Shown here: one piece after another, positions 1 to 64,000 of the stretch | How the letters are laid out: each line of letters opens with the position of its first letter | How positions within the stretch are numbered: the stretch's first letter is position 1 | Origin: Chiloscyllium plagiosum | Lineage: Eukaryota | Length of the DNA stretch: 64,000 bases | Reading direction: 5' to 3' | Assembly (NCBI RefSeq): GCF_004010195.1 | Contig: NC_057754.1 | Span: forward strand, 10,241,182-10,305,181 | The notes under the pieces: model-generated | Told to the model about the DNA's origin: nothing | Databases searched by the model: none | Seen by the model: the letters and a program-made list of their open reading frames with translations, nothing else | Position numbers and translations under genes: made by a program

Positions 1-598
1 TAGGATTTATGACCATCTGGAAGAGCATGGCTTGATTAAATGCAGTCAACACGGCTTTGTGAGGGGCAGGTCATGCCTCACAAACCTTATCGAGTTCTTT
101 GAGTTCTGGTCGCCCTATGATAAGAAAGATGTGGATGCTTTGGAGCGGGTTCAGAGGAGGTTTACCAGGATGCTGCCTGGACTGGAGGGCTTATCTTATG
201 AAGAGAGGTTGACTGAGCTCTGACTTTTTTCATTGGAGAAAAGGAGGATGAGAGGGGACCTAATTGAGGTATACAAGGTAATGAGAGGCATAGATAGAGT
301 CGATAGCCAGAGACTATTTCCCAGGGCAGAAATGACTAACACGAGGGGTCATAGTTTTAAGCTGGTTGGAGGAAAGTATAGAGGGGATGTCAGAGGCGGG
401 TTCTTTACACAGAGAGTTGTGAGAGCATGGAATGTGTTGCCAGCAGCAGTTGGGAGGCAGGGTCATTGGGGACATTTAAGAGACTCCTCGACATACATAT
501 GGTCACAGAAATTTGAGGGTGCATACATGAGGATCAATGGTCGGCACAACATCGTGGGCTGAAGGGCCTGTTCTGTGCTGTACTGTTCTATGTTCTAC
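1..598 (+). mobile_element. CR1/HER1-type LINE, internally deleted RT to 3' end
   Basis: QHGFVRGRSCLTNLIEFFE joined directly to FWSPY..ERVQRRFTRMLPGL; RGDLIEVYK; TTCTATG-type tail. Confidence 0.9.
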
Positions 599-599
599 T

Positions 600-1610
600 C
601 AACCTCTCTTCATAGCAAGCAACTTGGATACCAGCTTTCTATCTTTCAAGCAGAAGGACCCACAATTCCCTCTGCGCTGCAGCTTTCTGCAATGTTTTAC
701 TCCATTTAAATAATATTCACCTCTGCTAATCTTCCAGTCAAAATGCATAAACATCTATCTTTCCCACAGTATTTCCATCTGCTGAGTTTTTGTCCGCTTG
801 TTTAACCTGTCTCTATCCCTGTCTTCTCTCGTTATGTCATCCTCACTACTTGCCTCCATCTACCCACCTGGAAATAGTACAAATCACTTCTGTCATTCAC
901 GTCATTTGTATATATTATAAATAATTATGGCCCTAGTATTAATCCCAGTGGGACTCCACAAGTTACAATTTTCCATCACAAAAATGTCTTCTTTATCTCA
1001 ACTCTTGTCTTCAACTCATTAGTCACGGGATGGCATGGTGGCTCAGTGGTTAGTACTGCTGCCTCACAGCACCAACCTCAGGAAACTGTCTTGTGTGGAG
1101 TTTGCACATTCTCTCCATGTCTGCAGGTTTTCCTCGAGGTGCTCTGGTTTCCTCCCACAATCCAAAGGTAAATTGGTCATGCTAAATTGCCCACAGTGTT
1201 CAGGGATGTGTAGGTTAGGAGTAAATGTAGAGTAATCGGGTCGGGGAATGGGTCTGAAGGGTTACTCTTCAGAGGGTTCGTGTGGACTTGTTGGGCCAGT
1301 TGGCCTGTTTCCACACACTGTAGGGATTCTATGATAGCAAATCCTTGATCAATGTTAATATATACCCCAACAATATGGGTTCATGGGTTCTTATCTTCTG
1401 AAGTAGTCTCATGAACAATACCTTACTGATTTTTTTTTCAAATCCATATATATTACACCTTCTTGTTACCTCCTCGAAATATTTCAACAAACTTGACAGC
1501 TATGATTCCCTTTCACAAAACCATGGTGATATTGCTTGATTACATAATGCATTTCTAAACGCTGTTATTCCAACGTCTAGAACAGACGGTAATATTTTCC
1601 CAATGTCAGA
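600..1610 (-). mobile_element. Old degraded CR1 RT fragments
   Basis: Reverse complement of HGFVKG-type motif near 1505-1525; host of the SINE at ~1026. Confidence 0.55.
1026..1333 (+). mobile_element. HE1-type tRNA-derived SINE
   Basis: Head tggcatggtggctcagtggttag (A box), core tgtggagtttgcacattct, CR1-like tail ttgttgggcc..ggcctgtttcc. Confidence 0.9.
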
Positions 1611-1639
1611 GCAGATTGTGAAATCTGGTAAATTTGTGT

Positions 1640-3115
1640 AGCTGAAAAATGGCCCACATCAACTCTAGCCTCCCAGTCTGCCTCCATCCCTGCAATTTGC
1701 CTACTGGTGAAACAGGAGCACAATAGACACTATATCCATATGCCTGCATTCCTCCCTGGAACATCTGGATAACAAGGACACCTATGTCAGGTTCCTCCTC
1801 ATCAACTACAGCTCCACTCTAACACCAGCACCTCTACCAGAATAATCTCAAAACTCTGAGATCTAGGTCTCGGCTCTGCCCTCTGCAACTGGATCCTCAG
1901 CTTCCTAAGCCACAGACTGCAACAGTGAGGATAAACAACAGCACCTCCTCCACAATAATCCTTAACACTGCCACTCCGCAAGGATATATACTCAGCCCCT
2001 TACTGTACTCAGTGTACACTCACAAAACTCCTGGGATTGTATTCATTAGAGTTTAGAAGGTTATGGGGACATCTGATAGAAACTTACAAGCTAATACATG
2101 GCTTAGAAAGGGTGGACACTGGGAAGGTGTTTCCATTAGGCGGGGAGACTAGGACCCATGGGCACAGCCTTAGAATTAGAGGGGGTCAATTTAAAATGGA
2201 AATGAAGAGACATTTCTTCAGCCAGAGAGTGGTGGGCCTGTGGACTTCATTGCCACGGAGCACAGTGGAGGCCAGGCTGTTAAATGTCTTCAAGGTAGAG
2301 ATTGATAAATTCTTAATCTCACAAGGAATTAAGGGATACAGCAAGAGTGCGGGCAAATGGCGTTGAAATGCCCCTCAGCCATGACTAAATGGTAGAGTGA
2401 TCTTGATGGGCCGAATGGCCTTACTTCTACTCCTATGTCTTATGGTCTAAAACTACAAGCTCGCTGACAACACTACCATTGTAGGCCGGTTGTCAAACAA
2501 TGATAAGTGAGAATATAGAAATAAGATGGCATGATGCAATGGTAACAACCTCTCTTAATGTTAGCAAAATAAAAGAACTGATCATTGACTTCAAAAAGGA
2601 GGGGGACATGCTCTTACCTACGAGAACAGAGCTGAGGTAGAGAGGGTCGAGTGTGTCAAGCTCAGAGGATCGCCAATAACCCACAATGTATCCTGGACTT
2701 CTCATACAGATGCAACTGTCAAATTAGCACAACAACGCTTCTTCTTCCTCTGGAAATAACTTTTACAGATGCAGTATAAAAACCATTCTGGCTGGGGGCA
2801 TGACAGCTTGGTACAGCAACTGCTCCATCCAGCATTGCCAGAACGTTGTGCACATAGCCCAGAGCATCATGGAAGCCAATCTTCCATCCATGGAGTCGGT
2901 CTACACTTCATGTTGCCATGAAAGGCTGCCAACATCAAAGACCCCTCCCACCCGGTAATGCTCTCTTCCAACCTCTTCCGTCAGGCAGAAGATACAGAAA
3001 CCTGAACAGACACACACAGGCTCAGGAACAGCTTCTTCTCTGCTGTTATTAGACTGCTGAATGGACCTCTCTAACCTCAAATCTAATGTTGACCTTGCCT
3101 TTGTGCACCTCCTGT
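1640..3115 (+). mobile_element. Rex1/Babar-clade LINE, RT and 3' end, interrupted by a CR1
   Basis: Degenerate [32 protein letters not shown]; resumes at ~2450 with KLADNTTIVG. Confidence 0.8.
2026..2448 (+). mobile_element. 5'-truncated CR1 3' end inserted in Rex1
   Basis: ORF 2037-2366 YSLEFRRL..HFFSQRVV; tail cctatgtcttatggtct. Confidence 0.9.
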
Positions 3116-3329
3116 GTGAGAGAGAGAGAAAGCGAGAGAGAGAAAGTGAGACATGGAAGGTTGATTACTCAAACAGAACTTTAACAAAACCTTCCAAACT
3201 CGCCACTCCATCACCACAAAGGACCAGAAGAGTAGGCATATGAAACCATCACCACCTTGAAGCTCCCTCCAAGTCACACAATGTCGCTTCATCTACTGCT
3301 AGATGAATAGAAATTTCCACCAATCCAAT

Positions 3330-3610
3330 CTCAAATTAGAGGGCATAGTCTGAGAATTAGGGTTAGACTGTTCATGACAGATGTTAGGAAGCACTACTGA
3401 ACTGGTTTGGAACTCTCTTCCAAAAACTGCTGTCGATGCTCAGTTGTTTGTTTTAAATCTGAGATAGATAAACTTTCATTCAGCCAAGGTGTTCAGGGAT
3501 ATGTTCCAAAGGTGGGTATATGGAGTTAGACCACAGATTAGCCATGATTTCATTAAATGGTGGAACAGGCTCAACTGGCTGAATGGCCTATACCTGATCC
3601 TTTGTTCACT
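3330..3610 (+). mobile_element. Old CR1 3' fragment
   Basis: agagggcatagtctgagaattagg; tail aatggtggaacaggctc..gaatggcct. Confidence 0.7.
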
Positions 3611-3639
3611 GAAAGCGAATGGCTTCAGTCCCTGCTACA

Positions 3640-4200
3640 AACTTCCTAACTCCAGCTGCATCTCTGTCCCTAATAACCGTCTGACCAGGCTGTCTGCAAC
3701 ATTAGTGGATATCAGACTTGTGGCTAGGCTTTTGACCACAACGACGCATCTCAATTTGATGTTCTATTTCCACATCAGTGACTGGTGAGACTTCAGCACA
3801 GTGTCAGCTCCATGTACTGAAAATCTCGTCCAGTCTTTTATAACCTCGAAACTGAATGACCCAAACACACTCCTGATCCACTTCCCACTTCCAATCTCCC
3901 TGTAATCAAGCTCATCCAACACTCGTGCTCACTCACACTAAGTCTTGTTCACCTCACCCTGACCGAAAAAACATGTCAGTTGAAAAACAATAACATTTAA
4001 AACTTCCTAGCCTTGTTTTCAAATCCGTCCATGACAGTGATCATTTCCATCCCTGAACTCTCTTCCAGCTGCACAATCCTTCAAATATCTGCACTTGCCT
4101 AATTTCAGCTCTTGAATGTGGTCAATTAATCCCCCACCCACCAATGGTGGGTGTTCTTTCAATTTCCTGGGCATCAGGATCTGGAACTCACTCCTTGACT
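3640..4200 (+). mobile_element. L2-like LINE remnant
   Basis: Degenerate TENLVQSFITSKL resembling the L2 motif ETLVHAFITSRLDY; ctggaactcactcc near the end. Confidence 0.45.
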
Positions 4201-4229
4201 CTCTTCAACCTCTTCCTCCTTTAAGATAA

Positions 4230-4780
4230 TTAGAGTCATAGAGATGTAGAGCATGGAAACAGACTCTTTGGTCTAACTCGTCCATGCCAACCAGACATCC
4301 CAAATTAATCTAGTCCCATTTGCCAGCACTAGGCCCGTATCCCTCTAAACCCTTCCTATTCATATGCCCATCCAGATGCCTTTTAAATGTTGTAATTGTC
4401 CCATCCTCCATCACTTCTTCTGGTAGCTCATTCCATGCATGCACCATCCTCTGTGTGAAAAGATTTCCCCTTAGGTCTCTTTCCCCTCTCACCCTAAACC
4501 TACGCCCTCTAGTTCTGGACTCCCCCACCCCACGGAAAAGACATTGTCTATTTACCCTATCCATGCCCCTCATGATTTTATAAATCTCTATAATGTCGCC
4601 CCCCAGCCTCTGACACATGATGTAAAACAGCCCCAGTTTATTCAGCTTCTCCCTACAACTCAAAACCTCCAACCCTGGCAACATTCTTGTAGAGCTTTTC
4701 TGTACCCTTTCAAGTTTCCATGGGAGGGAGACCAGAATTGCACGCAATATTTCAAAAGTGGCCCAACCAATGTCCTGTAT
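4230..4780 (-). mobile_element. CR1 3' end
   Basis: ORF 4310-4801 ERVQK..RMLPGL..WNELPEEV; ctctatgactct tail. Confidence 0.9.
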
Positions 4781-5087
4781 TCTTCTTTTTTGACCAAACA
4801 TTTAGTCACCTGCCCCAACACATGATGTGACACAGTATAAAATGTTGTTTTCTAACATGTCCGTGAACTCCATGGAGCATACATTAAACTGGAAATTAGA
4901 GACATAAGCAATAAAGATACACCGGTTATTGTGGGTGTCTTCGATCCAAATATGGAATGGGCAAATCCAATCATTAACAATGCCACAGAGGGGGAATTAC
5001 TTCAATGTGTATAAGATCGTTTTCTGGATCAACACATTGAGGAACCAAATAGAGGACAGGCCATTCTAAAGTGCACGATATTTAAGT

Positions 5088-5312
5088 GGTGGAGGCAGGC
5101 TAGCTCAGTTGGTTGGATGGCTGCTTTGCGATGCAGAATGAAGCCAAACCACGGCTCATTTCCTATACCAACTGAGGTGACTGTGAAGATCCCACATTCT
5201 TAACCTTACCCCTTGCCTGAGGGATGGTGACCCTCAAGTTAAAGCACCACTGGTTAACTCTCTCTAATGAGAGAGGAACTCCATGGTCTTGAGGGATATT
5301 GGCAATTTAATT
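5088..5312 (+). mobile_element. tRNA-derived SINE distinct from HE1
   Basis: A-box tagctcagttgg, degenerate B box, internal ctctctctaatgagagag hairpin; interrupts CR1 EN. Confidence 0.6.
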
Positions 5313-5917
5313 TCAAAACTTTGTTTGTGCAATGAGAATGGAATAATTGGCAATCTCACTTTGTGAGGTCCCTTACGGAAGAGTGAAGAACTGAGTAATG
5401 GAATTCTCCATGAAGAATAACAGTCTTGATTCTAAGACAAGGGACTCCAATCTAAAGGGAGGAAATGGAACTGGTAAAGGCACAAGCTGGCTACAACAAA
5501 TTAGGGAACATTATTTAAAAGGGTGACAAACATTTAAAGAGCACATGGAGGAACTGCAACAGTTGTTCATTCCTGTCTGACAGAAAGTAAAACAGGAAAG
5601 GTGGCCCACCGTGGCTACCAAGAAATATTAGGGATGGTAATGAATCCAGGAAGAGGCGGACAAATTGGCTAAAAACAGCAGCAAATCTGAAGATTGGGAG
5701 CAGTTCAGATTTTAGCAATGAATGACAGACAGATTGATTCAGAGGGGAAACAAGAGTATATAAAGAGAAAAAAAGATGAACGGAAACAAGTATAGGTTCC
5801 TGACAATCAGAGTTAGGGATAGTTATAGTGTCGAACAAATAGATAGTAGACCAATAAAGTTTGTTCTATCGTCACAACGGAAGAGACAAGTAACATTTCC
5901 AAAATGTTGGGGGACAC

Positions 5918-8880
5918 ACAGAATATAACAGCACAGTTCAGGCCCTTCGATGCTTCACTGACCTGTGGAACCAATCTGAAACCTACACAGTAGCGCCTCG
6001 ACATATGAATGACCCCGGTCATGAACAAATCGGTTTACGAACAGGATTGTACGTAAAATTTTGCTTCAACGTACATACGCAATTCAAGGTACAAACGCAA
6101 AAAGCCCACGTGCGACCATGTGGTTTCATTGTTCTGCTTTGCTACGCGCTTGCTGAACGCAAAAGCTCTCAGGCCCCACGTGATCTCATTCAGTTCGTCT
6201 TTGGCACGTGCGCTGCGAACAGCGTTCGTTGTTACGTCCAAGCATTCTTACGCTATCTGAACAATGGGAAAAATTGATTCAGTTTGCGGATTTTTCGGTT
6301 CGCGAACCGGGTCCCGGAACAGACTAAGTTCATAAGTCGAGGCACTACTGTATATCCTACACAATTCCATTTTACCTATACGTTTATCCAATGACCATTT
6401 AAATGCCCTTAAAGTTGCAGACAGGACATTCCATGACCCTACTACTCTAAGTAAAGACATTACCTCTGACATCTGTCCTATATCTAAACACCCCAATTTA
6501 AAGCTATGTCCTCTTGTGCTAGCCATCACCATCCGAGGAAAAAGGCTCTCACTGTTCACCCTATCTAACCCTCTGATTATCTTATATGTCTTAATTAAGT
6601 CACCTCTCGCCTTCTCTCTAATGAAAACAGCCTCAAATCCCTCAGTCCTTCCTCATAAGACCATCCCTCCATACCAGGAAACATCCCAGTAAATCTCCTC
6701 TGAACCCTTTCCAAAGCTTCCACATCCTTCCTATAATGTGGTGTCCAGAAATGTATGCAATATCCAAGTGTGGCAGCACCAGAGTTTTGTACAGCTGCAG
6801 CATGACCTCATGGCTCCGAAACTCAATCCCTCAACCGATAAAAGCTAACACATGGTATGCCTTCTTAACAACCCTATTAGTCTGGGTGGCAACTTTGAGG
6901 GATCTATGTACATGGGCACTGAGACCTCTCTGCTCATCTACACTACCAAGAATCTTACAATTATTACAGTACTCTGCATTCCTGTTGCTTCTTGCAAAGT
7001 GAACCACCTCACAATTTTCCACATTAAACTCCATTTGCCACCTCTCAGCCCAGCTCTGCAGCTTATCTATGCCCCTCTATAACTTGCAATAAGCTTCAGC
7101 ACTATCCACAACTCCACCGACTTTAGTGTTATCCACAAATATATGAACCCATCCTTCCACGCCCTCATTTATAAAAATGACAAACAGCAGTGGGCCCAAA
7201 CCAGATCCTTGCGGTACACCACTTGTAACTGAACTCCAAGATGAACATTTCCCATTAGCCACCACCCTCTGTCTTCTTTCAGCTAGCCAATTTCTGATCC
7301 AAACCGCTGAATCACCCTCAATCCCATGCCTCCGTATTTTGTGCAATAGCCTACCGTGGGGAACCTTATCAAATGCCTTACTGAAATCCACATACGCCAC
7401 ATCAATCGCTTTACCTTCATCCACCTGTTTAGTCACCTTCTCAAAGAACTAAATAAGGTTTGCTAGGCACAACCTACCCTTCACAAAACCATGTTGACCA
7501 TCCCTAATCAACTTATTCCTTTCGAAGTGATTATAAATACTATCTCTTATAACCTTTTCTCACAGTTTACCCACAATCGAAGTAAGGCTCACTGGTCTAT
7601 GATTAGAGTTTCTACTCCCCTTCTTGAACAAAGGGACAACATTTGCTATCCTCCAGTCTTCTGGCACTATTCCACAATGATGACATAAAAGATCAAAGCC
7701 AAAGGCTCTGTAATCTCCTCCTTGGCTTCCCAGAGGATCCTATGATAAATCCCATCCGGTCAAAGGGACTTATCTATCCTCACCCTTTGCAGAACGGCAA
7801 ACCCCTCCTCCTTGTGAACCTCAATCCTGTGCAGTCTAGTGGCCTGCATCTCTGTTTTCAACTTGACAACACTGGTATTCACACTGGAAAAAGACAATGA
7901 AAAATATTCATTTCGCGCTTCCCCTATCTCCTCTGACTCCACGCACAACTTCCCACTACTATCCTCGATTGGCCTTAATCTTTCTCTAGTCATTCTTTTA
8001 TTCCTGATATACCGATAGAAAGCTTTAAGGTTTTCCTTGATCCTATCTGCCAACGACTTCTCATGTCCCCTCCTGACTCATCTTAGCTCTTTCTTTAGGT
8101 CTTTCCTGGCTAACTTGTAGACCCCAAGTGCCCTAACTGAGCCTTTGTGTCTCATCCAAACATAAGCCTTCTTTTTCCTCTTAACAAGAGATTCAACCTC
8201 TTTAGTAAACCACTGCTTCCTCACTTGACCACTTCCTCCCTGTCTGACTGGTACATACTTATCAAGGACACACAGTAGCTGTTCCTTGAATAAGCTCCAC
8301 ATTTCAATTGTGCCCATCCCCTGCAGTTTGCTTCCCCATCCTATACATCCTAAATCTTGCCTAATTGCATCATAATTGCCTTTGCCCCAGCGATAACTCC
8401 TGGCCTGCAGTATATACCGATCTCTTTGCATCACTAAAGTAAACGTAACCGAATTGTGGTCACTATCACCAAAGTGCTCACCTACCTCCAAATCTAACAC
8501 CTGGCCAGGCTCATTACCCAAATCCAATGTGGCCTCGCCCCTTGTTGGCCTGTCTACATACTGTGTCAGGAAACCATCCTGCACACACTGGAAAAAAAAG
8601 CTGACCCATCTAAAGTACTCAAACTATAGTATTTCCAGTCAATATTTGGAAAGTTAAAGACACCCTGTTACTCTCACTCCTATCTAGAATTATCTTTGCT
8701 ATCTTTTCTTCTACACCTCTGGAACTATTTGGAGGCCTCTTGAAAACTCCCAGCAGGGTTACCATTCCTTTCCAGTTTCTAACCTCTTCCCATACCACCT
8801 CAGTAGATGAGTCCTCAAACATCCTTTCTGCAACCGTAATACAGTCCTTGACTAAAAATGCCACACCTTGCCCTCTTTTG
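5918..8880 (-). mobile_element. Near-complete degenerate CR1 ORF2 nested in the plus-strand CR1
   Basis: ORFs 8078-8584 (GDSDHNSV), 7077-7436 (DFSKAFDKVPH, GVPQGS), 6831-7034. Confidence 0.92.
5988..6350. mobile_element. Tigger/pogo-like MITE with 22-bp TIRs
   Basis: cagtagcgcctcgacatatgaa ... ttcataagtcgaggcactactg (2 mismatches); followed by TA; sits in a CR1 3' UTR. Confidence 0.85.
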
Positions 8881-9629
8881 CATGGTCCATTGAGAGGAAC
8901 TGAAGGAAATCAGCGTAAGTGGAGAAATTGATGGGATTAAAGACCAACAAATCCCCAGCACCTGGTAATCTACCCCCCCACTCCCCAGAGTACTTAACAC
9001 AGTCGCTCAAGATAAAGTGGACGCACTCAAACTAGCAGTTTGAACTAAATAGAGGAAATTCATTATCATCTTTCAAGATTCTATAGACTGAAGTAGTTCC
9101 TACGGATTGGATGGTAGCTAATATAATCCCAGTATTTAAAAAAGTAGGTAGAGAAAACATGGAATTATAGACCAGTTAGCCTGACGTTGATAGGGAAAAT
9201 GCTAGAGTCTAATATTAAAGATTTAATAGCAGAACACTTGGAAAACAGTGACAGGATTGGACAGAGTCAGCATGGATGCACAAAATGAAAAATCATTCTT
9301 GACAAATCTACTGGAATTTTTCAAGAATGCAACTTGCAGAATTGTTAAAGAGGCAGTAGATGTGGTTTCCTTGGGCTTTCAGAAGGCATTCAAAAAGGTA
9401 CCAGAGAAGAGATTAGGATGGAAAATTAACACACATGGGATTGGCAGGAACATGCTCATTTGGATAGAGAATTGGCTGACAATAAAGAGTAGGAATAAAC
9501 AGGTTTTTTGAGGGGCAGCCAGGGACCAGTGGAGTACTGCAAGGATCCATGCTTGGACCTCAACAATTCACAATATATATTCATGATTTGGATGAGGAAA
9601 CTTAAATGTCATCTCTCCAAGCTCCAAGC

Positions 9630-9773
9630 TTTTATTCCTGATGAAGGGCTTTTGCCCGAAACGTCGATTTGGCCTGTCCTCGGATGCTGCCTGAATTGCT
9701 GTGCTCTTCCAGCACCACTGATCCAGAATCTGGTTTCCAGCATCTGCAGTCATTGTTTTTACCTCTCCAAGCT
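9630..9773 (+). mobile_element. Short Penelope-like terminal insertion with hammerhead motif
   Basis: ctgatga-agggcttttgccc-gaaacgtc at 9638-9665; flanked by ctccaagct duplication. Confidence 0.8.
9638..9667 (+). ncRNA. Minimal type-I hammerhead ribozyme motif
   Basis: Intact CUGAUGA, stem II GGGC-UUUU-GCCC, GAAA, palindromic ACGU, GUC cleavage triplet. Confidence 0.7.
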
Positions 9774-10659
9774 TGCAGATGACTTGAAGCTGGGTGGGAC
9801 AGTGAACTGGGAAGAGGATGCCAATATGGTTCACTGTGATTTAGAGAAGTTGGCCGAGTGGGTAAAAGTGTATGGCAGGTAAAGGATAATGCAGATTGAT
9901 GTGAGGTTATCCAGTTTGATCATAAAACCAGGAAGACAGATAGGTTAAGAAAGGGGGAAGCGCAGCAGGACCCGAGTGTCCTTGTACACAAGTCGGTGAA
10001 AGTAAGCATGCAGATGCAGCAGGCAATGAAAGCAGCAAATGGTATGTTGGCCTTCATAGCAAGAGGATTTGAGTACAGGAGCACATATACCTTGCTGCAA
10101 TTGTACAGGGTCCTGTTGAGAGCACACTTTGAATACCTGAGGAAGGAAATTATGGCTATGAAGGGAGTACAATACAGGTTGACTAGACTAATTTCTGGGA
10201 TGGCAGGACTATCATATGAAGACAGACTGGGTCAGTTAAGATTCAACCCACTGGAGTTTAGAAGAATGAAGAAGGATCTCAGAAATCAATAACTTTTAAC
10301 AGGACGTCACAAGGTAAATGTCGGAAGGATGTTCTTCGATGACTGGAGAGTCCTAAATCAGGAGTCACAGTCTAAGGATGTGGGGGTAGGCCATTTAGCA
10401 CTGAGATGAGGAAGCATGTTTTACCCAGAGTGGTGAGCCTGTAGAAATCTCTACCACAAAACAGTAAAAGCCAAAACATTGAACCTTGCCAATTAGAAGA
10501 CAGATATAGTTCTGCAGGCTAAAGGGATCAAAGTGGATCGGCAAAAGTGGGAATAAACCACTGAGTAGCATGATCAGCCATGATTGTACTGAATAATGGA
10601 GCAGGATCAAATGCCACAATGGCCTATTCCAGTTCCTACTTTCTGTGATTCAATTGCAG

Positions 10660-10808
10660 TAGATATGTCAAGCATGATTTTCCATTTCGTGCATCCATGC
10701 TGACTCTGTCCAATCCTGTCACAGTTTTCCCAAGTGTTCTGCTATTAAATCTTTAATGTTAGACTCTAGCATTTTCCCTATCAATATCAGGCTAACTGGT
10801 CTAAAATT
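10660..10808 (-). repeat. Inverted local copy of ~9163-9311
   Basis: Reverse complement closely matches that CR1 segment, including ttgataggg, gtgacagg, gatgcac. Confidence 0.85.
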
Positions 10809-11267
10809 TGATTATAACTGACACTTATCACTGGTCCCTTATCATCACTGGATGAAAATTCTGTCACCCCTTACCGAACAGCAATCTAGGAATAGCTTCA
10901 CCACACAGACTGCAGCAGTTCAAGGTCAGGGAGGTGCAGAGAGATCCTGGAGGCTTCTAGACTGGCTGCTCTGTCTCGAGTTTTCTATCCGTTATCAACT
11001 TTTGATTGTTCTGAAAAAAGAACCATAGTATATAGGAAAAAAGTAAATAAATATGAAAGTTTGCTGAAACTTGACGTTCAGTCCTGACCTAGAAATTAAG
11101 TCAAGTTTTACGTGCATGTGAGAAACACATTATCCAAGGATTGCACACAAGCTTGGCATCCATTTTTTGAGACTGTTTAACGGAACTGAAAATTTTAATT
11201 TCTTTTATTTTCAGTTTAATTTATTCCTTAACTGTGCACAGCTATTGGTGAAAGTGGGGGTTATGAA

Positions 11268-11593
11268 CATCCAAAACCCTCGGAACCAGCTATCTTTCGG
11301 ATTTTTCGGATAAAGGGTTAAATGACATTTTCATAGTAAAACACAGAAAATAATTACCAAACAGCAGACCCACCTGTGATTACTACAAACACCGAGACAG
11401 AACTGATGGCCTGTCAATGCTGGGCTATGCTGCTATGTCACAACTGAGGGACGTGGGTCGAGTGGGTGTGGAGTTGCATTAATTGTTTGCATGCCAAACA
11501 ACCTTGTTAATGAGAAAAAAACTCCGTGAACAAAACTTCGGATTTCAGAGCTTTTCAGATTTTGGAATTTCGTATGAAGGATTGTCTACCCGC
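11268..11593. mobile_element. Tigger4/MER46-like MITE remnant
   Basis: atccaaaaccctcggaaccag..ttcggatttttcggata and ttcggatttcagagcttttcagattttggaatttcg..ggattgtctacc. Confidence 0.55.
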
Positions 11594-12191
11594 ACTGGGT
11601 ACAAATCAGAGACATTGATTACATTGCCTGGTTGTTTATCTTTGCTTTGCTCATGTTATTGTTATTTCCTCTTTAAGTTAAAAATTTGGTGTCCAAGATG
11701 TGTTACTCAAAGCCTGGTTAGGAACGTTTGGACAATTTTGATGGTCATTCAATGTTTCAGTTTCACTGCGTTGTGAATCCAGTGACAGTGAGGCTAATTT
11801 GGTTTGGTTTGCTATCCTTGTGTCATAACAAGTACCTAATGGTCAATATTAGCTCAGAAGCAGAAATGACTTCCAGTGCAGGACAAACAATTCCTGACCA
11901 TGGAAGATAAAGCTGGAAATCAGCAGCATTTAACAAAAGATATGCAGCAATGGAAACCTCATTTAGACACAAATCTGCAGAAATAACAACAAAAGAAGGT
12001 TCAAATAAACCCAGTATTAGAGGCAGAGGTAGTCGGACAACAGCTGAGAGATGGTAGGTAGAGGTGAGATAGAGCAATAGATGGACATGAATTCAGATCC
12101 ACAGTAAGGAGTCACATCTGCCCCAGGGCTATGAAACCACAACACTGCACAGAAAGATTAAAATTGTAATTGAATGCTCAAAATTACTCAC

Positions 12192-12298
12192 CTCCCAAAA
12201 AATCTCACGGTTTTCAAATCTCCTGCTGGTGCCTGCAGCTGGGAAGACATCAGAAACCAGGAAAATATATTCCTGCTGCCTTCAAACTGTATAAATCT
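12192..12298 (-). other. Candidate non-coding (5' UTR) exon
   Basis: Minus-strand acceptor tttctgtcatctccttttccAG and donor GTGAGT in unique sequence. Confidence 0.4.
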
Positions 12299-12344
12299 CT
12301 GGAAAAGGAGATGACAGAAATCGGACGTTTCAGTCAAGGAAAAG

Positions 12345-12600
12345 TATCCCACCTAGACCCAGTCCCCTACCTTATACCTCTAATCCCGCATTTCTCATGG
12401 CTATCCCACCCAGCCTGCACATTCCTCGATACTATGGGCAATTTAGCATGGCCAATCCACAGAACCTGTACATCTTTGGACTGTGGGAGGAAACTGGAGT
12501 ACCTGCAGGAAACTTACACATACACAGGGAGAATGCGCCCGAGGGTGGAAGTGAACCTGGATCCACGGTGCTGTGGGGTAGCAGTCCTAACCACTGTGGC
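12345..12600 (-). mobile_element. HE1-type SINE
   Basis: gggcaatttagcatggcc..actgtgggaggaaactggag..ctaaccactgtg. Confidence 0.85.
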
Positions 12601-12619
12601 ATCCAGCACAATGAGACAA

Positions 12620-13170
12620 ATAAGACCACAAGATAAAGGAGCAGAAATATGCCATCCCATGCACTGGAGCCTGCTCCGCCATTCGATCATAGCTGATATG
12701 CTTCTCAACCCCCATTCTCCTGCCTTTCCTCCATAATTCTTAATCCCCTCGGTCTTAAATACACTCAGGGACTTGCCCTTCACAGTCTTCTGCAGAGATG
12801 CATTCCACAGATTCGCCACCTTTTGAATGAAAACATTTCTCCTCATCTCAGTTCTAAAGGGTTATTCCTTCACTGTGCCCTTCGGTCCTAGTCTCTCCTG
12901 CGAGGGGAAACATTTTTGATGTACACTCTACGCCGACCTCTCAGTATTTTGTAAGTTTCAGTGAGATCTGAAGTTTATCCTTCTAAACTCCCAGGAAGTA
13001 CACACCCAGATTCCTCAACTGCTCCTCGTGTAACAAGCCCTTCACCCCCAGGATCGTTGTTGTAAACCTCCCCTGTATCTGCTGCAAAGCCAGCACATCC
13101 TTCTTCAGATAGGAGACTCAAAACAGTGCACAGTATTCCAAATGCAGTCTGACCAGAGCCTTATACAGCC
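12620..13170 (-). mobile_element. CR1 3' fragment
   Basis: ORF 12514-12846 RRNVFIQKVANLWNASL. Confidence 0.8.
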
Positions 13171-13419
13171 TTGGCTAATCCTGCTCCTATTTCTCTTGTT
13201 ATTAGGATGGTCCCACATGCCTTCTAGTGTATTCCATTTTTAAAATTGGCCGTCGTTAACCCCAGCCTGTGTCCAGCTTCTCTGGGCAAAGCGAGAACAA
13301 AATCAATGGGTCAAAGATTTTCTTTTGGTCACTGGGACCCTGAAGGCCCTCCCACTCTGCCATCTCACCATGATCCTCACACATGCTCAACACTTCCTGC
13401 TGAACAAAGATAGCTACTG

Positions 13420-14022
13420 TTCACCAAAATGGGGAGTTTTCCTGAACAAAGAGACCTTGGGGTGCAGTTCAAAGCTCCTTGAAACTGGAGTCACAGGTAG
13501 ATAGGATAGTGAAGAAGGCACTTGGTATGATTGCCTTTATTGGTCAGTGCATCAAGTACAGGAGTTGGGAGGTCATATTGCGCATGTACAAAACTTTGGT
13601 TAGGCCACATTTGGAATAACGGGTGCAATTCTGGTCTCCCTCTATCGGAAGGATGTTGTGAAACTTGAAAAGGGTTCAGAATATATTTACAAGGATGTTG
13701 CCAAGATTGGAGGGTTTGAGCTATAGGGAGGGGCTGAATACGCTGGGGCAGTTTTCCCTGGAGCATCGGAGGCTGAGGGGTGACCTTATGGAGGTTTATA
13801 AATTCACGAGGGGCATGGACAGGATAAATAGACAAGATCTTTTGCCGAAGGTAGGGGAGTCCAAAACTAGAGGGCATAGGTTTAAGGTGAGAGGGGAAAT
13901 ATAAAAAATGGACCTAAGGGTCAAATTTTTCATGTAGACATTGGGGCATCAATGGAATGACCTGCCAGAGAAAGTGGAGGAGGCTGCTACAATTACATAA
14001 TTTAAAAAGGCATCTGGATGGG
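13420..14022 (+). mobile_element. CR1 RT C-terminal fragment
   Basis: ORF 13665-13904 RVQNIFTRMLP..RGDLMEVYK. Confidence 0.88.
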
Positions 14023-14205
14023 TGAGGAGGAGGAGTGGAGCAAGGCAGGGGAAGGAGTTGGGTGGCGAGGGGGAGGGTGAGGTGCAGTGTGGGGGAGGGT
14101 GACATCAGGGGGAGGGATGGTGTGGGGCAGTGTGGAGAGGGGCAGCGTGGGTGGGGTGTGGAGCAAGTGGGGGCGTCAATCTGGGGAGGATAGCGAGGGG
14201 GCACC
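14023..14205 (+). repeat. G-rich low-complexity tract
   Basis: Many GGG/GGGG runs between two convergent CR1 fragments. Confidence 0.7.
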
Positions 14206-14206
14206 A

Positions 14207-14760
14207 TAATACCAGACTAAACTCGTCCCACCTGCCTCAGCTTGACACATATCCCTCCAAACATTTCTTATTCATGTATTTATCTGAATATCTTTAAATG
14301 TTGTACTTGCATCCACTACTTCCTCTGGAAGTTCATTCCACACATAAACCACTGTGTAAAAACAAGGCCTTGTTGTTTATGTCATGTCTTTTTAAAAATC
14401 TTTTTCCTCTCACCTTGAAAATATGTCCCCAATCCTGTAATTCCCCACATGCCATTCAATGTATTTATACCCCTCATGATTTTGTAAACCTCTATAACCT
14501 CTCAACCTTATAAATGCCAGTGAAAAAGTCCCAGCCTATGCAGCCTCTCCTCATAACTCAAACACCCCATTCCCAGCAATATTCTAGTAAATCTCTTCCA
14601 AACTCTTTCCAGCTGAATAATATCCTTCCTGTAACAGGGTGACCACAACTGGGCACAACCTCCAGGAGAGGCCTTCACCAACATCTAGTGCAACCTCAAC
14701 ATAACATCCCAGCTCCTATACTCAAAAGGTCTCAGCAACAAAGGCAAGCATGCCAAACTC
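14207..14760 (-). mobile_element. CR1 3' fragment
   Basis: cccctcatgattttgtaaacctctat; tcccagctcctatactc. Confidence 0.8.
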
Positions 14761-15030
14761 TTGAAGGGATAAGGGATATATTACAAAAAGGAAATAAAAA
14801 CGACTGACCGGAATATTGCAGTAGTTTCCATGATGCATTGCTTTACAGGTACATAAGATTGTACATCATGCCATAGCATCAAGGGCCGAACTCCTTTTCT
14901 CAGAAAGCCATAGTTCAAAACAGTTTGATAAAACTCCAACCCTTCCTTCGGTTTGATCATATTCTCTTCCAGATTTGCTGGCATCAGTTCCTACGTACTG
15001 ACCTCATTAATTGCCAAACGTGTGCTATCT

Positions 15031-15985
15031 CATAGAGTCCTACTGAACGGAGACAGACACTTTGGCCTAAACTGGTTCATGCCGACCAAAATGTCCACCC
15101 ATGCTAACCCCATTTCCCTGCTCTTACCCATATCCTTTTAATTCTTTCCTATTCATTTATTTGTCCAAACGCCTTTTAAATGTTTGGAATGTAGCCACCT
15201 CAACCACTTCCATTGGCAGCTCATTCCAAATGCATACCAGCCTCTGTTAACAATGTGTCCCTCAGGTTCCCTTTTATTTTTTCCCCTCTAACCTTAAACT
15301 GATGCACTCTAGTCCTCAATTCCCCAACCCTGGGAAAAAGACTGAGCGCAATCACTCTATCCTTGCCTCTCATGATCTTATACACGTCTACAAGGTCCCC
15401 CCTTAGTCTCTTATACTCTAAAAAGAAAAGTCCTGTCTTCTCTAACCTCTCCCTATAACTCAGACCATTGAGTCCAGGCAACATCCTTGTAAATTTCTTC
15501 AGCACACTTTGCAGTTTAATAACATCCTTCCTATAACAAGGTGACCAAATCTGAACACAATACTCCAAGTGCAGCCTCACCAACATCCATCCTGTATAAC
15601 TACAGCATAACTTCACAATTTCTGTACTACGTGCCCTGACTGATGAAGGCCAGTGTGCCAAAAACCTCCTCCACTGCCCCGTCTACCTGTGACTCCACTT
15701 TCAGAGAACTTCAAGCCGAAATTCCAAGATCCCTCTGCTCCACTAGACTCCTTAAGGCCCTACCACAAAACTTCTACCTTGATTTGATTTTCCAAAATGC
15801 AAGACCTCACACTTAAACTCCACTTGCCATTTCTCAGTCCACTTCTCCAGCTGATCAAGTTCCTGCTGCAATTTCTGAAAACCCTCCTCACTGTCTGCAA
15901 TAGCACCTGTTTTAGTGTCATCAGCAAATGTACTAATCATGCCCTGTACAGTCTCATCCAAATCATTGATATAGATTACAAACAC
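15031..15985 (-). mobile_element. CR1 RT to 3' end
   Basis: ORFs 15752-15985 (YINDLD, FADDTK) and 15221-15661. Confidence 0.9.
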
Positions 15986-16059
15986 ACTGCCACATTCCAG
16001 AGTCTACAGAGTTCTTTGATCAAGAACCGACTTGCAATTTACTTCCAGGCCTGGCCTCT

Positions 16060-16183
16060 TTGAAGGGCTTTTGCCCGAAACGTTGATTTTGCCTGTCCTC
16101 GGATGCTGCCTGAATTGCTGTGCTCTTCCAGCACCACTAATCCAGAATCTGGTTTCCAGCATCTGCAGTCATTGTTTTTACCT
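16060..16183 (+). mobile_element. Penelope-like terminal fragment, near-identical to the 9630-9773 copy
   Basis: tgaagggcttttgcccgaaacg..ccagcatctgcagtcattgtttttacct; a more decayed relative lies at ~16305-16437. Confidence 0.8.
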
Positions 16184-16782
16184 CAAAAACAAACCTGTCT
16201 ATTCTTTTCAACACAAGCTACTGCTCACAGCCCAAAAGTCACCATTCAACTCTCAGATTCAAAAGAAAAAATATTTTTAAAACCAGCAAGGGTTCTAAGA
16301 CAAGAGAAGAAGGCTTAAACCTTCATTAGCTGAAACATCAACTCTCTTGCTCTTCAGGTGCTGCCTGACCTGTTGTGCCTTTTCCCAGCGCCACACTTTA
16401 TCGACTCTCCAGCATCTGCAGTCTTCACTATCTCCTAGTTCCTTCTAACATAGTGCACTGACTGCCGAAAGAGCTTTAACTTTGACTGTTGAAAGAAACT
16501 ATATGATTACAATTTATCTGATGATCCAGCAAGGAGAGACAAAATATCCCTACATTATAGAGACCCTATGGAAATATCAAGACAATGACAGGGATACAGT
16601 TACCCAGCTCAGCTGACCACCTAATGGTGCAGTCACACTGGGGGCAGACTATGCTCCATGTACAGGAAGGATTCAGTCAAGACATCCAGCTGCTGAGACA
16701 CCTGTAAGTTTGCAGAGGGTTACAGGAGTTCGATTCCAGTGGGAATGCTGTTTTTGTATCACATACAGCTTCATCTCCTGTT

Positions 16783-17052
16783 GGGGTGGCATGGTGGCTC
16801 AGTGGTAAGCACTACAGCCTGACAGCACCAGGGACCCGGGTTGGATTCCAGCCTCGGACGAATGTCTGTGTGGAGTTTGCACATTCTCCCCGTGTCTGTG
16901 TGGGTTTCCTCCGGGTGCTCTGGTTTCCTCCCACAGGTTAGGGTGAATCGGCCATGCTAAATTGCCCATAGTGTTAGGTGCATTAGTCAGAGGGAAATGG
17001 GTCTGGGTGGGTTACTCTTCGGAGGGTCGGTGTGGACTTGTTGGGCCGAATA
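16783..17052 (+). mobile_element. HE1-type SINE
   Basis: A and B boxes, tgtggagtttgcacattctccccgtg core, ttgttgggccgaa tail. Confidence 0.92.
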
Positions 17053-17179
17053 GTTAAACCTCTCACCAGGTGTAATCAAACAAAACTGCAGAGCCACATA
17101 GATGGAGACAATGGGGGACGTCTGGGGGAAGGGGAAGATGGAGATTGGGAAACGTTGGGGTTGGGAACAAAGCTCCGCC

Positions 17180-17760
17180 CATTAGAGCTCTCCGCTAACG
17201 GCGCGTGCGCATTCCCCTTTCCCCGTCCTCGAGCTAAACAAAGAACGTTGGCCGGGGCCTGTTTTGAGAAGAATCCTGAGGTTGTCTGCAACACCTGGAA
17301 CAGTGACGGTTGGGAATTGTGACGTAAACCGATGAACTCTTCTTGCTGGAATACTGCGGCGAGCGCTGACCTCCGCATTAACCTTTACATACCGTCTCTG
17401 AATATGATAGACCAACATTGGTTTCCAGCCACCTCTCGTTGCACGCATGCTCGAATCCAGAATTAGCTACGCACATGCTGCAGCCTCAGCCGGCTGGATT
17501 GACGGGACCAATAGGAATCAGGGGGCGGGATTAGAGGGCGGAGTGGGCGTGCCCGGTCATCCAACCAGAGTGAACGAGGGGACCTAATGGGAGCCCTAAC
17601 CAATCATAGAAAAGGAGGCGGGTTGGACCTTCAGCCTATCGCAGAGAATGAAGGGCGTGGTTAGAGCTTCAACCAATCAGCGAATGAGGAGGCGGGTCTG
17701 CATTTTGTCTCGTTCTGGTTCTGGTGCTGGAGCCAGAACTTGGCTTTCCAGACTCAGGGG
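17180..17760. promoter_or_regulatory. CpG-rich promoter-like island
   Basis: CCAAT at ~17508, ~17601 and ~17673; GC boxes ggggcggga and gggcggag; NRF1-like gcacgcatgc; minus-strand donor GTATGT at 17392. Confidence 0.65.
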
Positions 17761-17784
17761 AGAACACGGAAGGAAAGACAGTCG

Positions 17785-18388
17785 GTGCAGGAGTATACCA
17801 TTCGGCTTTATAATCCTGCACCACCGTTCAGTACGATCATGACTGATCATGCAATCTTATTATCCCATTCCCACCTTCTCCCCATAGCCCTTGATCCCTT
17901 TAGCTGCAGATGCCACATCCAGCTCCCTCTTGAAGATACCGAATGAACTAGGCCCAACAGCTTCCCAACAGTGGGAGAGAATTCCTCAGGTTCACAACCC
18001 TCTGAGTGAAGACTTTCTTCATCTCAGTCCTGAATGGCTTACCCCTTATTCTGAGACTGTGAGCACTAGTTCTGGACTTCCCCAAATCAGGAACATTTTT
18101 CCCACATCAAGCCTGTCCAGTCCCATCACCTCCCCCCCCCCAAATTCTTCGAAATTCCAGAGAATACAGGCATTCCGCATATGTCAGACCTGCTATTCTG
18201 GGAATAAATCTGGTGAACCTTTGCTGGACTCCTTCAATAGCAAGAATGTCCTTTCTCAGACTAAAAGACCAAAGCTGCACTTAATACTCATGCTGTGACG
18301 TAGTCAAGGCCTGTATAACTGCAGCAAGACATCCTTACTCCAATACTCAAATCCTGTCACAATGATGGCCAGCATGCCATTAGCTTTG
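17785..18388 (-). mobile_element. CR1 3' fragment
   Basis: ttcacaaccctctgagtgaag; ctgtataactgcagcaagac. Confidence 0.78.
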
Positions 18389-18389
18389 G

Positions 18390-19860
18390 AGTCATGTATA
18401 GACCTTCAACCAGTAGTCGAGCTGGGACGCGAGGTACATCAGGAGATAGAAAAGATGTGTAGGAAAGGAGAAGTTACAGTGATCATGGAAGATTTCAATA
18501 TGTAGGTGGACTGGGAAAATCAGGTTGGCAGTGGGTCACAAGAAAAGGAACGTGTGGAATGTCTACAAGATGGCTTTTTGGAGCAGCTTGTGATGGAGCC
18601 CCTAGGGAAAGGCAGTACTGGATATAGTGTTGTGCAATGAGGTAGACTTGAGAAGGGAGATTAAGTTGAAGGAACCCTTAGGAATCAGTGATCATAACAT
18701 GATTGAATTTACTCTGCAATTTGAGAGAGAGAAGATAGAAATCAGAGGTAATGCTTTTTCAGCTGAATAAAGGCAACTACAGACAAATGAGGGAGGAGCT
18801 GGATAGAATTGACTGGGAGAGGAGTCTAGCAGGAAGGACAGTGGAACATCAATGGCAAGAGTTTCTGTGAGTACTTCAGGAGACACAACAGAGATTCATC
18901 CCGAAGAAAAAGAAGCATGGTACAAGAAGGATGAAGCAACCATGGCTGACTAAGGAAATCAGGGATAGCATGAAGCCAAAAGAGAAACCACAGAAAGTGG
19001 GAAACCAGAGGAATGGGAAGGTTACAAAGACCAACAGAGGGTTACAAAAAAGAAATAAGGAGGGAGAAGATTAAATATGAGGGCAAGCTAGCCAGTAATA
19101 TAAAGGAAGACTGAGTTTCTTTATAAAGGGCAAAAGAGAAGCAACAGTGGACATTCGGCTGCTGGAAAATTACACAGGAGAGAAAGTAGTGGGAAACAAA
19201 GAAATGGCTGAGGAACTGAATAATTACTTTGTGTCAATCTTAACTTTGGAAGACACAAGTAATTTCCCAAAAATTCAAGAGAGCGAGGGGGCAGTATGGT
19301 GGCCATCACCAAGGAGAAGGTGCTACAAATATTTAATGGTCTGAAGGTGGATAAATCATTGGACCAGATGGATTACACCCTAAACTTCTAAGGATGAAGA
19401 GATAGTGGAGGAGTTAGTGGTAATTTTATAGAAATCACTAGAATCAGAGAGGGTCCCAGAGGACTGGAAAACTGCTAACATAACTCCACTGTTTAAAAAG
19501 GGAGTAAGGCAGAAGACAGAAACTTACAGACCAATTAGCCTAACATCAGTCATGGGTAAGATCCTGGAATCCATCATAAAGCATGAGATTTCTGAATACT
19601 TGGAAGTGTATGGTAAAATAGGGCAGAATCAGCAGGGTTTCATCAAGGGTAGGTCATGCCTGACAAATCTGCTAGATTTCTTTGAGGAAGTAACGAGCAG
19701 ATTAGACTAAGGAGAATCAATGGATGTTAACAACATGGATGTCAAGAAGGCCTTTGACAAGGTGCCACACAGGAGGCTACTGAGTAAGATAAGGGCCCAA
19801 TGTGTTAAAGGCAAGGTGCTACCCTGAATATAGGTTGTCTGGCAGAGAGTGGGGATAAAA
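18390..19860 (+). mobile_element. CR1 ORF2 EN-RT fragment, left flank of the Gypsy
   Basis: GISDHNMIEF, ELNNYFVS, GRSCLTNLL, KAFDKVPHRRL motifs. Confidence 0.88.
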
Positions 19861-19867
19861 GTGACAA

Positions 19868-20596
19868 GGTTCAGAAGTTGAAAGCATATACTGCACCATC
19901 AAGAGAGGGCAAATGCTGTATGCACTGAGAGCTTGCAGGCACCTGTCATGTGACTGACTAGAAGTCTTAGAGTGTACAGGAAAGTTGAAAATATGTAACA
20001 CATGGCTGTAAACTAGATACCTCAGTTGGTTTGATCATAATTCGAATCTAACCAATCAGCCCCAGGATACTAAAACCCAATCATGTTTGAATTTATTGTT
20101 TTTGGCAACCTCAGACCAATGAGACGATCCGATGTATGGGGTACTAAAAAAAGCAGACATTTTGGAAAGTTAAATAGAGACCAACTGCCATCGACAGAGT
20201 AACTGTCAGCAAAACACTCTTTACCAACTTTTTCATATGAAATATTTTGCCGCAAAAGACCAAATACAACCCAGGGAAATCTTCAGCCAAAGGGAGACAG
20301 ACACGTTTGGTTTTGAAATTATGTTGATGTAATTTTAATAACTTATTTTTATTGGAAATTTATTGAGTGTTGTTATAGAGTTGGAGGCAAATAACATGCA
20401 TTTAAGAGAAAGGAGGCTTAGAGTTGAAAACAGTTGTTTAAAGTTCACTTTTAGAGTTAAAGAATAAACTGATTTTTTTTCTTTAAATAGTGGAATTTGG
20501 GAGTTCTCTGTCACTCATACTTTAACAGATTATGATGTAAGGTGAGTTTTCCTGAATGGTTTAATTAGCAGAAGGGTTCACCGCCATGTCATAACA
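19868..20596 (+). repeat. 5' LTR of the Gypsy
   Basis: Homologous to 27157-28214; ends ataaCA, then tttgggagctc (degenerate tRNA-Pro-type PBS); 5' start approximate. Confidence 0.85.
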
Positions 20597-20800
20597 GTTT
20601 GGGAGCTCCAGTTCATGGTTTGGACAGGTTTAGACAGATCCAGTCTGAGATTTGGACAGATTTGAATGGATTAGGGGTACAAAGATCCCAGCAGATTTAA
20701 ACACTTGCAAATTACTCTCCGAGACCTTTAAATAAAACATAGGTGAGAAAATTTCTTGAATCTCGGTTACTTATGGTTGGTTAAATTAAGAGTGAGAAAA

Positions 20801-22000
20801 ATGGCTCTTAAGATTGCTAAACAGGTTCTGGAGTTTGAAGATGATTCTCAAATTTGCCAAGGAAGTTTAGAAAGACAGAAAATGGCCATACTTTTAGAGT
20901 TAGCAAATAGGTTAGAATGGGGTCTAAATTGTAAGGGAGTAAGCCAAGTACTTAGGTGTGTCAGAGAAACAGACAATTGCAGTAGAGTTAGAAACATTTA
21001 AATTACAATTGAGGAAAATGGAGTTAGAAGAAAAACAAAGGGAGCGAGAAAGAGAGAGAGGGGGAAAAGAAAGAGACAGGAAAAAGAGAGAAGGTTCTTA
21101 GCTGAGCAAAGAGAGATAGAGAAGAAAGAGAAAAGGAGAGAGAATTTTAACTTCAGCTGTTGCCACTTAGGAAAGTCAAGTTAACAGGATGGAGAAAAAC
21201 AAAGGGGGTAGTAATATATACAAATATGTTAAAACAGTGCCACATTTTGATGAAAAAGATGTCGAAGACTTTTTTATTTCATTTGAAAACTTGGCTAGGC
21301 AGATGGAGTGATCAGAGAACTTGTGGGTAATGCTAGTTGAGACTAAGCTGGTAGGCAGAGCTTGTGAGGTGTTTGCAGCGCTGTCACATGAGGGGTCAAG
21401 AGGTTGTGCAGAGGTCAAAGAGGCTCTTTTGAGTGCTTAGGAATTGGTACCAGAAGTATACAGACAGCAGTTCAGAAACATAAAGAAGGAACCAGGTCAG
21501 ACTTATGTTGAGTTCAAAAGAATTAAACATAGTTACTTTGATAGATGGTGTGGATCTTAAAAATAGATAAGGCCTCTGAGGCTCTAAGAGCTTATTCTGT
21601 CAGAGGAGTTTAAAAACTCACTTCCAGAGATGATAAGAATTCATGTGGATGAACAGAAAGTTCAAGAAATGAGAAAAGCGGCAGAACAATATGCATTGGT
21701 GCATAAGGCAAAGTTTAGCTTCCAGCAAGAATTTCATCCTATGAGAGATAGCATTTGAGAGAAGGGGCCTAAACTACAAAACAAAGAGTAGAGCTCACTG
21801 GTAATAGTTTACCACAGGTTAAAAAAGAAGCCCAAGAGGGTGGAAAGGAGGTGAAAGGCCTCAGGTCACTGTAATGGAGTGGGACATAGAACATTACAGT
21901 GCTGTTGGTTTCAGAAGAGCACTGGGAAAAGGTGTTTTGACTGCCAGAAAGTAGGACATGTAAGGTCAGAGTGCTGGTCGTTAAAGAAAGGCACCGTGGG
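20801..22000 (+). pseudogene. gag: Gypsy gag: coiled coil, SCAN-like capsid CTD, two zinc knuckles
   Basis: ELVPEVYRQQFRN..FDRW..LILSEEFKNSLPE; HCNGVGHRTLQC and CFDCQKVGHVRSEC; stops and frameshifts. Confidence 0.8.
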
Positions 22001-23375
22001 AAAATATGTGGTAAAAGAAGCTAAGTCAGTGGCATTAGTGAAAGTTGTAACGGAAACCCCAAGAAAGATCAAGGAGATGCAGGAGAGTGCACAGCCTAGG
22101 CAGGGGCCGGGTTTGCAGTTACTGCCTGATCTCTATAAAGACTTCATATCTGTGGGTAAAATTTATTCAGAAAGAACAGGGGGAGAAGGAAAGTAACTTG
22201 TAATTTTGAGATACAGGATCTGACCAGTCTCTAACAGTAAGAGATGAACATATTTCCATTCTTCCTCACCTGTTACCAGAGAAAGTGGTAATTTGTGGGA
22301 TAGATGGACAGAAATTTAGTATTCCCCTACATGAGATCAGGTTGGAGAGCCAACTCAAGATTGGGGAAGTAACAGTGGAAGTGATTGACAGAGTGTCAGT
22401 TCCAAGAATACAGTTTGTTCTTGCGGACAATTTAGCAGGATCCAAGGTGAGGGTGACACCCCTTGTTGTGGAGGAGCCAAAGGAAGAGCAGGGAACTGAG
22501 GAATTAAAAGAAAAATATCCTGGAATTTTCCCCGACCGTGTAATAACAAGATCTAACTCTCATAACTCACAGCATGAAGCAAAAACTAAAGAGAAAGATG
22601 AAGGAGTTGAGGTTCAGTTAGTGGACATCGTTTGATGTAATGGTGCAGAAAAAACCTGAACAGACAGAGGGTCAGGCAGAAGTGTTTAGTCCTGAAAGGC
22701 TAATGGACTTACAGCAGAAAGATGAGACAGCAAAAGATATTTATGTTGATACACACTCAGAAAAGGAGTCAGAGAATATTCCTGAGGGTTATTATCTTAA
22801 AGATAGAATCCGAAGATGAAAGTGGAGACCATGGCAGGTTAATGCAGAGGAGAACTGGGCAGAACTGCACCAGATTGTGTTGCCGGTAGCATGCAGACGG
22901 GAAGTGTTATGGGTAGCACATGAACTACCTGTAGGAGGTCACCTAAATGGAAGGAAGACTCAGGCTAAGGTACAAAAGCATTTCTATTGGCCTGGAATGC
23001 ACAAAGGTGTGGTTAACTTCTGCCTTACCTGTCATATTTGCCAAATGGTAGGTAAGCCACATGGGGGAATAAAACCAGCACCTTTGTTGCCAATTCCCGC
23101 ATTTGAAGAACCTTTCACGTGCGTTATGATTGATTGTGTAGGTCCGCTCCTGAAAATTAGAAGTGGGAACCAGTACTTGCTAACCATAATGGATATGTCT
23201 ACCAGATTTCTAGAGACAATTCCATTATGGAGTATTAAGGCAAAAAAGGTGGTGGAGGAGTTAGTAGCTTTCTTCACGTAGTATGGGCTTCCGAGAGAGA
23301 TTCAATCAAACCAAGGGTCTAATTTTACTGCTAGACTATTTAAGGAAATCATGGATAGCTTAGGCATACAGCACG

Positions 23376-24606
23376 TGCTTGTGAGCATAAGAGGTATAGT
23401 TAGTAATTTTGCAGATGACACCAAAATTGGACAGCGAAGAAGGTTATCTCAGATTACAATGAGATCGTGATCAGATGGATCAATGGGCTGAGAAGTGTCA
23501 GATGGAGTTTAATTCAGATAAATGCGAGGTGCTGCATTTTGGGAAAGCAAATCTTACCAGGACTTATACACTTAATGGTAAGGTCCTCGGGAGTTTTGCT
23601 GAACAAAGAGATCTTGGAGTGCAGGTTCACAGCTCCTTGAAGGTGGAGTCACAGGTAGATAGGACTGTAAAGAAGGTTTTTTAGATTCTCTACAGCCAAC
23701 AAGTCCACACTGCCCCTACGAAGAGAAACCCACCCAAACCCATTCCCCTACCTTATATTTACCCCTGACTAGCACACCTAACACTGTGGGCAATTTAGCC
23801 TGGCCACTTCACCTGACCTGCACATTTTTGGATTGTGGGAGGAAACTGGAGTACCCGGAAGAAACCCACACAGACACAGGGAGAATGAGCAAACTCCACA
23901 CAGACAGGCGGGAATCGAACCCAGGACCCTGGTGCTGTGAGGCAGCAGTGCTAACCACTGAGCCACCATGCTGCCTATAAGGTGTTTGATATGCTTTCCT
24001 TTATTAGTCAGAGTATTGAGTACAGGAGTTGGGAGATCATGTTGCGGCTGTACAGGATGTTGGTTAGACCATTGTTGGAATATTGTGTGCAGTTCTAGTC
24101 TCCTTCCTATCAGAAAGATGTTGTGAAAATTGAAAGGGTTCAGAAAAGATTTACAAGGACGTTGCCAGGCTTGGAGGATTTGAGCTATGGGGAGAGGCTG
24201 AACAGGCTGGGGTTATTTTCCCTGGAGCGGCGGAGGTTGAGGGGTGACCTTATAGAGGTTTACAAAATCATGAGGGGCATGGATAGGATAAACAGACAAA
24301 GTCTTTTCCCTGGGGTGGGGGAGTCCAGAACTAGAGGGCATAAGTTTAGGGTGAGAGAGGAAAGATATAAAAGAGACCTAAAAGGGCAACGTTTTGACGC
24401 AGAGGGTGGTACGTGTATGGAATGAGCTGCCAGAGGAATTGGTGGAGGCTGGTACAATTGCAACATTTAAAAGGCATTTGGATGGGTATATGAATAGGGA
24501 GGGTTTGGAGGGAAAAGGGCCAGGTGCTGGCAGGTGGGACTCAATTGGTTTGGGATATCTGGTCAGCATGGATGGGTTGGACCGAAGGGTCTGACTCTAT
24601 GACTCT
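23376..24606 (+). mobile_element. CR1 3' half inserted in the Gypsy integrase
   Basis: FADDTK, KCEVLHFG, ORF 24123-24425; ctctatgactct tail. Confidence 0.92.
23680..23977 (-). mobile_element. HE1-type SINE within that CR1
   Basis: Reverse-complement head gcagcatggtggctcagtggttagcactg; aaggt(g/t)ttt on both flanks. Confidence 0.9.
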
Positions 24607-25479
24607 AAGTGTGTATCATTCTGAATCCTAGGGAGCTTTGGAAAGATGGCATCAGACCCTGAAGACCATGTTAAGAGCATACTGTCAGGATTACCCAAAT
24701 GATTGGGATAAAGGCATCCCATTTGTATTGTTTGCCAGTAGAGATGCCCCAACTGAATCTAGTTAGTTTACTCCCTTTGAGTTAATATTCGGACATGAGA
24801 TGAGTGGGCCTTTGAAACTAATTAAACAGAAATTGACAGGACCAAATCTCACACTTGGATTAAAAATTGGAGGTGAAGGAGAGATTAAATCGGGTAGGTG
24901 ATTTAGCTAAACAGCACCTGAAGGACAGAGCATAGAATGAAACATGTGGCAGATAAAAGCTCTGAGACTCGGACATTTTCCCATGGGGCTGATATATTAG
25001 TTTTGTTACCAGTAATAGGAGATCCCTTCAAAGCCAGGTTTAGTAATCCCTAACAAATTGAGAAAAAGATAAGTCAGTCTGATAAACCAACACTCCTACA
25101 GGCTTACTACTTTCAAAGTCCAGAAGGAAGATATCATCGAACCGAGTCAGAGCAAGTGGAGTTCACTGATCGTGTTAGTTCCTAATCCTGACAGTATGGT
25201 CTCAACAAGGTCTTCAGGGTCTGATGCCATCCTTCCAAAGCTCCCTGGGATTCAGAATGATACACACTTGATTTACTCACTTGGTAAAGATGCCGGACAG
25301 GAAAAAACTGTATTGGTATGCTATGTGAATATGCTGAAACCTTATTATAATAGGGAGAAGGAACTGCAGAAACAAGTGTTAGTTATTGCCCCGCAGAGGA
25401 ATCAAATCCAGATCTTGTGGAATTTGATGTGCCTCAAAATACGTTAAACAATGAGCAAGTCCTTGAGGAGTGGGATAGA

Positions 25480-26970
25480 TAGTGAACTATCTGTCTCAAG
25501 AGCAAATGACACATTTGAAAGGTTTGTTGCAGCAATATGAGAAGATATGCAGGAATAAGATGGGAAGGATTAATGCTATTGTGCATGAGTTGGAAGTAGG
25601 GAATGCTGTTCTGATAAACCAACATCCCTACAGGCTTAATCCTTTAAAGCCAAACAGGTCCAGAAGGAAGTGGATGCGATGCTCAACGAAGATGTCATCA
25701 AACCGAGTCAGAGCAAGTGGAGTTCACCGATTGTGTTAGTTACTAAACCTGACAGGACTCAATGATTTTGTGTGGACTGTCGGAATATCAATGCCATAAC
25801 AAAATCAGACTCATACCCAATACTAAGATTGAAGGACTGTATAGAGAAAGTTGGACAAGCCAGTTGAATTTACTGCGCGTTTATTGGCAGGTACCTTTAT
25901 CAATGAAAGCAAAAGAAATTTCTGCATTTGTAACCCCAAATGGGTTGTATCAATTCAAAGTGATGCCTTTTGGAATGAAGAACATGCAGGCCAATTCCAA
26001 GAACTCATGAACAGAGTTGTGGCTGGGTTATCAAACAGTGCAGTATAGCTGGATGATGTCGTGATCTTCAGTGAGTCATGGAAAATCACATGGTACAGTT
26101 GTCAGAGCTCTTTGAATGATTAAGAGAAGCAAAACTGCTAATAAACTTTAAGAAAACAGAATTCATGAAGTCAGAGGTGACGTTCTTGGCACATAATGTG
26201 CAGGTTAAGTGAATTAGCTATGCTAAATTGCCTACAGTGTTTTGGGATGTGTATTAGGTGTATTAGTCTGGGAAGGTTACTCTTTGGAGGGTCAGTGTGG
26301 ACTTGTTGGGCCGAAGGGTCTGTTTCCACACTTTAGGGATTCTACATCTATCTATAACATCAATCATAGAACGCAAAGACAAAGGCCATTGGGGAATTTC
26401 CACAAGCTGCCTCAAAGGAAGAGGTGCTTTGATTTTTGGGACTAAGCGGATTCTATCAGACATTTATTTCAAACTTCAGCAGTGTAGTGCCACTGCTAAC
26501 GGATTTACTAAAGAACACAAAATTTCGGTGGAAAGAACAATGCCAGGAGGCATTTGACAATTTAAAAGCAGTATTAACCACTGCACCAGTTTTAGCTACA
26601 CCAAACGTTTTGAAATCCTTCAAAGTTACAATTGACATTCACAACATAGGTGTTGGAGCTGTACTGCTACAGGAAGATGATGATGGAACTGAATAGCCAA
26701 TTGGTTTCTTTTCAAAGAAACTTAACACCCACCACAGATCAAACAGGACTTATTGAGTTTGGTAGCGGCCTTACAACATTTTAATGTTTATGTGACAAAC
26801 AATGTTGGAGACGGTTGTGCACACGGATCACAATCCTCTTACATTCTTGGAACAATTTAAAGATAAGAATGAGACTATTTCGTTGGAGTCTTATATTAGA
26901 CTTTTAATTTACAAATTGTACATGTTATGGGTCATAAGGTTGTGATAGCAGACGCGTTATCGTGGATTTA
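25480..26970 (+). pseudogene. pol: Gypsy reverse transcriptase and RNase H
   Basis: QHPYRLNP, SEWSSP-like, YWQVPL, SAFVTPNGLYQFKVMPFGMKN, *LDDV, GVGAVLLQE, HTDHNPL. Confidence 0.88.
26195..26345 (+). mobile_element. HE1 SINE 3' fragment in Gypsy pol
   Basis: atgtgcaggtta..tgctaaattgcc..ttgttgggccgaagg. Confidence 0.85.
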
Positions 26971-27156
26971 ATGGATAAAGTATAGATAAGATTGAACAAA
27001 TACCAATTTTTTATATATGTGTGTGTGTGTGTGTGTAGAAATTAATATGAACTTGGATTAATGCCCAATGTATTTCCTTGTAATGGAGGTTAAGAATTAG
27101 AAAAAAAATTAAGCCATCTTCTCATTATGATGGTTCATCTTTTTCTTAAGGGGCGG

Positions 27157-28214
27157 TGTTATTGAAGTTGAAGGTGTGTACTGTACCTTTAAGAGAGTGA
27201 ATGCTGTATGCACTGAGCGCTTGCAGGCACTTATGTGACTGACTAGCAGTCTCAGACTGTACTGGAAAATTGAAAATATGTGATACTTACTGTAATCTAT
27301 ATACGTCAGTTGGTTTGACCACAAGTCGAATTGAACTAATCAGTTTAAATTATACCCCACTATACTGAAACCCAATCGAGTTTGAATTTATTGTTTTTGC
27401 CAACCTCTGAACTAATGAGACAATCCGGTGTTTGGGGTATTAAAAAAAGCAGACATTTTGGTAAGTTAGACAGAAACTAACTTCCATTGACAGATTTGGA
27501 GATGCCGGTGTTGGACTAGGGTGTACAAAGTTAAAAATCACACAACACCAGGTTATAGTCCAACAGGTTTAATTGGAAGCACACTAGCTTTCGGAGCACC
27601 ACTCCTTCATCAGGTGGTTGTGGAGGACACAATTGTAAGGCACAGAATTTGTAGCTATACTGGCTATAAATTCTGTGCCTTACAATTGTGTCCTCCACAA
27701 CCACCTGATGAAGGAGCGACACTCCAAAAGCTAGTGTGCTTCCAATTAAACTTGTTGGACAATAACCTGGTGTTGTGTGATTTTTAACTTCATTGACAGA
27801 GTAACTGCCAGCAAAACACTCACTATCAAAGGTATCTTTTTCATATGAAACATCTTTGCAGCAATAGACCAAAGATGACCCAGGAAAATCTTCAGCCAGA
27901 GGGAGAAGATACCAATGACAGCCGCTGTGGTTTTGAAATTAAGTTGATGTAATTTTAATAAACTTTTCAATTGGAACTGCATATGGTTATAGAGTTGGAG
28001 GCAGATAACAGGCATTTAAGAGAAAGGAGGTTTCGAGTTACAAATAGTTGTTCAATGTTCACTTTTAGAGTTAAAGAATAAATTGAATTTTTTTCTTTAA
28101 ATAGTGGAATTTGGGAGTTCACGGTCGCTCATACTTTAACAGATTACAAGGCGAGGTGAGCTTTTCTGGGTGTTTGGTTTAATTAGCAGAAGGGTTCACC
28201 GCCGTGTCGTAACA
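27157..28214 (+). repeat. 3' LTR of the Gypsy (contains a ~297-bp insert)
   Basis: PPT aaggggcgg then TGTT...gtaaCA. Confidence 0.88.
27493..27789. mobile_element. Palindromic Penelope-derived insert with a hammerhead motif on each arm
   Basis: ~130-bp near-perfect inverted arms centred at ~27660; TSD cattgaca; absent from the 5' LTR. Confidence 0.85.
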
Positions 28215-28690
28215 TTATGTTAGAGGCAAAGTGCGAGCATGGATAGAGGCTTGGTCGTCTGGCAGAAAGCAGAGAGTGGGGAGAAAACGGTCCTTCTCAG
28301 GGTGGCAGCTGGTGATACATGGTGTTGTGCGAGGCTCATGTTGGGGTCACAACTTTCACTTTATATATTAACGATCTCGATGAAGGAACTGAGGGCATTC
28401 TGGCTAAGTTTGCTGATGATACAAAGATAGATAGAGGGACAGGTAGCATTGAAGATGGGAGGCTGCAGAAGGATCTAGACAAGTGAGGTGAGTGGGTAAA
28501 GAAGTGGCAGATGGAGTACGATATGGGTAAGCGAGGTCATTCACCTTGGTAGGAGGAATAGAGGCACGGACTTTTTTTTTAAATGGGGAGAAAATTCAAA
28601 AGTCTGAAGTGCAAGGAGGCTTGGAAGTTCTAGTCCAGGATTCTTTCAAGGTAAAATTGCAGTTGATTCAGTAGCTAGGACAGCAAATGC
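28215..28690 (+). mobile_element. CR1 RT fragment, right flank of the Gypsy
   Basis: YINDLDEG..KFADDTK..LQKDLD. Confidence 0.85.
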
Positions 28691-28782
28691 AAGAATAAAT
28701 TGAATTTTTTTCTTTAAATAGTGGAATTTGAGAGTTCTCAGTCACTCATACTTTAACAGATTACAAGGCGAGGTGAGCTTTA
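28691..28782 (+). repeat. Direct copy of LTR segment ~28074-28164
   Basis: aagaataaattgaattt..acagattacaaggcgaggtgagcttt repeated. Confidence 0.85.
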
Positions 28783-28943
28783 CTGAGAGGACTTGAATAG
28801 TATACTTAAGAGGGAAATCAGGAGGTCAAAACGGGGACATGAGATAGCTTTGGCAAGTAGAATTAAGGAGAATCCAAAGGGTTTTTACAAATATATTAAG
28901 AACAAAAGGGTAACTAGGGACAGAATAGGGCCCCTCAAAGATC

Positions 28944-29031
28944 CTGAAGAAGGGCTAATGCCCGAAATGTCGATTCTCCTGTTCCCTAGATGCTGCCTGA
29001 CCTGCTGCGCTTTTCCAGCAACACATTTCCA
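28944..29031 (+). mobile_element. Short Penelope-like insert starting at the hammerhead core
   Basis: ctgaagaagggctaatgcccgaaatgtc; 13-bp TSD cccctcaaagatc. Confidence 0.8.
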
Positions 29032-29217
29032 CCCCTCAAAGATCAGCAAGGTGGCCTTTCTGTGGAGCCACAGAAAATGGGGGAGATACTAAATGAATAT
29101 TTTGCATCAGTATTTACTGTGGAAAAGGATATGGAAGATATAGACTGTAGGGAAATAGATGGTGACATCTTGCAAAATGTCCAGATTACAGAGGAGAAAG
29201 TGCTGGATGTCTTGAAA

Positions 29218-29897
29218 NNNNNNNNNNNNNNNNNNNNNNNNNNNNNNNNNNNNNNNNNNNNNNNNNNNNNNNNNNNNNNNNNNNNNNNNNNNNNNNNNNN
29301 NNNNNNNNNNNNNNNNNNNNNNNNNNNNNNNNNNNNNNNNNNNNNNNNNNNNNNNNNNNNNNNNNNNNNNNNNNNNNNNNNNNNNNNNNNNNNNNNNNNN
29401 NNNNNNNNNNNNNNNNNNNNNNNNNNNNNNNNNNNNNNNNNNNNNNNNNNNNNNNNNNNNNNNNNNNNNNNNNNNNNNNNNNNNNNNNNNNNNNNNNNNN
29501 NNNNNNNNNNNNNNNNNNNNNNNNNNNNNNNNNNNNNNNNNNNNNNNNNNNNNNNNNNNNNNNNNNNNNNNNNNNNNNNNNNNNNNNNNNNNNNNNNNNN
29601 NNNNNNNNNNNNNNNNNNNNNNNNNNNNNNNNNNNNNNNNNNNNNNNNNNNNNNNNNNNNNNNNNNNNNNNNNNNNNNNNNNNNNNNNNNNNNNNNNNNN
29701 NNNNNNNNNNNNNNNNNNNNNNNNNNNNNNNNNNNNNNNNNNNNNNNNNNNNNNNNNNNNNNNNNNNNNNNNNNNNNNNNNNNNNNNNNNNNNNNNNNNN
29801 NNNNNNNNNNNNNNNNNNNNNNNNNNNNNNNNNNNNNNNNNNNNNNNNNNNNNNNNNNNNNNNNNNNNNNNNNNNNNNNNNNNNNNNNNNNNNNNNN
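29218..29897. other. Assembly gap
   Basis: N run. Confidence 1.
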
Positions 29898-30251
29898 GGG
29901 GTCAGGGAGTCCAGAACTAGAGGTCATAGGTTTAGGGTGAGAGGGGAAAGATATAAAAGAGACCTAAGGGGCAACCTTTTCACACACAGGGTGGTACGGG
30001 TATGGGATGAGCTGCAAGAGGAAGTGGTGGAACAATTGCAACATTTAAGAGGCATTTGGATGGGTATATGAATAGGAAGGGTTTGTAAGGATACGGGCCG
30101 GGTGCTGGCAGGTGGAACTAGATTGGGTTGGGATAGCTGATTGGCATGGATGGGTTGGACTGAATGATCTGTTTCCATGCTGTACATCTCTATGACTCTA
30201 TGTGGCCTGACCAGAGGCTTACAGAGCCTCAGAAGTACATCCCCGCTTTTA

Positions 30252-30990
30252 TAGAGTCATAGAGAGGTACAGCATGGAAACAGATCGTTCGGTCCAACCC
30301 ATCCATGCCGACCAGCTATCCCAACCCAATCTAGTTCCACCTGCCAGCACCCGGCCCGTATCCTTACAAACCCTTCCTATTCATATACCCATCCAAATGC
30401 CTCTTAAATGTTGCAATTGTTCCACCACTTCCTCTTGCAGCTCATCCCATACCCGTACCACCCTGTGTGTGAAAAGGTTGCCCCTTAGGTCTTTTTTATA
30501 TCTTTCCCCCCTCACCCTAAACCTATGACCTCTAGTTCTGGACTCTCCGACTCCAGGGAAAAGACTTTGCCTATTTACCTTATCCATACCCCTCAATTTC
30601 GTTACCCTCTATAAGGTCACCCCTCAGCCTCCGATGCTCCAGGGAACACAGTCCCAGCCTGTTCAGCCTCTCCCTTTAGCTCAAATCCTTCAACCCTGGC
30701 AACATCCAGGGAAAAGACTTTGCCTATTTACCTTATCCATACCCCTCATAATTTCGTTACCCTCTATAAGGTCACCCCTCAGCCTCCGATGCTCCAGGGA
30801 ACACAGCCCCAGCCTGTTCAGCCTCTCCCTTTAGCTCAAATCCTTCAACCCTGGCAACATCCTTGTAAATCTTTTCTGAACCCTTTCAAGTTTCACAATA
30901 TATTTCCGTTAGGAAGGAGACCAGAATTGCACGCAATATTCCAACAGTGGCCTAACCAATGTCCTGTACAGCCACAACATGACCTCCCAA
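30252..30990 (-). mobile_element. CR1 3' end, inverted near-duplicate of 29898-30201, with an internal ~150-bp tandem duplication
   Basis: ORFs 29924-30187 and 30274-30528 are near identical; ~30553-30705 repeats at ~30706-30860. Confidence 0.88.
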
Positions 30991-31490
30991 TGTGTGCAGT
31001 TTTGTGCCCTATATCTCAGGAAGGATGTACTGGCCCTGGAGCATGTTCAGAGGAGATGCACAAGAATGGTCACAGGAATGAACAGCTTAACATATGAGGT
31101 ACATTTGAGGATTCTGGGTCTATACTCAATGGAGTTTAAAAAGGATGTGGGGTGATCTAATTGGGAAGATGTTTCCATTGGTAGGAGAGACGAGAACTCG
31201 AAGGCACTGCCTTAGAATAAAGGGAAGACCTTTCAGTACAGAGATAAGGAGAAACTGTTTTAGCTAGAGAGTGGTAAAAGTATGGAATTCAATGTCACAG
31301 AAGGCTGTGGAGGCCAGGTCATTGAGTATATTTAAGACAGAGATAGATAGGTTATTGATTGTAAAGGAAATCAAGATTAATGAGAGAAAGTGACAGAATG
31401 CGGTTGAGAAACCAGTCAGCCATGATTGAATGGCGGAGCAGACTCAATGGGCTGAATGGTCTAATTTCTGCTCCAATGTCTTATGGTCTT
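30991..31490 (+). mobile_element. CR1 3' fragment
   Basis: CVQFCALYLRKDVLALE; tail atgtcttatggtct. Confidence 0.8.
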
Positions 31491-33780
31491 TCCTCACAGT
31501 CTGCTGCACCTGCAGGCCAACCTTCAGCAATTGTTCCACCATTACACCCAGGTCTCGTTGCACCTCACCTTTTCATAAACTGCCACCATTCAGATAATAA
31601 TCTGCCTTCCTGTTTTTACCACCAAAGTAGAAAGCCTCACATATATCCACATTATATTGCATTTGCTCACTCAGCCAAGTTACCCTGCAGCCCCTCAGCA
31701 TCCTCCTCACAGCACACACTGCCACCCAGCTCAGTGTCATCTTCAAATTTGGAGATATTGCATTCAATTCCTTCTTCCAATTCATTAATGCATATTGTGA
31801 ACAGCTAAGATCCAGCAGTGAACCCTGCGATACCCTACTTGTCGCTGCATGCCACACTGAAAAGGACCTGACACAGGAACTGTACCAAACAGGTATGTGC
31901 CCTTCGGCCCATGATGTTCTGTCAAATTAAAACTAATCCTTTCTGCCTGCCATTGGTCGATATCCCTCCATCCCTTGCCTATTCATGTGCTTATCTGTAA
32001 ATTACTTAAATGCCCATATAATCTCTGCCTCCCTCACCACCCCTGGCAGCGTATTCCTACTACTCTCAGTTTAAGAAATTTGTTCCTCACTTCTCCTTTG
32101 AACTTTCCTCCTCTCACCTTAAATGTATGTTGCCTAGTTTTTGACATTTCAGCTCCAGGAAGAAGATTCTGATCGTTAAACCGATCATGAATCTCATTAC
32201 TTTATAGTCTTCTAACAAGTCTCCCCTCAGCCTCCGTCTCTCCAGAGAAAACAACTTGAGTTTTTTCTAGCATCTCCTTTTCATCCATATCGTCTAATCC
32301 AGGGAACATCCTGGTAAACGTTTTCTGCACCCTCTCCAAAGCCTTCACCTCCTTCCTGTAATGTGGAGACCTGAATTGAATGCAGTACTCTTTAAGTGTG
32401 GCCTATCCAAAGTCTTATAAAGCTGCAGCTTGACATCCCAACTCTTGTACTCATTGACCTGACCAATAAAGGCAATTTTGCGATACATTGTCTTGACCAC
32501 TATCTACTTGTGTGGTCACTTTCAGGGAGCTCTGGACTTAAACCCCAAGATCCCTCTGTGCATCAATGCTGTTCAGGGTCCTGCCTTTAACTGTGTACTC
32601 TTCCTTAACATTTGCTCTCCCAAACTGCAGCACTTCACATTTAACCGGATGAAACTCCATCTGTTATTTCTCCACCCACAACTGATCCATATCCACTGTA
32701 TCATTTGACAACATTCTACATTATCCACACTTCATCATTCTTTCCATCATCTGCAAATTAACTAATTCACCAACTACATTTTCATCCACGTCATTTATAT
32801 ATAAGCAGAGGCCCCAGTATGGATCCTGTGGAACACCGCTCATCATGGAACTTCAGCCGGAAAAATACAACTACCCTCTGCTTTCTATGGGCAATTCTGA
32901 ATCCATGCAGCCATTGTGGATCCCATGCATCTTAATCTTCTGGATGAGTCTACCATGAGGTATCTTGTCAAAAACCTAAAATTCATGTCGACAACATTCA
33001 CTGTGCTCCCTCATCAATCACCTTTGTCACTTCCTCAAAAAATTCAATCAAGTTAATGAGACCATGACTTGCTCTACACAAGGCTATGCTAATTCTTCCT
33101 AATTAGGCCATACCTTTCCAAATACACATAAATCCTAACCCTAAGAATTCTCTCCAGAAGCTTAGTTTCCTGGATTATCTCTCTTTCTCTTCTTGAGCAG
33201 GGAAACATTAGCTACTCGTCAGTCCTCTGGGGACTTCTCCAGTGGCTAAGGAGGATACAAAGATATTGGTCAAGAACCAAGCAATCTCCTCCCTTGCCTC
33301 TCTCAATAACTTGGGGTAGATACCATCGGGCTCTTGGGACTTATCCACCTCAATGCTCAAGGAACCCAACACCACTTTCCTAATTTCAAAATGAACTAGC
33401 GCATTAGCATGCTCCATACTAATCCTAGTATTCTCCACATCCTTCTCCTGTGTGAATACCCATGCAAAGTAGTTATTTAGGATCTCACCCACATCCTCTG
33501 ACTCCAATCAAAGTTTCCTCCTTTATCCTTGAGCGCTCCAACCTTCTCCCTCGTTATCCTCTTATTTTTTAATGTATGTATAGAATGCTTTGGGATTCTC
33601 TTCAACCTTACTTTCCATGGTCAGTTCATGGCCCCTCCTTGCTCTCCTAATTCCCTGCTTGAGTTCTTTGCTGCTTTCTTTATATTCTTCACAAGCTTCC
33701 TATACCTTACATATGCTTGGTCTTACATTTTGACTAAATTCACAACCTCCCTAAGGGTCCCTTACTGTTTCATGAAACCC
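31491..33780 (-). mobile_element. Two degraded CR1 fragments
   Basis: ORF 31573-31857; ORF 33208-33507 (ILNNYFAWVFT, PDGIYPKLLREAREEI). Confidence 0.82.
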
Positions 33781-34479
33781 TCTGGGATGAACTTAATATA
33801 CTCTGCGAGCTAAGCCTCTTGCTCTAAAGAAGGGCAACTTTCTTGCACTCTTGACAACACAATCAACAGCAAGTATTTCCAGATCATCAATTCCAAGCTG
33901 ATACCACAGCGAAATCGAATAGTGTCCTCCATTCACTAGCACCTCAATATAACGACCTTTCACTGCGAGGTAAAAGGTTTGTCCATTGGGTCTGTGCAAG
34001 AAGATTTCCAAGATTAGTATCAATGTGAAGGTGTCACTGGTTTGAGCACCTCATCTGAGGAAGGAAAGACTGGGGAACAGTCCAAACGTACCCCATTGAT
34101 TCCTGGATTATATTATGAGCAGAGGCTGCAGATGTCAATCTTGGATTCATTATGGCAGAGAAAGAAGTAATTTGGCTTGTTTCATCAATGCCAACTCTCT
34201 ATAAAGGAATGTAGTCTCTCTAATTCCACTACACCATCCCCAAAGCATTGCAAGCTTATTTCCCTTACATGTTTATCTACTTTCCTTTCCTTAAGTCATT
34301 GATAATCTTCATTTCCATCCATAAGGAGAGAGCTCTGGGTAATACCACCAGGCTTATGCCCAAAACATCAATTCTCCTGCTCCTCGGATGCTGCTTGGCT
34401 TGCTGTGCTTTTCCAGCACCACACTCTCAACTTTGTAAATGGTTGGGTCTAAAACACTACCCAACCTTGTAGAATTTAC

Positions 34480-34930
34480 ATAAATCATTTAAATGAGGGG
34501 ACTGAAGGAATGGGTAGCGAAAGATGGATAGAAAACTTCATAAGGGGTTTACCAACAAACTTTGAAAGATTTAATGAATAGGCAAAATATCTTGCAAATG
34601 GAGTCATGCATTTCATCAGGAAGAATAAATAAAAGCAGAATACTACTTTTAAATGAAAATGCAGAATTCTGAAGTGCAGTGGAATTTAAAACATGAGTCA
34701 GAGTTAGTTTGCAGATGCAGCATGCAATCAAGAAAGCTGTTGGGCTGCTATACTTTATTATGACAGGAATTGAACATAAATATAAGGATGTTCTGCTTTA
34801 TTTGTGCAGGGAATTGGTGAGTTTCACATCTCAAATATTGTATGTGGTTTTCATCATCTCCTTTCAGGAAGGGTGTAAATTTATTGGAGTTATTCAGAGG
34901 TGGTTTACAAGATTGATGTCTGGAAAAGGT
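34480..34930 (+). mobile_element. Degraded CR1 RT C-terminal fragment
   Basis: ORF 34709-34993 QHAIKKA..YKDVLLYL..QRWFTRLM. Confidence 0.7.
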
Positions 34931-35450
34931 GACTGTGACAGTGAACCCGAGAAGCACCTTCTGGGGAGGAGAATTGGGGTAAAAGCAAGGTGATCATCGG
35001 GAATGAATTAACTTTTCAAACTTCGATAAGATAAACTTATGCAGGATGCAGGATGCAGTAAGTTATATTTTCCACCATCCAGTATATTCACACCATCCAG
35101 TATAATATGTTCTGAATGTCTAACATGGATATAAAATAAGTTTTGTACAACTATATTCTCCTTGAGCAGTCGGTGAAGATTGAGGATGACTTGCTTCCAC
35201 TCCTGGGTTGTGGGTTGAGGTTATTAAGTAGTGCAAGGTTAATAAATAGTCCACAAGCACTGGGTGTGATGCTTGGATTTTCACATGCTTTTTCCATTCT
35301 TAATGTTGATTTTCCATCTGGGCCTGTTCGAGATGCTCAGAAGTATTGACTTCTTCACAGATACTACTCCTGCAAAGTGGATAGTACTGAGTGAATGGGG
35401 ATATTGTACTTTTTCAGGGAAAATGTAAAGACATACTAAATGTATTTCTC

Positions 35451-35757
35451 AGAGAAAGTGAGGACTGCAGATGCTGGAGATCAGAGCTGAAAATGTGTTG
35501 CTGGAACGAGATGCTCAGAAGTATTGACTTCTTCACAGATACTACTCCTGCAAAGTGGATAGTACTGAGTGAATAGGGATATTGTACTTTTTGTTTCAGG
35601 GAAAATGTAAAGACATACTAAATGTATTTCTCAGAGAAAGTGAGGAGCAGGAGAATCGACGTTTCGGGCATGAGCCCGAAGAAGGATTCATGCCCGAAAC
35701 ATCGATTCTCCTGCTCCTTGGATGCTGCCTGACCTGCTGCGTGTTTCCAGCAACACA
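35451..35757. mobile_element. Rearranged Penelope-like terminal pieces with duplicated flank
   Basis: Inverted gacgtttcgggcat../..atgcccgaaac; taaatgtatttctc occurs three times. Confidence 0.72.
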
Positions 35758-36659
35758 GTAAATGTATTTCTCGGTCAACCTGGAAATCTCTTTCCATGAG
35801 GATGCTCATTCAGATTAGGGAGCTTGTTTTGGAGGTTCTATGTTAGGCATGCAGATGATGTGAACGGCCCAATGCAGCTGATTGATCATAACCAGTGCCT
35901 CAGTTCAAATTCTTCAGCTTGATCTGCACTTTTTATAACTTTTTATAGGGGTGAGGTACGGAGCGAAACAGATACCAATGCCAAATCAATAAGCCACAAG
36001 AACGCCCGATAACCATCAATAAAAATAGATAGAATATCGTGACAATGAATGATGAAATGCAATCAGTGCTGGATTGAATAACTGCTTCCCAAATTCCTTT
36101 TAATATCTCAGAATCTGTCTCATTTAAAAGTAAGGTTTTTTGGTGGGGACTGAGAAATGCTAAAGTGGAAGCAGATGGCGTATTAATAACATGTTCGTAA
36201 TGTACTTGGAGCTTGATTATTAATGCAATTACACCCAGTTTATTCATTTTTATAAGCAGCAAATGAGTGTAACAGGATCCTGATTATTCATGTTGTAGGG
36301 CTCTGTTTATTAATTGTAATAAATTTGTTACTCTACATATTAGTAGCAATCATTGGTGAAATATCTCCCAGTTATTGAAAGGAGAAATAATTGATTATAG
36401 ATGAAACAGAAACTGTGTAAATAAATACTGCTTCATTATAAACCCACAAAATTGAATCTTAAAACCAAGGTTGCTATTTGGCCCATTGCGCTGGTACTGT
36501 CTCTGAAAATTTCTCATTCCCCTCCTTTTTCTTCAATGGCCTATGCCATTGAAGTCCCCTGGGTTCTAAACTGAACAACCAGGGGAGACATCCAAGCTAC
36601 ATCCACCCTGTAAGAACCTTCCAAGTTTCAATGAGATCATCACTCATTCTCCAAGTTCA

Positions 36660-37915
36660 TAAGATATAGAACCAGAATTAGGCTGTTCGACCCATTGAGT
36701 CTGTTCTGCCATTCAATTAGGACTGATATGCTCCTCACCCCCATCTTCCTGCCTTCTCTCCATATCCCTTCAATTCATTACCAATTAAAAATCTGTCTAA
36801 CTCCTCAAATTTACTTACTGGACCAGCACCAACTGGACTTTGGGTTAGCAAATTCCACAGATTCACAACCCTTTGGGAGAAGTAATTTCTCCTCAGCTCT
36901 GTTTTAAGTTTGCTACCCCTTATCCTAAGACTATGATCTCTCATCTTAGATTGCCCCACAACAGGAAGCACCGTTCCACGTCTATTCTATCCACACCTTT
37001 TATCATCTTGAATACCTCAATTTGATCTTCCCTCATTTTTTCTAAATTCCAGAGAGTATAGGCCTAAACTGTTCAATCTCTCTTCACATGACAAACCCCT
37101 CATCTCTGAGATCAATCTAGTGCACCTCCTCTGAACTGCATCTTCCTGCAAATAAGGGGACCAAAATTGTGCACAATATTCCAGATGCAGTCTCACCAAT
37201 ACCTTGTATCGTTGCAACAATACTTCCTTATCTTTGTATTCTATTCCTTTAGCTGTAAAAGCCAACGTTCCATTTGGTTTCTTTATTATCTGCTGTACCT
37301 GCATGCTAGTTTTCTGTGACTCGTGAACGACGACATCTAGACCTGTTGGCAAAGGAGCACCCTGAAGACTCTCCCCATTAAAATAATAGGTCGCCTTCCC
37401 ATTTTTTCAACCCAAATGCGTGACCACGCCATCTGTTAAAACTCCATTTGCCATATTTTGGCCCACACTCCTAACCTATTTATATATCCATCTGTAAGGA
37501 TCTTATTTCCTCATTGCAATTTACTGTCCTCCCTATTTTTGTGTTGTCCACAAATTTGGCTATACCGCCTTCCATCCGTGTATCCAAATCACAACTGTAG
37601 ATTGTAAATAGCGGGGGTCCAAGGACCAAACCCTGCGACACCCCACTACTTACATCTTGCCATCCAGAAAAAAAAACATTTATCCTCACTCTGTCTTCTG
37701 TCCTATCCATGCTAATAAACTGCCCCAAATCCCATATGATCCAACCTTGTGAATTAACCTTTTGTGCAGCGCCTTAATCAAACACCTTCCAGAAATCCAG
37801 ATAAATTACATCTGCAGCATCCCCATAATCCACTTTGCTTGTTACATCTTTGAAAATCTCTAACAAATTAGTCAAACATGATCTGACCTTCATAAAACCA
37901 TGCTGACTCTGATGG
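36660..37915 (-). mobile_element. CR1 RT to 3' end
   Basis: ORFs 37480-37728, 37017-37352, 36735-36971. Confidence 0.88.
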
Positions 37916-38819
37916 ATGGACTCATGATCCCAAATTATGGTAATACTGCACAAGTTAGATCTCTGAATAAAACCTGGCTTGATATGTCATATGTTTTGTT
38001 TTTGGAATTAACTTAGGATGATGGTTAATTATTGGACATATTCGCATGAGACTGCCAATGTTCTTTTAATAAAACAACACACAAGTTCATTGCACAAAAT
38101 AAAAAAGGCTCTGTATGGATATAACAATTTTGAAAGACTTTAACACAAACAGCAATTTTCCCAGCAACATCCTGTTCAAATACTCAATTTCAGTGAAGTA
38201 ACACTCCTTCATTTAAAAAAAAAATCTATTCATGGGATTTAGGTGTTGCTGGCTTGGCCAGTATTTATTGCCTAACCTTAACTGCCCGGGAGAAGGTGGT
38301 AGTGAGATGCCTTCCTGAATGTTTACACTCATCAGGATGTTGGGGCACCCACATTGTCATTCTATAACATCAAACATTATTGAAAATTCCACAATATTAA
38401 TGTCACTATTCAACAAAGGCTCCTTAACAGCAAGGTTATTAAATACTTCCTCTTTACAGACTACTAAACCTAAAACAAACTGATACCTACTTAGCCCTTC
38501 AATGTTCTACTTCAGAAACGTTCAGCACAAATGCCGAATTCCATCCTCCACAGCATGTATGTTGGCTAGGTTCACCCAGTTTATATGAGCATTCAAGTCA
38601 CCCATTATTACTATATCACCCATATCTGATGTACATCTCATTTTATGATTTATATTCATAATGAAATATTTGGGATATGAAGTAGATTCAGCAAACTTTG
38701 ATTTTAATGCCAAGTCCAAAAAATTATCTTTACATGTTGCATTAGTACCTTAAGCTGGGCTGGATGTTTTAACAGGTTTGTGACTGTGATGTGATTAACA
38801 GCAAATTACAACTCCTGAA

Positions 38820-38986
<167 letters not shown>

Positions 38987-40411
38987 TCATTGGTGTGAAC
39001 ACTGTTGATGTAGCATCTGTTCCCCAGAACTTTTAAAGCACTTCCCACAGTCTGGGCATTTAAAAGGCCTCTCATCAGAGTGAATGCGTTGATGGCGTAT
39101 CAGATCCCAGGATCTTACATAACACTTCCCACAGTCTGTACATTTAAAAGGTCTCTCCCCAGTGTGAACTCGCTGGTGTGTTATGAGATGGATTTTCTGA
39201 GTAAACCCCTTCCCGCACTCGGAGCAGCTGAATGGTCTCTCTCCAGTGTGAGTGCGTTGGTGTGCAGTGAGACGAGATGACCACTTGAACCCAATCCCAC
39301 AGTGAGAGCACTTGAACGGTCTATTGCCTGTGTGAACACGTTGGTGTAACTTCAGTTCTCCAGAGCTTTTATAACACTTCACACAGTCAGGACATTTGAA
39401 GGGTCTCTCCTCAGTGTGAATTCGCTGGTGTGCCTTGAGGTGGGAAGACTCACGAAATCCTTTCCCACACTCAGTACAGGTGAATGGCCTCTCCCCAGAA
39501 TGAACTCGCTGGTGTGTCAACAGGGTGGAAAACCGAATGAATACCTGTCCACATTCTGAGCAGATGAATGATCTCTCCCCAGTGTGAAGTCGCTGGTGTA
39601 TCGTGAGTTGGGATGATCGTTTGAACCCATTCCCACAATGACGGCACCTGAACGGTCTCTCATCAGTGTGAACTCGTTGATGGACAATCAGCTCCCTGGA
39701 ACCTTTAAAGCACTTCTCGCACTCGGAACATTTAAAAGGTCTCTCCTCAGTGTGAACGCGTTGATGGGATTGCAGGTAGCTAGAACTTTTAAAGCACTTC
39801 TTGCAGTTTGGACATTTAAAAGGTCTCTCCTCACTGTGAACCTGCTGGTGTGCCTTGAGGTGATATGACTGAGTGAATCCACTTCCACATTCAGAGCAGA
39901 TGAATGGCCTCTCCCCAGTGTGAATGCGCTGGTGGACAGTGAGTTGAGATGACCACTTAAAGCCAGTCCCACAATCAGAGCACCTGAACCGTCTGTCCTC
40001 AGTGTGAACACGCCGATGAGACATTAGCTCACTGGAACTTTTAAAGCACTTCCCACAGTCTGGACATTTAAAAGGTCTTTCCTCAGTGTGAACTCGCTGG
40101 TGTGTCAGCAGAGTGGAAAGCTGAGTGAATCCCTTTCCACACTTGAAGCAGATGAATGGCCTCTCCCCAGTGTGAATACGTTGGTGAATCTTCAGTGCAG
40201 AGCGGTGACTGAATCCTTTCTCACAGTCCTTGCATTTCCATGGTTTCTCCCCAGTGTGAATGCATTTGTGGTTCTCAAGGCCAGTTGATTGGCTAAAGCC
40301 TTTTTTGCACACAGAACACAAGTATTTGTTCTTCCCAATGTGAACAGTGTTTTGCCCTTCCATATTTAAAATCTGTTGATATTCCGGTTGTGATAAACTG
40401 GGTGACTCCAT
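38987..40411 (-). CDS. Poly-C2H2 zinc-finger protein, 474 aa, 15 complete fingers plus 1 degenerate
   Basis: Open frame of CxxC-x12-HxxxH units with TGERP/TEERP linkers; acceptor ttcacAG at 40473-40474; no KRAB or SCAN visible. Confidence 0.93.
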
Positions 40412-40979
40412 TAGGACATAACATGATGTTTAGTTTCAGGTTCCTGACTTCAAATCATTCTCTTCGCAAACCCTGTGAAATCAATTTAAAACAGAAGAAA
40501 TGAATGAGGAAGAAGACACAAAAACAGAGGAAGATTGGAAAATTGTACTGAGTGAATCTCGCAATTTGCAGGCTGGCCCTTGGGAAAAATTACCACGAGT
40601 GGTGATGGATTGTCATGGAAGCTTAACTATGGCTAAAACTAATATCAATTAGGGAGCAACCTGGTCTAAGCCAACACAAGACTGTGGAACCTATATGAAT
40701 CAGATGGTGAGGGAAAAGAAAGAGACTGAAGAGGAATTAGGAGAGGCAGGGGACAAAGGAGAGGGATTTTATAGATCTACAACTTGTGTGGAAATTTAAC
40801 AGGATGTCCAAATCCTCAATCTCCACCTTAAATGACCAGAGTAGCGGATCGATGTGAAGATGATGACCTCAAAGATCCTGAACGCTTTGACGTCCAGCAT
40901 TGGAGGAACAAAGACTTTCGACTGAAGGATGGAAGTCAATGCCTTTCAGTCCATTCAGTTACAAACTCCATTTCTCAGC

Positions 40980-41115
40980 CACTGACTGAATCTCCGTACG
41001 GAACTTTGGTGCCACACTTCATCCCAAACTGAGTTTCCAACCACATGTTCACATCATCAGTAAAACCGCCTATTTCTACCTCGGTTCCATCACCCGACTC
41101 CGTCCCATCTCAGCT
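40980..41115 (+). mobile_element. L2 fragment
   Basis: LSFQPHVHIISKTAYFYLGSITRLRP, resembling L2 RT C-terminal region. Confidence 0.6.
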
Positions 41116-41129
41116 TCTAAAAACTCTCC

Positions 41130-41720
41130 AAGGTGGCGGCCGTCAACCTGGGCCTCTTCCCGGGATAAAGACACAGATCTCCTAACACGGGGCTCGGTTG
41201 GTCTCAATTAGGGTTTGCGAATGGAGGTCTTTACGAATTCGCTCCACGCCTCCCCTTTCCCTCGGCCGGCCGCAGCCGTTGAAGAAAATGGTCGCGAGCC
41301 TTCCAGAGCCTGGAACAAAATGACACTGCGCATGCTCCGCTACAATCCACCACTGCGCATGTCGGCAGACCGGTTGTTGAGTGAATGGGGCACATTGACG
41401 TCTTCAAGGAATGTTGAGCGTCAGGAGCATCACTGTAGGGACTTGAACCTGTCTTACTCGATTTCTGTACATTCATTGGAAAATAGATTACTGATCGAAT
41501 CTCCACCTCAATTATTTCTTAAAGTCTCTCATAAATTTCTTCAGAGATATTTAATGCCCCGCTATCAAGCGGCAGTTTGTAAAACCGTTCATTCCTTTTC
41601 CTGATCGGTGCACGCCCCCTCATTCCTCCAGCCCCGCCCCTCCCATTCACACTGATTGGTTGGCCGCGCCCGCTCGGCCCTTCATGACCTTCCCCACCCC
41701 CCACTCGTCCTGAGCAAGTT
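41130..41720. promoter_or_regulatory. CpG-island promoter of the ZNF gene, possibly bidirectional
   Basis: Two actgcgcatg NRF1-like sites (~41325, ~41353), GC box ccccgcccc, gattgg CCAAT; lies between divergent ZNF arrays. Confidence 0.7.
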
Positions 41721-42079
41721 ACTGCAGACGCTGCAATCTGTCCTCAGCGAAGGGAGCCAGAGGAAGCTATTGCTTGGAGTCTAGATGACTTCATCTGAGC
41801 TGACGTGAGGTATGGAGATGGCAGCATTTATGCAGCGGTGGGGATGAGAGGGGGGAGAGCTGGGTGTGTGTGTGTGTGTGAGAGAGAGAGAGACACACAC
41901 ACAGACTGCTGAAAGTGCAGATTAAGTAATGGGAATGTGAGAATGGCGTGTCTAACTGCCAAACTGGAACGAAAAGATGGCCCACTAGGGTGGGGGAGAG
42001 AAGAGAACACATAATGATGGAGAATCTAACAAGTAAAGCTAAAACAAAGGGAAGCAATGGGAATGGATTCACAAGTTTG

Positions 42080-42388
42080 TGGGCGGCGCGGTGGCACAGT
42101 GGTTCGCACTGCTGCCTCGCAGCGCCAGAGACCCGGGTTCAATTCCCGCCTCAGGCGACTGACTGTGTGGAGTTTGCACATTCTCCCCGTGACTGCGTGG
42201 GTTTCCTCCGGATGCTCCGGTTTCCTCCCACAGTCCAAAGATGTGCAAGTCAGGTGAATTGGCCATGTTAAATTGTCTGTAGTGTTAGGTAAGGGGTAAA
42301 TGTAGGGGTATGGGTGGTTTGCGCTTCGGCGGGTCGCTGAGGACTTGTTGGGCCGAAGGGCCTGTTTCCACTACTGTAAAGTAATCTA
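42080..42388 (+). mobile_element. Young CpG-rich HE1 SINE
   Basis: gggcggcgcggtggcacagtggtt..ggttcaattccc, intact boxes. Confidence 0.93.
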
Positions 42389-43889
42389 ATTTGAAGATGT
42401 TGAACTCAGTATTATGTTCAGAAGTGAAGAAGATATGTTGTTCCTCCAGTTTGTGCTGTGATTCACCCGAAGCGTTGCAGCATGCCAAGGACAGACAAAC
42501 TGTTTTAAAATGACCGATTACAGGAAGGTCAGGGTCATGGACCGGAGGTGTTCTGCAAATTGGTCACCTCACCTGCATTTGGTTTCTCCAACGTAGAGTA
42601 GGCCACATTGGGTGCAGCAAATGCAGTACACTAGATTGGAGGTGGCATGGGTGAAATGTTGCTTCACTTGGAAAGATTGCTTAGGCCTTTGGAAGGTGAG
42701 AGCAGGGAGGTGGTGAAGGGCCAGCTGTTGCACCTGCTGCGGTTACATGGAAAGGTGCCGTGGGAAAGGGGGTGGTGGTGTGGATCAAGGAATGGACAAA
42801 GGTGTCCCCAAGGGAACAGTTCCTGTGAAATGCAGATGGGGGAAGTGAGGTGAAGATGTATTTAGTGGTGGCATTCTGTTGGAGTTGCTTGAAATGGCAG
42901 AGAATGATCCTTTGGATGTGGATGAAAAGTGAGGACAATAGGGACCCAATCACGCTGTTGAGAGTGACAGGAAGGAGAAAGGGCAGAAGTATGGCTGAAC
43001 AGTTTCTCCTCTAATTCATCTCACTTCTGCCAAGTCAAAACGAGTGGTGTAGGTCCCAGTTTTGCCTGTCTCTTTATGGGGTGGGTGGAACTTTTCTTCT
43101 TCCAGTCAAGAGTGTGCTTTTGCCTGAAACGCCAATTTTTCCTGCTCCTCAGATGCTGCCTGATCTGCTGTGCTTTTCCAGCACCACACTCTCAACTCTG
43201 ATCTCCCACATCCGTAGCCCTCACTAGTCCTATTCTTATTCCAGTCTTACACTGGCCCCCTCCTATCAATGGTACATCGACGACTGTTTTTGTGCAGCTT
43301 CATGCTCCCGTTTGGACCTTTAAAACATTTGTTAATTTTGCCTCCAATTTCCACTCCTCTAAAACTATCACATGGTTCATCTCCCAAGACGTCCCTTTCT
43401 TTCCTTAACCTTTGTGTCTCCATTTTGGGGAATAAACTGCCATCCACTACAAAGCCACCATCATTACTGCTCTTGACACCCCATGTCCTGCAAGGATTCC
43501 ATCCAATTCTCCCAACTCCTCCGACTGCCTTGTACCTATTCGGATAATGCCACCTTCCAAAGTAGCACTGCTGACATGGCTTCCTGTTCCATAACCATGA
43601 TTTCCCACCCATTGTGGTTGACAGGGCCCTCAACCGCATCTGATCTATCACCCATGCTTCTACCTTGCCCGTTCCCATCACTCACAAGAGTGTCATCAGT
43701 TCCACCTAGTCTCAATTTTCATCCCACCAGCCTCCGATTCAAAGGATCATTCTCCGCCATTTCAGACAACTCCAGCAGAATGCCAAATTATCTTCCCCTC
43801 ACTCCCCTGTATGCATTGCATATGGACTGTTCCCTCCAGGAAATCCCAGTCCACTGCTCGACTACCAACACCACCTCTCTTTCCCATGG

Positions 43890-44005
43890 TTAAAAATCAC
43901 ACAACACCAGGTGTGCTTACAATTAAACCTGTTGGACTATAACCTGGTGTTGAGATTTTTAACTTTGTACACCCCAGTCCAACACCGGCATCTCCAAATC
44001 ATCAA
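43890..44005. mobile_element. Fragment of the palindromic Penelope family nested in the Penelope element
   Basis: Matches the 27493-27789 family; TSD ctctttcccatgg. Confidence 0.8.
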
Positions 44006-46114
44006 CTCTTTCCCATGGCACCTTCGCATGTTGCACCTTCTGCAGTTACACTTGCCCCTTCACCTCCTCCCTGTTCCAAGGGTCTAAATAATCTTTCCAG
44101 GCGAAGCAGCATTTCACCTGTACTGTACCTCCTGTAATCTGGTGTATTGCATTCACTGCACCCAATGTGGCCTACTTTACTTGGGAGAAACCAAACACAG
44201 GCTGGGTGACAGCTTTGTAGAACACCTCTGTTCCGTGCGCAACCATGACCCTGACCTTGCCATAGTCAGTCATTTTAATGTTGCATACTGCTCACGTGCC
44301 CACTTGTCTGTCCTTGGCATTCTGCAGTGCTCCAGTGAATTACAGTGCAAATTGGAGGAACACCATCTCATCTTCAGACTCAGCACTTTACAACCTTCGG
44401 AATTTAATGTTGAGTTCAACACCTTCAGATCAGAAACCCACTCCCATTCCTTCGCTTTCTTTTAGCTTTACTTGTAACATTCCCTGTCACCATTCCCTCT
44501 CTCCCCTCCCCCATGTGTTCTTTCCAGCTTGGCAGTTAAGACACACCATTGTTCTGCCATTCTCACATTCTGATAATTTAATCTGCACTATCAGCAGCCT
44601 TCTCCACTCCACCACTGCATAAATGCTGCCCTCTCTGTATTTCACATCAGCTCTAATGAAGTCATCTAGACTCGAAACATTAGCTTACTCTCTTCACAGA
44701 TGCTGCCTGACCCGCTGTGACTTCCAGCAATTTTTGTTTTCACTCTTTGTCCACAGCCATAGAGAATCAACGGGTAGTATTTTATGCATGCACAGTATCA
44801 ATGTGGAACCAGCATTGTTGAGGTGAGTGAGAGAAGATGGTGGGTTTGGAGGCTTTGGAGACATCCCATGTGGGGCCACAAACCCCGAATTCAAAGAGCT
44901 GGTGGAACCGGCGAAAAGGAATCTGGCTCTGTCTGCAAACTAGAGGAGCAAATGGTGATCCAAACTGGGGTTGTCTGCTCTGAATCTCTATCCTGAACTG
45001 ACAACTGTGTGTGTCTGTGTCTGCCTGTGTCTGTGTGTGCGTGCATTTGCACATGTCTGTGTGTGCACGCATGAACTGTCTTCAAATTCTCTTTACAGGT
45101 TGTGGGGAGGCAAGGATGCACAGAAACAAAACTCAAACCAAATATAATGGTACAGGCACTCAGGACCTGGAAATCATCCATCTGGAAATGTGAAAGGAGG
45201 AATGTTTGTCCACTCTCAATCTGGAAAAACACCAAACATACAAGCCTGTTACACTGCACAGTGGTTAGAGCTTTAGGCAGTTATACAATCTGAAACACAT
45301 CACACCAGGAAGGAATTGTACATGTGCTGTCTGTCTGGGGCAGGCTTCCAACTTAACATCCATACCGGCAACATGGAAAAAATTGGAAATGAGAGGTGTT
45401 CAAATGCCCCTCTAAGTTGGAAACTCATCAACGCAGTCACGCTGGTGAGTGGCCATTCACCCGGTCAGGATTCACTCAGTCAGCCCACCTGCTGACACAC
45501 CAGGTACTCAAACAGACAAGAGAGCTTTTTGTCCAAACTGCAGGAAATCCTGAAGACGTCCTGAGGAACTGATGTTCCATCAATGTGTTCACACTGATGA
45601 GAGGCCATTCTCCTACTCTCACTGTGGAACTGGGCATTAAGCAATCATCTGATCTCACCGTACACCAGCAACTTCACACCTGCTCGTTGTCCTGTTCGGA
45701 GTAAGGGAAGGGATTCACTAATTAACCCAACCTGCTGACACACCAGTGACTTCACTCTGTGAACAGACCATTCACCTGCCCCGAGGGTGAAAAAGCATTC
45801 ATTGATTCATCTGAGCTGCTGATACACCAATGAGTTCAAACTGGCCGTTCACCTGCCCAGTGTGTGGGAAGTGATCCACCCACCCATCACTTTATTATGA
45901 TAGCAGCAAGTTCACACTGAGGAGAACCCTTGACCTCCCCGCTTTGTGTGGGAAGTGATCGAGTTCTTCCTCCCACCCGCTGAGGCACCAGTGAGTTCAC
46001 AGTGGGGAGAGACCATTCCACTGTCCGGAGAGTGGAAAGGGATTAATGAATTCATTTGAACTTCTAAAACACTGCCGAATTCACACTGGTCAGAGGCCAT
46101 TATCCTTCTCCATA

Positions 46115-49100
46115 TATAGAACATAGAAGAATACAGCGCAGTACAGGCCCTTCAACCCTCGATGTTGCGCCGATCCAAGCCCACCTAACCTACACTCGCC
46201 CACTATCCTCCATATGCCTATCCAATGCCCGCTTAAATGCCATAATGAGGGAAGAGTCCACCACTGCTACTGGCAGGGCATTCCACGAACTCACGACTCG
46301 CTGAGTAAAGAACCTACCCCTAACATCTGTCCTATACCTACCCCCCCTTAATTTAAAGCTATGCCCCCTTGTAATAGCTGACTCCATACGTGGAAAAAGA
46401 TTCTCACTGTCGACCCTATCTAAACCCCTAATCATCTTATACACCTCTATCAAGAGGAGATGGAGACTGTGTGAGGAGATGGAGACTGTGCGAGCTGATG
46501 GAGAGTGTGCGAGGAGATGANNNNNNNNNNNNNNNNNNNNNNNNNNNNNNNNNNNNNNNNNNNNNNNNNNNNNNNNNNNNNNNNNNNNNNNNNNNNNNNN
46601 NNNNNNNNNNNNNNNNNNNNNNNNNNNNNNNNNNNNNNNNNNNNNNNNNNNNNNNNNNNNNNNNNNNNNNNNNNNNNNNNNNNNNNNNNNNNNNNNNNNN
46701 NNNNNNNNNNNNNNNNNNNNNNNNNNNNNNNNNNNNNNNNNNNNNNNNNNNNNNNNNNNNNNNNNNNNNNNNNNNNNNNNNNNNNNNNNNNNNNNNNNNN
46801 NNNNNNNNNNNNNNNNNNNNNNNNNNNNNNNNNNNNNNNNNNNNNNNNNNNNNNNNNNNNNNNNNNNNNNNNNNNNNNNNNNNNNNNNNNNNNNNNNNNN
46901 NNNNNNNNNNNNNNNNNNNNNNNNNNNNNNNNNNNNNNNNNNNNNNNNNNNNNNNNNNNNNNNNNNNNNNNNNNNNNNNNNNNNNNNNNNNNNNNNNNNN
47001 NNNNNNNNNNNNNNNNNNNNNNNNNNNNNNNNNNNNNNNNNNNNNNNNNNNNNNNNNNNNNNNNNNNNNNNNNNNNNNNNNNNNNNNNNNNNNNNNNNNN
47101 NNNNNNNNNNNNNNNNNNNNNNNNNNNNNNNNNNNNNNNNNNNNNNNNNNNNNNNNNNNNNNNNNNNNNNNNNNNNNNNNNNNNNNNNNNNNNNNNNNNN
47201 NNNNNNNNNNNNNNNNNNNNNNNNNNNNNNNNNNNNNNNNNNNNNNNNNNNNNNNNNNNNNNNNNNNNNNNNNNNNNNNNNNNNNNNNNNNNNNNNNNNN
47301 NNNNNNNNNNNNNNNNNNNNNNNNNNNNNNNNNNNNNNNNNNNNNNNNNNNNNNNNNNNNNNNNNNNNNNNNNNNNNNNNNNNNNNNNNNNNNNNNNNNN
47401 NNNNNNNNNNNNNNNNNNNNNNNNNNNNNNNNNNNNNNNNNNNNNNNNNNNNNNNNNNNNNNNNNNNNNNNNNNNNNNNNNNNNNNNGCAGTAGCCTACC
47501 ATGGGGAACGTTATCAAACGCCTTACTAAAATCCATATATACCACATCTACCGCTTTCCCCTCATCAACCTCCTTCGTCACCTTTTCAAAGAATTCAATA
47601 AGGTTTGTGAGGCACGACTTGCCCTTCACAAAACCATGCTGACTATCCTTGATCACATTATTCCTATCCAGATGTGCATAAATCCTATCCCTTACAATTC
47701 TCTCTAAGACTTTGCCCACAACAGAAGTGAGACTCACCGGCCTATAGTTACTAGGGTTATCCCTATTCCCCTTTTTGAACAAGGGAACCACATTTGCTAT
47801 CCTCCAGTCTTCTGGGACTACTCCTGTAGACAAAGAGGACATAAAAATCAAGGCCAGTGGCTCTGCAATCTCCTCCCTTGCTTCCCAGAGAATCCTAGGA
47901 TAAATGCCATCAGGCCCCGGGGACTTATCTATTTTCACCTTTTCCAGGATTTCCAATACCTCTTCTCTACATACCTCAAAGCCATCCATTCTACTTATTT
48001 GTGCCTCTGTATTCTCATCGACAACAATGCCCTGTTCCTGAGTGAATACTGAAGAAAAGTATTCATTCAGTGTCTCCCCAATCTCTTCTGCCTCCACACG
48101 CAACTTCCCCCTACTATCCTTGACTGGACCTATTCCTACCCTAGTCATTCTTTTATTCCTAACATACCTATAGAAAGCCTTAGGGTTTTCCCTAATCCTA
48201 TCTACTAAGGACCTTTCATGTCCCCTCCTTTCTGCTTTTAGCTCTCTCTTCAGGTCCTTCCTGGCTACCCTATAACTCTCAATCGCCCCAATTGAACCTT
48301 CACGCTTCATCTTTACATAGGCCGCCCTCTTCCATTTAACAAGGGATTCCAATTCCTTATTAGACCACGGCTCCCTCGCACGACCCTTTCCTTCCTGCCT
48401 GACAGGTACATAATTATCAAGGACATTCAATAGTTGCTCCTTGAACAAGCTCCACATATCAATTACGGCCTTGCCTTGAAGCTTACTTTTCCAGGCCACA
48501 CATTTCTTCATGCCTCACAGCATCATAATTTCCCTGCCCCCGTCTATATCTCTTGCCCTGTAGTGCACACTTATCTCTCTCCATCACTAGAGTAAAAGTC
48601 ACTGAATTGTGGTCACTGTCCCCAAAGTGCTCACCTACCTCTAATTCTAACACCTGGCCTGGTTCGTTACCCAGAACCAAATCCAGTATGGCCTCACCTC
48701 TTGTTGGCCTATCTACATATTGTGTCAGGAAACCCTCCTGCACACATTGGACAAACACTGACTCATCTAACGAACTTGAGCTATAGCTTTCCCAATTAAT
48801 ATCAGGAAAGTTAAAGTCTCCCATAACAACCACCCTATTACTTTCACTCTTCTCTTGAATCATCCTCGCAATCCTTTCTTCTACGTTTCTAGGACTATTA
48901 GGAGGTCTGAAAAAACTCCTAACTGGGTGAGCTCACCTTTCCTATTCCTAACCTCAGCCCAAACTACCTCAGATGGCGAGTCTTCATCCATTGTCCTTTC
49001 CACCGCTGTAATACTATCTTTGACAAGCAATGCCACACCTCCCCCTCTTTTACCCCCACCTCTGACCCTACTAAAACATTTAAACCCTGGGACCTGCAAC

Positions 49101-49215
49101 AGCCAATCCTGTCCCTGTTCAACCTATGTTTCCGTAATAGCCACAACATCGAAGTCCCAGGTACCAACCCACGCTGCAAGTTCACCTACCTTATTTCGTA
49201 TACTTCTTGCATTGA
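46115..49215 (-). mobile_element. Young CR1 with long open ORF2 segments, spanning a gap
   Basis: ORFs 48483-48863 (MGDFN, GDSDHN) and 47488-48511 (KSPGPDG, NYRPVSLTS, DFSKAFD). Confidence 0.95.
46521..47487. other. Assembly gap
   Basis: N run. Confidence 1.
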
Positions 49216-49949
49216 AAGGATTCTCAATTATCCGACTTGCTGAGTCACCAGTGAGTTCATAAATGACTACAGTGTTTTAGTTTCTGTTTATGACAACCTA
49301 GACCTAACCATGTTGAATGCGATCTCCTGCTGATGTTAATAAGCTTCAGCCCAATTGCACTGTCTAATACAAAACAATGCCGGAGGTCTGAAATAAAAAC
49401 AGAAGTGACTGGAGAAATTCTGCGGGTCTGACAGCAGAAAGCAGAGTGAACGCTTCGAGTCCAGTGACTCATCAGAAACGAAAACAAATTGCTAGAAAAG
49501 CTCAGCAGGTGTAGCAGAAACTGAAGAGAAAATAGAGTCAACATTTCAGGTCAAAGAGTCATGGAATCCTACAGCACGGAGACAGGCCCTTTGGTCCAAG
49601 CCGACAAAGCACACTAACTCCATTCCCCTGCATTTGGCCCATCTCCTTTTAACCTTTCCTATCCATGCATTTGTCCAGATGCCTTTTAAATGTTGTTTCT
49701 GTACACACCTCAACTACTTCCATGTGACTGCTCATTCCATATGTATACTACACAGTATAAAAACGTTGTCCCTCAGGTTCCCTTTTATTCTTTCCCCTCT
49801 AACATTAAACTGAATGATTCACAAACTTAACTAACACATTCTCTACATTGTGGAGACAGGATGCCAATTCGCGCTGAGAATGTGTATAAGGTACGAGCAG
49901 GTAGTGAAAGAACACCAAACCTGATCGCAACACTGACTGGGAAGGAATA

Positions 49950-50085
49950 GAGACTAGTGAGTGGGTCCTAATCCGAAACTGGGACCCCACTGGAAAGGGC
50001 CATTCCAGGTGTTGCTCTAAACCCCCACTGCAGTGACAGGGAAGGGAAAGAATCACTGGATTCACCTGAGCAAATGTAAATGGTG
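49950..50085 (+). pseudogene. pol: Retroviral integrase C-terminus
   Basis: EWVLIRNW..WKGPFQVLL*TPTAV..WIHLSKC matches the gamma/epsilon-type GPY/F module. Confidence 0.8.
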
Positions 50086-50526
50086 GATGACAGACCAAGG
50101 GAAGGAGGAAAAGGACTGATAAAAACTAATCTGTACTTCTGTATTGCCAGTTTTGCTAATGATATATCACGTGCATCTATACTTGCCTCCAGTAAGGTGA
50201 CGGGATGGGGTTACTGTGGGAGATTATTAGCATTACGATGGCTTAGCAGGGATATTGCTAGAAAAGCTCAGCAGGTCTAGCAGAAACTGAAGAAAAAATA
50301 GAGTCAACATTTCAGGTCAAAGAGTCATGGAATCCTACAGCACGGAGACAGGCCCTTTGGTCCAAGCCGACAAAAACGTCCATCCACACTAACTCCATTG
50401 CCCTGCATTTGGCCCATATCCTTTTAACCTTTCCTATCCATGCATTTGTCCAGATGCCTTTTAAATGTTGTTACTGTACACACCTCAACCACTTCTATGC
50501 GACTGCTCATTCCATATGTATACTAC

Positions 50527-52490
50527 GTCTGTCTAACCAGAGTATTGAAGGGAGGGTCAAGATTTGCAAGCTGGGTAGACGTAATCAGGTCCATCATTTG
50601 TGCAGGAGAAATATTCTCACTTGTACCAATGAGCAAGGGAACCAGTTTGAGATGCAGAAGGTTACTAAAATCAATTACTGCAATGGATTGCTCATCCAAA
50701 CAGATTGTAAGTTGGTCCTCGACCAAAGGAATCTGCGACAACTCCCATGTTGGTACTGGGGCTGCAAGTTTGACTATACCTGCAGGAGGGACCCTGGAAG
50801 GGAGAGACCATCACCTTATTGTATGACAAATGCAGGGGAATGGAGTTAGTGTGGATGGACGTTTTTGTCGGCTTGGACCAAAGGGCCTGTCTCCGTGCTT
50901 TTAAAGCTATAAGGGAGGCTCTGAAAAATAACCCCTCCCTGCAAGAAATATACCGCCCCAACCCCACTACTGTCTCCATGACTCAGTCCCGCAGAGCCCT
51001 CTGGTAAAGAGCAATCGGTATTGACATTCAGGAATACACGGCTGGCAATTATTTCTACCAGGTCTACCAACAGACTGTATGGTGATGGCACCACTGCTTG
51101 CTTCCCTCGATCCACTGGAGAGAACTCTCTCTTCTCCAGTGTCCCTCAGTGGGACCGTGGCCTACACTACCAGTGCTCTCTAGCCAGTAACAGTTTGCCA
51201 CAATGCTGAAGAATAACTCTTCAGTACGAACCTGCACAGACCCCCATGGCAGACTGCATGTATCTTCCCAGCCTTTTGACCACATGGACAGAGCTTGGCT
51301 CAAGGGGGACATGTGGTGGGAAGACAGAAGAGGGAAACTTCCCCAGTAACCACTGGGGATATGAGAGATGCTTCACTGGTAGTGGGGCGGGGGGGCAGGG
51401 CGGTGGATGTTCAGAAGTGTTCATTTGTAGTGAGAAAACCTTTCACCTTTACCGCTCCTGCCATCGTCACAAGTGCAGACCTACCCACCCAGGACATGCG
51501 AGTGTCAATTGCCATTACAACAGCTCCGACTGTGTTCTCTTTAAACGAGGGGAACGGCTCCTATGTGGTAAAGTCGACTGTACCCACCTCACAGTGGATG
51601 CCTGTGTCTTTGTCCTTCCCCAAAACAGAGATGGAGTTAAGGAAGTATCGTGTCCCACTGGCGCCACATTTGCCTGGATTAACCATGATTACTCTCACGA
51701 TAAAGGCTATTCAGAAACCCTTTCTACAGACCCGGGTTATTTTATCTTCTTTAACGGTATGGCCACAAACTTCCTAGAGTCCCCTTACCCTCACTCGGTG
51801 GCCCTTGGAACCCTACTTCCCAGGAGGGTACCCTGTCCGGGGCATTAGGGACTGGCACCCAGCCGTCAGAAGTGTGATGTCTCTGAGGAGTTTTGCGCTG
51901 CCTATAAAGACCTTCCCACTCTTCCTGCCAGACAGGCAGCTGGTTACGGGGCAGCAGGCATTTTCTGCCTTGGAGCTTCTGGGGCCAACATGGCCACCCA
52001 TAAATGTAACTATCTTGCATGCGGACTTACCATGCTGGGCAACGCTACCCACACAGCGCTCAAGGTCATCACTCAGAACCTGAACCAACTCAGACTTTTG
52101 TCCATGCAAAATCACTATGCATTGGATTACCTCCTTACCCGCCAGGGTGGCGTTTGCCCTATAGCACAGGACAAATGCATCATGGACCTGCACGACGTCA
52201 CAGCTAATGTTACCCGTTATGTCCACAAGATGGATGAACAATTAGGGTCTATAAAGGAGGGCAAGAGATGGGCCGGAAGGGGAGACTGGAAGCTCGGAGG
52301 ACGGAAGGACTGGCTAGTCATAATGGCTATTTAGGCAGGGGTGGTTATAATAAGAATCTTCCTGGGAATAGCTGTTCTGAAATGTATCTTACATCAAGTG
52401 ATAGACTCCATGCAGGGATTATTTCCAACAGGACGGGCTTTGGTGACCCGATACCCAGCTATTGAGGATTCCAAATGGCAACAGCACTGA
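50527..52490 (+). pseudogene. env: Retroviral env (Cys-rich SU plus class I TM)
   Basis: ORFs 50409, 51021, 51246 and 51990 share one frame; RQK(C) furin relic at 51864-51875; QNHYALDYLL..GGVC-x6-C; hydrophobic anchor ~52311-52390; final stop at 52488; 5' limit uncertain. Confidence 0.88.
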
Positions 52491-52694
52491 GGTCGGCCCC
52501 CATGCCATCGGTTATCATGAAACGATAAAAGGAGCGAATGAGAATGCATATCGGGTATGAGCGGGTAGGGAAAGAGTGAAGTTTAGGGGTGCGTGACAAA
52601 GGCTCAACTGGCATGACTTTGATCGGATAAGAACTTGCAGTAAACAATGAGGTGCTGGAGGCAAGGGTTTGGCTTAACAAGGTGAAGTACATCC

Positions 52695-54666
52695 CGGGTT
52701 TGGTTAAGAAAGAGAAGGAAGCATATGTCAGGTATAAACAGGATAGATCGAGTGAATCTTTAGCATATAAAGGAAGTAGGAGTATACTTGAGAGGGAAAT
52801 CAGGAGGGCAAAACAGGGACATGAGATAGTGTTGGCCTATACAATTAAGGAGAATCCAAAGGGTTTTTACAAATATATTAAGGACAAAAGGGTAACTCGG
52901 GAGAGAATAGGGCCCCTCAAAGATCAGCAAGGCAGCCTTTCTGTGGAGCCACAGAAAATGGGGGAGATGCTAAATGAATATTTTGCATCAGTATTTACTG
53001 TGGAAAAGAATATGGAAGATATAGACTGTAGGGAAAAAGATGTGTTGCTGGAAAAGCGCAGTTCTGATCTCCATCATCTGCAGTCCTCACTGTCTCCTGT
53101 AGGGAAATAGATGGTGACATCTTGCAAAATGTCCAGATTACAGAGGAGGAAGTGCTGGATGTCCCTAGGACCTGATCAGGTGTACCTGAGAACACTGTGG
53201 GAAGCTAGAGAAATGATTGCTGGGCCTCTTGCTGAGATATTTGTATCATCGATACTCGCAGGTGAGGTGCTGGAAGACTGGAGGTTGGCAAACGTGGTGA
53301 CACTGTTTAAGAAGAGCGGTAAAGAATAGCCAGGGAACGAGAGACCGGTGAGCCTGACCTCGGTGGTGGGCAAGTTGTTGGAGGGAATCCTGAGGGACAG
53401 GATGTACATGTATTTGGAAAGGCAAGGACTGATTCGGGATAGCCAACATGGCTTTGGGCGTGGGAAATCATGTCTCACAAACTTGATTGAATTTTTTGAA
53501 GAAGTAACAAAGAAGATTGATGAGGGCAGAGCAGTAGATGTGATCTATATGGACTTCAGTAAGGCGTTCGACAAGGTTCCCCAGAACTGGATCAAAGGTA
53601 GAAGACAGAGGGTGGTGGTGGAGGGTTGTTTTTCAGACTGGAGGCCTGTGACCAGTGGTGTGCCAAAAGGATCGGTGCTGGGCCCTCTACGTTTTGTCAT
53701 TTACATAAATGATTTTAATGCAAACACAAGAGGTACAGTTAGTAAGTTTGCAGATGACACCAAAATTGGAGGTGTAGTAGACAGCGAAGAGGGTTATCTC
53801 AGATCACAACAAGATCTTGACCAGATTGGCCAATGGGCTGAGAAGTGTCAGATGGAGTTTAATTCAGATAAATGTGAGGGTGCTGCATTTTGGGAAAGCA
53901 AATCTTACCAGAACTTATACACTTAATGGTAAGGTCCTCGGAAGTGTTGCTGAACAAAGAGACCTTGGAGTGCAGGTTCATAGCTCCTTGAAAATGGAGT
54001 CGCAGGTAGATAGGATAGTGAAGAAGACGTTTGGAATGCTTTCCTTTATTGGTCAGAGTATTGAGTACAGGAGTTGGGAGGTCATGTTGCGGCTGTACAG
54101 GACATTGGTTAGGCCACTGTTGGAATATTGCGTGCAATTCTGGTCTCCTTCCTATCAGAAAGATGTTGTGAAACATGAAAGGGTTCAGAAAAGATTTACA
54201 AGGATGTTGCCAGGGTTGGAGGATCTGAGCTACAGGGAGAGGCTGAACAGGCTGGGGCTGTTTTCCCTGGAGCGTCGGAGGCTGAGGGGTGACCTTATAG
54301 AGGGTCACAAGATTATGAGGGGCATAGATAGGATAAATAGACAAAGTCTTTTCCCTGGGGTCAGGGAGTCCAGAACTAGAGGGCATAGGTTTAGGGTGAG
54401 AGGGAAAATTTTATAAAAGAGACCTAAGGGGCAACTTTTTCACGCAGAGGGTGGTACGTATATGGAATGAGCTGCCAGAGGATGTGGTGGAGGCAGGTAC
54501 AATTGCAACATTTAAGAGGTATTTGGATGGGTATATGAATAGGAAGGGTTTGGAGGGATATGGGCTGGGTGCTGGCAGGTGGGACTAGATTGGGTTGGGA
54601 TATCTGGTCGGCATGGACAAGTTGAACCAAAGGGTCTGTTTTCATGCTGTACATCTCTATGACTCA
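52695..54666 (+). mobile_element. CR1 RT to 3' end, truncating the ERV LTR
   Basis: ORFs 52652-53110, 53348-53926, 53817-54416; tail ctctatgactc; small Penelope-like insert at ~53036-53096 with TSD ctgtagggaaa. Confidence 0.93.
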
Positions 54667-54914
54667 TTGTGTAAAGCCAGTTAAGGAAGTGAGGAACATC
54701 TACTGTGTAACTCCAGATGGCTTCAGCCCCAGAGTAACAGCAGGTTGGATTTTGCTGTTATTGCTGCTGTCAATCCGATCCAGGATTTATTGAGAGACAC
54801 AATTTGCTTTGTTTTTTCTGTGGTTAACAGCCGTTTAACTCTGGGGCTTAATTTTCTGTCAGTGTTGCTGATTTATGAGGCTGCAATGATTCTTTGAAAA
54901 TGTGGAAGTGCTAA

Positions 54915-55062
54915 TGTTGGATTGGGGTGGACAAGGTCAGAAGTTGCACAACACCAGGTTATAATCCAACAGGTTTATTTGAAATGACAAGCTTTCACCT
55001 GATGAAGGAGCAGCGCTTCGAAAGCTTGTCATTTCAAATAAATCTGGTGTTGTGTGACTTCT
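54915..55062. mobile_element. Palindromic Penelope-derived fragment with hammerhead motif
   Basis: cacctgatgaaggagcagcgcttcgaaagcttgt inside inverted arms. Confidence 0.75.
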
Positions 55063-55614
55063 GTGCCACAATTAACCCCCCCCCCCCATTCAAGAGTTCT
55101 CAAGAACTTGTAGACAATAAAATTATTATGTTTTACTTGACACTAAACAGATGTTTTGTGTAAAATCTACAATTCAGAGTCTGAAATATTCCTCTGATTA
55201 ATGTCTCCGATTAGAAAGTGAAGAGTGACCGTAAGTAGGGGAAGGAGGAAATGGTGCAGGTGGATTTGGATTTTGGCCCAAAGACATGGGAGACTGTATG
55301 GGGCTGGGATTTAATAGTCTCTCCCAGCAGGAGTACCTTGGTATACAATGAGAGCAGATGACTGTCTGAAACTCTTTCCCCATGAATTACAGGTGAAGGA
55401 TTTCTCCTCAGTGTGAATTCACTGGCATATCTGGAGGCTGAAAGTATGAGTGAATTTCTTCCCATATACAGAGCAGTGGAATGGTCTCTCTCCAGACGAG
55501 AGCACTAGTATGCTCTGAGAAGACATGACTGCCTGAAACTCTTTCCACATGAACCACAACTGAACACTTTCTGGCTGGTGTGACAGCAGATTGGATGAAC
55601 GAGTAAAGCTTATG

Positions 55615-58110
55615 GTGGTGCCGACACAGGGCGACTCTTTGCCAGCTCTCTACAGCAGATCTTATTCACACATTCCTTATTATCGTGCTGCACTTTTAAA
55701 CTTAAATTCTAAGTCTATTAAAAAAATTACTAATACTGTTCTCTTAAATCTACTTACAGGTCTGACGATCCTACAAACGTCCAGACGTGAGTATTAACAA
55801 CGCTGGATGTGTAAGCCTAGGGCAAACCTACACTACCGGCTTCCTGCAGGCCCCACGAGGATACCTGGAACCAAGGCCCAAACCCTGAGCCTGCAGCAAC
55901 CTGACTCCGCAGTGACCCGACCCAACTCGGAATGAAACCCGCCCCCACAGTGACAAGTCCAACGAGGCCCATTCAGCCCAGGACTGAACTCTGAACCCAC
56001 TTCGACACAACCCCAAGGGGATCCGACCAACACAGGGCTGAACTCCAATCCCACGGCTACTCAAGCGCGAGGAGGCAGACCTGTCCGACCTCATGACGAC
56101 TCATCCAGACTTACCTACCAGAACAGTATACTCACACCACCAACACCGAGCACCGCCCAGAAGCAGGAAACCTACCAGAAAACAGGGAAGATATGCAGGG
56201 CTGTAGCTGAGACCGAAACAACACTGTTTCAAGTACACCCCCCAAACCTGCCCCATCCCCAGCATACTCCTGGCAAGCTGTTGAAAAGAAAATGACCAGA
56301 CCTAGACTCAACTTCCAAAGATAACTGAGAGACAGCTGTGTCCTCTGTTTTATGGAGACGTGGGTCACTCCTGCTATACCTGACTGTGCCTCGCAAGCTG
56401 AGGGGTTCTACATGCATTGCAATGGGTGATGGGTCTGCCTCAATCAACACTTTCTGATGCTCAGACATAGCAACCCTAGAATACTTCACAGTGAAATGCC
56501 ATCCCTCATATGTACTACACAAGTTCACGTCCACCACCCTGCCACCTGTGTACATGGTGAAGAATGCTTTGGATGAAATTTACGCTGGGACAAATATTCT
56601 GGAGACAAAATTCCCTGAGGCCCTATTAATCGTGGCTGGAGACTTCAACTAAGCCAACCTCAAGATGGTTCTACCAAAATACCACTAGTAAATCTCCTGC
56701 CCCAGACAACTCAATATCCTTGATCACTGAAACACAACCAAAGACGTCTACTGCTCCATACCCCATCCGCACTTTGGAAAATCAGATCACAATGCTATGT
56801 TCCATCTCCCAGTTTACTAGCCCCAGTTGAAAGGGGAGGAACCTTCACAGAAAGTAATTCAATGCTCATCTGAGGCAATAGAAGAGCTGATACAGGACTG
56901 TTTGGAATTGGTGGACTGGACCATATTCAAGGAGTCAGCAGACAACCTAGACAAGTATACCACCACCGTCACAGACTTCATTAGCAGGTACATGGAGAAC
57001 TAGGTGCCAAAGACGACAACAGTGTGTTCCCCAACAGGAAACTATGGATGAACCAGGAAATCCACTGCCTACTGAAGCCCAGGCACGCAGCATTGAAGTT
57101 GGATGACCCACACCTATACAGGAAATCTAGATAGGACCTCTGCAAAGCCATTAAGAGATGCTAAGAGGTCGTACTGGACCAAATTAAAGACCCAAACTAA
57201 CTATACGGACACCCGCTGCCTGTGGCAAAGCCTACGTAACAGGACACAAAATGAAGCAGAACAAAATAACAGACAAAACACATCCCTCCTGACCCACTCA
57301 ATGCTTTCTATGCTTGGTTCGAGCAGAACGCCAGTGGGCATGGTGGCACCTGCCCCAACAGCCCCAGGCGCATCACCACTACAAGTGCCAGATCACTCTT
57401 CTTGAATGTAAACTGAGGATGGAGTCCCCAGCTGTGCACTCAGATCCTGTATGGACCAGCTGGCTGAAGTATTCACTGACATCTTCAACCTCTCCTTGCT
57501 ACAATCTGAAGACCTGACCTGTTTCAAGGAGACCACCCTCATCCCGGTACCAAAGAATGGGGTGGCACTGTGGCTCAGTGGTTAGCACTGCTGCCTCACG
57601 GCGCCAGGGATCCGGCTTCGAATCCAACCTCAGGGGAACTGTCTGTTTGGAGGTTGCACATTCTCCCCGTAACTGCGTTGGTTTCCTCCCACAATCCAAA
57701 GATGTGCAGATCAGATGAACTTGCCATGTTAAATTGCCCATAGTGTTCAGGGATATAAAAGTTAAGTGTATTAGTTTGGGGTAAATGTAGAGTAACAGGG
57801 TAGGGGTATGGGTCTGGGTGATTCCTTTTCGGAGTGTCAGTGTAGACTCGTTGGGCCGAATAGCCTGTTTCCACACTGTAGGGGTTCCATGAAAAGACAC
57901 GCAACTTGCCTCAATGACTCCCACCCAGTGAGTCTGACCTTCATAATTATGAAGTGCTTTGAGATCTTAGTCATGGCCCACATCAACTCTAGCCTCCCAG
58001 CTTGCCTTGATTCCCTGTAATTTGCCTACTGGCAAAACAGGGCCACAGCAGATGCTATTTCCCTAGTCCTGCACTCATCCCCTGGAATATCTGGATAACA
58101 AGGGCACCAA
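55615..58110 (+). mobile_element. Rex1/Babar LINE, 5' region, EN and partial RT
   Basis: PSILLA..CVLCFMETW; LLIVAGDFN; GKSDHNA; FPNRKLWMN; IIMKCFE; EYLDNKGT. Confidence 0.82.
57558..57890 (+). mobile_element. HE1 SINE inside Rex1
   Basis: gtggctcagtggttagcactg head and CR1-like tail. Confidence 0.9.
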
Positions 58111-59057
58111 CAATAAACCAAACCATTCGCTGGTGTCTAGAAGTGACATGATCACCTAAACCTCCTTCCACAGTAGTGCAGCTGAACGGCTTCTCTTCAG
58201 CATGAATCCACTCATGTGAAATGAGACTTAGTAAATTCTTTCCCCCAAATGAAACATGTGAATGATTTAGCCCAGTGTGACTACGATGATTTTCCAGAAG
58301 GAAAGGACAGTTGAGTGTTTTACTGCAGTGTCCACACTTTAACTGTAACTCAATGGTGCTGGCCTCTACATAACTGCGGCAGTGTTTTTCGCAGCCAGAA
58401 TCAAAATTATATACCCCTCACGTTTCTACAGTTTTTCTATGGTGCCAGTGTCCTTTTGACTCTTCAGGTTGGATGATCAGTTGAAACCTTATTTCCACAC
58501 AGAACACTTAGTTTCCTTTCAATGTGCATGGTGCAATGTATTTACAGACTAAATGACCGAATAAAGCTCTTATTTAGTGGAGAGGACAATCTCAATCAGA
58601 CGTGTGTCTCAGAACATTTGCAGTCACACAACCTTTGAATTATTTTCTCAGACAGAACAGGCAAACATTTTTCCTACCATATTCGAAGGGCAATGATACT
58701 CAGGTCCTGATAACTCATGTGATCATCAAATCTTGATATGAAGTTTAGTTTGAGTTTTCCACCTGAAACTTGTAACACCCTATAAAAGGAACTTACAAAA
58801 GACACCACTGAGAGGGCAGGATCAATTGAACATTCTTCTCTCCTACCTGAAAAAAAATAAATTCCAGTCCTACATACGCTCCCTCCTCCCTACATTATAA
58901 TCCAAATCCGTCTTTACAATTTTTTCCTCCACTCCCAGTGGTCTCCCTCTTTTTCGTTTCTACAAACTTAAAAATAACATGATCACGCCAATGATTTGCT
59001 CCCCTGATCACTGGGATTTTAAAACATCCACTTGCTGCTCCAGCGCCACAAATTACC

Positions 59058-59255
59058 AGGTCAGAAGTCACACGATGCCAGATTATAAATCCAACAGGTT
59101 TATTTGAAGTCACAAGCTTTCGAAGCGCTGCTCCTTCGGTAGGTGAAGTCAACTCCACTCCGAATACTTGTGATTTCAAATAAACCTGTTGGGTTATGTC
59201 TCGTGTGACTCTTACCTTCTCCAGCCCAATCCAACACCAGCACCTTCACATCAGG
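59058..59255. mobile_element. Palindromic Penelope-derived fragment
   Basis: caacaggtttatttgaa..agctttcgaagcgctgctccttc..ttcaaataaacctgttg. Confidence 0.72.
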
Positions 59256-59399
59256 ACAAATTACCAGATTCATTCACCTCCAATTCACAAACCGCCTTTC
59301 CCGTTTTTTTTTACTGGATATCCCTTTTCCTGTTTTAAAGGTACACAGTCTAAACTCAAAGCCGGGTCTCTCAAGGCTGAAGTGAGGCAAGTCTCATTG

Positions 59400-60040
59400 A
59401 CACGAAAGCTGCCACCAGGTCGGAATTCTCCAACAGGCATTACAATAGATCGCACCCTCACCAAGATGGCCGCCCGAGTTCCCCGCCCCGAAACAACAGG
59501 CGCCGTACCTTCACCAAGATGGCCGCCCGCGTTCCCCGCCCCGAAACAACAGGCGCCGTACCCTCACCAAGATGGCCGCCCGCATTCCCCGCCCCTAAAC
59601 AACACGCGCCGTACCCTCACAAAGATGGTGCCCGGTTGCTCAAATAACTTGAAAAGACCATCCCCACCCGCGGGATGAACAAGTGGGCCTGCGGGGCACT
59701 TATTCCCGGTCCTCAGGCCTCCTCCAGATGTTGATTAAACCCCCCGGGTCCCTTGCTGCTGCCGTTTCCATTCCTACCTTGTCTCACAATCATCTTTTCT
59801 TTCCGGTCTAGCGACCACCCCATCCAGCAGCCGGATCCCGCTCTCCCCACGATAGCCATCACAAGAGGCACCTCCCAGTGCGTGACGTCACAACAGTGGA
59901 AGGGGCGTGACTGAAGACGCGTGAGTCCCACAACCAATCGGAGAGAATGGGTGGGCGGGGCGATCATGTCTTTTAAACCTTTTTTCGAACGAACCTGTTC
60001 AGAGATGTTACTGCAGACCCCTGGAGTAGGCGGGGCTTGA
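59400..60040. promoter_or_regulatory. CpG-island promoter-like region upstream of the minus ZNF pseudogene
   Basis: YY1-like aagatggccgcc repeats, CRE tgacgtca at 59883, CCAAT at ~59934, GC box gggcgggg. Confidence 0.65.
59454..59630. repeat. 53-bp CpG-rich tandem repeat, ~3.3 copies
   Basis: Units begin at 59454, 59507, 59560 and 59613. Confidence 0.95.
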
Positions 60041-60479
60041 ATCCGCACCTCCCAGTTCAGGATTAGGGTCATTACCATTGCACTACAAGGTGCTCAAAAG
60101 AGTAGTAACGACTCCCTGATGGTTGTTGACCAGCCCCCCCCCCACCTCTTTGACAGGTGGGGATATGGCAGAGAACACTAGCCATTTACAAGACTATGGA
60201 GGTGCAAGTGGAAAACTGCATTAGTTGGATAAATGTTCCAGGAGCTCAAATAGGCATGATAGGCTGAATGGCCACCTTATGCACTGTAAAATTCTAACAT
60301 ATGCTAAGTCAGCCAGTCGACTTATCCTGGGGGGAAACTGGAGGTATGTAGGCGCGAGAAGAAGGGATCCAATTCCCATTTCAGCTGTAATTTTCACATG
60401 CGCACCGGGGAGAGGTGATCCACCTCCTCCACATATGGTAGAGATTCAGTCTGTTGTGAACGGTGGCTCGGTGATTAGC

Positions 60480-60690
60480 CCTATTATCCCACAACGCTAA
60501 GGAACTGGGTTCCATTCTAGCCTGTGAGTTTGTACATTCTCTGTTTCCTCCCACAACCCAAAGATGGCCATGTTAAATTGCCCATGGTGTGCATGCTAGG
60601 CAGTTTAGTCATGGCAAATATAGAGTTAAAGGGATGGGGTGGGTTTGGGTGGGGTGCTCTTCAGAGAATCAGTATGGGCTGCTTTGATCC
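60480..60690 (+). mobile_element. Degraded HE1 SINE
   Basis: gagtttgtacattct..tttcctcccacaa..aaattgccc. Confidence 0.65.
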
Positions 60691-62106
60691 ACAATTTACA
60701 TCTTTTTGCATTACACTCTCATTCCATTACTCTGGGCTTGTTGTGAGTCTTTTACATAGAGCCATAGGCTCATGCACCACAGGAACAGACCCTTCGATCC
60801 AACTCGCCCATGCTGTGAATGATAATCTAGTTCCATTACTTTGTTTAATCCCCTCCTCATCCTGATCAACTCTTTGCCACGGTCTATCTAGCTCTAACTT
60901 TTAATACTAGGTGCATTTCAACACTGGTATTAAACAGCTATTTTTACCCACTGTGTCTAAATGAGGTTTCCATTGCTACCCATCGTCTGAGTCTGTAATT
61001 CATCAGCTTTATCTTGCTATGGTCAGGAATTGTTTTTCCTGAACTAGCAATCATTTCTGTTCCACTGCTGAGCTAATGTGAACCATAACATTCTGTAGTT
61101 TTTTCATTCCCAATATTCTTCCAGCACATCCTCAAATGTTAACTCTGTTGCCTTCACTACAAATACTACCTGAGCTGCTGAGCTTTCCAATGTTCTTCCA
61201 TTTCTTGTTTTATTTCAGATATCTGACAGTTTGCAGAATTTTCCTTGTTTTATTCTAGGAGTTGGTCACAGAACCAAGTCTAGAAACATAGACCAGTTAA
61301 GAGCTGCTTTGCAATAGGGCAGTGTTGTTTTCAGAGGTTTACTCCCTGTCTCCGATTTAGATCCTTTTTCACAGAATCATGGAATTACAGAACAGAAGGG
61401 GGCCATTTCATACATCGTGCCCCAGCTAACCCAGCCAGAGCAAATCAATGAGTTTCACTCTCCCACCCTTTCAGTGTAGCCCAACAATTTTTTTTTACTT
61501 TTGGTGTTTATCCAGTTCTCCTTTTGAAAGTATTTGTTGAATTAGTTTCAGCTGGAATGAAGATGGAGCAGGAGCTCCTGGCTTTAGCCCCAAGAACGTA
61601 TCAGTTTGAGCTGGAGTGAAAATGGAGGAGAAGTTGCTGGACTTAATCCTGAGGCACTGGAACCCAGTCACTTCCAGGTATTTCTGACATCTAAATGTCA
61701 AAGAATGGTAAACTTTAGGGGAGATCAGATTGCAAAATGGAAATGATGTAATGAGGTGCACCCTTAGGAACAAGTATTTCTATGAATGGTTTTAGCCCAT
61801 TTTACATACATATATTGTGAACAGTTCTTCTTGGGATTTGAGCGTCATTACCAAGATCAGCAGCTTATATTGACAGCCCCCAGTTACCTTTGGAGGAGAT
61901 GATGCTCCTTGAATATTGCAGTTCAGGGGGTGATGAGGAGACATTTGGATAAAGTGGTCAGTTTTAGGAAGTATCTTGAAGAAAGATGTGAGCTTGTAGC
62001 GATTTAAGGAGGTATTTCCAGAGGTTGGGCCTAAAGAATATGAATGAATGGTCATCAGTGGTGGACAACTTCAAATTTGGAAAATTCAAAAGGACGGAAT
62101 TAGATT

Positions 62107-63020
62107 AGGGGGCAGCTCAGTGGGTAGCACTCGGCTGACTGTCTATGTGGAGTTTGCACATTCTCCCCGTGTCTGCACGGGTTTCCTCTGGGTGCTCTGG
62201 TTTCCTCCTACAGTCCAAAGATGTGCAGGTTAGGTGAATTGGACATGCTAAATTGCCCGTAGTGTTAGGTGCATGAGTCAGAAGGAAATAGGTCTGGGAG
62301 GGTTAGTCTTCAGAGGTGTGGACTTGTTGGGCCTTCGTCATTTCCGCCACCTCCAAACAGACCCCACCACCTAGGATATATTTCCCTCCCCTCCCCTATC
62401 AGCGTTCCGGAAAGATCACTCCCTCCGCGACTCCCTCGTCAGGTCCACACCCCCCACCAACCCAACCTCCACTCCCGGCACCTTCCCCTGCGTGGCTGAA
62501 CACTTTAACACTCCCTCCCACTCCGTCAAGGACATGCAGGTCCTTGGCCTCCTCCATCGCCAGACCATGGCAACATGACGCCTGGAGGAAGAGCGCCTCA
62601 TCTTCCGCCTAGGAACCCTCCAACCACAAGGGATGAATGCAGATTTCTCCAGCTTCCTCATTTCTCCTCCCCTCATCTTATCTCAGTCCCAACCCTCGGA
62701 CTCAGCACCGCCTTCTTGACCTGCAATCTTCTTCCCGACCTCTCCGCCCCCACCCCCTCTCCAGCCTATCACCCTCACCTTAACCTTCTTCCACCTATCA
62801 CATTCCCAACGTCCCTCCCCCAAAGTCCCTCCTCCCTACCTTTTATCGTAGCCTGCTTGGCACACCCTCCTCATTCCTGAAGAAGGGCTTATGCCCGAAA
62901 TGTTGATTCTCCTGCCTGACCTGCTGCGCTTTTCCAGCAACACATTTTTCAGCTCTGATCTCCAGCGTCTGCAGTCCTCACTTTCTCCTTGTTGGGCCGA
63001 AGGGCCTGTTTCTACACAAT
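62107..63020 (+). mobile_element. HE1 SINE with a Penelope insertion in its tail
   Basis: Core at 62140-62260; tail split by the insert. Confidence 0.85.
62334..62988 (+). mobile_element. Penelope-like 3' fragment (GIY-YIG C-terminus plus hammerhead)
   Basis: DMQVLGLL..LEEERLIFRLGTLQPQGMN; ctgaagaagggcttatgcccgaaa at ~62878; TSD cttgttgggcc. Confidence 0.88.
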
Positions 63021-63775
63021 AGCGAATCGAATCTGATCTAAGATGAGCACAGATATCTATGAGTTGTGTGGTTGGAAGAGATCGGAGAGATAGAGATGAT
63101 AGCAGCTGGGGAGGGATTTGAAAACAATGCTGAGAATTTTTAAGTGTTAATGCTTTGTAGGCAGTGAGCACATCTGCGATGGATGAATTAGTAAAAAGAC
63201 ATGGCTGTGAGTCAAGACATAAATAACAGAATGAGGATAGCGTTAAGTTTACAGGTAAGATGTCCTTGAACATTTAAATCGAGTGCTAACAAAGAACTAG
63301 ATGAGCTTTTCAGATGAGTTGAGACCAGGGTGGAGTTGAGTGGTGCTGTTCAGCTGAAAATAGATAATATTGGTTATGAGGGTATATAGGCTGCTCTTTC
63401 AGCCTCTCTTTCATTACCGCTGTTGTCCCTCACACTTCTTGCCCCTGTCATTGTAGCCCATTGTGCACTGTCTCATCCCTTACGCACTGTCTTACCTCTT
63501 GTGCACTCTCTCACTCCTCATGCTTTCCCTCGCCCCTCATGCTCTCTCTCACCCTTCCAGATCCTTCCTTTCCAATTTTTTCTCCTCATCTTCATCCCAG
63601 ATTGTGTATGAGGGTGTGTGTGTGCGCGCGCATGCTTGATAGAGCGTGCGCGTGACTGTGATGGATTATATGCCTGTGAGAGGGGGAGTGTATGTGTGTC
63701 TGAAAGAACGTGTGTTTGGGAGAGGGTCTGAGCTGAGATGTCACTTTTTATAATAAAACCTTAAGTAATCTCGGG

Positions 63776-64000
63776 AATCCACAGACTCCCTACAGTGTGG
63801 AAACAGGCTCTTCCGCCCAACAAGTCCACATTAACCCTCCGAAGAGTAACCCACTCAGACCCATTCTCCTACTCTATTGTCCTATGGGCCTAGCCTACAC
63901 ATCCCTGAACACTTTGGGCAATTTAGCATGACCAATTCACCTAAACTGCAAGTCTTTGGATTGTGGGAAGAAACTGGAGCACCAGGAGGAAAGCCACGCA
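63776..64000 (-). mobile_element. HE1 SINE running off the window end
   Basis: acagtgtggaaacagg..ccaacaagtccaca..gggcaatttagcatg. Confidence 0.88.

Follow-up and report, generated by a model that had tools for sequence, protein, structure and literature searches.

The segment at positions 51849–52490 of the Chiloscyllium plagiosum window (the whole stretch of 64,000 nucleotides that was analysed) codes for the SU end and the TM (fusion subunit) of an env gene that has decayed. We conclude with high confidence that it represents a dead env copy of a class I shark ERV family, whose TM is a class I fusion subunit with an internal loop likely closed by a disulfide, and which most likely falls into the group described in 2024 by Nino Barreat & Katzourakis (PMC11521997). 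By itself, the locus adds only a further decayed copy to a lineage that has been published. What is new is that the family may have its nearest relatives in Tapajós, a snake filovirus, and Mab2, a lizard env, and not in Ebola or Marburg. The shark family bears on the origin of the filovirus entry protein, and its published placement (posterior 0.83) was obtained with a short domain.

The elements surrounding the env, all on the + strand, follow the order of a deleted provirus: LTR stub, integrase end, env, polypurine tract and truncated 3′ LTR. The 5′ LTR stub (first ~37 bases, 49875–49911) was detected by blastn with LTRs from other copies (78–89% over 27–38 nt, E 1.6e-5 to 8e-3), a short match that provides weaker evidence. 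It is joined almost directly to the C-terminal integrase end, which contains stops (49913–50110; Pfam MLVIN_C 33.9 bits at a cut-off of 29.2, E 2.6e-8), while gag, the remainder of the LTR and the greater part of pol have been lost; the alignment of the locus with whole proviruses begins near 49913. The region of the pol/env junction is split by a 273-bp non-viral insertion (50254–50526), seen as a gap in the alignment with other copies and showing a 93% self match to 49488–49751. On the other side of the env, the polypurine tract is followed by ~150 bases from the start of the 3′ LTR (52524–52684, TG start at 52539).

The env is much longer than 51849–52490, the homology to other envs reaching from about 50514. 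Its N-terminal domain (50514–50840) was matched in tblastn by residues 10–117 of P0004 (E 6e-10) and residues 26–74 of P0017 (E 9e-12); this domain was found in the subfamily of this copy and in P0004, while the P0006-type envs start at the SU core. The SU core (51066–51839, with a stop at 51207) shares homology with the SU of intact members of the family and gave 83 bits against a profile of nine natural SUs in which the window was not included. In total, the env bears seven premature in-frame stops (50847, 50910, 50922, 50979, 51207, 51846 and 52332), and this copy is unable to make a membrane-anchored Env. The original prediction had obtained the TM by reading through two TAG codons. The translation is as it stated, but only TAG 52332 lies within 51849–52490, TAG 51846–51848 near the SU end being located just before it. 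In our read-through translations, stop codons were entered as X.

The read-through TM comprises, in order, RQKC-DVSEEFC, a Gly/Ala-rich stretch, NYLACGL, the sequon NAT, an ISD-like segment, C-X6-C, the sequon NVT, a hydrophobic anchor and a short tail. The SU/TM junction RQKC (51864–51875) does not conform to the furin consensus in this copy; many relatives have basic residues here, and the full R-x-K-R is present in P0003 and P0011. The putative internal fusion loop is a Cys-X41-Cys segment (51894–52022), Gly/Ala-rich and mildly hydrophobic with a hydropathy peak of 1.27, which we assign from Cys conservation and alignment. HR1 with the sequon NAT, the ISD-like segment, C-X6-C at 52155–52178 and the sequon NVT occupy 52041–52214, followed by the membrane anchor, which is cut by TAG at 52332, and the cytoplasmic tail ending with TGA at 52488 (52314–52490). 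In Pfam, the TM matched TLV_coat above the cut-off (23.6 bits vs. 22.5) and the Ebola-like HR1-HR2 domain below it (21.1 bits vs. 27). Together with the ISD columns, invariant in the alignments, the TLV_coat match shows that an ISD is present between HR1 and HR2.

In the 70-row alignment, both loop Cys align with Cys of the filovirus, Tapajós, CASV, Mab2 and alpha-like TMs, and they are kept in 29/38 and 32/38 distinct family copies, with a spacing of 39–43 in five proteins. The Cys-bounded internal loop that had been predicted from the window is thus borne out across the family. The two sequons are kept in 28/38 and 32/38 distinct copies and the two chain-reversal Cys in 32/38 and 33/38. The chain-reversal motif, however, is C-X6-C-I with two Cys only, whereas Ebola GP2, ASLV and gamma envs have CX6CC: none of the 38 distinct copies has the third Cys, its position being occupied by I in 31, M in three, V in one and Y in one, with gaps in the other two. 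When this position was tallied over 152 TM rows, 102 had CC, 29 were not scored and 21 had a single Cys, namely 13 rows of the shark family, Tapajós GP, Mab2, five squamate-group rows and one other. We also noted that the Anolis/Ahaetulla env group (P0035, P0056, P0060, P0072, P0148) combines a Cys-bounded loop with the lack of a third Cys. In the SU, a CXXC motif was found in none of the five family proteins checked, three of which are partial. Pfam detected no EGF domain in P0001, P0004 or P0006.

A search of the C. plagiosum genome revealed at least 150 matches to the env (of 1832 candidates, 150 were scored, and all of them matched), which fall into two identity bands. Among 20 longer loci that were fetched, paired LTRs were measured in six (K2P 0.11–0.20), and RT or IN remnants were found on the env strand in 11. 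The family RT matched MLV best (103 bits), with 69 bits for foamy virus and 46 or less for HIV; the RT and IN together also pointed to MLV and not to the class II pol of alpharetroviruses. Because the RT is MLV-like, the LTR pairs are diverged, pol survives as remnants and the frames are broken, we regard the family as an old and decayed class I ERV family. The same genome harbors a second, larger subfamily (L014–L018, L020, L033–L040) with 35–45% TM identity to the window and a different LTR start (L040).

Given the directly observed proviral context, the numerous copies bearing LTR pairs and an MLV-like RT, the TM motifs and the frame breaks, a mode of action may be proposed for the ancestral protein. 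Cleavage at a basic site would have split the ancestral Env into SU and TM; once the receptor was bound, the internal loop would have entered the target membrane, and HR1 and HR2 would then have folded into a six-helix hairpin. By analogy with filovirus GP2 and ASLV TM, the fusion loop would be internal and closed by a disulfide. We infer this ASLV/GP2-like mechanism because the available text of PMC9967133 describes a Cys-bounded internal loop as the alpharetroviral variant. The same source states that the third Cys of CX6CC makes the hallmark SU–TM bond of gamma-type Env, that the SU CXXC is missing in the proteins of alpharetroviruses and filoviruses, and that non-mammalian gamma-type envs commonly carry a glycan in HR1. 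Since the TM lacks the third Cys and the SU lacks CXXC, the usual SU–TM disulfide probably played no part in holding the SU, which we propose more tentatively than the loop mechanism. The family thus suggests an alpha-like Env that worked without the hallmark disulfide of gamma-type envelopes. AlphaFold gave two models of poor quality (pLDDT 48.8 and 49.0), which were uninformative as to loop closure and the SU fold.

The named family members, among the matches listed, come only from sharks and rays (Chiloscyllium, Hemiscyllium, Rhincodon, Heterodontus, Pristiophorus and Mobula). The Chiloscyllium punctatum protein P0009 is identical to the window at 93 of 100 residues over 52032–52331, which supports a shark host, and ends exactly at the premature TAG 52332; therefore, it likely represents an orthologous insertion that was already broken in the common ancestor. 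In several shark species (P0012, P0197, P0199), long env frames persist, and the horn shark gene models named ‘syncytin-1-like’ or ‘ERV FC1 Env-like’ (P0005, P0010, P0154–P0156, P0198) belong to this family as well.

When the TM was compared with PDB chains by phmmer, the best matches were filovirus GP2 (52 bits, E 5e-13), followed by CASV GP2 (29.5), syncytin-2 (24.7) and ASLV TM (16). Such a ranking, along with the likely orthologue kept in C. punctatum at 93%, might be taken as a sign of an integrated filovirus glycoprotein gene or of an env domesticated by the host. We hold this to be extremely improbable: the integrase lies 5′ and the polypurine tract and LTR lie 3′ of the env, seven premature stops interrupt its frame, the C. 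punctatum protein ends at one of them, and in the 80 fetched loci no stop-free frame over 304 aa with an ISD motif was found. For this copy, both an endogenous filovirus and a domesticated env are refuted by the retroviral context and the breaks.

The PDB alignment also confirmed that both glycan sequons align with those of GP2, as had been proposed. The earlier count of 28/69 identities to GP2 was reproduced, by hand as 29/69 on the GP2 chain 9vt4_B and by script as 28/69 against the Sudan GP2 construct. Its use as a sign of filovirus kinship did not survive, because four ordinary gamma-type env rows reach 27/69 and the figure is not diagnostic. Averaged over the family, the identities in the 69 columns were 25.0 for filovirus GP2, 25.2 for Tapajós and 24.2 for other gamma envs. 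These values, together with the ordinary class I pol and the gamma-type envs reported from six cartilaginous fish in the available text of Chen et al. (bioRxiv 2021.11.23.469661), would fit a fish ERV env of the ordinary gamma or epsilon kind, the likeness to GP2 being nothing but the general kinship of gamma-type TMs. The trees make this improbable. In the 70-row TM tree, the shark family formed one branch (99/96) inside a wide branch with the filovirus, CASV, squamate, turtle, Tapajós and Mab2 TMs (97/82), next to the alpha-like envs (99/87); in 969, 749 and 875 out of 1000 bootstrap replicates, this wide branch stood apart from the remaining 35 gamma rows. Besides, among the rows shown, the paired loop Cys have an aligned counterpart only in that branch and in the alpha-like rows. 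The placement among ordinary gamma or epsilon envs is largely refuted by the 70-row tree and the bootstrap counts, and the initial view of a chondrichthyan retrovirus env that groups with filovirus, reptarenavirus and alpha-like TMs, away from most gamma envs, is upheld. The Anolis/Ahaetulla group and the Pelodiscus turtle envs P0026/P0097 were placed in the same wide branch.

As for the sister group within this branch, the 70-row tree joined the shark family with Tapajós and Mab2 (95/89; 94/80 in the core-only tree). Under three settings, shark + Tapajós/Mab2 was recovered in 944–963 of 1000 bootstrap trees, and shark + Ebola/Marburg in 0–3 of 1000. A profile search of 1.84 billion proteins (E ≤ 0.001) agreed with the former grouping: among the best 150 of 676 matches, the first one outside the family was Tapajós virus GP (80.7 bits), with scores of 64.6 for Marburg GP and 52.6 for CAS virus GP. 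A kinship with Tapajós GP and Mab2, in which the Env is homologous along its full length and all three lack the third TM Cys, is in our opinion about evenly balanced between right and wrong. The AU test did not reject the grouping of the shark family with Ebola/Marburg (p 0.183), and in a smaller, 27-row tree the pairing with Tapajós and Mab2 received 186 and 454 of 1000 against 287 and 343 of 1000 for the published pairing with Ebola/Marburg. Because the AU test and the 27-row tree leave the published grouping standing, the TM alone does not decide the sister group. The third-Cys character is also shared with the Anolis/Ahaetulla envs, and the tarsier and Varanus elements of PMC11521997 were absent from our TM trees. 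The trees did not fix the position of CASV.

The SU provides a signal that is independent of the TM and favours a shark–Mab2–Tapajós lineage. The hhalign comparison gave 96% both for the shark SU with Mab2 and for Mab2 with Tapajós GP1, and a joint shark and Mab2 profile gave 85% with Tapajós, a value reached in none of 60 shuffles. Mab2 came first of 73 non-family SU parts, with 35.6 bits vs. 13.6 for the next. The direct shark–Tapajós score, however, was not significant (1–3%; one of 60 shuffles was as high), and the likeness of the three SUs could be an ancestral state lost elsewhere, in particular in the fast-evolving GP1. The shark SU showed no likeness to Marburg/Mengla GP1 (0.25%) or CASV GP1 (0.15%), and the squamate and alpha-like SUs scored about 1% or less. 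In the shark family, Mab2 and Tapajós, there is a Cys near each end of the SU, and the two might pair with each other, as far as their positions suggest.

The placement in print differs. According to its Fig. 6 text, PMC11521997 resolved the ectodomains of cartilaginous-fish ERVs (from Chiloscyllium, Scyliorhinus, Amblyraja and Leucoraja) as the sister to the GP2 of Ebola, Lloviu, Marburg and Mengla viruses with a posterior of 0.83, Tapajós being joined with elements from Mabuya and Varanus (1.0) and reptarenaviruses grouping with the ERVs of tarsiers (0.98), while our larger trees put the shark family with Tapajós and Mab2. We consider the published arrangement the less probable of the two and rather unlikely. 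Our best ML tree of the 27-row set under LG+G4 does contain a shark + Ebola/Marburg branch, though with support of 29/17, and the loop spacing and the HR1–ISD likeness are in keeping with it. Nevertheless, the near absence of this branch from the 70-row bootstrap trees, the lack of an SU–GP1 sequence signal and the CX6CC retained by these GP2 but not by the shark family argue against it. In the table of the same paper, one Amblyraja element has Tapajós GP as its best match, which is consistent with the kinship to Tapajós and Mab2.

Section 11 of PMC11521997 and its supplementary table contain the lineage already, a case that the original prediction had itself named as refuting, so that a GP2-like env in chondrichthyan retroviruses, as put forward by that prediction, was in print. 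Our assignment of the locus to that group as most likely is based on host genus, best matches and context, not on a sequence comparison with the published rows. The ERVs described there share with ours the host genus, the retroviral context, a filovirus GP as the best viral match and an Ebola-like HR1-HR2 domain; they are treated as ectodomains only, and the available portion of the paper is silent on the SU, the fusion loop and the missing third Cys, its section 11 naming neither the Anolis/Ahaetulla nor the turtle env group. The SU homology and the missing Cys are thus two characters that the published part of the analysis available did not use. Chen et al., as far as their available text goes, list orthologous ERVs in Chiloscyllium and note CXnC variants and novel fusion peptides; unlike our analysis, they do not tie shark envs to filoviruses and state no alpharetroviral likeness for the new fusion peptides. 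Because gamma-type envs of cartilaginous fish and CXnC variants are catalogued there, the shark family may be among their data. In the available portions of other reports, Proudley et al. (bioRxiv 2026.05.06.723177) report chondrichthyan envs that have CX6CC, leaving filoviruses unmentioned, Hötzel (bioRxiv 2021.11.05.467493) finds a common SU/GP1 fold, models Mab-Env3 and 4 and leaves Tapajós unmentioned, Stenglein 2012 (PMC3419519) sets out the reptarenavirus–filovirus GP2 link, and Horie 2021 (PMC8498845) does not mention retrovirus, envelope or Mabuya; PMC11721365 contributed nothing further. Within the limits of the literature covered, we found no statement of a whole-Env link between shark ERVs, Mab2 and Tapajós or of a family-wide loss of the third Cys.

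Among known systems, Tapajós GP (YP_010798909.1) and Mab2 (ATY46612.1) resemble the shark family in the Cys-bounded loop, the two-Cys chain reversal, the SU homology traced via Mab2 and the Cys near the SU ends; they differ in the motif, which is C-X7-C, and their TM identities over the 69 columns are only 26 and 19. The GP2 of Ebola, Sudan, Marburg, Lloviu and Mengla viruses have the Cys-bounded loop, sequons in HR1 and HR2, an ISD-like segment and 23–29 of 69 identical residues. Yet they belong to genes of negative-strand RNA viruses, keep CX6CC and are accompanied by a GP1 without sequence likeness to the shark SU. Reptarenavirus GP2 (CAS virus, AFP93551.1) has a similar loop stretch and both loop Cys and scored 29.5 bits, but retains CC, and its GP1 is unlike the shark SU. 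The ASLV-type Env is similar in its internal Cys-bounded loop and in lacking CXXC in the SU (PMC9967133, in the available text). In the Atlas comparison, the family SU led to gp85-bearing clusters (0.92). ASLV TM differs in its low score (16 bits), the CX6CC kept and the class II pol, the shark RT being MLV-like.

On the whole, we tentatively propose, with slightly less than balanced confidence, that shark ERV envs, Mab2 and Tapajós GP constitute one lineage in which both subunits are homologous and the Cys of the SU–TM disulfide is lacking, that Tapajós virus captured a whole env, and that the sisterhood of the shark family with Ebola/Marburg is wrong. If this is true, Tapajós virus took an entire retroviral env, together with the GP1 part, from a lineage that ranges from sharks to lizards, and the Ebola/Marburg glycoproteins are left without a known retroviral sister group.

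Several other features of the window deserve mention. Beyond the truncated 3′ LTR lies an RT-bearing interspersed repeat (52690–54700; RVT_1 82 bits at 53330–53923), which we take to be of the LINE type; copies of it are located near 4230, 13500, 24000 and 30250. Long open frames over 29218–29897 and 46521–47487 are artefacts, because these stretches are runs of N; the first of them adjoins a 304-nt inverted repeat (97%) at 29898–30554. On the − strand, positions 38987–40429 contain a 480-aa open frame with ~15 tandem C2H2 zinc fingers in an 84-bp repeat (Pfam zf-H2C2_2, 336 bits), and a lone zinc-finger unit similar to this array is found at 55349–55430.
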